A stretch of 57,521 bases of DNA from an uncultured virus (IMG/VR IMGVR_UViG_3300020207_000005) (IMGVR_UViG_3300020207_000005), one strand, 5' to 3'. Counted from the stretch's first letter, positions 1-57,521 are shown. Translations and numbers: made by a program. The notes: generated by a model from the letters alone, not told the origin.

Positions 1-863
1 CCATTTACATCAATACCAGCTGGCATCCAAGTTAATACATCGTAAGTATTACCTGACCAATCACATCTTAATCTTCCAAATCCAACACCGACATTATTTG
101 CACCATCTATATAAGCTCTAGCGAATGTACTCCCACTTCCGGTTTTAGAACCTGTAGGAATAAACTCATTACCTGTATAAGTTTGAAGTTCACCATCTCC
201 ATCAAATGAAATTGTTCCATCATTTGCGATGTTGATTCCGTCTCCACCTGAGAAAGCACCTCTTGCTCTAGCATCTGTGTAATATTTGTTTGTTGAACCT
301 TCAGAAACATCATCGGTACTTAAACCTGCACCACCTCCACCAATTGAGAGTGTTCCTACAGTTAATGTTCCTGTTACTTCAGCATCAGCTGCAACAGTCA
401 GGTCTTCACCAACAATAATATTTGGAACTGATAAAGTACCTGCAGTTGATAATTGAAACTTAGTAGGTGCTGTACCTGTATCGATTATAAAGTTGCCAGG
501 ATTTGAATTTTCTAATCCAACATCCCATGCGAGACTTCCGTCTGTAAATCTTACTTGTCCACCTGAACCAAAATTAAATTCTGCTGTTGTTTGACTAGCA
601 CCATTGATTTTAATATCTGAATTGAAGTTGATTGTCGCGCCACCCGTACGTGAAGCAATTGTATCAGATTGAAGTAGAGTACTTGCAATTAAATTGGTTG
701 ACGTGAAATCACCAATTAATGTAGCATCACCTGTTGTTGTATCACCAGTTCCTGAAGCTGTGATTGCATCAGTTCTGAAGATATTAACAACCTCGTTGGT
801 CTTATCAAACCAGTTTTGGAAAGTCTGTGATGTATTAATTGTACTTAGTGCTGGTTTAGCCAT
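1..863 (-). CDS. Tail fibre/virion structural protein, N-terminal part (runs off window start)
   Basis: Not in the ORF track. ATG at 863 reads MAKPALSTINTSQTFQNWFDKTNEVVNIFRTDAITASGTGDTTTG..., an N-terminus typical of T4-like fibre proteins (TF..W..KTN), and is Thr/Gly/Ser-rich. Confidence 0.7.
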   Translation of the reverse strand, partial: MAKPALSTINTSQTFQNWFDKTNEVVNIFRTDAITASGTGDTTTGDATLIGDFTSTNLIASTLLQSDTIASRTGGATINFNSDIKINGASQTTAEFNFGSGGQVRFTDGSLAWDVGLENSNPGNFIIDTGTAPTKFQLSTAGTLSVPNIIVGEDLTVAADAEVTGTLTVGTLSIGGGGAGLSTDDVSEGSTNKYYTDARARGAFSGGDGINIANDGTISFDGDGELQTYTGNEFIPTGSKTGSGSTFARAYIDGANNVGVGFGRLRCDWSGNTYDVLTWMPAGIDVN

Positions 864-1047
864 TGTCTTTAGTTTCCAATTTCTCTATTTTTTCGTAAAT
901 TGTAATGATGCTTCTTTTAATCTCGAGAATATCGTTTTGAAGTTTATCTACTTTACGATAATAACTTCTTTCTACCTTATATTTATTTAGAGCTTCGATG
1001 TCTGTGTTTATTACCGCGCCGATGTTGTCTCTTTTCATATCACTCAT
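856..1047 (-). CDS. Small coiled-coil hypothetical protein
   Basis: 63 aa; GAVINTD...Y motif; tightly packed between two structural genes. Confidence 0.7.
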   Translation of the reverse strand: MSDMKRDNIGAVINTDIEALNKYKVERSYYRKVDKLQNDILEIKRSIITIYEKIEKLETKDNG

Positions 1048-1054
1048 AAGTCAC

Positions 1055-4000
1055 CTACGTTAGTGCAATTCCACGATAATCTCTTAGCGTTGGAGCGTTA
1101 TATACATTAGGTGATAACATTTCAATCTTAATTGCGAACCTTCTGAAACCATCAAAATTAGTTCCAAGTGCGTTTGCATATGTTAATACACCGGTTGCTT
1201 TGTTTGCATCTGATACTCTAAACTTAAATTCTCTATAATCGTTAAGATTTGAATTACTTGAAAATACTCCGTTTCCTTCAAAGAGTTCGAGTTCAATCCA
1301 AGGATTTAAATCAAATACATCACTATCATAAGAATTTTGAGGTTTAATATAACACTTAATATCAGAACCCGTTGGACGATATCCTGTTACTATTAAATGT
1401 AAATCTTCAGCATCTGCATCTGGAGCAAGTTCAATAATTTTAGAAATATATTTCGAAGTTGTCGCAGATGAATTTGTAATCTTGTATGTGTATGCTAATA
1501 ACTTAGATGTTTCAATATCTAAGAAAGGAGTTGATGTAGTGTTATTACCATTATCGAAATCAACAGTTAAATCAAAAGCTTTACTTCTATTTGGGTCATT
1601 AGATTTACTGTAAACAATCACACCTTCTTTACTGAAGTGATTATTATTATTGAATTCCATTGGTAATGTGTAAGTTGTGTTTACATTTGTAGGTGGTACA
1701 AAAGTTCCACCAAGTAAAGTTTTCGATGTTGAATCAACTGCTCTATTAATAAGAGGTTGAACATAACTGAAGTTAATATTATCGATACTTACGATGTCTG
1801 CAGTTTTACCACTATCAAGTCCTACGATAGGCAATCCAGGAGAGAATATGTTTGAAGACCTTACTGAGGACTCTTCTAAGTGCATCTCGTAAGGATTATT
1901 CTTATTGTAATAAGATAACCTTCCTACAACAACTGGTGTTCCTGTGCCATTAGATACTGCGAAGGATGCTGGCTTATCGAGTGTAATTGTTGTTGAGTTC
2001 AATACACTTACAACCTTGAAAATATCAGATTCAGTATTACCTGCATTCGAAATAAGAATAAAGTCATTATCCGCGTAAGTATCATCGAGGTTTGTACCTG
2101 TCATTGTTGCAGAATTAAGAGGTACATTTACTGTCGCACTAGTTGAACCTTGTAAAGATTTCTCTTGGTAAATTGTTTCACCTAAATTAAATCTTCCATT
2201 AAAGTTATTAACTGTTAAGAATTCGTGGTCATTATTTGTTAATGTAACACTACCTGTTGTTTGGTTGAAGTCGTGTCTACGTAAAGTAAACTTCATATCT
2301 TCGTCTTGATAAGATTTCCAAGCACTATTGTTTGTAGAACTAAATAGAACACCATCACCCCAGTCTTGTACAATAGCAGCACCTTGAGTATCACCTGGTG
2401 TTAAATCAGTTCCACCAACTTTTGAAGTGTATACTAAGTAGTTCGGGTCAGATGCATCTGGTTGAATTACAATTGCATATTCTTTTTCTACATCTAATCT
2501 TACAGGTGCTTCGAAAGCAAATGTAGTTGCGACTGAAGCATCGTCAGATGAAGCACTTGTTAATTCTGTTGGAATCTTATGTACTACTGAGAATGGAACA
2601 ATCTGATTAGATGGATAACCATTTACAACTTCTCTTACTTGTAATGATACACCGTTGGTTGTACTTACACGTTTGAAGAATACGTCAACTTCTGATAAGT
2701 AAACAGAGTTTGAACCTTGGCCCATACCTTTCTTAATAAAGAATGTTTGAGCGATTGGGTCACGACCTCTTGGTCTTCTTGCAACGTTTCTTGTTGTTGT
2801 CGTTGTGTTGATATCAAAATCAGGTTGTCGTGTTGAAGTTGTTAAAGCAGTCTTCTCAACTGCGAAGTTATATGCTCTATAAGTTACGAAACCTCTTGAT
2901 GTAGAACCACTTTCAATACTGTTATATAAATTAACATCAGCAATTTCTAATACTCTATCACCGACAAAGAATGTTTCAGGTGGTAATGAGAATACCGCTC
3001 TGAGTACACCATTTTCGTCAGTTGTTACTGCATCACCTTTATTACCATTACGCTTAATGTTACCAGCAGAATCGTCAGGTGAACCAGGAATTACATGAGC
3101 ATTTACATCAACACCATCAAAGAAGAAGTAGTGTTGTATATTTGGACGTAAACCAGACATATAAACTTTAATATCTCTACCTGCCATATATGGTTTCATA
3201 GAGAAGTTAGATACAAAGTCTCCTACGAATTGTTCTTGAGTTGAACCCTGATTTACACTAATTTCACTTGTTCTTGTTGTGATTGTTGTAACTTCAGTAG
3301 CACCACGTCCTCTTCCACCAAACCTTCTTCCCCAACCCCATCTATCTTCTTGCAATTCAACTGTTTGAGTTGTGTCAGTAAGTGGTAAAAACTCTTGAAT
3401 GTTATCGACAAATTCTTCGAAAGCTGTTGACATATCAATGTCAATAGTAACTGGATTTGTTGTTGTATCGTATGCAGCATCATAAGGTGGAGAAATAATT
3501 CCATCACCTTGATATTTGTAGAAGTTACTTACTGCATTACGGAAACCAGAAGCATAAGGTTGACTAATAATATCAACGTTCTGATTTCGAGATAATGTTC
3601 CAGCCTTTGCTTCAGATGTCGATGGGAAAATTGAAGCATTACTACTTGTTTTGTATGTTAAATCGAGTGCATAAGTTTTAACAGCAGGTGTTAAAATCTT
3701 TTGATTAAATGGAACCGCTGCCATAAAGTTTGGATTTTGAATATCTGCTAAAGATAAATCATTGAATGGGTCAACAATAAATCCATTTTTAAATCTGTTT
3801 AAACCATTTTCGTCAAGTACTGATAAGTTTTGAGTTTCAGATTCTAATTGGTTTAATGAAATATAATATGCCATGTTATCAATCTTCTTCTCTAACGAGT
3901 GAAGGTCTTTCATGGTATAGTTTTTAATTCCTGTTGAACGTGCTTTAACTGCGTATTCTCTCTTCTTCGCAGTATTCGCACCAGCTGAACTTAATGCAGG

Positions 4001-6436
4001 GAATCCTGGAACTGTGACTTCAGCAATAACGAGTTTTTCAGATTCAACTCGAGGAGGTGCTGGTAATTTTTCTTCTTTACCTTTAATTAAACTAATTTCA
4101 CCATAAGAGTCTGCGACAATAACATCGATTCTACTTAAATAATATTCAATGTCTGTTGTTGCACTAGCTGAACGTGCAGGAATAAGTGCAGGACCATAAG
4201 TGCTCCAATCAAGTGAATGAGCTCCAACCGCTGTTGTAATTGTTGGTGCCGCACCTTCAGTCACTGCAGAATAGTCTGCAGATGCGTCTTTATTAAGATA
4301 AGGTCTAAAGTCAAAGCATTCTCTTAAATTAAAACGGTTGCCTGATTGAGATACGTACACTGGAATGTCATAAGCATCTAATGAATTAGGATAACTATTA
4401 ATTGTAAAGAAATACTCTCCAGATGATGTACTTAATTGGAATACCTTAAGTTTAATGGTTAATACACCATTTGCAGGAACTGGTCTTCCTTGAATATATT
4501 CCATGTATGAAATATCGTAATAAGTATCTTTTTGGTTATTAACAAGTTTGAAACTACTTGTAAAATCATTACCAGAAGCGTCTTTTACTTCTGTAATATC
4601 AAATACATCTGGGAAACCTAAACTATATTGTGTTGTTGCACTTGTAAAGTTAACTTTAATATAAGGTTCTGCAACTGTCTTATTATATGGTTCAACACCA
4701 TTAGAACCAGCACCAACTAATCTCTTATTATAATAGAGTGTGACGTTAGTAGCTGAGTTTGCAGAAGCATCTAAATAAATGTCAAGTTGACTATTGTTTA
4801 AAGTTTTTAATGTACCAGTAACTGGAATTTGTGTATTAGAACCATCAACAACTAATATATCATCTTGTTGAACATCAAAGTCTTCACCAGGATTTGCTGT
4901 TAATGTAATAACATTCGCATTATGTGTTGCTGCAATTTTTTCTCTTACAGGAAGTAGTGTATCTGATGTAGCGAATAAACTCTTCATTCCTGTGTCGAAC
5001 AATAAAGATTTTCTTGCTGTTTCGTGTAATCTATTTCCTACTTCTAAGAATCCAGAACCATCACTGATTCTCGCTAAGTCAGCAGCTTTATTTGAACCCG
5101 TGAATGTAACTGCAGTTAAATAAACTCTTGTTGGTGATGCGTTAATCGCAATTGCTGTACCGATATTACTACCACCACTATCTTGTAAATTTACAGGAGT
5201 CCAATCGATATCAAGTGTACCAGTGAATGCTGTTACATCTACATAGTTTCCATAATCAAAAGATACTGAGTTATTATTTTGAACTTCTGTTTGTGTGATT
5301 TGGTCAACTACAAACGACCTTTCACCAGAATTCTCAACTCTAAATCCTTTAACATATGCTGTACCTGTTCCTAATAATACATTAACATCTCCATCTCTAT
5401 CATCTGTAGCAACTGGGAATTGTTTCAGTACATAGTTACCAGACTCTTCAAAAGTACGTCTTGCAAGTTCTTCACCTAATACGTTATATTGAGAAACGTC
5501 TCTTAGTGTAATAGCGTTTCCGTTTTGATATCGAATAAGTGTAAAGAACGCTGAGTCAGTATTTGCATCAGTTGTTGGTAATACTGTAAGTGTTGGAATT
5601 AATTGAAGTCTGTCTGCGCCTGGTGCATTCTCGTTAGATGAACCATTTGCGTTGTCATATAAATCGTTGTCTTGTAGTGCGTTAACTTGTTTTTCTTGTA
5701 CAGAATAACCTACTGAAACACCATCAGGTAAATTATTATATTTTGAAATAACAAGTACTTGGTCAGCAGCGAATAAGAAATGTCCTTTTTGGAAAACAAC
5801 ACCCGGCGAAGATTGAATACCGAATGATTTACCAACATGGTTTGAAAGAGATGTTACTGCTAAACCAGGAATTGATTGTGTCTCTTCTGCGAATACTGTA
5901 TTGGTGACACCGACTTTGTATTTCTTCAATACAACAGTTAATGGTTCACCTGCTCTAAATTCTGTATCTGTAGTTGCTGGGTCAGTAGGTGCAAGATAGT
6001 TAATAAAGAAAGTATTTAAATCAGGTGGTCTTGTTTCGAAACCTCTTGCAGCTGAAATGATTTGTGCTTTCAACCCAGAGTTTGCACCAGTAACTTCGTA
6101 AATATAATCAAGTTCTAAATCTTGTCCACCTGTTTGTACTGAGTTTTCAATAACTCTTCTACTAATATAACTAGTTGGGTCAAATCCTACGACATCGATA
6201 AGCTTAACAAATCTTAAATCATCTAAGTTTGTAAATGAACAACCTTTTACGATACTACCTTCTTTAAAGATATTATCTCCGAATTGCTCCACCTGATTTT
6301 GGAGCATAGATTGTAATTGCGTTAATTCCCTTGCCTGTACAGCGAACCCAGGCTTAAAGAGCACACGATAATATTGATTTTCGATATCGAAATCATCGAA
6401 ATATGGTGATTGGTTTAGGTTCGTATTAATAGGCAT
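1055..6436 (-). CDS. Large virion structural protein (DUF4815/VrlC-like)
   Basis: 1793 aa; N-terminus NLNQSPYFDDFD...YYRVLFKPGFAVQARELTQLQSMLQNQ, plus APGADRL, RFKNGFIVDPF and DPIAQTF motifs typical of this family. Confidence 0.85.
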   Translation of the reverse strand: MPINTNLNQSPYFDDFDIENQYYRVLFKPGFAVQARELTQLQSMLQNQVEQFGDNIFKEGSIVKGCSFTNLDDLRFVKLIDVVGFDPTSYISRRVIENSVQTGGQDLELDYIYEVTGANSGLKAQIISAARGFETRPPDLNTFFINYLAPTDPATTDTEFRAGEPLTVVLKKYKVGVTNTVFAEETQSIPGLAVTSLSNHVGKSFGIQSSPGVVFQKGHFLFAADQVLVISKYNNLPDGVSVGYSVQEKQVNALQDNDLYDNANGSSNENAPGADRLQLIPTLTVLPTTDANTDSAFFTLIRYQNGNAITLRDVSQYNVLGEELARRTFEESGNYVLKQFPVATDDRDGDVNVLLGTGTAYVKGFRVENSGERSFVVDQITQTEVQNNNSVSFDYGNYVDVTAFTGTLDIDWTPVNLQDSGGSNIGTAIAINASPTRVYLTAVTFTGSNKAADLARISDGSGFLEVGNRLHETARKSLLFDTGMKSLFATSDTLLPVREKIAATHNANVITLTANPGEDFDVQQDDILVVDGSNTQIPVTGTLKTLNNSQLDIYLDASANSATNVTLYYNKRLVGAGSNGVEPYNKTVAEPYIKVNFTSATTQYSLGFPDVFDITEVKDASGNDFTSSFKLVNNQKDTYYDISYMEYIQGRPVPANGVLTIKLKVFQLSTSSGEYFFTINSYPNSLDAYDIPVYVSQSGNRFNLRECFDFRPYLNKDASADYSAVTEGAAPTITTAVGAHSLDWSTYGPALIPARSASATTDIEYYLSRIDVIVADSYGEISLIKGKEEKLPAPPRVESEKLVIAEVTVPGFPALSSAGANTAKKREYAVKARSTGIKNYTMKDLHSLEKKIDNMAYYISLNQLESETQNLSVLDENGLNRFKNGFIVDPFNDLSLADIQNPNFMAAVPFNQKILTPAVKTYALDLTYKTSSNASIFPSTSEAKAGTLSRNQNVDIISQPYASGFRNAVSNFYKYQGDGIISPPYDAAYDTTTNPVTIDIDMSTAFEEFVDNIQEFLPLTDTTQTVELQEDRWGWGRRFGGRGRGATEVTTITTRTSEISVNQGSTQEQFVGDFVSNFSMKPYMAGRDIKVYMSGLRPNIQHYFFFDGVDVNAHVIPGSPDDSAGNIKRNGNKGDAVTTDENGVLRAVFSLPPETFFVGDRVLEIADVNLYNSIESGSTSRGFVTYRAYNFAVEKTALTTSTRQPDFDINTTTTTRNVARRPRGRDPIAQTFFIKKGMGQGSNSVYLSEVDVFFKRVSTTNGVSLQVREVVNGYPSNQIVPFSVVHKIPTELTSASSDDASVATTFAFEAPVRLDVEKEYAIVIQPDASDPNYLVYTSKVGGTDLTPGDTQGAAIVQDWGDGVLFSSTNNSAWKSYQDEDMKFTLRRHDFNQTTGSVTLTNNDHEFLTVNNFNGRFNLGETIYQEKSLQGSTSATVNVPLNSATMTGTNLDDTYADNDFILISNAGNTESDIFKVVSVLNSTTITLDKPASFAVSNGTGTPVVVGRLSYYNKNNPYEMHLEESSVRSSNIFSPGLPIVGLDSGKTADIVSIDNINFSYVQPLINRAVDSTSKTLLGGTFVPPTNVNTTYTLPMEFNNNNHFSKEGVIVYSKSNDPNRSKAFDLTVDFDNGNNTTSTPFLDIETSKLLAYTYKITNSSATTSKYISKIIELAPDADAEDLHLIVTGYRPTGSDIKCYIKPQNSYDSDVFDLNPWIELELFEGNGVFSSNSNLNDYREFKFRVSDANKATGVLTYANALGTNFDGFRRFAIKIEMLSPNVYNAPTLRDYRGIALT

Positions 6437-6454
6437 ATCGTATTACTTTCCTGT

Positions 6455-8332
6455 TTAAAATTCCAAGACAAACTTAAATTCTTCTCTAGAGAGCTCTGTT
6501 CTTGCTAATGGGAAGAAGTCTTCCATAAAATAAACCTCTCCGGTTCTTTGAGTATAATCTGATGTCACTACATTATCTATTACTGGACTATTTATAGTGA
6601 TTGTCTGTCCAGCTTCATTCCTAAATGGTAATGTTAAATCTAGTGAAGTATCTCCTTGTCCTGTATCTGCGTTGTTTTGGTATGGTCCCATATATTCCGC
6701 AATATAGAATGTGTTTGCAGATGCGTCAACTTCGTGTACTTTCCCAGAAAAAGTAATCTCATTATCTGAGTTTACTTGAGTAACAGTACTATTCGCTGTT
6801 AATCTATCTATATCATTTGTCGTGACTGAAATTCTATTATCGAAAACAGTTGGTACAGAACTTGCAAATGAAGGTGAGCGAACAATACCTACACCTGAGT
6901 AAGTATTCGTATCTCCAATTCTTGTATTATCATCAGCAGAAATATAAGCATAAAAACTAAAGTGTTTACATCTAAACTCATCTAGTAAATTATATCCATG
7001 TCCACTGTCTGGTGATAATCTTGGTCTAACCGTTGCACGAACATCAGTTGTTGTCGTATCTTCTGGGTCAAAGTCAAACGCAGGGTCTACAACTTCACAG
7101 AAAGCGTTTCTATAACCACTACCCTGTTCTAAAACTGTAACTCTACTTATTCTATTGTCTACAATTTCTGGAATTGCGACTGCACCATTTCCGTCCCCAG
7201 TGACTTTAACTCTTGGGAATATTGTGAATGATGCGTTACTTGCAACCCCTGCTGCCACTGCATCTCTTTCGGCGGTAAAAGTTCCACCAGATGTGTATGC
7301 TGTAAATGCACTACCATCTAAATTTGAAGTTAAGTTTCTATCAACTTTCAAAGAGAATGTGTCATCACTAATTTTTACTGCGTAATATGTAACACCACTA
7401 TTTAATTCTGTTGTTCCACCTACATTGCTAAATCTTATTTGTGTTCCATCAACTAATCCGTGAGCAGTTGCTGTTACAACAACTGGATTTGTTGTTGTTA
7501 CTCCTTCAACATTAATTGTTTTCTTACCATAAATTAATTCATTACCTACACGTATTTCTGCATTACCTGTAGTTGTATTAAAATTATAATAATTAATCGT
7601 AAATAAGTTTGCAACACCATTAGCATTAAGTGTGTAAATGTTTTGGCCGACATAATAGTTTGTAATAGGACTCCATGTAGTAAATGGGTCAACTAACATA
7701 GTTCCGCTTGTAAATGGTGAAGAAATTAAACCACCACTTTCTTTTACATATCCAGAATTATCTAAATTATTTTCTACTACTATGTCTGAAACTCTTGAAC
7801 CACCTCCGTATGGTGGATTCGTATTGAATGTTCCAATAATAGGAACATAACCTAAAGCGTTATATGCTTCGAATTGTAAGTCACTAATAACATACATAAA
7901 TTTCCAAACATATCCGTCTGCTGTTTCATAAACTTGGTTTGTAGTTGTTGGGTTATAATTAGGAGGTGAAGTAACTGCAGCACCACTATTATTATTTAAA
8001 CACTTATAAACACGATAATCACCAGTTTCGTTATCGTTAGGTCCAACAACCGCATAAAATCTTTGGTCTGTTAAATCGACTTGGTCATCATATTCAACAT
8101 ATACTTGACCTACCTGCCAAGGATAATATTTAATCATAAAATGAATGTCATTGATTTCTATTTTTTTACCGAATAGAGTACGCTCCAAAAATTCGTTTTT
8201 GGATTTCTGAGAATCTACTGGGTCAAAAGAATCAATACCAGACACATACAAGAAATAATTGTTATTGGCAATATCGTCAATAAACAATCTTGTGATGTCT
8301 GTTTTGAAACTATTACTTAATATCTCTGGCAT
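6455..8332 (-). CDS. gp8: Baseplate wedge subunit gp8-like
   Basis: YRVYKCLNNN...P...TADGYVWKFMY motif; C-terminal REEFKFVLEF. Confidence 0.85.
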   Translation of the reverse strand: MPEILSNSFKTDITRLFIDDIANNNYFLYVSGIDSFDPVDSQKSKNEFLERTLFGKKIEINDIHFMIKYYPWQVGQVYVEYDDQVDLTDQRFYAVVGPNDNETGDYRVYKCLNNNSGAAVTSPPNYNPTTTNQVYETADGYVWKFMYVISDLQFEAYNALGYVPIIGTFNTNPPYGGGSRVSDIVVENNLDNSGYVKESGGLISSPFTSGTMLVDPFTTWSPITNYYVGQNIYTLNANGVANLFTINYYNFNTTTGNAEIRVGNELIYGKKTINVEGVTTTNPVVVTATAHGLVDGTQIRFSNVGGTTELNSGVTYYAVKISDDTFSLKVDRNLTSNLDGSAFTAYTSGGTFTAERDAVAAGVASNASFTIFPRVKVTGDGNGAVAIPEIVDNRISRVTVLEQGSGYRNAFCEVVDPAFDFDPEDTTTTDVRATVRPRLSPDSGHGYNLLDEFRCKHFSFYAYISADDNTRIGDTNTYSGVGIVRSPSFASSVPTVFDNRISVTTNDIDRLTANSTVTQVNSDNEITFSGKVHEVDASANTFYIAEYMGPYQNNADTGQGDTSLDLTLPFRNEAGQTITINSPVIDNVVTSDYTQRTGEVYFMEDFFPLARTELSREEFKFVLEF

Positions 8333-8384
8333 TTTATGAGCTCATTAAAAAATTTGAATTGTTAGTTTTATTTATCTTCATTGC

Positions 8385-10814
8385 CTAAGCTACTCTGATT
8401 TTCCTTCTAGGATATGTTTGTCCTGTTGAAGGTCTAGAAGTATAAGTTATACTTCTCGGTTGTTTTGTTTTTCCTACTGTTCCATTTCTTATTGACCAAG
8501 GTAACCAAACTCTTGTATTCGGAGTGGTGCCCATGATTCCAGTACCTTGATAATATTCCTCATCTTCACTTAATACGACAATATAATTACCCATTGCAGC
8601 GTGGTTCGAACAAATATAATAATAGATACCAGTGTCTGCAGTATTTGTATTCCAAACAATGAATCCTGATGAAGCGCCATTATTTGTTACACCATTACTA
8701 TAGCCGCCCGTACTTCCTTGTACAATACCAATTTCACCATCGTATTGTTTAATGTAGAGAGGATGCCCACTTGTTGATATGTTAAAAGTTAGTGTGTCAC
8801 CTTTTCTTATAACTATCATTGGGTCATTACTAGCACTAAATGTATTTGGCCCAGCAGTTCCTGTAAAAGTATAACTTGTGCTTCCACTATTTCCTACAGT
8901 AAGAACATAGTTATCGTTATAAGTGTTTCTGTCTTGTACTCTTTCAGTTATCGTCGTGCGCTGAGTCATAGTTTGGTTTTGGAAATAAGAACCTTGTAAC
9001 CTGTGGTTCCACATTTCTGTACCTGCAGCAGGAAAAGCGGTTTTACTTACTGCATTACCATCTCTGTCTTTTCCTAAATCTTCTACTAATTGAAGAGGGT
9101 TTTGAGAGAAAGTACTTCTTATCATAGTTCTTAATTCTGCAATCGTTGGCCAAGACGCTCCACCTTCTCCATAATAATAATGGTCAAGCATTAATGCAAC
9201 TGCACCAACTACATTTGGGCATCCAGCTGAAGTTCCCGAAAATGTTCCCCATTGAAATCCATTTGAGTCAGTTTTAAGATTATAACTACTTGCAGCACAC
9301 CATGAACCTCTTCCTTGTCCTAATGCATCAATCGCCGGACCTCTTGCGGGATAAGACTCTATCATTGGGTTTGTTGTACTGAATTGATATGTTGAAACAT
9401 AAAATGAATATCGATGGCCGATGAACTCACACCTATGAGTATATTCTGTACCAGTTACAGGTGCATAAGTATTTTCGGTTGCCGTAACTTTATTATTGTT
9501 GAATTCGTTTAAGTCATAGTAAAAATAATTTGCATCTAAAAAGATTTGATTATTATACTGAGGCTGGTCTGTTCTTGCAAAAACAACTGGAGTATTACCA
9601 GCTGAGAAGAATTGATAGCAACCTTCAATAGAATTAAAGTAATCTAAAATAAAATCCCATGTTGCGTCTCTAGAAGTGTTTGAACGAAAAGTTGCGATTC
9701 CCCACTTATCAGTTCCATTAGCACCAGTTGTGTTAACAACGTTGAATCCGTTGTCTACGAAATCTGAGTAATCACTTCCCCAACCACCACCTGGTCTAGT
9801 TACTGTTGTTTGATTTCCATCATCATCAAATGCGTTAAAAGAAGAAATTTCTTCGATAGGTATAATATTTTCGGCTCTTCTATCAGCATAAAAACCCCAA
9901 GAATTGTTTACGATAGTAGCGTTTCTTTTTCCTGTATCTGGGTTGACCGGTTTTGCTTGGTGCCATGCATAAATTGCGGAATATATTGAAAGGTAACTAT
10001 CATAAGTCGTATCAGCATAATAAAGGTTTGCGTTTTTTGCCCAACCACAATAAGTACCTGCTGCAACTGATGCGGATGCAAGTGCGTGTTTACCAAGGTC
10101 TGTCCAACCATTTGTGACTTGATTATTTCTTACGTTAGTTACTCCTGAATCATAATCACTCCAATCAACAGCAACAAATCTAAAATTATTAGATGAGTCT
10201 TTGAAATCTGGATGTGCTTGAGCCCACGATGGCTGTTCAACAATACCAGCACTAGGTTCTACAATAACAATATCAACTGTGCTTCCATCAAAATTATGAG
10301 ATATAGTCGTATTTGTTGATGCGTAAGTATCTTCTTGAGTTCCACCACCAAACTGAGCGTTATTAAAGAAACCTAAAGGCCTTCCATTTGGTGTTGGTGC
10401 TGTTGTATTTGTATCCCAGAAAAATTTAGCTGGAATAAAATCAGTTCCATCAAAAGTACTTGAAGGATAAGAAGTATCGAAGTATGTTTCAACGGTAGTT
10501 TTACCGTTACGATTTTGTGGGTTATAACTATTAAGTACGAAGTCTCTTTGGTAATCTAAACTCTCTACATCATCTCTTTCTGAAATAGTATTTGCTTCTT
10601 CTTCAGTAAATTTAAACGCGCATACTCTATGAAACGAAGAAGGATTAGCAACACACTCAAATCCTTGTGAATTTAAATCTTCACAAAAAGCCTCGCAGTC
10701 AGTTCCTTCGCTTAAAAGAATTGTGTAATTTTTTCTACCATTAGAATCTGCTTCATGAGGAATAACCTTAAAAAGTTCTTCTGATATAAACTGTGCTGAC
10801 TTGTCGATTGCCAT
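8385..10814 (-). CDS. Subtilisin-like (S8) serine protease with C-terminal cupredoxin-like domain, probably virion-associated
   Basis: VDIVIVE, KHALASASVAAG, SAGN and FSGTSAGCPNVVGAVAL motifs; HPLYIK...YYYICSNHAAM. Confidence 0.8.
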   Translation of the reverse strand: MAIDKSAQFISEELFKVIPHEADSNGRKNYTILLSEGTDCEAFCEDLNSQGFECVANPSSFHRVCAFKFTEEEANTISERDDVESLDYQRDFVLNSYNPQNRNGKTTVETYFDTSYPSSTFDGTDFIPAKFFWDTNTTAPTPNGRPLGFFNNAQFGGGTQEDTYASTNTTISHNFDGSTVDIVIVEPSAGIVEQPSWAQAHPDFKDSSNNFRFVAVDWSDYDSGVTNVRNNQVTNGWTDLGKHALASASVAAGTYCGWAKNANLYYADTTYDSYLSIYSAIYAWHQAKPVNPDTGKRNATIVNNSWGFYADRRAENIIPIEEISSFNAFDDDGNQTTVTRPGGGWGSDYSDFVDNGFNVVNTTGANGTDKWGIATFRSNTSRDATWDFILDYFNSIEGCYQFFSAGNTPVVFARTDQPQYNNQIFLDANYFYYDLNEFNNNKVTATENTYAPVTGTEYTHRCEFIGHRYSFYVSTYQFSTTNPMIESYPARGPAIDALGQGRGSWCAASSYNLKTDSNGFQWGTFSGTSAGCPNVVGAVALMLDHYYYGEGGASWPTIAELRTMIRSTFSQNPLQLVEDLGKDRDGNAVSKTAFPAAGTEMWNHRLQGSYFQNQTMTQRTTITERVQDRNTYNDNYVLTVGNSGSTSYTFTGTAGPNTFSASNDPMIVIRKGDTLTFNISTSGHPLYIKQYDGEIGIVQGSTGGYSNGVTNNGASSGFIVWNTNTADTGIYYYICSNHAAMGNYIVVLSEDEEYYQGTGIMGTTPNTRVWLPWSIRNGTVGKTKQPRSITYTSRPSTGQTYPRRKIRVA

Positions 10815-10817
10815 CTA

Positions 10818-12503
10818 TTAAGTCTCTAATGTTAATGCTGTTATTGTTACCTGTACGGTTCCTGTTGAACCACTTAAATTTGTTACTGAGACTGGTACAG
10901 TGGTTTCACTGTTTCCTACCCAACCAAATACACCTGGTGTTACTTTAACTGTTGCAGCACCACCTGTGATAAATTCTGCAATTACACCTGAACCTTCAGC
11001 AGGGTCGTCTCCTTGGTTTCTTGATGCGTCTGCTGTTCTTGATGCAACTTCATCGTAGATACGTACCCACGCGGCTTTATCAGTTTGTACTGAATAAAGA
11101 ACATATGAAACACCTAAATCTGCGTAAGCAACATTACCTGCTGCACCATCCGCAATTGAACCTGTTGTTTCAGCTTCAGTATTTCTAGTAGCGGAACTTC
11201 CTCCACCACCTCCACCACCTGCGGCAGCTTCAACAACGATTGTTCCTGTCATTCCTGAGTGAGATGAACAAACATATTTGTAATTACCAGAAATTGATGC
11301 TGGTACTTTCCAGAATAATGTTCCTGCATAGGTACCTTGTGCGTTACTTCCTTCGTATTTGCTTCCTTCTTGTAAAGCAACTAATCCAGTATTATAATCA
11401 ACACCACCTGATGTTTGAATTTTAAATGGATGTGTTCCACCTGTGTCATAGGATAAATCGAAACCGATTGTTGTTCCAGCTTTTACGTAAATAGTTGGAT
11501 TGTCTGTTGTTCCATATTGGTCAAAACGATATGCAGTTGTACCGTTTGCTGATACAGTTAATACTGTCGATGCGTTTTCGAAAATATTTTCAAATAATGC
11601 TTTATCAGTTGAACCTGCTGGTTGTTGGTCTATATCTGCGAAAGATGGAGTGAATGTTACGTTTCTCCATGTACTATCATTTGGGAAATAAGTTAGAATA
11701 TCTCCACTTTGTGGATTTGTAATTGTCGTATCAGTAATGTCAGTCATAGCAACTGAGCCACCACCTCCACCACCACCTGACTGTGCAACCCAATCATAAT
11801 CAGAACCGTCCCAACTTAATACTTGACCTGATTGTGCAGTTGAAGTATTTAAATGAGTATCTACATCACCATCTGCATAACCAGTAGGTAGAGTTGCAAA
11901 TTCTAATGCGTTTCCAGCACCATTAACTCTTACATATTGATTAGCACTTCCTAAAGAAGAAGGTGTGTCAGATAATCCAGTGAAGTTTGAAGAACCACTA
12001 CCTCCACCACCTGCTGCAGTAATTGTAATTGAATCTCCGTTCTCATCAGTTTCAAGGGTGATATTTGTACCAGCAACTAGAGTAAGTGTATCAGTGGCGC
12101 TATCAGCGACAACATCATTCTGGCCAGCGATTGATATTGTTGTGAATGCTTCAGTAACTGCTAGTGAAGATAAATCTGAATAGTTTGCAAGTTGATTCCA
12201 TGCTCCGTTATGAGCATAATAAAGTTTTCCTGTATCATGAGCGTGTCCTATTGCTCCGTGATATGTACTTGCATTAACTGCGTCAAGTTCTGCCTTTGTA
12301 GCATAGTAGAAAGATATTTTGTGTGCCTTGCCTGGGAAGTCAAGTTCACCATCTCCATTAAACATGGATGTCGCTTGGTTTGGTCCACCAAGTGCGAAAT
12401 ATAATTCGTTAAAGTTGTCGTTTGTTTTATCAAAAGCATTACGTATTGGGTCACCACTCCCATCATTCGCAGATGCTCCTATATTAATAATTTGCTTGGC
12501 CAT
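10818..12503 (-). CDS. Baseplate wedge/tail-fibre connector (gp9/gp10-like N-terminus) with cupredoxin-like domain
   Basis: MAKQIINIGASANDGSGDPIRNAFDKTNDNFNELY; Gly-rich linkers; HPFKI...YKYVCSSHSGM. Confidence 0.75.
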   Translation of the reverse strand: MAKQIINIGASANDGSGDPIRNAFDKTNDNFNELYFALGGPNQATSMFNGDGELDFPGKAHKISFYYATKAELDAVNASTYHGAIGHAHDTGKLYYAHNGAWNQLANYSDLSSLAVTEAFTTISIAGQNDVVADSATDTLTLVAGTNITLETDENGDSITITAAGGGGSGSSNFTGLSDTPSSLGSANQYVRVNGAGNALEFATLPTGYADGDVDTHLNTSTAQSGQVLSWDGSDYDWVAQSGGGGGGGSVAMTDITDTTITNPQSGDILTYFPNDSTWRNVTFTPSFADIDQQPAGSTDKALFENIFENASTVLTVSANGTTAYRFDQYGTTDNPTIYVKAGTTIGFDLSYDTGGTHPFKIQTSGGVDYNTGLVALQEGSKYEGSNAQGTYAGTLFWKVPASISGNYKYVCSSHSGMTGTIVVEAAAGGGGGGGSSATRNTEAETTGSIADGAAGNVAYADLGVSYVLYSVQTDKAAWVRIYDEVASRTADASRNQGDDPAEGSGVIAEFITGGAATVKVTPGVFGWVGNSETTVPVSVTNLSGSTGTVQVTITALTLET

Positions 12504-12546
12504 AGCGTCCTCTATTTAAAATATTTAATTTAATATTTATTAGGCG

Positions 12547-13395
12547 TTAAACGCCTCTTTGTTCTTTTGTACTCAATCCAAAAATATATGGAAAGGCTGG
12601 TGAATTAAAATCACCGTTTTCAAATGTTAAGAAATATGCGTAAGTTCCTGTTGGATAATCTGGAGTAATACAATATCTTCCATTGTACTCATCTAAATCT
12701 CCTAATCCATCTACGTACTCGTAGTCTTGAACAAAACTTCCTGCAGGTTCTTGTGCATAAGTAAATCCTCTACCTGTTGCTTCAGTTGCAAGTGTCTGCC
12801 AACTACTTAACAATTGTTTTACTAAACTCGTGTTATCATTTGGATTTGAATATCCATAAGGTCCATATAAAGGATAACCATCAAAGCAAAATCCTAAGAT
12901 TTTACTGTGACCATCAGTGTGTCTAAAATTATCTCCACTGTTGTCGGTATCATTATAATATGGATTAGCACCAATAAACTTTGGGTCATTCCAACAATTA
13001 ATTAAGAATGAACCAGAATGATAATGATATTCACCATTTTGTTCTGGGTGTCCACCACATGCATCTACACCATAAGCAGATTCATTAAATACTGCGTTAT
13101 AGGTAAACCCTTGAGCTGGTGGTTGATTTCCACCTGGTAAGGGTCCTGGAGCAGCACTAGGATTAAATAATACTACACCATTTAGTGCACATCCCATTGC
13201 GCCCAATGTTGTTGCTTGAGGATTCTCAGTATTCTGACCTCCACGATATTCAAATTGAAAATCATGTGTTTGGTCTGAAATTTGATTATTTCCCCCAAAT
13301 CCTGAACGAGCAGTCGTTCCATCATTGGTTAATACCGTTACTCCAGCTTTAGCTGGATAAGGGTCACCGTCTGATTGGATTCTCATTGTTGGCAT
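12547..13395 (-). CDS. YHYH-domain protein
   Basis: GCALNGV, DACGGHP...EYHYH, HSKILGFCFDGYPLYGPYG and DLDEYNGR...TPDYPTGTYAYF motifs. Confidence 0.85.
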   Translation of the reverse strand: MPTMRIQSDGDPYPAKAGVTVLTNDGTTARSGFGGNNQISDQTHDFQFEYRGGQNTENPQATTLGAMGCALNGVVLFNPSAAPGPLPGGNQPPAQGFTYNAVFNESAYGVDACGGHPEQNGEYHYHSGSFLINCWNDPKFIGANPYYNDTDNSGDNFRHTDGHSKILGFCFDGYPLYGPYGYSNPNDNTSLVKQLLSSWQTLATEATGRGFTYAQEPAGSFVQDYEYVDGLGDLDEYNGRYCITPDYPTGTYAYFLTFENGDFNSPAFPYIFGLSTKEQRGV

Positions 13396-13396
13396 G

Positions 13397-15757
13397 TTAG
13401 CTCACCGTTATTGTTGTTGTACTTGGATAATTTCCGTTGGTATCACTTACACCAAGAGAATTTAAATCTAGTGTATTACTTCCTGTCCAACCACCATTGT
13501 TCACATGGTCTGCAGTTATGTATGTAGAATCAACAGTGAAGTTTGTTACTGATGCTTCTAAATTCACAACATTCGCTTGGTCAAGTGGTGAACCACTTCC
13601 ATCATCATTAAACATTCTCATAAATCTAGTCTTAGTGTTAAATGGTATCTCAACTTTATAAATGAAATCACCAAACATCTTAGAACCAGCTAAGTGAACG
13701 TTTTGTTTTAATAGTTTCTCATATTGACTTTTATCAAGAGTTGATTTAATTTGATATGAATATTCTTGATAGAAATCACTGTCTTGTACTCTTTGTCCTG
13801 ATGTGAAATATTCAAGTATTTGATTGTTTGCTTCACTAGGAATATATCCGTTTAAGTGAGAACTGAAATCTGCCCAGTAACCACCAGTAACACCTTGTGT
13901 ATTTGCACTTAATGTACCAATTGCTTGTATATTATTATTCTCATCTACAATTTCGACATCATCACCATCAACATATCCAAAACCAGAATTCTCTACTGCA
14001 ACTTTAGAAATACGTCCTGTTGCAAATTCGGTTGTAGTATTAATGTTTGCATTATCACCAATACGTGGACTGTTATAATCTACTTGAATACCTACAACTG
14101 TAACTTCGTCTCCGTTACCTCTTATAATATTATTTGTACCACTAAATCCGTAATAATCAAATGGTGTTACAGATACCCAACCTTGTTCTGTATTAATTGC
14201 TCGTACTTCACCTTGAATACTTGTGTTTTTCTCTGTAATGATTTCACCAATTGAGAATACACCAGCATCACCAGGAAGTGGGAATCTTATAATCTGATTT
14301 CTTCTATCAAAGTTAAAGAATACATCGTCTTTTGCTCTTGCAAAAACGTCATTAGTATAATCTGTGCCAGGATTAATATTATCAAATCCTGTAATCTTAC
14401 CAATCTGTAAAGCCTGGATGTCGAATGCTTGATTTAAAGGTGTTGTTAAATTAACTGGTGAAGCACTACCACTCATAGGTGCGGTTGCTTCATAATCTGC
14501 TGCATTAATATTCGTTGCAACAAAAGGTAAAACTTGGTCAGTAATAACTGATGCAGTTGAAATGTTTGTTAATGAACGAACTTTAACATCGGTTGCTAAT
14601 CCTGTATCCGGATATAAAGGACCAGGTGAAGAATCATTTCTATCTGAGAAAGCATCAAACGTTAAAGTAACATTATCTGGATTTCCTTGAGCATCGACAC
14701 GGTCAAGTGTTGTGATTGTTTCAACACCATTAAATTTTGCAGGAGATGCTGACGTAATATATATCCCGACTGCTTGAGGTGATTGACCTACAACATAACC
14801 TTGAGTTCCTGCGGTATCTTGTATTCTTTCATATTCTGTAAAAGTTAAATCTTCATTATCTAAAATTAATGTTTGATTTGAAACTAATAACCTAGTGTTA
14901 TCTATTGTATAACCGTAACCACCATTGTCAAGTTCATAATCAATTTGACCTGTTATTTTATCTTGTGTTTCGGTAACAATTACATCACCACCACTTCCAC
15001 GACTTGATTTAGCAATATACTTATCACCGATTTCGTTTCCTGTTGTTCCTTTATATGTTAAGTCAACGTCGATACCATTAAGTGAACCATTAACTTTACC
15101 GAAAGATATCACTTCACCATTAATATTTGTAATAATATCATCATACTTATCGAAGTTTCCTTGTACTTCATCAATATAAATGATTGGTGTTTTAATACCA
15201 TTTAGAATAATAAAGTTAATTTTTGAAACCGCAGCTTTAGCACCAGATGCGCTACCAGTAATATTACGAGATATTAAATCTGCATAACTATATTCGACAT
15301 CTGTTTTCGATAAAAAGAAATTATCGTTAGGAAACATTTGAAGATATACACCTTGTTTCCAAGTACTATTAGAAATCTTAAGCATCCTTTTCGCAGGATA
15401 GATAACATCAATATCATATTCTTTATAAAAGATACTAAAAAATAATTCGATACCACCGGGTGTACCTTTTCTTCTATAAAGGTCGAGAATATTTTTAACT
15501 AAGAAAGATACAATGGTTGGTTTGAGTTCAAGGTCAGCGAGATATTTTTTCTGATAAAATATTAAAAGTTCTTTAATAGTAGTATCAACATCTTTATATT
15601 CAAAGAATCGACGAGACACATAGTTAGATTGATTAGTTGTAATCTCTAACCATTTATAATAATCTCTAGCAAGTTGTACAAGCTCTTGACCATCTTCCCT
15701 ATAGATGCCGGGAAATTGTTGCTCGATAAAAAATGCTATATCTTTTTGTACTTCCAT
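13397..15757 (-). CDS. Baseplate wedge subunit gp7-like
   Basis: IEQQFP, LYRRKGT and QDSDFYQEYSY...VHLAGSKMFG motifs; directly downstream of gp6. Confidence 0.75.
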   Translation of the reverse strand: MEVQKDIAFFIEQQFPGIYREDGQELVQLARDYYKWLEITTNQSNYVSRRFFEYKDVDTTIKELLIFYQKKYLADLELKPTIVSFLVKNILDLYRRKGTPGGIELFFSIFYKEYDIDVIYPAKRMLKISNSTWKQGVYLQMFPNDNFFLSKTDVEYSYADLISRNITGSASGAKAAVSKINFIILNGIKTPIIYIDEVQGNFDKYDDIITNINGEVISFGKVNGSLNGIDVDLTYKGTTGNEIGDKYIAKSSRGSGGDVIVTETQDKITGQIDYELDNGGYGYTIDNTRLLVSNQTLILDNEDLTFTEYERIQDTAGTQGYVVGQSPQAVGIYITSASPAKFNGVETITTLDRVDAQGNPDNVTLTFDAFSDRNDSSPGPLYPDTGLATDVKVRSLTNISTASVITDQVLPFVATNINAADYEATAPMSGSASPVNLTTPLNQAFDIQALQIGKITGFDNINPGTDYTNDVFARAKDDVFFNFDRRNQIIRFPLPGDAGVFSIGEIITEKNTSIQGEVRAINTEQGWVSVTPFDYYGFSGTNNIIRGNGDEVTVVGIQVDYNSPRIGDNANINTTTEFATGRISKVAVENSGFGYVDGDDVEIVDENNNIQAIGTLSANTQGVTGGYWADFSSHLNGYIPSEANNQILEYFTSGQRVQDSDFYQEYSYQIKSTLDKSQYEKLLKQNVHLAGSKMFGDFIYKVEIPFNTKTRFMRMFNDDGSGSPLDQANVVNLEASVTNFTVDSTYITADHVNNGGWTGSNTLDLNSLGVSDTNGNYPSTTTITVS

Positions 15758-15776
15758 TAGTACTTTCTCTTTTTAA

Positions 15777-17654
15777 TTAATAGCTTCCACCACTACTTAC
15801 GGTACTCAGTGTACCGATAGTCGATGATGAAGTTACTGTACTTGGTGATATTCTTTCTTCTAATGTCATATTCACTACGACATCATTATCTCTTAATATA
15901 AACACACGTCCTTGTGGTGCTTTAATATCTGCGTTCTTCATTCTTGCCATAATCTTAATTGCGCTACCAGGATATGATTCTACTGTAAAGTTTGTAAGTT
16001 TTACTTCACCCGTTGTATAATCAACTGTTCCTGCGGTTGGGTTTACAATCTGAGGGTTGGTTGCGTCATCTGTAACTGTCATCATATTTCCAATACCATC
16101 ATCTTGTAAATAAACACATACACCTAAAATATCAAATGAACTTGATTTGATAGCAGGTTTGTAATCTGTAAATCCATTCGCACTTCTGAAAGGATATGGT
16201 TTAATAAGCTCTGCTTCAAATTTAAATGAAGGTGCTGTTTTAACGTTAACTGCAGGTGCGTATTCAATAATAGGCATTACTGTAATATCGTTTGATTGTA
16301 TACCTTCATCAGCACTATCAATCAATCCAGACAACTGAGATTCTCTAAATGTTCTATTAAAGTTTTCAAGTTTATCGTCTGAATATGTTTGAATTGTACT
16401 ACGTATTAATGCTTCAAGTTCTGCTGAACTCTTGTCTGTTGCTTTATTACTATATGTTGCATCAACAACAATGTCTGCATATACGAATTCTGTTTGAACA
16501 AAGAAAGGTTCAATACCTAAAGGACTCTTATCTGAAAGATATTTAATATAAGCATTAGCTGCTGTTGAAGAAATTAATGTAGTGTTGTCTGAAATATAAA
16601 CAGAGATTGCAACCTTACCAAATTGAGGTGGTTCAAGTTGTTCACCACCATAAGCACTTACTGCTGTAATTTCTGGGAATGCTTGTTGTAATAAAACTTC
16701 GTAATCATTATTTGTTACTGCGCGTTCTTGAATTTGTAATGCTTTAGGAGCAAAGTAACGAATAGATTCCATTGATTCTCTTTCTTCACCACCTGTTGCT
16801 GCTGATATTGTTTCAACACTAATTGTTGCACCATCAATAAAAGATGCTGAGAAAGTATTTGCACCATTGGCTTCAACACCCGAACAAATACGATATCTTA
16901 CACGTACATCTTCGAACTCTTCGGGTTGTAAACCAAATTCGTTTTTACCAAAGTAAATAGCATACCTATCATCGAGATAAGGTTCTAAATAAAATACTTT
17001 ATCGTCTGATTTAACTCCATAAATTGTATTCGCTCTTGTAAATACATTTTGGTCTTCAGTTGCTTCTGCGTCAACGAATACAACGAGTGAATCAGTATCA
17101 ACTTCATTGTTTGTTAATTGAACACGTAATACTCCATCTTCATCAACGATGAATCCTTCTCTTTGGAAACTTGAAAGCATTTGACCTTCAAACAATTCTA
17201 CATTTTCTGCGACATAAACACCAGGTGCTGTACGTCTTGCAACATATGTTTCATTAGTTACGAAGTTAAATAATTCACCTTGATAGTTTGAACTAAAATT
17301 TGAATATGTAGGAATGGTAATTGTAGATGCTGTTTCAAATTCATCTGTGATAGTAACATTAACTCTTGCTCGAGCAGATTTACGAGACCTTGGAATATAA
17401 TTTAATTCTTTAGCATGGGAAACAATTGAGTTCTTTAGGACGGCCGAATCTAAGAACATCTCATTGAGTGCCATGTTTGTATAGAAATTATTTTGGAAGG
17501 TATTGAATGCTAGTACATCGAGTAGTGCACTCATGTTTGAACCTTCAAAGTTATAATCTTTAAATTGAGTCTGTGTGCTGAGGTGAGTCCTCAACTGCGT
17601 TTTAATTGAATCGAAATCCAATTCTGTTATAGGTGTTTTTACTGATTTGGCCAT
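15777..17654 (-). CDS. gp6: Baseplate wedge subunit gp6
   Basis: ELDFDSIK...FKDYNFEGS...LLDVLAFNT...NEMFLDSA; QERAVT..DY. Confidence 0.92.
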   Translation of the reverse strand: MAKSVKTPITELDFDSIKTQLRTHLSTQTQFKDYNFEGSNMSALLDVLAFNTFQNNFYTNMALNEMFLDSAVLKNSIVSHAKELNYIPRSRKSARARVNVTITDEFETASTITIPTYSNFSSNYQGELFNFVTNETYVARRTAPGVYVAENVELFEGQMLSSFQREGFIVDEDGVLRVQLTNNEVDTDSLVVFVDAEATEDQNVFTRANTIYGVKSDDKVFYLEPYLDDRYAIYFGKNEFGLQPEEFEDVRVRYRICSGVEANGANTFSASFIDGATISVETISAATGGEERESMESIRYFAPKALQIQERAVTNNDYEVLLQQAFPEITAVSAYGGEQLEPPQFGKVAISVYISDNTTLISSTAANAYIKYLSDKSPLGIEPFFVQTEFVYADIVVDATYSNKATDKSSAELEALIRSTIQTYSDDKLENFNRTFRESQLSGLIDSADEGIQSNDITVMPIIEYAPAVNVKTAPSFKFEAELIKPYPFRSANGFTDYKPAIKSSSFDILGVCVYLQDDGIGNMMTVTDDATNPQIVNPTAGTVDYTTGEVKLTNFTVESYPGSAIKIMARMKNADIKAPQGRVFILRDNDVVVNMTLEERISPSTVTSSSTIGTLSTVSSGGSY

Positions 17655-17655
17655 C

Positions 17656-18072
17656 TTATCTTACCCTTGTTAATATTAAATCCAACGTTACTGGAATTTC
17701 TGAATTTCTTACATAGAATACTACAACTACATTTACTGTGTTGTCATTATCTTTAGCAGATGCTGTAACACTAATGATTTCAGCTCTTGGTTCATATGTG
17801 TTAATCGTTGTCTTAACTCTGCTTTCAATGAGTTTTAATGTACCAGGTGTAAGGTTTTCGAATAATAAACCTCTGATACCACCACCGATAAATGGTTGCA
17901 TCAATCTTTCGCCTGGGTCTGTTAGTACTAAATTTTTAATTGATTCTTTTACTGAATCTTCGTCTTTTAATAAAGCGAGGTCTTTAGAGATAGGACTAAT
18001 CGTCAAATCCTTTTTCAGGTCTGAATATAAATTCTGTTTTTTACTAACAGGTGTTTTTATATCGATTGTCAT
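17656..18072 (-). CDS. gp25: Baseplate wedge subunit gp25
   Basis: SIKNLVLTDPGERLMQPFIG...LLFE...YEPRA. Confidence 0.92.
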   Translation of the reverse strand: MTIDIKTPVSKKQNLYSDLKKDLTISPISKDLALLKDEDSVKESIKNLVLTDPGERLMQPFIGGGIRGLLFENLTPGTLKLIESRVKTTINTYEPRAEIISVTASAKDNDNTVNVVVVFYVRNSEIPVTLDLILTRVR

Positions 18073-19622
18073 CGAGGTAATTCCCTTATGTCTAAATGTA
18101 TATGCTTTTCATATGCAACTACATTTTTAAACCCGGCTTTATAAGCTGCTTCAGTAAATGTATCTATGTCTAAATCTGCTGTTCTTTCTATATCTATAAC
18201 CAAACCACTCAAGTGTGTGTTATCTGAGTCATTTTCTTGTTTATCATTCCATTTTTTACTGACCCAGCCATCAGTTATGACATACTCTCCACCAATATCT
18301 TCACGAATTCTTGCTAAATATACTTTAACGTCAAGGTCAACTCTTGTATAAGCTCTTATACCTATACCTTCTTTTTCATCAAAAGAATCGCCCTTAACAC
18401 TTAACCATTCGTGTTTACCTGAAAATACAGCTCCACAGTGTGGTAAGTTCTGGTATTCTTCGGCTTTAATTGGTTTAACAGTAATAGGTTCTTCACCGCT
18501 TGGTGTAATTCTTTCACCACCTTCACCGTCCCACAGCGCTCTTAAACTATTTATCGTTTCTTCTCGTTTTTCTGGAGAAAATCTTATTGCTCCATTTCGA
18601 ATAGCAGTTGATGTGTTGACATTCGAAATAGCACTTAATCTTTGTGTAATACGTCTATATCTAAATCCATAATCATCGAGAGGTTGTTTGAGTTCTTTAA
18701 ATAATAATTCAATGTTTGTAGCTAACGCACAGAATCTATAAACCATAAACTGGATTTGTTCAATATTTGGACTTTCAAAAAGACTTACTGCATAATCAAT
18801 TAATCCTTTTGCTTTATCTCTTACTGACTTTTTATTTTCTTCTGTAAATGCTGCGCACATTTGTTCCTTTGCGGTCATGATTGCTTTAACACTTTTTGTA
18901 TGACCATCTTGAATTTCATCAATAAGATTTGAAATGTCAAAGTTCGATATAGCATCTTCAATCTCTTGAATAATCTCATCAACAACTTTTACAATCTCAT
19001 CTTTAATCTTCTTAATTAATGCTGTAATAGCAGCTTGAACTGCGACTGCAGATATTCCATCAAAATTACGAATCTTTTCTAGAAGTGCTGCTGCATCTTT
19101 AATGTATCCATCAATGACTCCAATCAACTCATAGAACTGGTCAATATTTGCAAATATATTTTCCATGGATTGACAGAATCCACCCATAATACTTTGAGCA
19201 AATGAATCCTTATAATACGCATCAAGATTTCGAGTAAGTTTTACGTAATCTCTCTGAGATTGAATTCCATCAGGTGTATAGTTTGAAACATTCATAAAGT
19301 CCGCTGCTTCGAGACTTGTAATATCTCCTTTTTCCCAACGTCTTGCTAAATCATCAAACCCATCTAATCCATCTCTTACTCGATTACGAAATTCACCATT
19401 TAAATAATTAACTGCATCGTAGAATCCTGAACCATATCTATTAACAGCAATTTGAACTGGATTATTCTCAGCTTCTTGTAAAATATTTTCTGCGAGTTCT
19501 TTTGACCATACATCAATCTGATTGACTGTGAAAGACCCATCAGCATTTACAGTAGGACCAGCGCTTAATGCTAATTGGTTTCTTACTGTTTGGTCTGAAT
19601 AATCAATACACTTACTAGCCAT
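18069..19622 (-). CDS. Helical protein with C-terminal peptidase M15A (Zn, LAS-type) domain
   Basis: C-terminal THLSGLVIDI and HIHLDIR motifs; lies between gp5 and gp25. Confidence 0.7.
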   Translation of the reverse strand: MASKCIDYSDQTVRNQLALSAGPTVNADGSFTVNQIDVWSKELAENILQEAENNPVQIAVNRYGSGFYDAVNYLNGEFRNRVRDGLDGFDDLARRWEKGDITSLEAADFMNVSNYTPDGIQSQRDYVKLTRNLDAYYKDSFAQSIMGGFCQSMENIFANIDQFYELIGVIDGYIKDAAALLEKIRNFDGISAVAVQAAITALIKKIKDEIVKVVDEIIQEIEDAISNFDISNLIDEIQDGHTKSVKAIMTAKEQMCAAFTEENKKSVRDKAKGLIDYAVSLFESPNIEQIQFMVYRFCALATNIELLFKELKQPLDDYGFRYRRITQRLSAISNVNTSTAIRNGAIRFSPEKREETINSLRALWDGEGGERITPSGEEPITVKPIKAEEYQNLPHCGAVFSGKHEWLSVKGDSFDEKEGIGIRAYTRVDLDVKVYLARIREDIGGEYVITDGWVSKKWNDKQENDSDNTHLSGLVIDIERTADLDIDTFTEAAYKAGFKNVVAYEKHIHLDIRELPR

Positions 19623-19623
19623 A

Positions 19624-21450
19624 TTAACTCTCTATGATTTGTCCGTTTGCATCATATTCTGGTTGAGTTACGATGATAGCACCATTAGCATCAAATCCTG
19701 CGGCTACTGGTTCTTCTTCGTTTCCTCCAAATATATTTTCAAATGCGCTTGTTATAGCACCAAATAATGGATATGTTTGACCATCATTCTTCGCGGTATC
19801 CGCGGGAGGAGATGACCAACCACCTGCACTTCCAGTATTAAAGTATCCACCTTCAACAATTGATGTTGCTGCACTTACTGGTTCAGGTGCTTGTACTCTA
19901 CTTATACCATAACCACCAATTCCCAATGGGTTAGGAATACCTAATGCTGCGAAAGGTGATGTTAATACACCTGAAAAGAAAGCTGCAATATCTCCATTTG
20001 GTGATGGATAAGCATATCCAGAAGATATACCAACATTAAGTGGAGGTACTACTAATAAACTCTGTGATGGAGGTGTAAGTACAGGAAGAGTCGGCATTGC
20101 TGCTGGGGTTGTTAATCTTCCAGGTCCTGGTGCACATGGACTTCCTGGTGCGGCACTAATAGGTGGAGGTGCTGCGAGGATTGTAGCATTACAGGTTGCA
20201 AAGTTTCCTGTTGTACCTGATACAATACCACCATTGAGTGTTGCGGCATTCCAGATACCTGAGAAGCTTCCGAATGCTGATAATATTGATACTTGAGGAG
20301 TTGTTAAACTAAATCCTGTTGCAAGAGGTATTGTACCCGAAAGTGGACTACTTGGAATTAAACCCGTCGCAGTCAATACCATATTTGAAGCTTGAGCGTG
20401 GAAATCCATTAGTGTAGTAAATTTAATATTCTTATTTGCATAACAATCATAGTTCATTAATGCAGTATTTTTAATATTAGCTGATACACTATTAATTTGT
20501 TTTTCTGCTTCAATCTGAACTTCTTCTTTACCAAATATTGTTAAGATATCTGCATTCGCTTCAAGTTTAAGATTACCACCTCTCATTTGTAAACTGTTTC
20601 CAGCATGTACGAATGAACTCTGTCCAGTGTTAAACTCAGAGTTACCATGAACCATCAACTTATAGTTGCCCATGATTTCTTCTGTCTTGTTACCTTTCAC
20701 ATAGACATGAGCATTACCATTAACTGTTACAACACTATGTCCAGAAGATTCGTGTTTTGTTCCAATATTAATTTCGTATCTGTCACCCTCAGCTCTTTCG
20801 GTTGTTGTACCCTTAGCATCAATTTGAATAAATGAACCTGAAGTATGATGTATTGAAATACGCTCACCACCAGGTGTATCATCTAATTCAATTGTATGTC
20901 TTGCTGTTTCGATTACTCTATTATAAGGATATTTTGCTGAGTATGCAGAAGAAGGTTGGTCCCATGTATCTTCTGTTCCACCAACTTTTTGATTTTGAAG
21001 TGCGTTAGTACTAATTTGATTATGGAAAGTATTATCAATACGTTCGGCTCTTCCAACTTTTGACCTTTGGTGTTCTCCAATATCTTCAGGTGTAAAACCT
21101 TTTGCGAGGATATCACCATCTTTATCTGGAATTACACCATAACCATCTAAGTTAGGATTCATTGCCTCATAGTATTGAGTAGGAATCATTCCTAATATTA
21201 ATGGGTTCTGTGCTTCATCACCATCTAAAAACATTCCAAATACGAAAGAGTTTAAAGGTGGTAAAGGGTCGTCTGCTGTATACGCACCACTAACACACAT
21301 TGCCCAAGGTAAACTTTGTACGGGAACTTCTGAATGTGTTCCATGTACACCAAAAGCACGTACTCTTACACGACCTTGAAAACTTGGGTCGTTATTATCT
21401 TCAACTACTCCGACAAAAAATAACGGATTTGATATTCCCATTCCTCTCAT
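19624..21450 (-). CDS. gp5: Baseplate hub/spike gp5-like (OB-fold, no lysozyme domain)
   Basis: FFVGVVEDNNDP..QGRVRVRAFGVH...LPWA; YPYNRVIET..H.IELDDTPGGERI. Start moved to ATG 21450, which overlaps the upstream stop as TAATG. Confidence 0.88.
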   Translation of the reverse strand: MRGMGISNPLFFVGVVEDNNDPSFQGRVRVRAFGVHGTHSEVPVQSLPWAMCVSGAYTADDPLPPLNSFVFGMFLDGDEAQNPLILGMIPTQYYEAMNPNLDGYGVIPDKDGDILAKGFTPEDIGEHQRSKVGRAERIDNTFHNQISTNALQNQKVGGTEDTWDQPSSAYSAKYPYNRVIETARHTIELDDTPGGERISIHHTSGSFIQIDAKGTTTERAEGDRYEINIGTKHESSGHSVVTVNGNAHVYVKGNKTEEIMGNYKLMVHGNSEFNTGQSSFVHAGNSLQMRGGNLKLEANADILTIFGKEEVQIEAEKQINSVSANIKNTALMNYDCYANKNIKFTTLMDFHAQASNMVLTATGLIPSSPLSGTIPLATGFSLTTPQVSILSAFGSFSGIWNAATLNGGIVSGTTGNFATCNATILAAPPPISAAPGSPCAPGPGRLTTPAAMPTLPVLTPPSQSLLVVPPLNVGISSGYAYPSPNGDIAAFFSGVLTSPFAALGIPNPLGIGGYGISRVQAPEPVSAATSIVEGGYFNTGSAGGWSSPPADTAKNDGQTYPLFGAITSAFENIFGGNEEEPVAAGFDANGAIIVTQPEYDANGQIIES

Positions 21451-22880
21451 TATGCCATCCCGCCCATTCTTCCACTTCGTGAATCTGAGCCTGCACCAGA
21501 CCAACCATACTTAAATAAGGTTAATTCAGTTTTCAGCATATCTTTTTCACACGAATTAATTACATGGGTCACTAAATAATTTCCACTTAATTGTGGGTTC
21601 TTCTCACTTTGATTTGAACTCTGGTTTAATTCCATAACATCAACATTAATTACGTCACCCGCATTAATATCGAGTCTTCCGTCTGTTGATGCAGATACAG
21701 ATGTTGAGTGCATATGATTTAAGTACATAATTCTTCTTGCAACAACATCTCTAAAATGTCTTTCGCCCGTAAAACTTTTTCCATCATCAAAATCTCTGTA
21801 ATCTCTTATAATCATAAATTGTTTTGCGTTCTCGTTTGTAAATGTATCATCAGCATACTTTTTAGTATGAATATCTGATGCCCAACTACTCTTATTACCA
21901 GTTACATCTGTAAATTTATTCTTTCCTTCGTTATATGTGTAGTTGTATCTTCTTGCGTGATGTTTCAATAAATCTATTTCTACAATCGTATTTTTATAAG
22001 CACCATTAACTAATTCTTTTGCGGGGTTTGCTCTAGTATTATTTGTAAAACTAGTTAATGCTTTAATTTGTTCTTCTGCGCTTGTTGCATCCATATCAAC
22101 ATCAGCTGAGAAATTCATTTTTCTAGTACGTTTATTTGAAAGTTTGGCAAAGTGTTCATATAACCATTCATCACTAACACAATAGAATCCATCCCATCTT
22201 TCAAAAAAACGATATGAAGAAGAAGTGGTTGTGGTGTTATTGTGCGCTCTTTTTAACACAAACGATATCGCTTCTGTTGGCATATAATCTGGTATAATAA
22301 CATCTATGTTACCATCAGTTGTTTGAATATAGAGTTTCCTACCTATGTTGTCAGCACCTGATAAATCATACTTTTCAGTATTCTCTGGAAATGTTTCGCC
22401 TTGTCGTGCAGTAGTATATTCTTTTGTTTTTAAAATATATTTGTCGAAAATATCTTTTACAATAGACGATACTTTTTTCTGTTTATAAGATTTAATAAGA
22501 CTTCTTGTAAATCCATCCCAGCTTGGTTTACTTACCCAGTGTAATGTGTATGTTACACCTTTGTTTGAAAGACTAGAATTTACATTATCAATCTTATGAA
22601 CTTGAGCTGTAATTCTTCTTGTTACGTTCAGGTCTTCACCTTTAAATTCTAGTTCAAGAGTTTCTTCTCCTCTTAACGGCAATTCTTCTAAAAATCCTTC
22701 ATTATCTAAAACACTAATACTACCAGACAATGACACAGTAGATATACCATGTTCAACGTGCCATGCATAAATGGTAGCTGAGATATCAATACCAACAGCA
22801 GCTTCTTGACCATAAGGTGTAACAGTTGCTTTGGTTATCTCACAATTTGAAGGATTAAAATTGGACGCCGTTACTGTCAT
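21450..22880 (-). CDS. Baseplate hub protein (gp27-like position)
   Basis: LPLRGEETL, YRFFE and GDVINV...LSGNYLVTHV motifs; lies between gp53 and gp5. Confidence 0.7.
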   Translation of the reverse strand: MTVTASNFNPSNCEITKATVTPYGQEAAVGIDISATIYAWHVEHGISTVSLSGSISVLDNEGFLEELPLRGEETLELEFKGEDLNVTRRITAQVHKIDNVNSSLSNKGVTYTLHWVSKPSWDGFTRSLIKSYKQKKVSSIVKDIFDKYILKTKEYTTARQGETFPENTEKYDLSGADNIGRKLYIQTTDGNIDVIIPDYMPTEAISFVLKRAHNNTTTTSSSYRFFERWDGFYCVSDEWLYEHFAKLSNKRTRKMNFSADVDMDATSAEEQIKALTSFTNNTRANPAKELVNGAYKNTIVEIDLLKHHARRYNYTYNEGKNKFTDVTGNKSSWASDIHTKKYADDTFTNENAKQFMIIRDYRDFDDGKSFTGERHFRDVVARRIMYLNHMHSTSVSASTDGRLDINAGDVINVDVMELNQSSNQSEKNPQLSGNYLVTHVINSCEKDMLKTELTLFKYGWSGAGSDSRSGRMGGMA

Positions 22881-22882
22881 AA

Positions 22883-23140
22883 TTATTCAGTACTCAAGTT
22901 TTGTCTAAATTCTCTTGTAATTTGGCCTAGATACTTGTTATCAAATAAGTAAATCTCTTTTTTGTTTTCATTTATTGTAGTTTCGAAATCAAAGATACGA
23001 TAAGGAACCCATTCTTCAGGGATAATACGTTTAATAATAATCTTACGACCTTGTTCTGTACGCATAATAACACGGTCTTCTCTACGAAGATAAATCGTTC
23101 TAAATGATTCGGGTGCTAAAATAATTTCATCAACTGCCAT
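22883..23140 (-). CDS. C-terminal half of gp53-like baseplate wedge protein, encoded separately
   Basis: FDFETTINENKKEIYLFDNKYLGQITREF resembles the gp53 C-terminus; AGGA SD and TAATG coupling. Confidence 0.7.
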   Translation of the reverse strand: MAVDEIILAPESFRTIYLRREDRVIMRTEQGRKIIIKRIIPEEWVPYRIFDFETTINENKKEIYLFDNKYLGQITREFRQNLSTE

Positions 23141-23514
23141 TATACTTTCCTTACGTAATATAAAATATTTTCGTCGTTATCTGGGTCTCTTGTCCAGTCA
23201 ATAACATCTTCACCAACCTCACCAGATTGTTCTGAATATTTTTCGACAAGATAATTATTAAATGTTTGTGGGTCCATAGGCCATTCGTGATATGGGTCAA
23301 TAATATTATTTGATAGATACACCAACCAAACATAATCTACTGAACCATAATAGAATCTTGCAACGTCTTCTGCGCGTTCACCTTCTTTTACTGTATAAGG
23401 ATAATAGAGATATGGATTATTTGCAATAGCTCTTTTAAATGCAGTACGTCGAGTAATGTCTCTAACTCTACGACCTTGATATTCTATTACTGGAAAATTT
23501 TCAAAATATTTCAT
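23140..23514 (-). CDS. gp53: Baseplate wedge gp53 (LysM-like N-terminal half)
   Basis: YFENFPVIEY...YTVKEGERAEDVARFYYGSVDYVWLVYLSNNIIDPYHEWP. Confidence 0.85.
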   Translation of the reverse strand: MKYFENFPVIEYQGRRVRDITRRTAFKRAIANNPYLYYPYTVKEGERAEDVARFYYGSVDYVWLVYLSNNIIDPYHEWPMDPQTFNNYLVEKYSEQSGEVGEDVIDWTRDPDNDENILYYVRKV

Positions 23515-23530
23515 TTATTTCTCCGTTAGG

Positions 23531-24613
23531 CTATAGGCCGGCTATAGGCCCACCCGCTCCTCGAAGTGGGTTTTGTTCTGCGGATTCACCGGTATCTGGC
23601 GAACCCACTGCTTCGGGTTGTGGTAATAATGTAGCGTAATCTTCTGCAGTTTGAATTGTAAGTTCTCTAAATGATATTGATAAAGTTACCGATGCAGGTA
23701 CACCACCTTTAATAATACCAACTTTAGCACCACCACCTGTATAATCAACTGTAACATTATCAATCATACATCTCTTAAATCTTGGGAAGTGTCTTTCTTG
23801 TACACCTAATAAACTAGGTTCAACAATTGACGGATATTTTAGAATCGCTTTACTCAAACTCTCTAACTCTAAAACTTCTGATGTTGTTGGTAACATCTTA
23901 GATTTTAAGAAGTTTACAATGTTTGTTATCTGTTCTGTATCTGCTGCGTTTGATGGAAATAAATCCCATTCAAAACTAAATTCTCTTAAGTTAACACCTT
24001 CGAATGCTAGTGTAGCTTGTGGGTTAACAATTTGTCCTGCAACTTGTCCTACTGTTTTCGCTAAATCTCCAGAAAGATATTTTTTTGCAAGGTAAGTACC
24101 TGCAGTCATAGCATCAGATGAATTTCCTTCTAATCCTTGAATTCCCTCAATAAGTTTCTGACGTGCTTCATTATTACCCATTGCCGCTTTACCTGCATCC
24201 TTTGCAACACCTAATGCTTCTTCTGCGAGTTTACCAATTGCATCTAGATTCCCTGTGTTTGAAGCACCTGCTATTACTGATGCGAATTTTTCAGTTAAGA
24301 AATCTCTTTCAAATGCAGTAACCTGAGTACCAGTTGCATCTCTTAAACTTCTTGGGAATGGTAACTCTACTGAAGATGTAGAATTTTCTTGTACTGGATT
24401 TCTTTCAGGTATTAATCCTAAACGCTGATTTGCGCTGAATACAGGAACATCTTCATCAGCTCTTTCGATTGTTGTAGATGCAGCAAACTTACTAAAATCA
24501 TAATCATGAAAAATCATTTGAAAACTATGAGGTAAAGGTTTAGAAGGAAACGAATAAGTCGTTACACGAGAGTCATTGCTTCTAATATACCTAAGCTGTT
24601 CGGGTCTGGCCAT
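23531..24613 (-). CDS. gp48: Baseplate tail-tube cap gp48-like
   Basis: VNPQATLAFEGVNLREFSFEWDLFP; VTLSISFREL. Confidence 0.8.
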   Translation of the reverse strand: MARPEQLRYIRSNDSRVTTYSFPSKPLPHSFQMIFHDYDFSKFAASTTIERADEDVPVFSANQRLGLIPERNPVQENSTSSVELPFPRSLRDATGTQVTAFERDFLTEKFASVIAGASNTGNLDAIGKLAEEALGVAKDAGKAAMGNNEARQKLIEGIQGLEGNSSDAMTAGTYLAKKYLSGDLAKTVGQVAGQIVNPQATLAFEGVNLREFSFEWDLFPSNAADTEQITNIVNFLKSKMLPTTSEVLELESLSKAILKYPSIVEPSLLGVQERHFPRFKRCMIDNVTVDYTGGGAKVGIIKGGVPASVTLSISFRELTIQTAEDYATLLPQPEAVGSPDTGESAEQNPLRGAGGPIAGL

Positions 24614-24654
24614 AAGAGTCTCTTTTTAAGTAAAATTGTTTTCCATACAGTTTT

Positions 24655-24689
24655 AATAAATAACTGTGGATATCTTTCAATTATTTATA
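24655..24689. promoter_or_regulatory. Pair of T4-type late promoters for the divergent gp48 and gp4 operons
   Basis: TATAAATA on - strand at 24682-24689; AATAAATA variant on + strand at 24655-24662. Confidence 0.65.
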
Positions 24690-24710
24690 TGGAGTAGTGA
24701 AGAGAATATT

Positions 24711-25169
24711 ATGGCATACAAGGGTCGTTTTCGTCCAAAGAATCCAGCTAAATACAAAGGAGACCCGACGAAGATAATTTATAGGTCACTTTGGGAATTT
24801 AAATTCTTCAGATTTGTTGATGAACATCCTGATGTTATATGGTGGCAAAGCGAAGAAGTGATAGTTCCTTATAGGAGTCCTATAGATAGTAGAGTACACA
24901 GATACTTTCCTGATGTAATAGTGCATAAGAAGAGTCCAGAAGGTAAAATACAGACTATTATGATAGAAATTAAACCATATAAGCAAACGTTACCTCCAGA
25001 CCCTTCTAAGAAAAATAACACACCATCTGGAAGAGTATCGAGAAGATATCTTAATGAAGTTAAGAATTATGGTATCAATAGTGCTAAATGGAAAGCAGCA
25101 AGACAATATTGTGCTGACCGAGGGTGGGAATTTGTAATCATGACCGAAAAAGAATTAGGAGTCAGATAA
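24711..25169 (+). CDS. gp4: Head completion nuclease gp4
   Basis: MAYKGRFRPKNPAKYKGDPTKIIYRSLWE...WQSEE...HRYFPD...IEIKP. Start moved to ATG 24711. Confidence 0.92.
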   Translation: MAYKGRFRPKNPAKYKGDPTKIIYRSLWEFKFFRFVDEHPDVIWWQSEEVIVPYRSPIDSRVHRYFPDVIVHKKSPEGKIQTIMIEIKPYKQTLPPDPSKKNNTPSGRVSRRYLNEVKNYGINSAKWKAARQYCADRGWEFVIMTEKELGVR

Positions 25170-25170
25170 G

Positions 25171-25869
25171 TTGGCAGCAAAATCATTTGAACAAGTATTA
25201 AGTGAAGCAGAAAAGCAACCAAGTGGTACAGCACGAGGTGCACAAGTATTTACTGATATTTTAGCAAAAGGCATCCGCGCGGGTGAGGTACCCGCACGTT
25301 CGAAGGCCGCACGTGAATGGTATAGAAATGCTGCAATGAAAGTAACACGTGCAGGTTCAGCTGCAACCGGTATCACCGGTGAAACATTCATTCAATCAGC
25401 AGGTCAAGAAAGAATACGTGCCGTTGCACAAAGTCGTATGATGATGGGAAGTATGTATACCTTTGAATACGATGCTAAACATAAAGATACGCTTCCATAT
25501 TATGATAGGTTCCCTTTGATATTCCCAATAAATAAAGCTAAAGGTGGATTTTTAGGAATTAACTTCCATTACTTACCTCCAGTGATGAGAGGTCAACTAA
25601 TGGATGCTTTGTATGGAATCGTCAATAATAAAAAATACGACGAAACAACAAGAGTTATTGCTAATTACGAATTATTAAATAGTGCTTCTAAATATAGGTT
25701 CTTTAAACCAGCAATAAAGCATTATTTAAATAAACAAATTAGGTCAAGATTTATTTACATTAATCCGTCTGAGTGGGATATTGCATTGTTCTTACCAACA
25801 GCAATGTTCCAAGGTGCATCTAAACAGAAAGTATATGCAGACTCACGTAAAGCAATACTAAAAGGATAA
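25171..25869 (+). CDS. gp2: DNA end protector protein gp2
   Basis: YDAKHKDTLPYYDRFPLIF...GFLGINFHYLP; TTG start with AGGAG SD. Confidence 0.9.
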   Translation: MAAKSFEQVLSEAEKQPSGTARGAQVFTDILAKGIRAGEVPARSKAAREWYRNAAMKVTRAGSAATGITGETFIQSAGQERIRAVAQSRMMMGSMYTFEYDAKHKDTLPYYDRFPLIFPINKAKGGFLGINFHYLPPVMRGQLMDALYGIVNNKKYDETTRVIANYELLNSASKYRFFKPAIKHYLNKQIRSRFIYINPSEWDIALFLPTAMFQGASKQKVYADSRKAILKG

Positions 25870-25873
25870 TTAA

Positions 25874-26656
25874 ATGCCATTTAAAATTAGTGACTTTAAA
25901 ACAACATTAGACAAATATGGCGGACTAGCTCGTACTTCGTTATTTGAAGTACGTATTGACCAATTTCCAGTTGAAACAGGTTCTGGTTTAACAGAACGAG
26001 ATATTAGATTGTTTTGTAGTAGTGTAAACTTCCCAGGCATTAATATTGAGAACGGACAGTTTACTGCGGTCGCTCAACTTACAACTCAATTCCCATTAGA
26101 GATGTCAAGCTCACCTATTACTGCAAATTTTATGGTTGACTCAGACCACCAAGTTTTACAGTTTTTTCATAACTGGATTCAAAGAGTTTTAAACTTTAGT
26201 ACAAAAGAAGGTTCTTTTTCTGCAATCGACGGAGAATTTGCAACTCAAGGCCAAATGCCTTTTGAAATGGGATATAAAGACGACTATGCATGTCGTATTA
26301 CAATAAGACATTATTCCACTGAAAGTTTTAGTAATGACGATAAGTATTATGAAGTTGTTTTAGAAAATGTTTATCCATATAGCATTGGAGATTTAGCATT
26401 AGACTGGGATAGTCAAAATTCATTCTTAACGATGCCAGTAACTTTTGCATACGACAGAATATGGTATAGTGGTGATAAAACTGGTAAACCATCAAGAAGA
26501 ACCAATGGTGGATTCTTAGAAACTCTATCTAATTTAGCTGGAGTGGTTGATGTTTTAAAACAGACAAAAGACGCCGGAAGACCTACATCTATACAAGATG
26601 CGGTTAATCGATTAACAAGAGTAAGAAATTCTTGGGATAGATTGACTGGCGATTAA
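25874..26656 (+). CDS. Tail-tube initiator gp54/gp19-like
   Basis: GGLARTSLFEV...CSSVNFPG...LENVYP.SIG...VTFAY. Confidence 0.75.
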   Translation: MPFKISDFKTTLDKYGGLARTSLFEVRIDQFPVETGSGLTERDIRLFCSSVNFPGINIENGQFTAVAQLTTQFPLEMSSSPITANFMVDSDHQVLQFFHNWIQRVLNFSTKEGSFSAIDGEFATQGQMPFEMGYKDDYACRITIRHYSTESFSNDDKYYEVVLENVYPYSIGDLALDWDSQNSFLTMPVTFAYDRIWYSGDKTGKPSRRTNGGFLETLSNLAGVVDVLKQTKDAGRPTSIQDAVNRLTRVRNSWDRLTGD

Positions 26657-26681
26657 ATTTATATTATAGGAGAAATATATT

Positions 26682-27383
26682 ATGGCACTGCCAAAAATTG
26701 ATTTGCCGATTTTGGAGCTTACGCTTCCTTCATCAGGTGAAAAAGTGAAGTACCGACCTTTCACTGTAAAAGAAGAAAAAATTCTTTTGATTGGTCAAGC
26801 TTCAGAAGACCCAATGCAAGAAATGCTCGCGGCAAAACAAGTTATTAATAATTGTTTAATTGATGTTGATGTATCTGAACTTGCAGTATTTGACCTTGAG
26901 TACGTTCTATTAGTATTACGTGCAAGGTCTGTAAACAATATTGTTGAGTTTAATATTAAAGATTCAGATACTGAAGAACAAATTACATTGACGCTTGATA
27001 TTGACAATGTATCGATAACGAAAAACGAAGAGCATAGTAAAGAAATTAAAATTAATGACGAGTATACACTCTTCTTAAAGTATCCAACAATAGACGAATT
27101 CATTAAGATTTCTACTATTGAAGAAGATGACCCGTTAACGGATTACTTATCATTATGTACATGTTTAGATTTTGTAGCTTCAGAAGATGAAGTACATTAT
27201 TTTAAAGAGTACGACCAAGAACAAATTGACGCATTTATGGACGATTTGAGTGGTGAAGTAGTTAAAGACATACAAAAATTCTTTGAGACTTCTCCAAAAT
27301 TGAGGCACGAATTACCTTATACAAATAAGAACGGAGACGAAAAAACATTTGTAATTGAGGGGATGCGCGCTTTTTTTACCTAG
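26682..27383 (+). CDS. gp26: Baseplate hub assembly protein gp26
   Basis: MALPKIDLP..ELTLPSSGEKVKYRPFTVKEEKILL...FDLEYVLL.LRARSV...IEGMRAFF. Confidence 0.88.
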   Translation: MALPKIDLPILELTLPSSGEKVKYRPFTVKEEKILLIGQASEDPMQEMLAAKQVINNCLIDVDVSELAVFDLEYVLLVLRARSVNNIVEFNIKDSDTEEQITLTLDIDNVSITKNEEHSKEIKINDEYTLFLKYPTIDEFIKISTIEEDDPLTDYLSLCTCLDFVASEDEVHYFKEYDQEQIDAFMDDLSGEVVKDIQKFFETSPKLRHELPYTNKNGDEKTFVIEGMRAFFT

Positions 27384-27556
27384 CGCTGGTCCATTTGAGG
27401 CTTGAAGACTATTATCAAATTGTCTTCAGTTTGGCCCAGCACCATAAATACAGTATAGATGAAATAGAAAGATTGATTCCTTATGAAAGGGATTTATATT
27501 TCCAAATGTTAATTAATTGGATAGAACAAGAAAACGAGAAAGCAAAGGCACGATAA
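27377..27556 (+). CDS. gp51: gp51-like baseplate assembly catalyst (-1 frame relative to gp26, no upstream ATG)
   Basis: Not in the ORF track. Reads YLALVHLRLEDYYQIVFSLAQHHKYSIDEIERLIPYERDLYFQMLINWIEQENEKAKAR*; the HHKYS..EIE...P.ER..Y motif is characteristic. The only plausible upstream start is TTG 27395. Confidence 0.8.
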   Translation, partial: YLALVHLRLEDYYQIVFSLAQHHKYSIDEIERLIPYERDLYFQMLINWIEQENEKAKAR

Positions 27557-29404
27557 ATGTCACCAGAAACAGAAGCTATTGTCAATCAGTTAAAAGAAGA
27601 GGGTGAAGCACTTCGCTCCAAAGGACCTGACTCTATTAAAGAAGTCAAGGTTGAACTTGCGAAATTTAATGGCGTATTCAATGAGATGTCTCAGGCATTT
27701 AAGGGAATTAGTCAATCGTCTGCGGCGGCCGCTTCACTAGCTGAACAAGAAGCAAAACTTCGAGCATTGTCTGATGAAGAACGTCAGAAGTATTATGAAG
27801 TTGAAGCTGAAAACGCTAAGAGAGACCAAGAGACTGCGAAGCGTAAATCTATTGCTGATTTAAAAGCACAAAAGAAAGCAGACAGAAATAATAACTCCTT
27901 AATTAAATCGATGAAAAGCATTTTTGGTGGTATCGCTGGTTTCTTCAAAAGGTGGGGTAATTTATTAGTTGGTGGTGCATTCGCTTATGAATTCATCGCT
28001 GGTATGATTGAAGAACAGTTTGGTGTAGAGATACCAACAATAGCAGATGGCTTTCGAAAACTCGTAGATTTCTTAGGAAAAGTTGAATGGGATAAAGTTG
28101 CTGCAGGATTCGCAACAATAGCATCACTTGTAGTTTTAGGAAAAATTCTCGCTGGGGTAGGTTCAGCAGCTTTAGGTATATTAGGACTTAAAAGTCTACT
28201 TGGACGAGGTGGAACTCCACCCGTAGTTAATCCAGGAACTGCAGGTGCAGGCGGAGGTAGAAATCAACCACCTCCTAGAACTCCTCCAAGAAACTTTACA
28301 ATAGATGATGACGGTAATCCAAGAAGTAATAGAACAGGACAAGTATTAACAGGTGGTGCTAGAGAAACTGCACTAAGAACAGCTGCCGGTGACAGAGCTG
28401 CAAATTCTTGGTGGAATAGAACTAAAAACTCCTTATTAAGAAGTAAAAAGCCAGGAATGGTAGGTGCGGGGATAACTGCAGCAACTGTGATTGGTTTAAT
28501 AGATGAACAAGAGTTAGAGGCAGCAAATACCGCAGAAGCAGATTTATTAGCAGCAATTGAAGCACGTGATACGGGTATTAGTGATTTAGTAACTGATACA
28601 GTAATTAGTGCTGGAGTTGGTGCTGGTACAGGTGCCGCAGTCGGTGCATTGGGAATGGGAGTTGGTGCTGGACCCGGCGCATTAGCAGGTGCTATATCAG
28701 GTGCTGCATGGGGATTTGGTACTTCAGCGTTATTAGGAGTTAAGAGATGGTTCGAAGATTCTGGTGAAGGTATTGACGAATTACCTAACTCAGTTGAAGA
28801 TGCACTAAGAGCAGAACAAGATGCTATAGGTGGAAGTGTTGAAGAACAACTTGCTGCACTAACCGCCGTTAGAGATGCAGCGAAAAAATTCGTAGATGAT
28901 AACACAGACGCACTTAACACTTCTATAGAAGAAGTCAATAGTTTACAAGCAATTCTAGACGCAGAACCTAATGCTACTGGAACTTATACAGTAAATGGTA
29001 GGTCAGTTACTAAGAGACGTTTAGAAAGAATGATTGCAGAAGCCGAAGAAGATAGAGACCTTCTTCAACGCCAAGTTGATACATCTTCAAATATATTACA
29101 GAGACGTAATGAATCATTAGAAGATTATAATAAGAGAGTAGCAGAAGCACAAAGACAACAAGAATTAATTGATAAACAATACCAAGATACAATGACTCCT
29201 GAAATGATAGACCTGTCTAATATGTTTGGTATGAGTGGTGGTAATAATGGATTCTCGTATGTAAATAATTCTGGTGCACCTGTTGTTTATAATATCGCGT
29301 CATCAAGTGCTCAGAACATGTCATCTGTAACTTCTTATGCAGTTGGTTATGGTGGTGGCGATAGGTCAGGATTCGGCATAGCAATCCCTGGTTTAGTAGG
29401 ATAA
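27557..29404 (+). CDS. Probable tape-measure/baseplate hub protein (gp29-like)
   Basis: 615 aa; coiled-coil segments with Ala/Gly-rich hydrophobic stretches; directly after gp26/gp51. Confidence 0.65.
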   Translation: MSPETEAIVNQLKEEGEALRSKGPDSIKEVKVELAKFNGVFNEMSQAFKGISQSSAAAASLAEQEAKLRALSDEERQKYYEVEAENAKRDQETAKRKSIADLKAQKKADRNNNSLIKSMKSIFGGIAGFFKRWGNLLVGGAFAYEFIAGMIEEQFGVEIPTIADGFRKLVDFLGKVEWDKVAAGFATIASLVVLGKILAGVGSAALGILGLKSLLGRGGTPPVVNPGTAGAGGGRNQPPPRTPPRNFTIDDDGNPRSNRTGQVLTGGARETALRTAAGDRAANSWWNRTKNSLLRSKKPGMVGAGITAATVIGLIDEQELEAANTAEADLLAAIEARDTGISDLVTDTVISAGVGAGTGAAVGALGMGVGAGPGALAGAISGAAWGFGTSALLGVKRWFEDSGEGIDELPNSVEDALRAEQDAIGGSVEEQLAALTAVRDAAKKFVDDNTDALNTSIEEVNSLQAILDAEPNATGTYTVNGRSVTKRRLERMIAEAEEDRDLLQRQVDTSSNILQRRNESLEDYNKRVAEAQRQQELIDKQYQDTMTPEMIDLSNMFGMSGGNNGFSYVNNSGAPVVYNIASSSAQNMSSVTSYAVGYGGGDRSGFGIAIPGLVG

Positions 29405-29428
29405 AAAAAGGGGACGTCCTTGTCCCCT
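29402..29428 (-). terminator. Rho-independent terminator at the convergence of the tail operon and peroxiredoxin
   Basis: AGGGGAC-gtcctt-GTCCCCT hairpin (29409-29428) followed by a T-run on the - strand. Confidence 0.8.
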
Positions 29429-29453
29429 CAAAAACCTCGATGTCACGAAGTTT

Positions 29454-29987
29454 TTAATTTTCTAGAGTACCTTGTAAAAATGCAAGAATATTTCCAGGCG
29501 AAGTTTCTCCATAAGGGTCATCTGCACAATCATCAGATTTGCCAGGCTCTTCAAAAACCTTTTCAACTACACCATCATTTACAATCATAGCATATCTCCA
29601 AGACCTTTTACCGAATCCTACATTGTCTTTCGCAACTAACATATCCATACCTGCGGTAAATTCACATGAACCATCTGGAATGAATTTTACTTTTTTCACT
29701 CCTTGGTCTTTTGCCCAAGCATTCATAACAAAAGAATCATTACAAGACATACAATATATATCATCAATTCCTTCTTTTACGAAATCATCATAACGAGCTT
29801 CAAATCCAGGCACTTGGAAAGTTGAGCAAGTTGGTGTGAATGCACCAGGTAGTGAGAATACAATTACTCGCTTACCAGCAAAGTACCAATCGGTATTTGG
29901 GTGAGTCCATTCGTATTCTGCAGTTTCCTTATTGAGTTCCCTAACTTTAAAGGTAACGTTAGGTACCTTATTTCCTTCAATAGTCAT
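29454..29987 (-). CDS. Peroxiredoxin (Prx5/type II)
   Basis: VFSLPGAFTPTCS, NDSFVMNAW and GFGKRSWRY motifs. Confidence 0.92.
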   Translation of the reverse strand: MTIEGNKVPNVTFKVRELNKETAEYEWTHPNTDWYFAGKRVIVFSLPGAFTPTCSTFQVPGFEARYDDFVKEGIDDIYCMSCNDSFVMNAWAKDQGVKKVKFIPDGSCEFTAGMDMLVAKDNVGFGKRSWRYAMIVNDGVVEKVFEEPGKSDDCADDPYGETSPGNILAFLQGTLEN

Positions 29988-30014
29988 AATTTAAATTTCC
30001 TTTCAATAACATGT

Positions 30015-30047
30015 TATAAAATCGGGAGAGCATTGCGCCCTCCCGGA
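30015..30047 (-). terminator. Terminator-like hairpin after hsp20
   Basis: CGGGAGGGCG-caa-TGCTCTCCCG followed by ATTTTAT on the - strand. Confidence 0.6.
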
Positions 30048-30054
30048 TTAAAAA

Positions 30055-30501
30055 TTAACCTACCAAGAATTCTTTCTTGTTGTCAATTTTGATTTTTTGT
30101 GGTCTTTTATCTTCAGGAATAATCCTTTCGAGTCCAATGACCAACAAACCATTTTTGAAGTTAGCACCAACTACTTTTAAGTCGTCAGCTAATGTAAAGC
30201 TACGAGTAAATTTCTTTTGAGAAATTCCTTTGTGTATTACTAAAGTATTATCTTCTGGTTTTTCGTCCCAAGTAGATTTTACTGTAAGTACATCTTCTTT
30301 AACTTCAATATCCACATCATTAATATCGAGACCAGCCAATGCAAGTTCAATAGAGAACTTATCACCGTCTTTATTTCTTCTGATATTATAAGGTGGGAAT
30401 CCTGTTGCTGCGTGAGTTTGTGGGAATTCAACTAATCTGTCAAACACTCTATCGAATCCGACAGCAAAAGGGGTTAAGTGGTTTATATTTAATCCAGTCA
30501 T
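30055..30501 (-). CDS. hsp20: Small heat-shock protein Hsp20 (IbpA type)
   Basis: GFDRVFD, FPPYNI, IELALAG and HKGIS..KFTRSFTL...A.FKNGLL motifs. Confidence 0.93.
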   Translation of the reverse strand: MTGLNINHLTPFAVGFDRVFDRLVEFPQTHAATGFPPYNIRRNKDGDKFSIELALAGLDINDVDIEVKEDVLTVKSTWDEKPEDNTLVIHKGISQKKFTRSFTLADDLKVVGANFKNGLLVIGLERIIPEDKRPQKIKIDNKKEFLVG

Positions 30502-30597
30502 TTTTATCTCCTATTAAGCTAGATATTATTATTCGGCCGCTAGTTAGCGCGCCACCATTTTCGTATACCCTCTCGGCGTATACAAAACTTATTTATA
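30502..30597 (-). promoter_or_regulatory. Late promoter plus structured 5' leader of hsp20 (ROSE-like RNA thermometer candidate)
   Basis: TATAAATA at 30590-30597; upstream hairpin 30558-30587; SD-sequestering hairpin TATCTAGCT-taat-AGGAGATA at 30505-30525. Confidence 0.6.
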
Positions 30598-30742
30598 CAG
30601 CTTCTGCGTGTGTTTTAATAAAGTTTTTAATAAAATTACGTACTTCACGCGATGCAGATGTGTCATCATCTTTGCATATCTGTATGAATTCTTTCTTTTG
30701 TTCTTTGTTAATCTTAATGATTAACGTGTCATCTTTTTTCAT
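30593..30742 (-). CDS. Ribbon-helix-helix (CopG/Arc-like) DNA-binding protein, 49 aa
   Basis: MKKDDTLIIKINKEQKKEFIQICKDDDTSASREVRNFIKNFI shows a beta-helix-helix pattern; AGGTG SD before ATG 30742. Confidence 0.7.
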   Translation of the reverse strand: MKKDDTLIIKINKEQKKEFIQICKDDDTSASREVRNFIKNFIKTHAEAV

Positions 30743-30779
30743 TTTTGTCACCTTTTTGTCACACACATGTAACATTTGA

Positions 30780-30809
30780 TATAAATAAAGTATATACAAA
30801 ATATTTATA
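30780..30809. promoter_or_regulatory. Face-to-face late promoters flanking a GTATATAC palindrome
   Basis: TATAAATA + at 30780-30787; TATAAATA - at 30802-30809; GTATATAC at 30790-30797. Confidence 0.65.
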
Positions 30810-30820
30810 GGAGAAATACA

Positions 30821-30904
30821 ATGCTATACGATTTATTTAAAAAATTCGACGAATTAATGAAGTCTGGCGATTTATTAACAGTCTCTGAAAAGTTCTTGGC
30901 TTAA
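30821..30904 (+). CDS. Unannotated 27-aa peptide MLYDLFKKFDELMKSGDLLTVSEKFLA
   Basis: Strong SD (TAGGAG-aaataca-ATG), upstream TATAAATA, amphipathic helix pattern; stop overlaps the dUTPase stop. Confidence 0.65.
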   Translation: MLYDLFKKFDELMKSGDLLTVSEKFLA

Positions 30905-31416
30905 TCTCCAGTACTTCCTATCCCACCTTCTCTATCAGTTTTCTGAGAAGGTGGTTTATCGGTCTCCCGTATTTCTGTTTCTAAATTTCTTTCCAACTTA
31001 CACTGCGCTAACCTTTCACCACTATTAATACGTACAATAGCATCTGAAATATTAGTCACTAAAATATGTGTTTCGTCTACGTAATCACTATCAATAATAC
31101 CAACACCATTTGTTAATGCTAATCCCTTTTTAGCTGCCACACTACTACGAATATACATTTTCAATACGTGATTTTCGGGAATGTCGAATATTAAACCTGT
31201 TGGTATAAATGCTCTATGAGCTGGATGAAGAAGGAATGATACTTCTTGTTGAATTTCTTTTGTTAATACTTCAACCTCTTTATTGACTGGATTGAAGCAA
31301 CGAATCTTTTGTCCTGATTTAAAATAAGATTTAATGTCAAAACATGCTGACCCTTCAGTAGCGAGGGTAGGGATATCGATTTGAGAGTTCTTTCTATAAA
31401 CTGATAATAAACTCAT
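30901..31416 (-). CDS. dut: dUTPase (trimeric)
   Basis: GSACFDI, RSS, GIIDSDY, GERLAQ and REGGIGSTG motifs. Confidence 0.93.
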   Translation of the reverse strand: MSLLSVYRKNSQIDIPTLATEGSACFDIKSYFKSGQKIRCFNPVNKEVEVLTKEIQQEVSFLLHPAHRAFIPTGLIFDIPENHVLKMYIRSSVAAKKGLALTNGVGIIDSDYVDETHILVTNISDAIVRINSGERLAQCKLERNLETEIRETDKPPSQKTDREGGIGSTGD

Positions 31417-31525
31417 TATGTATTCAAATTCCTATTCAACCGTTTCTAGGATTCTGTGCCTGTTTTATTCTTTCCTTCTTTTCTTTTTCTGAAGTAGAAG
31501 GTTGTTGCACCTGCCTAATCATTAT

Positions 31526-31554
31526 ATTATAACACATTCTATTTAGAATGTCAA
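31526..31554 (-). promoter_or_regulatory. Sigma70-type early promoter (dut)
   Basis: TTGACA-17 bp-TATAAT with TGn extended -10. Confidence 0.85.
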
Positions 31555-31959
31555 CTATTTCTTACCAATATTATATTTTACTGTAAGGTCCCATTCGTCT
31601 TTCTCTTTAAAAGCGATAATCTTTATCTGATTAAGAGAAGCAACGGGCTCTTTAGTTTTAGAAGGGTCGACAATTTTAATTAATTCCCACTCTTCTAATA
31701 GGTTAACAATCGTATTACGTCTTGCGTGGTCTTCTTCTGTAAACGTATTATGCTTACCATCTAAGATAAACAATTCTTTAAAATGTAGAATCGAATATCT
31801 ACCTTGCTTATGAAGAATATGGCATGACTGAAATAACTTCTTTTCTTTACGAGAAGAGATTCCAATACGAGTTAGTGTCTCTTTGATTTTTAGAAAGGAG
31901 TCTGGTGTTGGTAAAGTAACTTCTACACCCACTCCTCTGAAAATGTCTTCGTTTTCCAT
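31555..31959 (-). CDS. regA: Translational repressor RegA
   Basis: FLKIKETLTRIGISS...LFQSCHILHKQGRY.I.HFKELF.LDG. Confidence 0.95.
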   Translation of the reverse strand: MENEDIFRGVGVEVTLPTPDSFLKIKETLTRIGISSRKEKKLFQSCHILHKQGRYSILHFKELFILDGKHNTFTEEDHARRNTIVNLLEEWELIKIVDPSKTKEPVASLNQIKIIAFKEKDEWDLTVKYNIGKK

Positions 31960-32037
31960 GATTTATATTCACCTTTATAATTTTACTTGTGGCATGGTAT
32001 ATAACCATATTATAACCTTATTTATTAATAAGGAAAC

Positions 32038-32430
32038 TTAGCCACCAGTGATAAGCTTATCATGTACCGTTTGAAGTTCTTCTTTAGATAACACTTTCAA
32101 ATATTGCTTTGCTACAGTCCTATTACACTGATACACTTCTTGTATCGCATCAAGGTCATTACTCTTTTCTGCTTTATGCCATTTTGAAAATCTTTTTCTT
32201 TTTCTTAGTACAGAGCGGTAATAATCGAATTGAGCACCAAGGAACAATTCATGACGTTGATTCATTTCATTTGCGTGTAATATAGTATCTTCGAAGTTTG
32301 CGAAACCTCGATTGACGATGTATGCGTTATATTGTTTTTCAGTTATATCTGGATTTTCACTATTACGAATTACATCTTCCTTACTGAAAGAAGCTGCATT
32401 CATAAAATCAAACGGACTTATTTCTTTCAC
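32038..32430 (-). CDS. gp62: Clamp loader small subunit gp62
   Basis: YNAYIVNRG...ANEMN...QFDYY...RKRKRFSKW. Confidence 0.9.
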   Translation of the reverse strand: MKEISPFDFMNAASFSKEDVIRNSENPDITEKQYNAYIVNRGFANFEDTILHANEMNQRHELFLGAQFDYYRSVLRKRKRFSKWHKAEKSNDLDAIQEVYQCNRTVAKQYLKVLSKEELQTVHDKLITGG

Positions 32431-32608
32431 TTATTACGTCCTCTAATTCAATCATGATTTTGTCAAAGTCTTTAGCACATTCTTCACACATTAAAACCTG
32501 ATGTGGTCCTTCTAATGTTTCCAGCTTTATCGTATATTCTTCACCTCCTTTTATACGACAAGCACAGTTAAAACATTTCTTTCCGTTACTTAATATGTTG
32601 AGTGCCAT
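32408..32608 (-). CDS. Small zinc-finger hypothetical protein
   Basis: CFNC...CEEC; overlaps both neighbours in the operon. Confidence 0.65.
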   Translation of the reverse strand: MALNILSNGKKCFNCACRIKGGEEYTIKLETLEGPHQVLMCEECAKDFDKIMIELEDVISERNKSV

Positions 32609-33558
32609 TAGACGAATTCCGATTCAATCATTACCTCTGTTAAAAAGGCAACCATGTTAATTTCTTGGTCAGCTACAAAATTACTTTTATACATGTAATC
32701 TGCAAGGGTGACGATAAAACCTGGTTGCGTTCTAAATTCTACTTTATCTGATGCCATGTCATAAAATCTACGAAACATTTCATTCATGTCTTGGTCAGAA
32801 TTTCTTGCAACCCATTTGCGCATTTCAGTAAAGTTTTTAGCTTTTAAGAATGTAAAGAGTTCGTCAATAGATTCTTGTTTTAAATTAACAAAGATACCTT
32901 CGTCAATTTTACCTGATGCTGCATAGGATTGTAATTCAGTTAATACTCTACGAAAATCTGGGAAATGTTTTTCAATAACTTTTGCTACGACAGCTTTGTC
33001 ATATTGTACATTTTCGTTTTCGAGAATATTGATAACTCGCTTAAAGAACTGCATTGCGAGTTGTGGTCTTTCTTCTTGTGCAATTGTAAAGTCCACTTCA
33101 GAAAGACGAGAGCGAAGTGGAGAGATGATTCTATTCTTAAAATTACAAGTAAAGATAAATCCACAGTTAGCGGAGTATTCTTCAATAAAATTACGAAGAG
33201 CAGGTTGAACATTTGCTGCGTTCAAATAATCTGCTTCATCAAATATTACATACTTTCGACCTGTACCTGTGAGAGATACGGCAGATGCGAAAGTTGAAAT
33301 GTCATATCGAATAGAATCGATGTTAACGTTAAGCGAACCATTTTTAATAATGTAATCACAACCGAGTTCTTCAAGCATTGCTTTTGCGATTGTTGTTTTA
33401 CCTACACCTGGTCCACCAGTTAATAAGAGATTGGGAACACTTTCGTCTGATACAAATTTGCGAAAAGTGTTTTTCATAGTTTCAGGAAGAATAGTATCCT
33501 CAATATTTTGAGGACGATACTTTTCTACCCAAAGTACTTCATTTGTTTTTGTTTCCAT
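32608..33558 (-). CDS. gp44: Clamp loader AAA+ subunit gp44
   Basis: LWVEKYRP, GGPGVGKTT, DEAD and HFPDFRR motifs. Confidence 0.95.
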   Translation of the reverse strand: METKTNEVLWVEKYRPQNIEDTILPETMKNTFRKFVSDESVPNLLLTGGPGVGKTTIAKAMLEELGCDYIIKNGSLNVNIDSIRYDISTFASAVSLTGTGRKYVIFDEADYLNAANVQPALRNFIEEYSANCGFIFTCNFKNRIISPLRSRLSEVDFTIAQEERPQLAMQFFKRVINILENENVQYDKAVVAKVIEKHFPDFRRVLTELQSYAASGKIDEGIFVNLKQESIDELFTFLKAKNFTEMRKWVARNSDQDMNEMFRRFYDMASDKVEFRTQPGFIVTLADYMYKSNFVADQEINMVAFLTEVMIESEFV

Positions 33559-33595
33559 AGGTCACCATATTCATAATATAAAAGTTGAGATAAAG

Positions 33596-33627
33596 GGCGG
33601 GGACTGGTTTATGGCCAAGTCCCCTGT
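33596..33627 (-). terminator. GC-rich intergenic hairpin upstream of gp44 (terminator/processing/stability element)
   Basis: GGGGACT (33599-33605) / AGTCCCC (33618-33624) inverted repeat; only a short T tract follows. Confidence 0.45.
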
Positions 33628-33651
33628 TCTCGAGAAAGAGCGTAGTTGTTA

Positions 33652-33951
33652 TTAATCAACTACTTTATCAGCCAAGGGACCTTCAGCTGGCAAATCTACA
33701 TCCACTTCTTGAGCGCCGACACCGTCGAGTTGCTCTTGTTGTGGTGCATTTTGACGTAAGAATGCTTCGATTTTATTTCTTAGCATACCTACACCTGCCA
33801 GTTCGTTTCCTTGGAACCCGCCACGTTGAGAGACAATGTCAATCAATTGTAAGACGGTAGACAAGTCATTAAGAGTAATCTTAACTTCTTGTTGCTGTTG
33901 GGGCTGTTGGCCACCAAAGTTTCCATTTACTGGTTCATTCATATTAATCAC
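33652..33951 (-). CDS. Hypothetical protein conserved in T4-like phages
   Basis: ITLNDL...IDIVSQRGGFQGNELAGVG.LR motif. Confidence 0.75.
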   Translation of the reverse strand: MINMNEPVNGNFGGQQPQQQQEVKITLNDLSTVLQLIDIVSQRGGFQGNELAGVGMLRNKIEAFLRQNAPQQEQLDGVGAQEVDVDLPAEGPLADKVVD

Positions 33952-34610
33952 CTTTTATTATAAGTCGACTTTGAATCAATAGCCACATAATATGTGACAC
34001 CTTGACCTTTAAATTCTGAGATACCTTTTGAACAAAGTGTAACCTCATAATCTAAAGGCATTAACTTCAAGTTATCAGTTTTGATAATAATCTTGAAGTC
34101 ATCGTCAGTCTCACCGATTTCAACGCCAAAGTCATCTGCGTTTTCGTTCGTACTGTCGATTGCTTTCAGATAACACTTGCCACTTTCGCCAACAAATGCG
34201 ATTTCTGAAAATTGGAGTACCCCTGCTGCCTTCAATACAGAAGACAAGTCTCCGTTTGATACACTCACTTGAACATCTGCCGAAGGAAGAGAAATTTCTT
34301 TTTCCGGCGGGGTATGTATCATAGAGATATCGGCGTAGACGTACTTAGTTCTACGTTTACCTTCAGAGATAATAAAGTATTTATCTCCAAACTCAACGTC
34401 TGGGTCATTATAAAGACTTAAAATTGAAAGAAATCTTGATAAGTCATATACACAAGCTTCGCTTGGAATCTCATCTGGGATTTCTGCAATAGCAATCAAA
34501 GTCTTTTCTGGAGTGATGGTTTTCAAAATATTACCTTCTTTCATCAAAATTGATTTGTTGATTGCGGTAAAACTTTTGAGAACACTCAATGTTTCATTCG
34601 AAAATTTCAT
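33948..34610 (-). CDS. gp45: Sliding clamp gp45
   Basis: MKFSNETLSVLKSFTAINKSI...YDLSRFL; upstream of gp44/62. Confidence 0.93.
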   Translation of the reverse strand: MKFSNETLSVLKSFTAINKSILMKEGNILKTITPEKTLIAIAEIPDEIPSEACVYDLSRFLSILSLYNDPDVEFGDKYFIISEGKRRTKYVYADISMIHTPPEKEISLPSADVQVSVSNGDLSSVLKAAGVLQFSEIAFVGESGKCYLKAIDSTNENADDFGVEIGETDDDFKIIIKTDNLKLMPLDYEVTLCSKGISEFKGQGVTYYVAIDSKSTYNKR

Positions 34611-34644
34611 AATATAGATTCTCCGATGTTAATATTACTGGTAT

Positions 34645-34673
34645 ATTATATACCAAGTTGGTTGCGTTGTCAA
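34645..34673 (-). promoter_or_regulatory. Sigma70-type promoter (gp45 operon)
   Basis: TTGACA 34673-34668, 17 bp spacer, TATAAT 34650-34645. Confidence 0.85.
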
Positions 34674-34681
34674 CTGTTATT

Positions 34682-35536
34682 TTACTTTTTATACGCTTTT
34701 TTGTTAGAAGAAGCATTAGCAGTAGGGGAAGCGCCTAGTTGACCTAGTGCTGCCATATTACCTTTGAAAATATAAGTTCCAACATGGTTTATCTGCATCC
34801 AAGGACACATCCAAACTGAGAGTCCTATGTCTCTTGCTTTATGACAAAAGAAATAATCCTCTGACAAGTACCTATTCGTTTGTGGGTCGATTACACAATC
34901 AAAGAATGCTGTAATCTTTCTTGACCCATCAAAGTTATCAGTACGTGCATGGTCTGGTTTGTATTGAAGTTCAGGATAAGCATCACGATATTTTTCTAAT
35001 GCTGACCTTGGGATAAGCATAAATCCTGTCCCGGCTTCTTGAACTTCAACGGGTTCTGATACTTTAAATTCTTTAGTTCCTTTTACAGGATTAAAGACAA
35101 AGTCTGATGTGAATTGTTCCAAATTAAATGGATTCTCTTTATGAAATCCTCTATCAGCTGCTTGAGCAATCTTTTCCCAAGCGATAGTTTTCTTTGGATA
35201 AGGACCTGTTACAATATCGTATTTTTCTGGGTCCTGTGTTTGAATACCTAAAAGTGCTAGAGCATCTCTAGGATTGAAACCAATATCACTATCAATAAAC
35301 AATAAGTGAGTACAATCACTTCTCATAAACTCATCAACGACATAGTTACGAGCTCTTTGTACTAGACTCTCATTGAATAAGAAATAGTATTTAATTGGTA
35401 TTCCATATTGAGTACATAACATACTCAAATCATTAGTTGATTTTGTAAATAGTCCAGAACATTGACCACCATACATTGGTGCGCCAACGAACAACTTATA
35501 ATCTCTTAAATTTTCTACTGGTATTTTTATTTCCAT
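34682..35536 (-). CDS. GT-A fold glycosyltransferase-like protein
   Basis: PMYGG, ESLVQRARN, THLLFIDSDIGF (DxD), GTGFMLI and YLSEDYFFC motifs. Confidence 0.75.
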   Translation of the reverse strand: MEIKIPVENLRDYKLFVGAPMYGGQCSGLFTKSTNDLSMLCTQYGIPIKYYFLFNESLVQRARNYVVDEFMRSDCTHLLFIDSDIGFNPRDALALLGIQTQDPEKYDIVTGPYPKKTIAWEKIAQAADRGFHKENPFNLEQFTSDFVFNPVKGTKEFKVSEPVEVQEAGTGFMLIPRSALEKYRDAYPELQYKPDHARTDNFDGSRKITAFFDCVIDPQTNRYLSEDYFFCHKARDIGLSVWMCPWMQINHVGTYIFKGNMAALGQLGASPTANASSNKKAYKK

Positions 35537-35546
35537 AATATAATCC

Positions 35547-36149
35547 TTAATCTAAATCAAATTCTGCTCTATGAATTAGTTGCATTCTTAATACATCAAT
35601 AAGTATATCCCATGAACTATCATGTGCTTTAAACGCTTCGTCCCACTCAGGAATTGTAAATCCATTTTTCTTAGGAAAGTTTAATTTTGCATCAATCCAC
35701 GTACGGGTGTCACGTACGAGATAATATTTACAATACTCATATAAGTGTTGTTTCTTTCCTTGTGAATCGAATAGTCTTGTTAAAATTACTGGGTCGAAAG
35801 CGTTACTACGACTCCACCAGTATTTTATGTTTGAATCAATAATAAAATCGTGAAACTCATTTACGAATTCTTTTACTGTTAAATCTGTTGGTTGTGGTTT
35901 TACTTTATCACGTACTTCTTTGTCTTGTTGTTGCCAAAATTCAATTACAGAATTTTCAACCTTATAGTTATAATTTTCTACTTGGTCTTTTACTGAGAGC
36001 TTCCATCTTTTAACGTTCTGTACGTCTTTTAAAGTATATGGACGAGTTTCGAATCTATCCCAATCAAAAACAAATGCTGATACATCGACAACCGCACAGT
36101 CAATAGGTTCTGTACCCATTGTCTCAAAATCAAAAATCATGTGTTTCAT
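35547..36149 (-). CDS. dexA: 3'-5' exonuclease, DexA-like (DEDDh)
   Basis: IFDFETMG, WSRSNAFD, RDTRT and HDSSWD motifs. Confidence 0.8.
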   Translation of the reverse strand: MKHMIFDFETMGTEPIDCAVVDVSAFVFDWDRFETRPYTLKDVQNVKRWKLSVKDQVENYNYKVENSVIEFWQQQDKEVRDKVKPQPTDLTVKEFVNEFHDFIIDSNIKYWWSRSNAFDPVILTRLFDSQGKKQHLYEYCKYYLVRDTRTWIDAKLNFPKKNGFTIPEWDEAFKAHDSSWDILIDVLRMQLIHRAEFDLD

Positions 36150-37339
36150 ATAAAAGCCTCAAGTGTATCGCATTTTTCTACGTAGTTATTTTTCTGTTGA
36201 TGATTATACTGAACTACGTAATCAGTATCAACCATTTGTAATTTACCCTCTAAGTATTTCTTTACTTCCGTAGCCATGTCTCGGGCTGTTTGTACGGGTA
36301 CGTTTTGACAGATGTGGTTCGCCGATTTTTTGGGGTTGAGTAATTCAAAATCGTTAGGTAATCCCATAATCGCCATAGCTTCGCGATAATTAATATACCT
36401 ATCATCATCAGGGTGAGTAAGACAAGTAGGATAGTGCCCAACAAAGGCACCAATATAATCCTTAGGAATAATCGTCCCACGTCGCATAATATTTCCGCCT
36501 GCTTTGAGTTTCTCATACTTGTAATTACACTTCTCGACTTCTTTTTCGTATCCATTTTGTTCCATCCATTCGCCGACTTGCTTGTAATCATAACCGCTAC
36601 GTTCTATATATGAAAACATGTCTTGTGCTCTTACTCTTTGTGGTTCAGCAATTTCAAAGAATTCTTTATGAGTAATTCCACCATGTATATGGTCTAATAC
36701 AAACTTATAATAAAGGTCATCTTTACTTGGAGTTTTTGGATTGATTGGGTCAGTAAAACTATTTGAGCCTGCTACACTTCGAATAACATCTTCGATTTTA
36801 GTATGTTCTTTATTGTACCAACTTAAAAGAGGAGTACGTTCGTCTTTCCAAAAGAAATAGAATGAACGCTCTCGAATTTGTGGACCACCATGTAATAGTG
36901 ACCTTGTTCGATATACACTCATAGTATATCCGTTTTCTTTTCCAATCTGTTTTAGTTTGTTTCTTACTGTATCACCAATTTTACCTGCAAACCCTGGAGC
37001 ATTTTCTCCCCAAAATACTTTTGGTTTTACATTTTCAAGTACATGTCTTGCGGTAATTTCCATCCATTGGTTATTTGGATTATCATCACCAAATCCGTGG
37101 GATAGCTGAGATAGTCCAGCACATGGACATACAGAAGATACTACATCTACACTCTCAGAGGGATTCTCACCCTTATCTAGAACATAGTACGGAGTACCAC
37201 TATAGTAATTACGGGCATGAGCATCATTTGCTTCGAATGCCTCGTATGACATCATATACGTTGGCTTTTCACCAAACGCTAATTCTGAGCCAATAGTTTC
37301 ACCACCGATAAGTGGTACGATAGATGCGTGTTTAATCAT
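36146..37339 (-). CDS. DNA cytosine-C5 methyltransferase-like protein (atypical motif I)
   Basis: CPCAGLS (motif IV), ENAP (VI), PQIRERSF (VIII), R.INYREAMAIMGLP (IX), QNVP (X); motif I reads SIVPLIGG. Confidence 0.8.
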   Translation of the reverse strand: MIKHASIVPLIGGETIGSELAFGEKPTYMMSYEAFEANDAHARNYYSGTPYYVLDKGENPSESVDVVSSVCPCAGLSQLSHGFGDDNPNNQWMEITARHVLENVKPKVFWGENAPGFAGKIGDTVRNKLKQIGKENGYTMSVYRTRSLLHGGPQIRERSFYFFWKDERTPLLSWYNKEHTKIEDVIRSVAGSNSFTDPINPKTPSKDDLYYKFVLDHIHGGITHKEFFEIAEPQRVRAQDMFSYIERSGYDYKQVGEWMEQNGYEKEVEKCNYKYEKLKAGGNIMRRGTIIPKDYIGAFVGHYPTCLTHPDDDRYINYREAMAIMGLPNDFELLNPKKSANHICQNVPVQTARDMATEVKKYLEGKLQMVDTDYVVQYNHQQKNNYVEKCDTLEAFI

Positions 37340-38562
37340 ACAAAAAAATCCTCAAGGTCAACCTCACTAGAAATACGTTCTTCCATTCCATCTAATAGTG
37401 AAATTCTTTCTTCGACGTATTTAGTCACAGTAAAATATTTTAAAAGATTACGGCTTATGTTTCTCCTATCTTCAGGAGTCACCTTAATACTTTCGTCTAT
37501 AGCTTTATATATGTCATCTGCATCGTTGAAGTCTGCGGTATAGTGTTTAACATTAGCACGTAAAAGATATTCTGAGGTTGCGTGTATCATTTGTTGTGTG
37601 TGGTCTAATTGTTTAACTAAAATAACTGGAACTACTCCATAGATTCCAGCTTCAAATGCGGTATAACCAAATCCCTCATGAAAACAAGGTAGTATAATAC
37701 TTTGAGATGTTTTAATTGCTTCGAATAATTCTTCATCTGGAAGATTTTCCATATAAGCATTTGCTTTCTTTTGAAGATTTTCAAAGTATCTTCCAGTCTT
37801 ATCTCGTCTTGGGTCACGTACACCATAATGAACAATCGTGTTTTGTGGATTATTATATCCGTATACTTTGTGGTGGAACTTATCTGTAGAGTATCTTCCT
37901 ATGATTGCTGACTTATTCTCAACTTGTTCAATATCTTCAGATGTAACTTTTTCGTCAGTCCAAACAAAGTGTTCGATGAATCCATCAAAAGCATCATCAC
38001 CTCTTAATGGAATATCTTCATAACCAGCTTTAATGGCACGCTCATGAATGTCATTCATCTTTTGAATTGAGTAGTTTGAGTTCGTAGCAATATAACACAT
38101 ATTCCTATCTGTCTTTCTCATTCTACGAATAACATCACTGAATCCATAACACCACATTAAATCAATAACATCATGAATAATAAACATAATTCTTTTATTC
38201 TTGACGAGTTGATTGAGTGTAGTAATCATAGAAACACTATGACAATGAGCGATGATATAATCGTGGTCTTCAATTATATCCTTAACACTTTCTAAATATC
38301 TTTTAATATAGTGTCTACTAACACGAGAAGGATTCTTACCTTCTTTCATTGCTTGGTCTTTTGCACCAAGGGAGTTTACACCATAGTGCATGTATTCATA
38401 TCCTGGGTCTACTACTCTCCCACAATACATATAAGTTGTTTGATAACCTAATTTGCTGAAGGCTCTGGCATCAAGTTTAGAACTCTTTTGAAGTCCAGAA
38501 CGTACTACAGAACCATCGAAAGTTTCTGTGAGATTATCAATAACTAAAACTGATTTTTTCAT
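37336..38562 (-). CDS. GT-B glycosyltransferase, candidate DNA glycosyltransferase
   Basis: LPCFHEGFGYTAFEAGIYG (E-x7-E GT-B motif); next to dCMP-modifying genes. Start placed at ATG 38562. Confidence 0.78.
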   Translation of the reverse strand: MKKSVLVIDNLTETFDGSVVRSGLQKSSKLDARAFSKLGYQTTYMYCGRVVDPGYEYMHYGVNSLGAKDQAMKEGKNPSRVSRHYIKRYLESVKDIIEDHDYIIAHCHSVSMITTLNQLVKNKRIMFIIHDVIDLMWCYGFSDVIRRMRKTDRNMCYIATNSNYSIQKMNDIHERAIKAGYEDIPLRGDDAFDGFIEHFVWTDEKVTSEDIEQVENKSAIIGRYSTDKFHHKVYGYNNPQNTIVHYGVRDPRRDKTGRYFENLQKKANAYMENLPDEELFEAIKTSQSIILPCFHEGFGYTAFEAGIYGVVPVILVKQLDHTQQMIHATSEYLLRANVKHYTADFNDADDIYKAIDESIKVTPEDRRNISRNLLKYFTVTKYVEERISLLDGMEERISSEVDLEDFFV

Positions 38563-38570
38563 ACCCATAT

Positions 38571-38599
38571 ATTATACCATACTTTTATCTAAATGTCAA
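38571..38599 (-). promoter_or_regulatory. Sigma70-type promoter, probably giving a leaderless GT-B mRNA
   Basis: TTGACA-17-TATAAT with TGG extended -10; ATG 8 nt downstream of the -10 hexamer; no SD. Confidence 0.8.
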
Positions 38600-39050
38600 C
38601 AAAATCAACATCAATTAATGCTTCTCTAAATAACGAATGACTTAATTCCCAAGAATGAATCCACTTTTCTCTTGTCTCATCGACAAATCCCATAGAATCC
38701 ATTGAGGGCATTACAACTCGTTTTGTTCCTACTTGAATAACACCTTTAGCGCATTCACTACAAACGGGCAATCCCCATACATATAGCGTTGAATCTTTTA
38801 AAGTGATTCCGTGATATGTAGCATTATATATTGCGTTCTTCTCAGCATGTACTACATATGCATATTTGATATCTCTATCTAAATACCTATCTTCACTATC
38901 TCCAATACCTTGAGGAAACCCATTATAACCAGTTGCTAATATTCTACGTTCATCAGATACGAATACTGCACCAATTTTTTTAGATGGGTCTTTACTCCAA
39001 GTTGAGATTTCTCTCGCTATATTAAGGAATCTTGAATCCCATTTATACAT
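38589..39050 (-). CDS. cd: dCMP deaminase
   Basis: SKDPS..IGAV, TGYNG, HAEKNAI and PVCSECAK motifs. Confidence 0.92.
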   Translation of the reverse strand: MYKWDSRFLNIAREISTWSKDPSKKIGAVFVSDERRILATGYNGFPQGIGDSEDRYLDRDIKYAYVVHAEKNAIYNATYHGITLKDSTLYVWGLPVCSECAKGVIQVGTKRVVMPSMDSMGFVDETREKWIHSWELSHSLFREALIDVDFVDI

Positions 39051-39261
39051 AATAACTTTTCACTGTTTTAAATGCTTCAATGTGTTTTTGTATTTCAGCT
39101 AAATCTTCTTGAATGTTAGTTGAGAAATGAGCGTAGTTTAAACCACCATCGTCATTTGCTCTGTCTTCGAACGCTTCTTCGAAATGTTCAATTGCATTAT
39201 TAAGACTTTCAACCACAATTTCATCACATTGTTCATCTGTAACTTCAACCTTTATTGCCAT
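39043..39261 (-). CDS. Hypothetical protein
   Basis: 72 aa; in-operon overlap with both neighbours. Confidence 0.65.
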   Translation of the reverse strand: MAIKVEVTDEQCDEIVVESLNNAIEHFEEAFEDRANDDGGLNYAHFSTNIQEDLAEIQKHIEAFKTVKSYYV

Positions 39262-39916
39262 CAATATATTCCTGTATAAAATTAAAGTGTCTTTCGTATA
39301 CGTGAAAGTTAGAAGCGGTCCAAATTAATTCACCAACTTCAACACCTAAGTCATTTGCAAGTCTTTCTTGAACGTGTTTTGCCCAAGCATAATCATTATT
39401 ATAACCAAAGACTGCATCGTTTGAACGCATAATATAATGCGAAACTAATCTATTATTTCTGATATAGAACGTATTAGCATAAGTACACATAAAATCGTTC
39501 ATACCATTTTTGTTAAAATCAGTATGCATGCTTGGTCGATTATAAATCATTGTCGCACGTCTTGAGTTTGGATTAGACTTTAATTCTTGTTTTACTTTTT
39601 GGTATTGATTACCATTCTCATCAGAATAGATACACCAACCATAGTTTGAATTAATCTTACCTTCTTCAGATGAGATGTCTTTCCAAATTTGTGGAGTTTC
39701 ACCAGGGATGTCATCAACATACAGTGATTGCATTTCATACCAACGCAATTCACGTTTGATGTATTCATAAGCTGGTTTACGAATAACATAATCTTCATCA
39801 GCAATAAATGTGGCACCAATGACTTCAACAGTCTTAGCACCTGTTCTATCAATAACCCAATCACCTTGAAGAAAATCAGTTACGATTTGATTACGAATAT
39901 CTCTAACTCTTAACAT
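39245..39916 (-). CDS. gp42: dCMP hydroxymethylase (T4 gp42-like, thymidylate-synthase fold)
   Basis: INSNYGW, DFMCT, MRSNDAVFGYNNDYAW and HVYERHF motifs. Asp at the specificity position indicates dCMP rather than dUMP. Confidence 0.85.
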   Translation of the reverse strand: MLRVRDIRNQIVTDFLQGDWVIDRTGAKTVEVIGATFIADEDYVIRKPAYEYIKRELRWYEMQSLYVDDIPGETPQIWKDISSEEGKINSNYGWCIYSDENGNQYQKVKQELKSNPNSRRATMIYNRPSMHTDFNKNGMNDFMCTYANTFYIRNNRLVSHYIMRSNDAVFGYNNDYAWAKHVQERLANDLGVEVGELIWTASNFHVYERHFNFIQEYIDGNKG

Positions 39917-40170
39917 TAAATTGTTTCCAATAGTGTTTCAATATCATCTAGTTCAGCTACAACTGCTGGTAGATTTTGTTTATGATAAATCCTAGCCATT
40001 TTACGTAGAATATTTTTAGGAATATCTACATCGTCAGCTAAGGCATTAATTGCTTCTTTTTGAAAATCACGTTCGGCTTCTACTCTAGTAAATGAATTAC
40101 TCATTTCTTCCATAGCACCTTTAATTCTTTTCTTATCTTCATCACTTGAAGGTATAATCACATTACTCAT
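39916..40170 (-). CDS. dsDNA-binding protein (T4 DsbA/GapR-like)
   Basis: EMSNSFTRVEAERDFQKEAI...IPKNILRKMARIYHKQN. Confidence 0.65.
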   Translation of the reverse strand: MSNVIIPSSDEDKKRIKGAMEEMSNSFTRVEAERDFQKEAINALADDVDIPKNILRKMARIYHKQNLPAVVAELDDIETLLETI

Positions 40171-40514
40171 TATTTAGTCCTCTTATTAAATGCATCATTG
40201 CGGGAATCTTGGCCTGGTATTTTACCACGACAAAATGAAACAAAGAAACTCGCATAGTTAATTAAATCTTTTGCTGAATCTTCAAGAGATTCGAAGTTTG
40301 GATTATAATCATCACTTTGCATAGCTTCCATAACCGATTTCATACGTAGCATTTTTGCATGCATGATATCGTGAATAGTTACAATACCATTAGGATAGTA
40401 TTGTGCTTGTTGTACAGTTGAATTAGGATTCTGATAATCCCTAGATTTTTTCAACTGAAGGTCGATACATTCTTGAAGAACGTTGACCGCTTCGGGGTTA
40501 TTATTTTTAGGCAT
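40170..40514 (-). CDS. Nucleotide-modification-associated domain 1 (Nmad1/DUF1599-like, MazG-related)
   Basis: LQLKKSRDY...KMLRM...ESLEDSAKDLINYA pattern. Confidence 0.7.
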   Translation of the reverse strand: MPKNNNPEAVNVLQECIDLQLKKSRDYQNPNSTVQQAQYYPNGIVTIHDIMHAKMLRMKSVMEAMQSDDYNPNFESLEDSAKDLINYASFFVSFCRGKIPGQDSRNDAFNKRTK

Positions 40515-41850
40515 TAGTTTCCCTCATAGTTAAAATCATTTTATATTCATCGAGAGTAAGAGTTCCCATGTTTCTGTTATGTTCGCTTCTTACCATCGCA
40601 CCATTCTCAATTACACTCTTACCACCTTGTGACCAAGGAGTATCATGTCCAAATACAGCATCGTCAAGTTCTAAAGGTTTTCCATCAATTGCACAAACAT
40701 AACCTTGTGCTGCTAATGCTTCTTCTCTATCGAGTTTACCTAGAGAACGTTTCGTATCTAAAACTGTAATTCCATCTGGTATTATATCACAGTTTCCGTG
40801 AATTGTAAACTGTTTATATACAAGTTTCTGTGCATTACCTGCAGCTGAGTGTCTTCGATACTTTCTGACAAATTCCTTAACAAAGAAGGTGGTATCATTG
40901 TATTCAATCGTTTCTTTTTCGAGAGACGTATCATTTTTGCCAGTAAGTAGTGTATAAGTTTTCATAAAGAACTTAAAGAAGTCCTCATCATTATCAATTT
41001 TAAACTTATCGAATTGTTCAACCAATCCAAAGTAATACACAGAAAAAGCCGAGAAGATTGCGTCATTTAAACCAAACTTACGGAATACACGTAATTTTAA
41101 AGCAGCGTCTAAGAAATCGTCTACTCTTGATTGTACAGTTTTAGGAATCTCATTATCTTCACGACATAGTGTTTCGATTTCTGTTTGACCAGCATCAACT
41201 AAACCTTTACCCATAGAACGGATTATTGCGATAGCAACAAACTCGTCCCATCTACGTCTTGGGTTGGGTTGGTCATCAACCCAGTTTGGCACAACAACTT
41301 TACCATCAGGTTTAATTTGTTTTTCGAACAACGGATGTGGTTCATTAGAATACTCGCGTACATACGAAGTTTTTCTACGTATATACTCACACACTTTAGA
41401 TTCTTCATCAGACATTACCATTTCCATAAAGTTGGTTGGTGTTGTCGTGTTGATATTTCTAAATAGACGTGAAGCTTCAGAAGAAGTACATACTCTTACG
41501 TCAACTGGTATATCGACATCACTCAGATTAAAATCTGAATCAATGTATTTCTCACCATCGATGAGAATCTTTCCAGTATAGTAAGCTTTAAGAGCTCGAC
41601 AGCGGTGTCCGCCATCAATTACAAGATAATCACAACCATAAATCTTTTGTGCTTCGACATCATTGCGAATGTCTCGAATGGTTAACATTCCAGCACCATA
41701 ACCGGACATGAGTCCTTTGATAATTGCGATTGATTTTTTTACGCCGGAAGAGACGGGAGGTCTCTGGCCAATTGGGTCGGGATTTAATTTTCCCGTATTA
41801 AGAAGGTCTACAATCTCTTGCGCAGACATTACTTTTACGTTATATTCCAT
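40507..41850 (-). CDS. DUF262/ParB-like N-terminal domain + C-terminal HNH nuclease (GmrSD-like architecture)
   Basis: PIGQRP, LVIDGGHRCRAL and LFRNIN (DUF262 QR/DGxxR/FxxxN motifs); CAIDGKPL...GHDTPWSQGGKSVIENGAMVRSEHN (HNH). Confidence 0.8.
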   Translation of the reverse strand: MEYNVKVMSAQEIVDLLNTGKLNPDPIGQRPPVSSGVKKSIAIIKGLMSGYGAGMLTIRDIRNDVEAQKIYGCDYLVIDGGHRCRALKAYYTGKILIDGEKYIDSDFNLSDVDIPVDVRVCTSSEASRLFRNINTTTPTNFMEMVMSDEESKVCEYIRRKTSYVREYSNEPHPLFEKQIKPDGKVVVPNWVDDQPNPRRRWDEFVAIAIIRSMGKGLVDAGQTEIETLCREDNEIPKTVQSRVDDFLDAALKLRVFRKFGLNDAIFSAFSVYYFGLVEQFDKFKIDNDEDFFKFFMKTYTLLTGKNDTSLEKETIEYNDTTFFVKEFVRKYRRHSAAGNAQKLVYKQFTIHGNCDIIPDGITVLDTKRSLGKLDREEALAAQGYVCAIDGKPLELDDAVFGHDTPWSQGGKSVIENGAMVRSEHNRNMGTLTLDEYKMILTMRETNA

Positions 41851-42113
41851 AATCGTTTCTACTCCGATTTATAAGTTAGTTCAATGACCATCAACTAGGT
41901 CACATATAGGTCTCGGCAGAGGTTGTCCGTTTTGGTGTTCCTTACTTTCACTCGGTTGATATACCTCGAAACTTTCGTCGCTTGGTATATCTGTTGGTGT
42001 TTCAGGGGTTCCATATTAGGAGCAGTATTCCCTCTACCAAGGTGATTGTTGGTTCGTTACCGTCGTGGGTCCTAAACTTTCGTCTCGCCGTCATAGCCTA
42101 TTCCCAACAATCT
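41851..42113 (-). ncRNA. Putative structured non-coding RNA/long 5' leader upstream of the DUF262-HNH gene
   Basis: About 46% GC by hand count (41891-42110). Helices 42112-42104/42052-42044, 42041-42031/41922-41912 and 41991-41984/41965-41958; two GAC-GAAA-GTTT tetraloop hairpins; begins at the predicted TSS. Confidence 0.7.
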
Positions 42114-42118
42114 AGTAT

Positions 42119-42172
42119 ATTATACTATAGTTTTTCGTAAATGTCAACTGTTTTTGTGAAAAAAGTGCAACT
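42119..42172 (-). promoter_or_regulatory. Strong sigma70-type promoter with A/T-tract upstream element
   Basis: TTGACA 42147-42142, 17 bp spacer, TATAAT 42124-42119; upstream CACTTTTTTCACAAAAACAG. Confidence 0.85.
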
Positions 42173-42174
42173 TT

Positions 42175-42399
42175 TTACGGAAGTCTTGGTTGTGGTTTAA
42201 TAACGAAATTGTTTTCAACGATGTAAAGTTTATCTTCAGCTTCAGCAAGTTTTGTAACTTCTAAATCGATTGTTTCGATAATACCAGGATGTTCTGCGAC
42301 ACCCACTTGTTTTTCTAACAATACATCAATATTTACTTTATGCTCTGCAATTTGAGCTTTATATTTCGCTACTAGAGCGTTTACGATTGGCTCTTTCAT
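42175..42399 (-). CDS. Conserved small hypothetical protein of marine T4-like phages
   Basis: NIDVLL...VGVAEHP.IIETID.E...LA...DKL motif. Confidence 0.75.
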   Translation of the reverse strand: MKEPIVNALVAKYKAQIAEHKVNIDVLLEKQVGVAEHPGIIETIDLEVTKLAEAEDKLYIVENNFVIKPQPRLP

Positions 42400-42827
42400 T
42401 CTATTCTCCCATTAAATAAATTCTTTAAGAAGAGGCCGTGGTTACCTTCGTGATTAGGAGCTTCCCAACCTTCAGGTTTTACTAAATCTGGAACACCTAA
42501 GGGATTAGGTCTAGATTCTTTCACACCAACTTCTTTTGCCATATTAGCATTGAGAACTCTATCCCATGCTTCATGTGGATTAACGCCATAAGCATCAAGT
42601 GTTCCTATGGCAACAACACATAGGTCGATTAATCCATCGACTATTTCTTCAGGGTCTCCTTCCTTAAACGCTTTCTTCGTTTCAGTTAGTTCTTCCTCAA
42701 GAAAATTAATTCTAAATTCTAAAAACTTTTTAAGCTTCTCAACATCATCACGATTATCCCAAACCCATTCACGAGTTTTATATTTCGTTTGCATGTTGTG
42801 AATGTCTTCTACCCAGTTTCTACTCAT
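42396..42827 (-). CDS. MazG-like/PRA-PH nucleoside triphosphate pyrophosphohydrolase
   Basis: FLEEELTE...EEIVDGLIDL...V..ANMAK...DLVKPEGW. Start moved to ATG 42827. Confidence 0.82.
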   Translation of the reverse strand: MSRNWVEDIHNMQTKYKTREWVWDNRDDVEKLKKFLEFRINFLEEELTETKKAFKEGDPEEIVDGLIDLCVVAIGTLDAYGVNPHEAWDRVLNANMAKEVGVKESRPNPLGVPDLVKPEGWEAPNHEGNHGLFLKNLFNGRIE

Positions 42828-43128
42828 TTGGATATCCTTGTGCAATATAAACACCAATCATACCAATATCACCTTCAGATAGCATACCTGCTGTCGGCCA
42901 CATCATTGCAGATTGTGGTCCTACAACTTCTTTATTTTTATATGCTAATAATTTTGAAATGATTTCATCAGCAGATTGTCCTTGTAATTTAGGACCGATT
43001 CCACCTTGACCCTGAGGTCCGTGGCAAGCTGCACAAGTATTCATTGTTGAACGAATAGGTGCAAATCTATCTTCAGCATTAGCTGTATTAGAGATAAGTA
43101 ATGCTGCAATTACAATTAAATATTTCAT
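42820..43128 (-). CDS. Class I c-type cytochrome (c553/c4-like) with signal peptide
   Basis: Sec signal MKYLIVIAALLISNTANA, CAACHG heme motif, GPKLQGQ, distal Met (SAMM), LSEGDI. Confidence 0.88.
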   Translation of the reverse strand: MKYLIVIAALLISNTANAEDRFAPIRSTMNTCAACHGPQGQGGIGPKLQGQSADEIISKLLAYKNKEVVGPQSAMMWPTAGMLSEGDIGMIGVYIAQGYPNE

Positions 43129-43343
43129 TATAAACTTTCCTTTAGTTCGTTGAATCCACCAACGTGCTTTCCATCAACAACAATTTGAGGGAATGTTCTA
43201 GCACCTGGGAATAAGTCAAAAAATTCTGGTGGAGTATAATCTTCATTTAACATTTTGTATTGGTACTCCAACCCTTTCTGTTCACAAAGATTTTTTGCCA
43301 TCGTACAATAGGCACACTGTTCTTTGCCATATATTACTACCAT
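43128..43343 (-). CDS. Glutaredoxin
   Basis: CAYC, RTFPQI and VGGFNEL motifs. Confidence 0.9.
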   Translation of the reverse strand: MVVIYGKEQCAYCTMAKNLCEQKGLEYQYKMLNEDYTPPEFFDLFPGARTFPQIVVDGKHVGGFNELKESL

Positions 43344-43351
43344 AGTTTCTC

Positions 43352-43639
43352 CTATACTAATTTTAATCCTGAATTGCCTGGTAATGCGATTCCACTGGTG
43401 ACTTCGACAACTTGTTTCTTAAGTTCATCTGAAGGTTCAACCATAAACATTACGTGAGCTTCTCCGATTACAACTGGACCTCTTTTAGCGTAAGGTACAA
43501 ATGGAACCATTCCAATTTTTCCTTCACCTGCAGGAACTAATAGAATTGCATCTGTTAAAGTATAGAATCCTTTATCATATGAAACTTTAGCTACTACTTC
43601 TTCACCTGTTGATAATCTTACGATATTGATATCACTCAT
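43352..43639 (-). CDS. Hypothetical protein (Sm-like fold, common in T4-like phages)
   Basis: IVRLSTGEEVVAK...GMVPF.PY; AAGGAG SD. Confidence 0.75.
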   Translation of the reverse strand: MSDINIVRLSTGEEVVAKVSYDKGFYTLTDAILLVPAGEGKIGMVPFVPYAKRGPVVIGEAHVMFMVEPSDELKKQVVEVTSGIALPGNSGLKLV

Positions 43640-43662
43640 AGTGTTCTCCTTAAATTTTGGCT

Positions 43663-43691
43663 ATTATAACACATAATAGCGCATTTGTCAA
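43663..43691 (-). promoter_or_regulatory. Sigma70-type promoter
   Basis: TTGACA-17-TATAAT with TGn. Confidence 0.85.
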
Positions 43692-43696
43692 CTGTT

Positions 43697-44449
43697 TTAT
43701 TCAAAACATTTACTTGGGATAAAATCTGGAATTTCTGGTTCTACTGCCCAAGTGATTTCCCTATTATAAGGATTATACTTTTCGTCAGTAAAATAATCTT
43801 CCATTCTTACAAGTTCACCAGGATACTTTTTATACATTTCACCCATCCATTCGTATCCTTCTATTAATTGATTAATTAAGCGCTTTTCAGTTTCATTTGG
43901 TCCTGCTGCTGGTCTTTGACCAAAATCGATATGATGTCGAACAGTTTCACCTTTACCTAGTGTTCCTAGGTGAAGTACCTTTTGTCTTTCTGCTGCTTTT
44001 TCTAAATATTGTCTTTCTAACCATTCATCTCTTACGAATCCTGTTCTCGCAAAATCCAAATGGTCTTGTTGTCTTACCGCAATCCAACTCTTAGCTTGAG
44101 CTGCAAAGTCTTCACGATAAAGATAATAAATCTTATCCATTGATTTAAACATTCTATCTCTGAGTTCTTCATCGACTAATTGACCAGGCATAAGTTTAAA
44201 ACAACATGAGTGTCCTTGCTCAAGTTGATTAACAAATAATTCTGTTGATTGTAAGCGTGTCTTTTCTTCGTCTGTACAATCTTCAAAGTAATTTACGATT
44301 TGCCATTGTGCTTTTGCTGCACCTAGTCCATAAGGTCTTGGATAGAACGTAAACATTTCACCTTTATAAGGTGCATTATATTCGTCTGCTTTTAATAACG
44401 TAAAACTGGTACTTCCAGTTCTAAAGTTTGTGACTACACATATTTTCAT
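43697..44449 (-). CDS. Sulfotransferase-like protein (Stf0-type fold)
   Basis: N-terminal VVTNFRTGSTSF (5'-PSB loop), GE.F, FKLM, YLYRED..AQAKSW (3'-PB-like) and MED motifs. Confidence 0.6.
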   Translation of the reverse strand: MKICVVTNFRTGSTSFTLLKADEYNAPYKGEMFTFYPRPYGLGAAKAQWQIVNYFEDCTDEEKTRLQSTELFVNQLEQGHSCCFKLMPGQLVDEELRDRMFKSMDKIYYLYREDFAAQAKSWIAVRQQDHLDFARTGFVRDEWLERQYLEKAAERQKVLHLGTLGKGETVRHHIDFGQRPAAGPNETEKRLINQLIEGYEWMGEMYKKYPGELVRMEDYFTDEKYNPYNREITWAVEPEIPDFIPSKCFE

Positions 44450-46992
44450 GTAAAAAAGTCCTCAATTGTATTTACTTTTTCGGATTTCCAACCCAGAGGT
44501 TCAATAATGTTTTCGACTGGTCCTAAGAACACTTTATCGAATTGAGTATCATAATCAATATACTTGTCGAGTCCTAATTCTTTAGGAAGTACACCGGGGA
44601 ACGATATCATATTTTCACGAATAGGATTAGGCACTTTAAGATAAATGAATTTTATCTTGTCACCTGATTGAACCTTTTCGTATTTCTTATCGAGTTTTTT
44701 CTGTGTAAGGAAGTGATTGTAGAGAATACAACCACGAACATGCATTGGACATCCTTTTCTATATAGAGTTTCCTTACTCATGTATTTATTGATATTGTCT
44801 GTGCCCGAAGTTTTAGCAATATCTTCGGGAGGTAAGCTACGAAATTCATCACGGAACTTCGCAATAAATTGTTGTGTTTCTGTTTCATCACCAGACAAGA
44901 TAACCTTAAAGATTTGTTTCATCTTTTCACGACATATTTCAGGTGTCGATGAGCGAACTGATTCTAAACCAGTAACAGAAACTTTTGGTTCTTCATAGTG
45001 AACACCTTCACTATTCAAAGCATTAAGGATATATCTTTTCTTTGCGATAAAGATTGAACGGTCAGTAATCTTTTCACGTTTCATAACCATCGCGTTTCGA
45101 TATGCACCCATGTCATTTGCAAGTTTTTCATATCCTTGTTCGATGATTTGTTCGATTTTAGTAGAACATACTTTATCTAAGAATTCTTCACCTTGCTTAC
45201 GGTCAATGTCTACTGTACCGAATACTTCTTTGATGAATGGACCAAAGTTTACGTAAATTGAATCAGTATCAATGTATACGATATAATCTTTATCTTTCGT
45301 GTTGAGTATCTTGTTGAGATAATCATTTACAGATTTTTGAGCATATCGAATACTTAACTGACCAGATGTAGTGATTGCTTCAGCCATTTCGTTAATATAG
45401 TATAAGAAGTAGATATTTGCTGTCGCACCATAAAGAGAGTTCATAGCAATTTTGATTGACATTTGAGAATTATGAAGTTGATTCATTTCTCGTTTCAGTC
45501 TTTTCTTTTCAACAGGGTCAGTTTCAACTTCGAATTGTTGTTCAACTGCAATCATTTGTTTCTTAATCACAGAACGATTATTATAGTATTCGTCAATGAT
45601 ACTTGGAATAATACCAACTTCATCGTTTCTAAAACAAACACCATTTGCAGCAACCGACATATTTGTATTCGTATTTTTAAACTCACTATTGAGTACCATG
45701 TCTTGTGTTACAACTTCACGTTCATTAGGAAGATATGTTTCAGGTGACATATTGTATTGCAACATTAAATGAGGATACAGAGAGTTTAAGTCAAATGATA
45801 CAACCCAAGGATACATTCCTGGTTTTGGGTCTTTTACGTAACCACCAACGAGTTCACCCATACGTTGACCAGGCGAATCTTTAACTGGAGGAACAACTTT
45901 GTCAGCAATGAGTCTACGATAAATTGTAGATTCCCAAATACCCACAGTACCAAATGCATCATTATAGTTTACACCACCACCATAAGCAACAGTCATTACC
46001 AACGCGAGAAGAGATGTTTCTTCTTCCATTCTTTGAATGAGGTGTGTATCTTTTAAGTTATAGTCGAGATAGAGTTGTGGGTTTTCGTCATATAAAGCAG
46101 TCAATGAACCGTATTCAGAATAATCAAGTTTCTTTTCACCAAGAATAACATGAGCGATGTGGTCAAGTTTATATGATTCTTGTGGACCATACTTATAACC
46201 AAACTTTTTAAACGCATCCATATAGTCAATAACAGACATACCAGAAATTTTGTATGTTGCTTGAACTTTACCGAATACCTCTCTACGTTTTTGGTCAATC
46301 GATTTCCAAGGAGAAAGTTTCTTTGCGGATTCTTCACCAAGTAGTCTTATAATACGTGTTACGATGTATTGTATATCAAAGTATTCTACGTTCCAACCAG
46401 TCACGATATCTGGATAGTCAGCAGTCCATAGTTTAATAAATCCTTGGAGCAATTGAGCTTCAGTATCGAATTTTGCGAATACGATATTATCTGGGTCAAT
46501 ACCAGTTATCGTTTTTGTTTTATCATAATCTTTACGACCAAGTAGGAAGTACTTTTTAGACTTTGATGATTTATATGCGATAGAAGTAATTTCATTATTT
46601 GCTTGTTCAATATCTGCGAATCCATCACGAATGTCAACCTCAATATCGAAAGATACGATGTTCACATCAGCAATATTAAATCTTACTTCTTCTGGGTAAT
46701 GTTCTTGAATGAATTGTGTAACGAAGTTTGTTGAACCAAATACTTCGAAACCAGCGACACCTTTATACTCTTCAATAAAGTTTTTAGCTTCACGCATTTC
46801 ACCAAACTTTTGAGGATGTAGACTTTTACCACCAATCAACGACTTGAAGTCACCACCTTTCTTTGGTGTATGAAGATATAGTGTGGGTTTAAATGGAACA
46901 CGATACGAGAAACGTTTACCGTTCTCATATCCTCGCCATAAAATATTCTTACCGTAGCGTTCTACGGAAGTGTAAAATGAAGTCATTGTCAT
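44446..46992 (-). CDS. gp43: DNA polymerase, family B (gp43)
   Basis: FDIEV, SFDLNSLYP, KIAMNSLYG and YIDTDS motifs; 848 aa, no intein. Confidence 0.97.
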   Translation of the reverse strand: MTMTSFYTSVERYGKNILWRGYENGKRFSYRVPFKPTLYLHTPKKGGDFKSLIGGKSLHPQKFGEMREAKNFIEEYKGVAGFEVFGSTNFVTQFIQEHYPEEVRFNIADVNIVSFDIEVDIRDGFADIEQANNEITSIAYKSSKSKKYFLLGRKDYDKTKTITGIDPDNIVFAKFDTEAQLLQGFIKLWTADYPDIVTGWNVEYFDIQYIVTRIIRLLGEESAKKLSPWKSIDQKRREVFGKVQATYKISGMSVIDYMDAFKKFGYKYGPQESYKLDHIAHVILGEKKLDYSEYGSLTALYDENPQLYLDYNLKDTHLIQRMEEETSLLALVMTVAYGGGVNYNDAFGTVGIWESTIYRRLIADKVVPPVKDSPGQRMGELVGGYVKDPKPGMYPWVVSFDLNSLYPHLMLQYNMSPETYLPNEREVVTQDMVLNSEFKNTNTNMSVAANGVCFRNDEVGIIPSIIDEYYNNRSVIKKQMIAVEQQFEVETDPVEKKRLKREMNQLHNSQMSIKIAMNSLYGATANIYFLYYINEMAEAITTSGQLSIRYAQKSVNDYLNKILNTKDKDYIVYIDTDSIYVNFGPFIKEVFGTVDIDRKQGEEFLDKVCSTKIEQIIEQGYEKLANDMGAYRNAMVMKREKITDRSIFIAKKRYILNALNSEGVHYEEPKVSVTGLESVRSSTPEICREKMKQIFKVILSGDETETQQFIAKFRDEFRSLPPEDIAKTSGTDNINKYMSKETLYRKGCPMHVRGCILYNHFLTQKKLDKKYEKVQSGDKIKFIYLKVPNPIRENMISFPGVLPKELGLDKYIDYDTQFDKVFLGPVENIIEPLGWKSEKVNTIEDFFT

Positions 46993-47015
46993 AATCTACT
47001 TTTGTTAGAGGTACC

Positions 47016-47044
47016 ATTATAACACAGGTACCGTGAAATGTCAA
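47016..47044 (-). promoter_or_regulatory. Sigma70-type promoter (gp43)
   Basis: TTGACA-17-TATAAT with TGn. Confidence 0.85.
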
Positions 47045-47049
47045 CTACT

Positions 47050-48762
47050 TTATGCAGCAAGTTCACTAAAGTTTTTAATCTTATCGAACTTGAGAGATGT
47101 GTCAAATTTATCTGCAAACTGGTCTCCACGATGAGAGATAACAAATATGTTATCGTCACTGTTTAGACTGTGTAGTGTCTCAATCAAACTTTCGATACCT
47201 ACACCATCGAGTGCACCATCTAATGTTTCATCGAGTATTAATAAGTTAGTGGATACTGAGTTACGTAGTTTAGCAACACTTCTCCATGCTAACATAATTG
47301 ATAGAGTGATACGTAATTTTTCACCTTCACTAAAAGATGCATAGGTAAATTTATCTCTGAATCTTGAGCGTATCACTTCATTAAAGTTTTCGTCTAGTTG
47401 GAAATCAACGAATAAGTCAAATGCTGCTAAATACTTATTGATAAGTTTATTCATAACAGGAATATATTGACTGATGATTCTCGCTTTGATTCCACCGTCT
47501 TGTAGAATTGTTCTTACAATTCCTAATACTTCATGATGGTCTAATAATTCTTTACGTTGTTCTACGAGCTTTTCAAGTTTTGATTCATGTTTTTGTAGAG
47601 ATGTAATGTCGACCTCTTCAACTTCACGTTCAGCATTTTCTAATTCAGTCTTCATAGACTTTAGAGCGTTCTTAGACATCTTAATCTCAGCTCTATATTC
47701 TGAGATTTTAAAGTTTACTTGTTGGATTTGTTCTTCTATTTTTGAGATTGAGTTCAGTCTGTCTTGATGTGTTTTAATAACGTCAGCAATATCAACTAAA
47801 CCTTTTTCAATCTCAACTTTTTGTGTATTTCGATTCGTGGTAATTTCTTCTTTAAAATCGTGAGCAATACCCTGTTTACATGTAGGGCAATCATCATTAT
47901 GTTCGTAGAAAGATAATTCTTTTTCTAATGCTAACCTATCACGTTCAAGTTCTGTTCTCTTGTCAGTAGCATCTTGGAATTTTTGTTTCTCGTCGGGTTT
48001 GTCTGATATATCATCATAAAGAGTTTTGATAATTTCATCTTGAGCATCGATGATTTTATTCTTTTCTTCGACAGCATCAATATGTACAACCATCTTCTCT
48101 TTAATCTTATCGACTTCTACTTCTTTAATCTTACGAATAGCATCGTTATTTTCTTTTACGAGTGCTATATTACTTTCAGCAACTTCTGATTTGTATTGGT
48201 TCTCATTGATATCGTTTTTATTTGAATTCATTTGGTCTTTTGCTAATAGGCCCATTGTACTAAAGACTTGAATGTCAAGTAAATCTTCGATGATTTCTCT
48301 ACGTTGTTGAGCGGGTAATTCCATAAAGGGAACATACGTTGCACTTCCAAGCACGACAATCTGATTAAAGGATTTATAATTAATCCCTAGGATATTACTC
48401 TCCAAGTGTTCTTGGTAATCTCTCTTGGCAGCATCCTGGTTAATCATCACACCATCTTTATAAATCTCAAAGATGTTAGGTTTCATACCACGCTTAACCA
48501 TAAAGTTATTTCCACCTGCAGTAAAGTAAATCTCAACCAACATACCTTTCTGATTGATAGAGTTAATGAGCTGAGCTTTGTTTACTTTACGAAAAGGTTT
48601 ACCATATAGACCAAACGTGATTGCGTCGAGTAATGTACTTTTACCAGAACCGTTTGAACCACTAATCAATGTGGTAGGCTTATCACCTAAATCGATTTCA
48701 GTAAATGTATTTCCTGTTGATAATATGTTTTTGTATTTTACTTTCTTAAAGTTTATTCTCAT
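47050..48762 (-). CDS. gp46: Recombination endonuclease ATPase subunit gp46 (Rad50/SbcC)
   Basis: GSNGSGKST, CPTC hook, FSEGEK and LILDE motifs. Confidence 0.95.
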   Translation of the reverse strand: MRINFKKVKYKNILSTGNTFTEIDLGDKPTTLISGSNGSGKSTLLDAITFGLYGKPFRKVNKAQLINSINQKGMLVEIYFTAGGNNFMVKRGMKPNIFEIYKDGVMINQDAAKRDYQEHLESNILGINYKSFNQIVVLGSATYVPFMELPAQQRREIIEDLLDIQVFSTMGLLAKDQMNSNKNDINENQYKSEVAESNIALVKENNDAIRKIKEVEVDKIKEKMVVHIDAVEEKNKIIDAQDEIIKTLYDDISDKPDEKQKFQDATDKRTELERDRLALEKELSFYEHNDDCPTCKQGIAHDFKEEITTNRNTQKVEIEKGLVDIADVIKTHQDRLNSISKIEEQIQQVNFKISEYRAEIKMSKNALKSMKTELENAEREVEEVDITSLQKHESKLEKLVEQRKELLDHHEVLGIVRTILQDGGIKARIISQYIPVMNKLINKYLAAFDLFVDFQLDENFNEVIRSRFRDKFTYASFSEGEKLRITLSIMLAWRSVAKLRNSVSTNLLILDETLDGALDGVGIESLIETLHSLNSDDNIFVISHRGDQFADKFDTSLKFDKIKNFSELAA

Positions 48763-49823
48763 TATAAATTCATCGCCTCATGATATAAATCATCTATTAC
48801 ACGTTTTACTTTACCCTTGTCAACTTGAGTATCGATAGATTCGATATAATCCGAAAGGAGTTCGGCAGTGTCTTTTGTTTCATCAAGTATTTCATCATCA
48901 CCAATTGTTTCGAGGTTTAAGTTATCGTCAATTGCTTTTACATCAACTGCACCACATTCACTTAACCTATTCATAAACATATCGTACAGGTAAGCGTTCG
49001 TACGATTCTTAATAATGACTTTTACATAGGTGTCTTTATATCTATCTACATCGAAGTTTGCGACATCGTCGACTGTCCATTCTTCATCATCATAATCGAT
49101 TTTGAAGAATACACGATTAGGATTCTCAATCTTAATCATCTCACGAGTTTCAGTATCGAAAACGTGGAATCCTCTACTACCACCATAATCAGACCAAGTC
49201 ATTTCATAAGGTGAACCAAGGTATTCTACATTACCATAACGTGATGGGTGATGGAAGTGACCTGAGTATGCAGACTCAAAATGTTTAAACACATTCATAT
49301 CTAAACCGTGAGTACATAAAGCACCTCTCATCATTTCGAAACCTTTTACTTCTAAGTGACCCATAAGAATATGAGCATCGGATTCTTCTACGAATTTAAG
49401 ATTACGTTCAGCATTTTCTTTTGTAATCCAAGGAAGCATACAAAACTTAGTTGAACCTAATGTAAGATGTTCTGCATCATCTTGGTATAATGTAAATTGT
49501 GGATACTCTTTAAGTAATAGGTTCATGCTGTTAACATCGTTCATATTACTATAATACGTATCGTGATTTCCAATTAAAGCGTGGAAATCAATGTTTCTTT
49601 TTGCTAACTCGTCAAATAAGAATTCCTTACCCTTTTGTAGACTCACATAGTTAATATATTTACGCCTATCAAAAGTATCGCCCAAATCAAATACGGTAGT
49701 AATACCATGTTCGTCCAAGTATGGAAAAAATACTTCTTGGAAAAACTTTCTTTGAACTTCGTGGAAAACACGACTATCTCCTCTTGCACCGATATGAATG
49801 TCGGTGACGATTGCAATTTTCAT
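48762..49823 (-). CDS. gp47: Recombination endonuclease subunit gp47 (Mre11/SbcD)
   Basis: DIHIG, GDTFDRRK, GNHD and SGHFH motifs. Confidence 0.95.
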   Translation of the reverse strand: MKIAIVTDIHIGARGDSRVFHEVQRKFFQEVFFPYLDEHGITTVFDLGDTFDRRKYINYVSLQKGKEFLFDELAKRNIDFHALIGNHDTYYSNMNDVNSMNLLLKEYPQFTLYQDDAEHLTLGSTKFCMLPWITKENAERNLKFVEESDAHILMGHLEVKGFEMMRGALCTHGLDMNVFKHFESAYSGHFHHPSRYGNVEYLGSPYEMTWSDYGGSRGFHVFDTETREMIKIENPNRVFFKIDYDDEEWTVDDVANFDVDRYKDTYVKVIIKNRTNAYLYDMFMNRLSECGAVDVKAIDDNLNLETIGDDEILDETKDTAELLSDYIESIDTQVDKGKVKRVIDDLYHEAMNL

Positions 49824-49824
49824 A

Positions 49825-50427
49825 CTACTCCTTGGCTGTGTTTAAATCTAACGTGACGTCTTCATCAGCCTTTTCAACTTTTACACTATGGTCTTCAGTT
49901 TGTTTCATCATAGAAAGATACTTAGCTAACATCCCTCTTTGTTTCACAATCTTACTTTTCTTTTTAAGTGCTCTTTCATACTTTACACGAGATACGACTT
50001 TATTAAAGGTAATTCCTTGAAGGTGTTCATATTCATGTAGGAAACATCTCGCTCCATAACCTTCAATCTTACCTGTTTGTTCTTGCATATTTTCGTCAAA
50101 CCATTTTGCGATTACGAATGATGGTCTTTTAATTTGCATGAATACATCTGGGAAACTTAAACATCCTTCAACTTCGTTGACTTGTTCTTCGCTGACTGAT
50201 ACGATTTCTGGATTGATTACCATAATCGCGGTCTCAGCATCTTCTCCCATAACAAATAGTTTATAGTCTAAACCAACTTGACAAGCACTGAGTCCTAAAC
50301 CCTTTTTGCTTATCATAAGTTCGACCATATCTTTCTTTAATTGAACTGCATCAAATCCTGGATTCTCAAGATTGACTTCCTCAAGTTCCTTCGCCAAAAT
50401 TGGGTCTGGAAAATATACTAACTTCAT
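49825..50427 (-). CDS. def: Peptide deformylase
   Basis: GLGLSACQ, EGCLS and HEYEHLQG motifs. Confidence 0.93.
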   Translation of the reverse strand: MKLVYFPDPILAKELEEVNLENPGFDAVQLKKDMVELMISKKGLGLSACQVGLDYKLFVMGEDAETAIMVINPEIVSVSEEQVNEVEGCLSFPDVFMQIKRPSFVIAKWFDENMQEQTGKIEGYGARCFLHEYEHLQGITFNKVVSRVKYERALKKKSKIVKQRGMLAKYLSMMKQTEDHSVKVEKADEDVTLDLNTAKE

Positions 50428-50849
50428 AATTTACCTTCTTCTCTCATTTGAGCTCTAATCTTTGTCGCAGAAATATTATGTACTTCTTCTCCTAAATCAT
50501 GCTCTGTAAATGTGTAACCAACTCCTCGTCCATACGATATATCGACGATGTTAGGTACTTCCAATATTAAATACTCACGACCATTCAAGTAACCGTGTTC
50601 TGCTAATCCTTTTTCAATATCATGTATGACTTGTACCATTCCAAATGGATTATCATCTTGAGTTACTGTGCGTCCTGCACCCGCATCTCCATCATAATTG
50701 AAAACGTCACGTACCATTATAACAACTTGTCCCGTGATTGTCAAGGCTTTTTTGAATAATTGTGTATGACCGTCGTGCCAAGGCTGCCATCTACCCAACA
50801 TTTGAACTGTTGGTTTCTTATAATCGAATGCTTCTTCTGGACTAATCAT
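50424..50849 (-). CDS. HxGH nucleotidyltransferase (cytidylyltransferase-like)
   Basis: GRWQPWHDGH, YGRGVGY and ISATKIR motifs. Confidence 0.85.
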   Translation of the reverse strand: MISPEEAFDYKKPTVQMLGRWQPWHDGHTQLFKKALTITGQVVIMVRDVFNYDGDAGAGRTVTQDDNPFGMVQVIHDIEKGLAEHGYLNGREYLILEVPNIVDISYGRGVGYTFTEHDLGEEVHNISATKIRAQMREEGKL

Positions 50850-51063
50850 TCCTTTCTACTCCATAGTTTATATGTTTATACCAAACTCTCTCATGCCAAT
50901 AATACAGAATCATTTTGGTTGCAACTTCGATTGATGCAATCCCTGCTGCCCAATCCCATTGACCTGTAATTAACCATGCGATAAGAAAAGTATCAGTGGT
51001 TGCTAATACTCTCCACGTGAGTGTTTTCGCAATATGCCTTTTAGCACTTACTGAGCTTGCCAT
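50842..51063 (-). CDS. DUF2061 membrane protein
   Basis: KRHIAKTLTWR...K.ILYYWHERVW. Confidence 0.85.
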   Translation of the reverse strand: MASSVSAKRHIAKTLTWRVLATTDTFLIAWLITGQWDWAAGIASIEVATKMILYYWHERVWYKHINYGVERND

Positions 51064-51476
51064 TTTCTAAATGCCCTTTCTAAGATTGGTTCTAACTTCA
51101 ATTCTTCTTGAGGTCTAAATGCATCAACGATATAATCGGCTTCTTCAGGATTTTCGAAAATTTTATTTGTATCTTCAAACCTTCCCTCTTTGATTGTGTT
51201 CATCCAAATTGTATAATCTGGTTTAAACTCGTCACGTGCTTTTTGGAACGGACAAACGAAATCTGTAATCGCAATCTTCCCCGCTTTAGAGACACCATCC
51301 GAAAGATATTTCATTCTCATTGCTTGTCTCATACGACCTTCATCACTGAAGTCCCAATCATCATATTCTTCTCTTACTGCGTCTGCATTTAACCAGACAC
51401 CTTCAACCAACTCAGCGAGTGGTTCTGATAACGTACTTTTGCCTGAACCCGGAAGTCCAAAGACTAATACTTTCAT
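51048..51476 (-). CDS. Adenylylsulfate-kinase-like (CysC-like) P-loop kinase
   Basis: GLPGSGKST, NADAVR...DWDFS.EGR.RQ, DFVCP and FENP motifs. Confidence 0.8.
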   Translation of the reverse strand: MKVLVFGLPGSGKSTLSEPLAELVEGVWLNADAVREEYDDWDFSDEGRMRQAMRMKYLSDGVSKAGKIAITDFVCPFQKARDEFKPDYTIWMNTIKEGRFEDTNKIFENPEEADYIVDAFRPQEELKLEPILERAFRKWQAQ

Positions 51477-51971
51477 TTATTTTCCTTTTTTATTTTTGTT
51501 TAACTTGTTTTCGAAGTCATCAATAAACTCACTAATATATTCAGGTGGTTCTTGCATTTGAATGTTCTGGTCAGAACTATCATTGATAATCGCCTGAGTT
51601 AACATATTTTGTGATGCTTTAAATTTGATGTAAGTTTGCTTTTTCTCTTTTTGAATACGTCTTAAGAATGCGTACCAAATGATTTGCGTAAAATAAGCGA
51701 ATGGGTTTTGAGATTTATCTGGATTGAAGTTGTGCAAGTACTGCAGACAATTTTCAATTCCATCTGAAATCATCTCTTCTTTGTATGAGTATCCTGAGAA
51801 GTTTGGTTTAGTTGCGAGTCTCGTTGATATTAACAAGATACACTTACCTATGTACTCGGGAACTTGAGGTGTTGGCTCACCAGAATCTTCCGCTTCTTTC
51901 ACAGCGTCCCTATAATCAATTAAGGCTTGTAATAAGTCCTTGTTATTGACATAGTTTCTTTTCTTTGCCAT
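51477..51971 (-). CDS. gp55: Late-transcription sigma factor gp55
   Basis: YVNNK, EMISDGIENC...NF.P.KS.NPFAYFTQI.WYAFLRRIQKEKKQ. Confidence 0.95.
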   Translation of the reverse strand: MAKKRNYVNNKDLLQALIDYRDAVKEAEDSGEPTPQVPEYIGKCILLISTRLATKPNFSGYSYKEEMISDGIENCLQYLHNFNPDKSQNPFAYFTQIIWYAFLRRIQKEKKQTYIKFKASQNMLTQAIINDSSDQNIQMQEPPEYISEFIDDFENKLNKNKKGK

Positions 51972-52001
51972 GTCATGTTCTCCATGTTATAATATCCGTA
52001 A

Positions 52002-52030
52002 ATTATATTACAGAATGACCGAAATGTCAA
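52002..52030 (-). promoter_or_regulatory. Sigma70-type promoter (gp55 operon)
   Basis: TTGACA 52030-52025, 17 bp spacer, TATAAT 52007-52002. Confidence 0.85.
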
Positions 52031-52057
52031 CCTTTTTGTTAAAATATGCAATTATTT

Positions 52058-52107
52058 TCACTTTTTTGCAAAAAACAGTTGACAACTCTAAAATGCTGTG
52101 GTATAAT
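52058..52107 (+). promoter_or_regulatory. Orphan sigma70-type promoter pointing antisense into uvsW
   Basis: TTGACA 52079-52084, 17 bp spacer, TGG-TATAAT 52102-52107; no + strand gene downstream. Confidence 0.75.
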
Positions 52108-52138
52108 TAGGCTACCAGCCTTAAAGATATATTAGTAT

Positions 52139-53632
52139 CTAAATTTCCACAGTATAAATTTTAAACGGGAATTCTTCCGTCCCGTAGATATCAATCCTCT
52201 TCCTGAAGTGTTTCAAAGTATAATTTTCAAAACTTCCCACAGAAAGGTCGTCCGCGATATCATATAAAGTCGCTTCTTTCGAATCATCAGCTTTCCTTAA
52301 CGTTCTACCAATCGATTGTAGTACCTTAATTTCAGACTTCGACCCTGAAGCAAATATTACATTATCTAATCTTTTTAAATTCACACCAGTGGAGAAGACT
52401 CCATAACTTGCGAGAATGTCGTGTCTTTTTTCTTTGTCATTCTCAACAAGATGTCGAATGTTTTCGCGCTCCTCACCTGATGTTCCACCATAGATGAAAT
52501 GTAATTGACGTCCGTCCTTGCGAAGCAAGGGTTCTAAGACCTTACCATGTTTCTCAACCAAATCAAATAATATGAGATTATTCTGACCTTCGAGACTATG
52601 TACTAAGTTCTTAATAAAATTGTTTCTCTTTTCGTGATTAACGATAAACTCTCTTTCAGCCGGCCACTTCTTCACTTTATCTTTGACCTTATTAATCGCG
52701 TCCTTAAATGTTTTACGAGCATCGTTGTTGTGTGATAGAACGATTGCTTTAACTTTGAAGTCCGCAACTGTTCCCTTGTTCATGAGTTCTTTTGTGTTAA
52801 TGATTTTCTTTACTTGACCAAAGCAACCTTCTAATACTAACCTATGAGTTTTTGATTCTGAGGATTTGAGTGTACCAGTAAATCCATGTCGATACTCACA
52901 GTTCGTAAGTTTTTCCATAATTGTCGTAAGTGACTTCGCTTGGAAAGTGTGTGCTTCATCTCCCATCACTACTCTAAATTGGTCAAACCATTCCTTAGGT
53001 TGTTTAGTGAGAGATTGCCACGTTGAAATTACGATAGGTGCTTTTGTGTTCTTATCAACACCACCTTGAATAGTGTATATAATATCTGGGTCACATCCAT
53101 AATCTTTAAAGTCACCAGCCATTTGATGTACCAATCCAATTGTCGGAACGATAATCAAAGTACGATGACCGAATGCTTGATAGTAGTGTTGTTGAATTAA
53201 GTAAATGATTAATGATTTACCAGAAGATGTAGGACTTAATGATAGTGAACGTCTTTTACGTAAAGCGTTAACGATATATTCGTTTTGATAATCACGTGGA
53301 GTAAACTTACAATCGATTTCTTTTGCAAGTTGTATACCGTAATCATCATCAATCTGTTCATCTAACCCAATATTATCTGGTGCATTAAGAGTATAACCTC
53401 TATCGTCACAGAATTTTTTGAGGTGTGGAAATAGACCAACGTATAGTTTAGGTCTTAATGGTTGATATAAATGAATGTATCCATCCCAAACTCGCATTTT
53501 AACTTTTGGGTGGAATTGCCAACCTTCAGGTCGGAAAGAAAAGTGTTGAGCGATTTCTTGACGAACACCACCATCGGCAGTCACTTTCATGTGTACACTA
53601 TTAATGTGTTCGACGTTAATCACTTCGCTCAT
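52139..53632 (-). CDS. uvsW: UvsW RNA-DNA/DNA helicase
   Basis: PRDYQ, SPTSSGKS, GDEAH, GFTGT and LQSIGR motifs. Confidence 0.95.
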   Translation of the reverse strand: MSEVINVEHINSVHMKVTADGGVRQEIAQHFSFRPEGWQFHPKVKMRVWDGYIHLYQPLRPKLYVGLFPHLKKFCDDRGYTLNAPDNIGLDEQIDDDYGIQLAKEIDCKFTPRDYQNEYIVNALRKRRSLSLSPTSSGKSLIIYLIQQHYYQAFGHRTLIIVPTIGLVHQMAGDFKDYGCDPDIIYTIQGGVDKNTKAPIVISTWQSLTKQPKEWFDQFRVVMGDEAHTFQAKSLTTIMEKLTNCEYRHGFTGTLKSSESKTHRLVLEGCFGQVKKIINTKELMNKGTVADFKVKAIVLSHNNDARKTFKDAINKVKDKVKKWPAEREFIVNHEKRNNFIKNLVHSLEGQNNLILFDLVEKHGKVLEPLLRKDGRQLHFIYGGTSGEERENIRHLVENDKEKRHDILASYGVFSTGVNLKRLDNVIFASGSKSEIKVLQSIGRTLRKADDSKEATLYDIADDLSVGSFENYTLKHFRKRIDIYGTEEFPFKIYTVEI

Positions 53633-53635
53633 AAT

Positions 53636-53869
53636 TTATAACTTAATTGCTAATAAAATAAAAATACCAAATAGTATTAAATTCGTAAAGAAGATAAGTA
53701 TTGCTAGAATAGTATGGTACCAAATCCATCTCGTACGATACGCGTTTTCTAAGGTTAAATCTTCTGGGTCTGACTCTTCTTCCATCACGGGAAGATTATG
53801 CATTAATGCTTGGTCGACCTTATTCTCTTCTAAAGGTTTCTCAATTAATTTTTGAAACCACTTTATCAT
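53636..53869 (-). CDS. Small membrane hypothetical protein
   Basis: LENAYRTRWIWYHTILA followed by a hydrophobic C-terminus. Confidence 0.7.
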   Translation of the reverse strand: MIKWFQKLIEKPLEENKVDQALMHNLPVMEEESDPEDLTLENAYRTRWIWYHTILAILIFFTNLILFGIFILLAIKL

Positions 53870-54306
53870 TAATAATCTCCAGCTTGGAACTTTAGAATAT
53901 CAATCATATTCTTAATAACGAAATTTCTGCTGTGTATCGTTTTAATAATATCTTCTAAATAGTTCGCGTTCGCGGAATGAAAGTCAATCGTTAAACTTAA
54001 CTTAATAATATCCTTATCCGCTTGAATATATTTATCCAAGTCATTACGTAAAACTTTTAACTGAAAAGGTTTCCAACCATGTTCATTAAGTGTTTCCTGG
54101 TCCATTGAACCATCGTAATACTCACGCTTTAATCTTTCAAGTTCTTTATATTCTGCTCTGAGTTTTTTAACACGTAAAACTTCTTTGTAATACATGTTAT
54201 AGTATTTACTATGTAATAAAGGAATGCGCTTACTTTCACCAACTAAATTTGTTTCGTCGATGGGAGCATCCTTTGCCCATATTTCTGAAATTTGATTTGT
54301 ATCCAT
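53869..54306 (-). CDS. uvsY: Recombination mediator UvsY
   Basis: W.KD..ID...ES..IP.LHSKY...YY.G...R.F.IKN.I...KFQAG. Confidence 0.9.
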   Translation of the reverse strand: MDTNQISEIWAKDAPIDETNLVGESKRIPLLHSKYYNMYYKEVLRVKKLRAEYKELERLKREYYDGSMDQETLNEHGWKPFQLKVLRNDLDKYIQADKDIIKLSLTIDFHSANANYLEDIIKTIHSRNFVIKNMIDILKFQAGDY

Positions 54307-54343
54307 TATTTAAAAATCCAACTATGCTTTTATTAACGGTACT

Positions 54344-54372
54344 ATTATACCATAAAAAATAGCATTTGTCAA
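54344..54372 (-). promoter_or_regulatory. Sigma70-type promoter (uvsY-uvsW)
   Basis: TTGACA-17-TATAAT with TGG. Confidence 0.85.
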
Positions 54373-54379
54373 CTGTTGA

Positions 54380-54628
54380 TTAGTATATTTTTCTGATTTG
54401 GTAATCGAAAGGTTCCACGGTACGTATCTCAAAAGCTCTACCATTAATATCTTTACCTACAATATGATTAGGCGATTTCTTAGTAATCTTTTTGAGTTTA
54501 TATTCGTGTTTACTTCGTGTGATGGTTTTTACACCTTCTTTTGAGATGGTCGCTTCTTTTTGATACCATACTGTAAGGTGGTACTCCTCGTAAATAACTT
54601 TCTTCCACCATTCAATTATTTTTCGCAA
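54380..54628 (-). CDS. Hypothetical protein
   Basis: 82 aa; TTG start with AAGGAG SD. Confidence 0.65.
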   Translation of the reverse strand: MRKIIEWWKKVIYEEYHLTVWYQKEATISKEGVKTITRSKHEYKLKKITKKSPNHIVGKDINGRAFEIRTVEPFDYQIRKIY

Positions 54629-54639
54629 AATAACTCCTT

Positions 54640-55128
54640 TTACATTTTCTTAATGTCAAAAGCATCGTATCTCATAGTAACCGTTGCTTCTGCATATACA
54701 ACGTCTTGTTGAGCGAGGTCAAGTGATATAGGTGTTAAACCTATTGGGAATGCGTTTGAGAATGTGAATTCTATATTAGGATTCTTATGAGAGTTCAATA
54801 ACATAATAGTTATATCTGACTGGTCACCATCTACACTGTTCTTTAATTTATCATATTGCTCTAAATTATCTGGTGTACCAATGCCCTTTAACCATTCGTA
54901 AATCTCACGATAGTTTTCCATATTCTCATCAATGATAAACGTTAAATCTAAGTCAGCATAATTTAAATGGTCAGGCACGCTGTAGAACTTTCTCAAAGGT
55001 GTTTGAGTTTCAACAGGGTTTGCAGTCACACCAGGTACTAAAACCTTCTGACTGAAAAACTCCACATTAGGCAACCTCGCAATCTTGATTGCAAAGCCTC
55101 CAGTAGATAAATAGTTATTAATCGGCAC
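54640..55128 (-). CDS. gp3: Tail completion/sheath stabiliser gp3
   Basis: NYLS..GF...I.RLPNVEFF...PG...L.LTFIIDENMENY.EIYEW. Confidence 0.88.
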   Translation of the reverse strand: MPINNYLSTGGFAIKIARLPNVEFFSQKVLVPGVTANPVETQTPLRKFYSVPDHLNYADLDLTFIIDENMENYREIYEWLKGIGTPDNLEQYDKLKNSVDGDQSDITIMLLNSHKNPNIEFTFSNAFPIGLTPISLDLAQQDVVYAEATVTMRYDAFDIKKM

Positions 55129-55190
55129 TTATAGAATTCCTATATTGTAATTGATTTTTAGTTTATTTATTCATTGTGTGAGGATATAAT

Positions 55191-55913
55191 ATGTTAAACC
55201 CTAAAGCTCTTAATTTCGAACTTGATACGACAGGTCTGTCACTTCATCAAGTCAACCAAGTTTTTGAGCAAACCTTTATAAGAAAAGACTTTGACTGGTG
55301 GTATGAAGTACTCCCAGGAGATGTCGTTGTTGATATTGGTTCTCATATTGGTTTATTTGCTGCAGCATCTCTCGATAAAGGTGCGGACAAAGTTTATATG
55401 ATTGAACCTAATCGTGATTTACTTAAGGTTGCAATTAAAAATGTAAGTGATTATATTATAGACCACACTATACAAAGAGTTATTCCTATTAATGCTGCAG
55501 TAGGAAAAGTCGATATGGATTCCGCGAATATATTTCGTAGTGCAATAGTACAAGAAAAGTTTGAAGAACCTCGATTGATTTCTTTACTTCAACTATGTGA
55601 AGAACAACAATTAAAACAAATCGATTTCTTAAAGGTTGATGTATCTGGTGCTGAATATAATATCTTAACTGCAGACAACATAGAGTTCTTATCTAATAAT
55701 GTTCGTCATATCGCAGTTCGCTGTTATTTAGATGGTCAATATGGTGGTGAAGATAAATTTTCAAAATGGAGAGAAAATTTCTTATTACCGTTTGCCAAAA
55801 AGAATAAAGTGAATTGGCAAAACGAACAAGTAGGGAAAGGAATATTATCTGATTCTTGGAAGGAAACTATTGCAAACAATAGAGTGTTTATGATTTACAT
55901 TACAAACTGGTAG
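55191..55913 (+). CDS. FkbM-family methyltransferase (copy 1)
   Basis: GDVVVDIGSHIG, IEPN and IDFLKVDVSGAEY motifs. Confidence 0.85.
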   Translation: MLNPKALNFELDTTGLSLHQVNQVFEQTFIRKDFDWWYEVLPGDVVVDIGSHIGLFAAASLDKGADKVYMIEPNRDLLKVAIKNVSDYIIDHTIQRVIPINAAVGKVDMDSANIFRSAIVQEKFEEPRLISLLQLCEEQQLKQIDFLKVDVSGAEYNILTADNIEFLSNNVRHIAVRCYLDGQYGGEDKFSKWRENFLLPFAKKNKVNWQNEQVGKGILSDSWKETIANNRVFMIYITNW

Positions 55914-56628
55914 GGTCCCAGTCAATTGTATTCGTAATATACATCATAAAAGAACGACCTTCTTCCCAATTCTTTCTACGTAAAGCTAAATCATCGAAAG
56001 CGAGTTCACGGTCATCGTGTTCTAAAAATCTTATTTTGTTTTCGTCAAAATGTTTTAGTATATTGTTACGAACATAAAGCCATCGCGATGGAGCTTCGGG
56101 AAAGGAGTCAAGGTGAAACTCCACCGCGATGTGTTGAACGTTATTTCGTAAAAATTCAACGTTCTCTAAACTAAAAATGTCATACTCTCCACCTTCACAA
56201 TCAATCTTTAAATAATCAATCCACTCAATGTCATACTGTGTCATACAGTCTTTAAAAGACATGAGTTGAAATTTTGCAGAAGGTCCGAATATATTTTCGT
56301 AATGTTCTTCCTTACTACCAATAGCAACATTGATAGGGACCACTGGTGTCTCTCCGTGGTCAATAAAATAATCTGAGGTATTATCTAATAGAGTCTTTAA
56401 ATGTTCCCTATTAGGTTCAATCGCGTACACGGAACGTGCGCCTCCGTCGAGCGCGAGACAAGTAAAGAATCCAACACAAGCACCAACATCCACACATACG
56501 TCACCAGGTTGTGGAGCGTAATACCATTCATAATCTTTCCTATGAAAGAATTCGTGAAACATTGTGTTAATGTCATTTAATGGTATGTTAGGAACTTTTA
56601 GGTTCTTGTTAAGATATCTTTTAATCAC
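55900..56628 (-). CDS. FkbM-family methyltransferase (copy 2)
   Basis: GDVCVDVGACVG, IEPN, IDYLKIDCEGGEY and EFH motifs. Confidence 0.87.
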   Translation of the reverse strand: MIKRYLNKNLKVPNIPLNDINTMFHEFFHRKDYEWYYAPQPGDVCVDVGACVGFFTCLALDGGARSVYAIEPNREHLKTLLDNTSDYFIDHGETPVVPINVAIGSKEEHYENIFGPSAKFQLMSFKDCMTQYDIEWIDYLKIDCEGGEYDIFSLENVEFLRNNVQHIAVEFHLDSFPEAPSRWLYVRNNILKHFDENKIRFLEHDDRELAFDDLALRRKNWEEGRSFMMYITNTIDWDPTSL

Positions 56629-56786
56629 CAGTTATGTACCACGTTTGCTATTATGAAAAAGCACGTAAGAAAATTAACACCCACAATAATAGTACGAAGG
56701 ATTGCAACGTAATTATCATAAGGTTCCGTTTTATCATCGGAAAATCCTCCTAGCGCGTATTTCCATATAGTCCAAAACTTAGACAT
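56625..56786 (-). CDS. Small membrane protein conserved in marine myophages
   Basis: MSKFWTIWKYALGGFSDDKTEPYDNYVAILRT...NVVHNW. Start moved to ATG 56786. Confidence 0.75.
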   Translation of the reverse strand: MSKFWTIWKYALGGFSDDKTEPYDNYVAILRTIIVGVNFLTCFFIIANVVHNW

Positions 56787-56970
56787 TAGAATCCTGAAAT
56801 CGGTTTCCAATTTTTTCAAAGTAACCATTTGGTCCTACTTCAAATATATCACCATATTGTATATCCATTTCATCTAATATCCAATGCTTGTGGTCCTCAT
56901 CGGATTCTTTTACGATACGGAATCCGTTGTCGAACGTATTCATCATTAAATCTTTTACATTTTTAAACAT
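56779..56970 (-). CDS. Hypothetical protein
   Basis: 63 aa; GAGG SD; in operon. Confidence 0.6.
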   Translation of the reverse strand: MFKNVKDLMMNTFDNGFRIVKESDEDHKHWILDEMDIQYGDIFEVGPNGYFEKIGNRFQDSNV

Positions 56971-56971
56971 A

Positions 56972-57521
56972 TTAAATTTCCTCTAAGTCGGATGCGAATT
57001 GTTTTTTAGGAGATGTTGTTCTCCAGAATTTGAGTTCCTTATTTGCTTGCTTGATTTGTTTTTCAAGTTCAGTCACCAACTCTTTAGTCAAACTCATAAT
57101 ATTAAGTCGTAATAACTTATCACCATCTTCATTTGATACATGACTTTCTAATGTGGTTTGAATTTGTTTAATTACTTGGAGTTTAGTATTACCTTTAAAC
57201 GTAATCTTATCATCAAGCACAGCTTCAATAAATTCTTTCTTAATAGTTAACCAATCGACTTCCCTAGTACATTGAATGATACGCTTATTAATACGTTCCT
57301 CTAATACTTTCATTTTATAATCGACAAAGTCTTTTACGATTCCACGAGCATCGTCATACTCTCGTAATTTTCCATCGAAGTCAATAACGGTTAAGTTTTG
57401 TGCGAATGGTTTAGACAATTTAAACTTTGAAATAATTTTATTCTTATTCCAATTAGCAGATGTGTTTTGCTTGAGTTTAACTTCGAATCTAAAACCTTCT
57501 TTATCACATAGGTCTTCATAA
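56972..57521 (-). CDS. gp52: Type II topoisomerase medium subunit gp52, C-terminal part (runs off window end)
   Basis: Frame is open to the window end (YEDLCDKEGFRFEVKLK...KFKLSKPFAQNLTVIDFDGKLREY...LLRLNIMSLT). Confidence 0.85.
   Translation of the reverse strand, partial: YEDLCDKEGFRFEVKLKQNTSANWNKNKIISKFKLSKPFAQNLTVIDFDGKLREYDDARGIVKDFVDYKMKVLEERINKRIIQCTREVDWLTIKKEFIEAVLDDKITFKGNTKLQVIKQIQTTLESHVSNEDGDKLLRLNIMSLTKELVTELEKQIKQANKELKFWRTTSPKKQFASDLEEI

What the first reader, a model, noticed from the sequence alone, without database searches (positions are those of the whole stretch)
40507..42172. Candidate RNA-associated nuclease system: ~260-nt structured ncRNA transcribed with a DUF262/ParB-HNH gene
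Seen: in a genome with almost no intergenic space, a perfect TTGACA-17-TATAAT promoter (42147-42119) is followed by ~260 nt without a credible gene, about 46% GC against a much more AT-rich background. The first helix starts at the predicted +1: GATTGTTGG (42112-42104) pairs with CCAACAATC (42052-42044). A second domain is closed by CTTGGTAGAGG (42041-42031)/CCTCTGCCGAG (41922-41912), which pairs fully only with two G-U wobbles and so argues for RNA-level structure. It encloses GATATACC/GGTATATC. A TGACC/GGTCA hairpin then precedes the GGAG SD of a DUF262+HNH ORF. Established: HNH nucleases with dedicated structured RNAs exist (IscB/omegaRNA-HEARO), whereas DUF262-HNH (GmrSD-like) proteins are known as RNA-independent modification-dependent nucleases. 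Inference: this RNA may be a cofactor, guide or antitoxin of the nuclease, or a new cis-regulatory element. I do not recognise it as a known family.
Basis: partly seen in the sequence, partly recalled or inferred. Interest (0 to 1): 0.9.

Follow-up and report, generated by a model that had tools for sequence, protein, structure and literature searches.

The report
Portable phage RNA modules, hitchhiking nuclease
The gene-free stretch is genuinely folded RNA, built from two portable RNA modules that uncultured marine T4-like phages also place ahead of tRNA, ribosomal-protein and other genes, so it looks like a new phage RNA family of unknown job and not a partner of the nuclease gene behind it.

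Summary
A perfect TTGACA-17-TATAAT promoter is followed by 262 nt without a credible ORF. Its first 69 nt (motif A, 42112-42044) is a real structured RNA: in 16 distinct sequences, 14 of 19 pairs show compensatory changes. It matches no Rfam family and no GenBank phage. It is not tied to the nuclease. The same motif sits behind early promoters ahead of tRNA arrays, a bS21 gene, an unrelated 148-aa gene, or as a stand-alone terminated RNA. Within the nuclease lineage it decays: it is diverged in L327, reduced to a stub in L008, and absent from the 59% and 50% identity clades. The second domain (motif B, 42041-41912) is a related module that replaces A upstream of an orthologous gene elsewhere. 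The ORF is a ParB/DUF262 plus HNH protein sitting in an insertion hot spot: 13 of 80 related loci carry it, while others are empty or hold other inserts. Best reading: an autonomous phage small-RNA or leader module family of unknown function, with a homing-endonuclease-like nuclease expressed by read-through and carrying its own covarying hairpins near the ribosome-binding site. The RNA-guided or cofactor idea is not supported.

The parts
42159..42176 (-). A/T-only hairpin (AAAAAGT..ACTTTTT plus a T run) directly after the stop codon of the 74-aa ORF and before the -35 box. This is a PeSL-like terminator/promoter arrangement.
   Evidence: Read from the sequence. It has too few G-C pairs for the terminator scan. 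Other motif loci have G-C-rich terminators in the same place, for example L147 and L169.
42119..42147 (-). Early-type sigma-70 promoter, TTGACA-17-TATAAT.
   Evidence: 12 of 12 matches. The same promoter block is kept in L004-L008. An early promoter is also present at the empty site in nuclease-less relatives.
42044..42112 (-). Motif A (domain 1). P1 clamp of 9 bp, internal loop GAAUAG/AACGAA, 3-bp P2 (GCU/GGU), internal loop AUGAC/ACGAC, and a variable P3 hairpin with a GAAA loop.
   Evidence: Covariance model R1 scores 62.1 bits and is the only hit in the window. Covariation statistics are, on alignment A2.
41912..42041 (-). Motif B (domain 2). An 11-bp closing helix with two G-U pairs, a GAAUAC... 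5' junction, and conserved CCUGAA and GUAAGGAACACC blocks.
   Evidence: Also present in L150 (5' of motif A) and alone behind a promoter in L182/L230-type contigs. The three closing helices have unrelated sequences but are all complementary. z = -5.0. The interior fold is not resolved.
41958..41991 (-). Inner hairpin of motif B (GATATACC...GGTATATC). It is variable and dispensable.
   Evidence: Absent from L150 and L230. One RNA-library contig (X20) replaces 41952-41991 with 6 letters (tables 5 and 5c).
41885..41902 (-). Nuclease-linked hairpin TGACC/GGTCA, about 20 nt upstream of the SD.
   Evidence: A hairpin is kept at this place, with different sequence, in L004 (TTGCC/GGCAA), L327 and L277.
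41851..41869 (-). Mini-hairpin AAUCG-GAGUAGAAA-CGAUU enclosing the SD GGAG (41865-41862), directly before the ATG.
   Evidence: Present in the MFE fold. The AUCG/CGAU stem becomes UACG/CGUA in the 59% identity clade, L277, which is two compensatory changes.
40507..41850 (-). 447-aa ParB/DUF262-like (N-terminal) plus HNH (C-terminal) nuclease gene. Its stop codon overlaps the start of the 114-aa gene.
   Evidence: It shows presence/absence polymorphism at this site.

Best explanation
The 262-nt leader is a chain of separable elements, not one nuclease-specific RNA. Elements 1 and 2 (motif A, 42112-42044; motif B, 42041-41912) are two related members of a new, so far phage-only family of rod-shaped RNAs. 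Each has a covarying P1 clamp that starts at or next to the transcription start, an invariant purine-rich internal loop (GAAUA on the 5' side, ACGA(A) on the 3' side), and a distal part that differs between A and B. Shown: they are autonomous promoter-driven modules, found once per phage record searched, and they sit in front of very different downstream features in different phages. Inferred: they act as a small structured RNA whose invariant loops are the binding surface for a conserved protein or ribonucleoprotein partner. That partner probably belongs to translation or RNA processing, because tRNA arrays and a bS21 gene are the commonest neighbours. Also inferred: the RNA is released by termination at the U-run that follows P1 before protein genes, or by processing before tRNAs. 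Element 3 comprises the hairpin 41902-41885 and the SD-enclosing mini-hairpin 41869-41851. It belongs to the nuclease gene and probably limits its translation, as in other phage homing-endonuclease genes (inferred). The ParB/DUF262-HNH gene is a free-standing, homing-endonuclease-like insertion in a hot spot between two conserved genes. It is expressed by read-through from the promoter that drives the RNA.
For: Real structure: on 16 distinct sequences, 88.4% of cells pair against 66.4% in shuffles (0 of 500 reach it) and 25-43% when partners are slid. P1 has compensatory changes in 11 of 12 pairs and P3 in 3 of 4. G26-U68 is an invariant G-U pair, which fixes the strand. Not nuclease-bound: of the 16 distinct sequences, 6 precede protein genes. 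These are the DUF262-HNH gene (window, L004), a 148-aa phrog_27048 protein (L072, L179), bS21 (L150; Pfam Ribosomal_S21, 1.8e-16) and the 114-aa homologue without a nuclease (L176). Six lie 0.25-0.65 kb upstream of tRNA genes, 2 have that same architecture on contigs that end early, and 2 are terminated non-coding units. Promoter-proximal: 12 of 16 have a promoter match of at least 10 of 12 whose -10 box ends 3-16 nt before P1. One copy per record: 1 hit in the window (next best 11.5 bits), 1 in the 107-kb record G001, and 1 each in 4 further viral records. Decay in the nuclease lineage: R1 hits 7 of 11 nuclease loci in full, gives a 19.9-bit stub in L008, and finds nothing in L009-L011. L327 has three changes in otherwise invariant loop positions (46.7 bits), and L277-L280 have only promoter, hairpin and SD. 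A and B interchange: motif B alone precedes a protein 51% identical (E 2e-51) to the one motif A precedes in L146. Both occur in tandem in either order (window A-B; L150 B-A). U-rich tails (5-8 T in the 9 nt after P1) follow P1 in L004, L146, L150, L176 and L179, all ahead of protein genes. There are 0-4 T in the other 11, a group that includes the window itself (3 T). Hot spot: of 80 loci with the 114-aa gene, 13 carry the nuclease and 67 do not. Among those 67, some have the 74-aa and 114-aa genes 65-110 nt apart with only a promoter between them, and others hold 0.6-1.8 kb of other ORFs, some with GIY-YIG-like motifs by eye. Nuclease domains: VIA-align Z 7.9 to the ParB N domain (residues 4-138), Z 7.3 to BrxU, Z 6.5 to Cas9 HNH (residues 370-447).
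Against: No direct evidence exists for transcript ends, for a discrete small RNA, or for any binding partner. The RNA-library data are contigs only. At the 74-aa/114-aa locus the motif is found only together with the nuclease: 7 of 13 nuclease loci against 0 of 67 without. The independent reading must therefore assume that RNA and nuclease arrived together, by co-transfer of flanking DNA. The window copy has no U-run or terminator after either module, so here the modules may stay part of the mRNA. Two of 16 instances (L151, L176) have no recognisable promoter, and L176 lies inside an operon. The interior of motif B is not resolved, and its kinship to A rests on short junction sequences. The loop columns of motif A were partly fixed by my search patterns. 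A pattern that left GUAACGAAC free still returned only that sequence, but it yielded just 5 new records with 2 distinct sequences. All carriers are uncultured contigs, most of them fragments.
Confidence: 0.55

Rival explanations
1. The modules are purely cis-acting 5' leader modules. The P1 clamp at +1 protects the transcript from 5'-end-dependent decay. With the U-run it also forms an attenuator that sets how much transcription reaches the downstream gene. The conserved loops bind a factor that tunes this.
For: P1 starts 3-16 nt after the -10 box in 12 of 16 instances. The L008 lineage lost the core but kept a P1 hairpin at the 5' end. A U-rich tail follows P1 specifically before protein genes. 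In the window the modules are physically the 5' UTR of the nuclease mRNA.
Against: Only one copy was found per record, although the window has at least three perfect early promoters within 7 kb. A general stabiliser would be expected on many transcripts. Two units (L151, L171) end in terminators with no gene behind them. L176 is internal to an operon. Simple 5' protection does not need invariant loops.
Confidence: 0.25
2. Motif A, and perhaps motif B, is a riboswitch aptamer in which the ligand-stabilised P1 doubles as the terminator stem. The ligand might be nucleotide-related, given the nearby MazG-like, thymidylate-synthase-family and deaminase genes.
For: The architecture is aptamer-like: a P1 formed by the two ends, invariant junction nucleotides, covarying stems and a variable distal hairpin. 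A P1-plus-U-run arrangement occurs in 5 contexts. Tandem related modules occur (window, L150). L176 places the motif directly before the 114-aa gene, which matches the C-terminal part of a phage nucleotide-hydrolase profile (phrog_18404).
Against: The downstream genes share no pathway: tRNAs, bS21, a nuclease and unknown proteins. Neither the window nor 10 of the other instances has an expression platform. No Rfam riboswitch is similar.
Confidence: 0.07
3. The modules are put-like processive antitermination RNAs. The nascent rod binds RNA polymerase and lets it read through terminators and Rho-dependent sites in long untranslated transcripts.
For: The position is promoter-proximal. The modules head long untranslated, highly structured transcripts such as tRNA arrays, and the 262-nt leader here. 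The neighbouring tRNA operons in L147, L155, L163 and L169 carry a boxB/boxA-like leader (the boxA consensus is recalled). This suggests antitermination matters in these phages.
Against: The RNA is a single rod, not the two-stem-loop put architecture (put recalled from memory). In L147-type loci the motif lies upstream of a second promoter that has its own boxA-like element. A U-run directly after P1 would make it a terminator and not an antiterminator. L151 and L171 end at strong terminators.
Confidence: 0.06
4. The RNA is a dedicated cofactor, guide or antitoxin of the DUF262-HNH nuclease, analogous to the IscB/omega-RNA pair.
For: The RNA is co-transcribed and immediately upstream of the nuclease. 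At the 74-aa/114-aa locus the motif appears only in nuclease-bearing genomes: 7 of 13 against 0 of 67. Other nucleases lie near the motif elsewhere: HNH_5 ORFs in L141 and L161, and Endonuclease_NS in L150.
Against: Fourteen of 16 distinct motif sequences have no DUF262-HNH gene beside them. Nuclease clades at 59% and 48-51% identity lack the motif. L008 keeps a stub and L327 has mutated 'invariant' loop bases. No variable guide-like segment is present. There is no HEARO or other Rfam match. The protein has no RuvC or other IscB hallmark.
Confidence: 0.04
5. The stretch is a decayed ORF or chance structure in AT-poor spacer DNA.
For: Two small ORFs (39 and 30 aa) overlap it.
Against: Compensatory changes in 14 of 19 pairs, and an invariant core shared by phages whose stems have nothing in common. 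L004 lacks the part that holds the 39-aa ORF.
Confidence: 0.01

Closest known systems
PeSL cassettes of T4-type phages (promoter-early stem-loop; Arbiol et al. 2010, PMC2839356, passages read; Comeau et al. 2014, PMC4122927, abstract and passages read)
   Same: A near-consensus sigma-70 early promoter combined with a stem-loop. Located in variable regions of T4-like genomes. Associated with insertion, deletion and replacement of single genes between conserved neighbours. The window has an A/T hairpin plus promoter after the 74-aa ORF, and the site is polymorphic in 80 relatives.
   Different: The PeSL stem-loop is a simple G/C or A/T hairpin that overlaps or flanks the promoter and acts as a terminator for upstream transcription. 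Motif A and motif B lie downstream of +1. They are 69 and 130 nt long, have invariant internal loops, and occur once per record instead of dozens of times.
Stable small RNAs of the phage T4 tRNA gene cluster (RNA C and RNA D, species 1 and 2; recalled from memory and named in earlier scan notes)
   Same: Phage-encoded, tRNA-sized structured RNAs of unknown function, co-transcribed with tRNA genes from early promoters. At least 6 of 16 distinct motif A sequences sit 0.25-0.65 kb upstream of tRNA genes.
   Different: No sequence or structure similarity was detectable: model R1 finds nothing in the T4, KVP40, HTVC008M or Syn33 genomes. In this window the motif is not in a tRNA cluster; no tRNA was found in the 57 kb.
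RBS-occluding hairpins of T-even homing-endonuclease genes (I-TevI, mobE and seg genes; recalled from memory)
   Same: A free-standing nuclease gene in an intergenic hot spot, transcribed from an upstream early promoter, with a small hairpin at the ribosome-binding site. The mini-hairpin 41869-41851 encloses GGAG and covaries with the 59% identity clade.
   Different: The stem is only 4-5 bp and leaves most of the SD in the loop. Translational control was not tested. The nuclease is ParB/DUF262 plus HNH, a domain combination known from type IV restriction enzymes and not from homing endonucleases.
HEARO / omega-RNA of IscB
   Same: A structured RNA next to an HNH-containing ORF on a mobile element.
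   Different: No Rfam match. The protein lacks RuvC. The RNA is found mostly without the protein, and the protein often without the RNA.
GmrSD / BrxU / SspE family (DUF262 N-terminal domain plus a C-terminal His-Me nuclease)
   Same: The N-terminal ParB/Srx-like fold with a DGGHR block. GmrSD_N hits in 13 of 29 homologues. Z 7.3 to BrxU and 7.0 to SspE. A C-terminal beta-beta-alpha-metal nuclease.
   Different: The C-terminal domain matches HNH domains of the Cas9 and Gme type, and no DUF1524 hit was obtained. The gene is phage-encoded and sits inside the phage's own nucleotide-modification cluster. Dependence on DNA modification is unknown.
HK022 put RNAs (recalled from memory)
   Same: A promoter-proximal structured RNA with conserved unpaired bases at the head of early transcripts.
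   Different: A single rod in place of two stem-loops. It is often followed by a U-run or a terminator. No functional test was done.

Membership tests
HEARO / IscB omega-RNA | RNA matches the Rfam HEARO covariance model | tested here: not met
   No hit in the window at the gathering threshold. None in 41700-42300 at E<=10.
HEARO / IscB omega-RNA | The RNA is kept next to the nuclease across the nuclease's homologues | tested here: not met
   R1 gives 7 full hits and 1 stub in 11 nuclease loci, and none in the 48-51% clade. None in L277-L280, the 59% clade.
HEARO / IscB omega-RNA | The protein has the IscB architecture (split RuvC plus HNH) | tested here: not met
   Residues 1-150 have a ParB/Srx-like fold and residues 370-447 are HNH. 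No RuvC family appeared in the Pfam scans.
GmrSD-type (DUF262 plus His-Me nuclease) proteins | N-terminal DUF262/ParB-like domain with a DGQHR-type motif | tested here: met
   D79 G80 G81 H82 R83 are invariant in 29 sequences. PF03235 hits 13 of 29 homologues, best E 7.2e-6, though not the window protein itself. Z 7.9 to ParB and 7.3 to BrxU.
GmrSD-type (DUF262 plus His-Me nuclease) proteins | C-terminal DUF1524-type His-Me finger nuclease | tested here: inconclusive
   No DUF1524 hit. The C-terminal residues 370-447 match HNH domains at Z 5-6.5. PADLOC REase_II matches residues 368-424 at 1.1e-5. H402, D403, H424 and N425 are conserved.
GmrSD-type (DUF262 plus His-Me nuclease) proteins | Cleaves modified (e.g. 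glucosyl-hydroxymethylcytosine) DNA | not testable with these tools
   This needs enzyme assays.
Free-standing homing endonuclease | Presence/absence polymorphism at one intergenic site between conserved genes in related genomes | tested here: met
   13 of 80 loci with the 114-aa gene carry the nuclease. The other 67 are empty (promoter only) or hold other inserts.
Free-standing homing endonuclease | Cleaves the empty site of nuclease-less relatives and is copied into it | not testable with these tools
   This needs cleavage and co-infection assays.
PeSL cassette | Strong sigma-70-like early promoter with an adjacent simple stem-loop, flanking variable genes | tested here: met
   12 of 12 promoter match. 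An A/T hairpin lies at 42176-42159. The site is polymorphic. This covers the promoter block only, not motifs A and B.
PeSL cassette | Many near-identical copies per genome | tested here: inconclusive
   Three perfect promoters lie within 7 kb, and weak promoter-block matches occur elsewhere in G001. Copies were not counted genome-wide.
Riboswitch | Conserved aptamer with covarying stems | tested here: met
Riboswitch | Expression platform and a coherent set of regulated genes | tested here: not met
   A U-run follows P1 in only 5 contexts and not in the window. Downstream features are heterogeneous.
T4 tRNA-cluster stable RNAs (RNA C / RNA D) | Similarity in sequence or structure to the T4 RNAs | tested here: not met
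   R1 finds nothing in the complete T4 genome at E<=1. This search had no positive control inside that set.
put-type antitermination RNA | Two adjacent stem-loops acting on RNA polymerase in cis | tested here: not met
   The consensus is a single rod with three coaxial helices. Action on polymerase is not testable here.

The most novel reading that the evidence does not exclude
Motifs A and B are a family of phage-made trans-acting RNAs whose invariant purine loops capture a host translation or RNA-processing factor, for example a ribosomal or RNase component. Under this reading many uncultured marine T4-like phages carry one copy in their tRNA/bS21 'translation island'. The nuclease beside it in this window would then be a homing endonuclease that spreads the RNA gene as cargo.
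Probability: 0.2. Interest if true: 0.75.

Novelty: new variant of a known kind. Interest (0 to 1): 0.45.

Why it matters
It removes an attractive but unsupported claim: there is no evidence here for an RNA-guided DUF262-HNH nuclease. What remains is a well-supported, uncatalogued structured RNA family. It has an unusually rigid core and freely varying stems, and it is spread across uncultured marine and estuarine T4-like phages. It travels as a module with early promoters, tRNA arrays, a phage ribosomal-protein gene and selfish nuclease genes. Phage tRNA islands hold many such orphan RNAs, and none has a known function. A small, sharply defined motif like this one is a tractable starting point for binding-partner pull-downs and structure work. 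The locus also gives a clean natural series (empty site, nuclease only, nuclease plus stub, plus A, plus A and B). That series shows how regulatory RNA modules and homing-type nucleases are shuffled in T4-like genomes.

Tried and rejected
- Rfam: 0 gathering-threshold hits in the window, only two noise rows at E<=10, and only tRNAs in 16 motif-bearing loci.
- blastn of the region and of an 80-nt motif copy against 50,697 GenBank phage records found no match.
- tblastn of the nuclease against the same set found no match.
- R1 on T4, KVP40, HTVC008M and Syn33 gave 0 of 4. There was no positive control in that set.
- The pattern scan of 185,579 species genomes returned 11 stretches. None has a P1, and all score 22.7 bits or less. 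So I have no evidence for the motif in cellular genomes at this pattern.
- Literature: no paper holds the core string. In the catalogue of candidate structured RNAs in viruses (PMC10690425; passages and searchable supplements seen) the string was not found. Three supplement files could not be searched, so the motif may be listed there without a name.
- RNA libraries: contigs from four metatranscriptome runs cover the leader and the gene. In two runs (X13, X16) the deeper contig (depth 19 and 16) ends at 42158 and 42181, and the contigs upstream have depth 0-8. Contigs cannot show starts, strands or levels, and DNA carry-over is possible. I therefore draw no conclusion on the transcription start.
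- Pfam, PDB-sequence and Foldseek searches with the nuclease alone gave nothing significant. Only homologue scans and VIA-align gave the domain calls.
- The automatic alignment and consensus fold of motif B misaligned the window's extra hairpin, so I discarded it. Single-sequence folds of the L150 and L230 copies are not better than shuffles (z -0.9 and -1.5), so the interior of motif B stays unresolved.
- The domain 2 pattern scan found only one further lineage.
- The genome search on metagenome loci is not possible, so copy number in the 200-kb contigs was not checked.
- I considered K-turn, loop E/sarcin-ricin, T-loop, UAA/GAN and 5S or 16S rRNA mimicry for the loops by eye. None fits cleanly, and none is claimed.
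Full report
**1. Setting**

The window is part of an uncultured T4-like myovirus.
- Its family-B DNA polymerase is 45% identical to those of cyanophages S-RIM12 and Syn33.
- The nearest held record is a 107-kb viral contig estimated to be 50% complete.
- DNA and RNA libraries that hold the stretch come from salt-marsh and marine samples.
- Genes are tightly packed on the minus strand.
- Around the finding lies a nucleotide-metabolism and DNA-modification cluster. It comprises a MazG-like pyrophosphohydrolase (42396-42857), a 74-aa ORF (phrog_1811) and the 447-aa ORF. These are followed by a 114-aa ORF that matches the C-terminal part of the same 'hydrolase' profile as the MazG-like protein (phrog_18404). 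Then come a DsbA-like protein, a thymidylate-synthase-family protein, a dCMP deaminase and a weak glycosyltransferase match.

**2.

- The promoter is a 12 of 12 consensus match.
- The 262 nt between the predicted +1 and the ATG hold no credible gene.
- They are 44.3% GC against 35.3% for the window.
- They fold better than all 200 shuffles (z -3.3).
- No Rfam family matches.

**3. Relatives of the nuclease split the leader into parts**

Eleven viral loci encode relatives of the ORF. Aligning their upstream regions and scoring them with a covariance model gave the following.
- The three identical loci, and four loci at 75-76% protein identity, keep the promoter and the first domain. P1 changes from GATTGTTGG/CCAACAATC to ATCTGGTGG/CCACCAGGT.
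- None of the 74-76% loci (L004-L008) has the 130-nt second domain.
- L008 (74%) keeps only the P1 stem around a 7-nt loop.
- The three loci at 48-51% have none of it.
- The small hairpin before the SD persists with compensatory changes (TGACC/GGTCA becomes TTGCC/GGCAA).

**4. Domain 1 (motif A) exists apart from the nuclease**

Exact-pattern scans were run of viral contigs, metagenome contigs and species genomes.
- The motif was found in 12 viral stretches with the full pattern.
- It was found in 21 of 34 metagenome stretches (62-84 bits with model R1; the other 13 score 22 bits or less or give no hit).
- It was found in 0 of 11 stretches from cellular genomes.

Sixteen distinct sequences were aligned. 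For the structure P1-loop-P2-loop-P3:
- 88.4% of cells pair, against 66.4% in shuffles (0 of 500 reach it) and 25-43% when partners are slid by 1-3 columns;
- 11 of 12 P1 pairs and 3 of 4 P3 pairs show double changes;
- the G-U pair in P2 is invariant, which identifies the transcribed strand.

The two internal loops (GAAUWG opposite AACGAA; AHGRC opposite AYGAC) do not vary. Part of that invariance was imposed by my patterns. A pattern that left the last nine loop bases free still returned only the same sequence, though it gave just five new records with two distinct sequences.

Further results:
- the model finds one copy in the window (62.1 bits; next best 11.5), one in G001, and one in each of four other viral records;
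- it finds none in T4, KVP40, HTVC008M or Syn33;
- blastn finds none among 50,697 GenBank phage records.

**5. Contexts of the 16 distinct sequences**

Twelve have a promoter match of at least 10 of 12, with the -10 box ending 3-16 nt before P1. L150 has motif B between its promoter and motif A. L151 and L176 have no recognisable promoter.

Downstream features:
- Protein gene (6). The DUF262-HNH gene follows in the window and in L004. A 148-aa phrog_27048 protein follows in L072-type contigs (after 200 nt of further GC-rich RNA) and in L179. Ribosomal protein bS21 follows in L150 (Pfam 1.8e-16). In L176 a 53%-identical homologue of the window's 114-aa protein follows, with no nuclease between.
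- tRNA genes 0.25-0.65 kb downstream on the same strand (6): L076/L138, L155, L161, L169, L172 and L178.
- The same two-promoter architecture on contigs that end early (2): L147 and L163.
- Non-coding units closed by strong terminators (2): L151 and L171.

A U-rich tail (5-8 T in the nine bases after P1) follows the motif in L004, L146, L150, L176 and L179, all ahead of protein genes. The other 11, including the window, have 0-4 T.

**6. Domain 2 (motif B) is a second, related module**

- Its conserved blocks (GGAAUAC, CCUGAA, GUAAGGAACACC) recur in L150, where B lies 5' of A behind one promoter.
- They also recur alone behind a promoter in five L182/L230-type contigs.
- The three closing helices share no sequence but are all complementary.
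- The window's inner hairpin (41991-41958) is absent from the other lineages. One RNA-library contig replaces it with six letters.
- B shares with A the junction next to P1 (GAAUA on the 5' side, ACGA(A) on the 3' side).
- In L230, motif B precedes a protein 51% identical (E 2e-51) to the one that motif A precedes in L146. So A and B substitute for each other at an orthologous position.
- The interior fold of B is not resolved.

**7. The locus test**

Eighty viral loci carry a homologue (78-100% identity) of the 114-aa gene.
- tblastn finds the nuclease in 13 of them.
- In the other 67, the 74-aa and 114-aa genes are either 65-110 nt apart with only an early promoter between them, or separated by 0.6-1.8 kb of other ORFs, some with GIY-YIG-like motifs by eye. 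The site is therefore an insertion hot spot.
- R1 hits 7 of the 80 loci, all nuclease-bearing: three window-type loci, two L004-type loci, L327 (78% nuclease identity; 46.7 bits; three substitutions in otherwise invariant loop positions) and the L008 stub.
- Four complete loci of the 59% nuclease clade (L277-L280) have only promoter, a different hairpin and the SD.
- The SD mini-hairpin changes from AUCG/CGAU to UACG/CGUA between the window and L277.

Two conclusions follow.
- At this locus the RNA came with the nuclease cassette.
- Within the nuclease lineage the motif is eroding, while the two small hairpins near the ribosome-binding site are maintained. That is the opposite of what a cofactor would show.

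**8. The protein**

- The window protein has no Pfam hit of its own.
- Of 29 aligned homologues, 13 hit GmrSD_N/DUF262.
- A DGGHR block and the residues H402, D403, H424 and N425 are conserved.
- PADLOC matches a restriction-enzyme model over residues 368-424.
- The AlphaFold model has pLDDT 86.
- Its residues 4-138 align to ParB N domains (Z 7.9, rmsd 2.9, 99 residues), to BrxU (Z 7.3) and to SspE (Z 7.0).
- Its residues 370-447 align to HNH domains (Z up to 6.5). These Z values are middling, and Foldseek E-values were above 0.01.

**9. Interpretation**

Shown:
- the leader is modular;
- motifs A and B are conserved RNAs of a family absent from Rfam 15 and from the GenBank phage records searched;
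- they are not specific to the nuclease;
- the nuclease occupies a polymorphic hot spot.

Inferred:
- The modules behave like a single-copy small-RNA gene with its own early promoter. Its invariant loops are a recognition surface for a conserved partner.
- The frequent tRNA and bS21 neighbours point to translation or RNA processing.
- The 3' end is made by the P1-plus-U-run terminator before protein genes and by processing before tRNAs.
- The nuclease is homing-endonuclease-like, is expressed by read-through, and probably carried the RNA along as flanking DNA. Recalled from memory: T4 SegB sits in and promotes inheritance of the tRNA region, and T-even endonuclease genes use hairpins at the ribosome-binding site.

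A purely cis role as a 5' stabiliser or attenuator is the main rival. Riboswitch and put-like antitermination readings are less likely. The cofactor or guide reading is unlikely.

**10. Comparison with what is known**

- The promoter block fits the PeSL concept of T4-type phages (PMC2839356, PMC4122927). The PeSL stem-loop, however, is a simple terminator hairpin at the promoter, not a 70-130-nt RNA with invariant loops downstream of +1.
- The nearest functional analogy is the orphan stable RNAs of the T4 tRNA cluster, but no similarity is detectable.
- Earlier notes of this scan describe other uncatalogued promoter-proximal or tRNA-island RNAs in other phages. None matches this sequence.
- A published catalogue of candidate viral structured RNAs (PMC10690425) may contain the motif unnamed. 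The parts of its supplements that I could search do not.

**11. Verdict**

This is a real and apparently undescribed phage RNA family with strong structural support and unknown function. The headline hypothesis of an RNA-associated DUF262-HNH system is not supported. Interest is moderate.

Noticed in passing
L147, L155, L163, L169 (about 15-110 nt after motif A; e.g. L155 minus strand, about 1560-1660 in the orientation): Directly after motif A lies a second consensus promoter. It is followed by a small hairpin (GGAAUGAAAAUUCC) and a CGCUCUUUGA(A/C)AA box, then a long structured leader and tRNA genes. This resembles the tandem promoters and boxB/boxA antitermination leader of bacterial rRNA operons (boxA consensus recalled from memory). 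It suggests that these phage tRNA operons recruit host Nus factors.
   Followed up: no
L141 (minus strand, about 2570-2665 in the orientation); also L138 and L161: A conserved tRNA-like element of about 95 nt: an 8-bp acceptor-like stem, a perfect T arm GGTTCGATTCC, and an extended middle part. It lies directly before tRNA-Pro. Neither ARAGORN nor the Rfam tRNA model calls it.
   Followed up: no
L171 about 1556-1700 and L151 (minus strand) after motif A: A further shared non-coding module (CCUACC...AGAGUAAGACUC...GGAU) follows motif A and ends in a strong intrinsic terminator. Together with motif A it forms a stand-alone RNA gene of about 200 nt.
   Followed up: no
window 37336-42857 and loci L273-L352: The DUF262-HNH gene sits inside the phage's own nucleotide-modification cluster. 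That cluster holds a MazG-like protein encoded as two separate genes (153 aa and 114 aa, both matching phrog_18404), a thymidylate-synthase-family enzyme, a dCMP deaminase and a possible glycosyltransferase. A GmrSD-like nuclease encoded by a phage that probably modifies its own DNA could act against host DNA or differently modified rival phage DNA.
   Followed up: partly
L287, L288, L309, L312, L317, L328, L329, L340 (between the 74-aa and 114-aa gene homologues): The same intergenic site holds other inserts. These include a 165-aa ORF family, a 167-aa ORF and a 169-aa ORF with GIY-YIG-like motifs by eye. Each is preceded by further small ORFs. This is a hyperplastic site in this phage group.
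   Followed up: partly
L150 1324-1617: A phage-encoded ribosomal protein bS21 with a 30-residue arginine/proline-rich N-terminal extension. It lies directly behind the tandem motif B - motif A leader and next to an Endonuclease_NS gene.
   Followed up: partly
L009 and L011 (nuclease homologues at about 50% identity): In these phages the DUF262-HNH gene lies next to a DUF3310 protein and a D12-class N6-adenine DNA methyltransferase. This is a restriction-modification-like neighbourhood without any of the RNA modules.
   Followed up: no
window 42820-43128 (minus strand): A 102-aa ORF with a signal-peptide-like N terminus and a CAACH haem-binding motif. It is a c-type-cytochrome-like auxiliary gene between the glutaredoxin-like and MazG-like genes.
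   Followed up: no
window 38571-38599 and 43663-43691 (minus strand): Two more perfect TTGACA-17-TATAAT promoters, both with an extended TG, lie within 7 kb. Neither is followed by motif A or B.
   Followed up: partly
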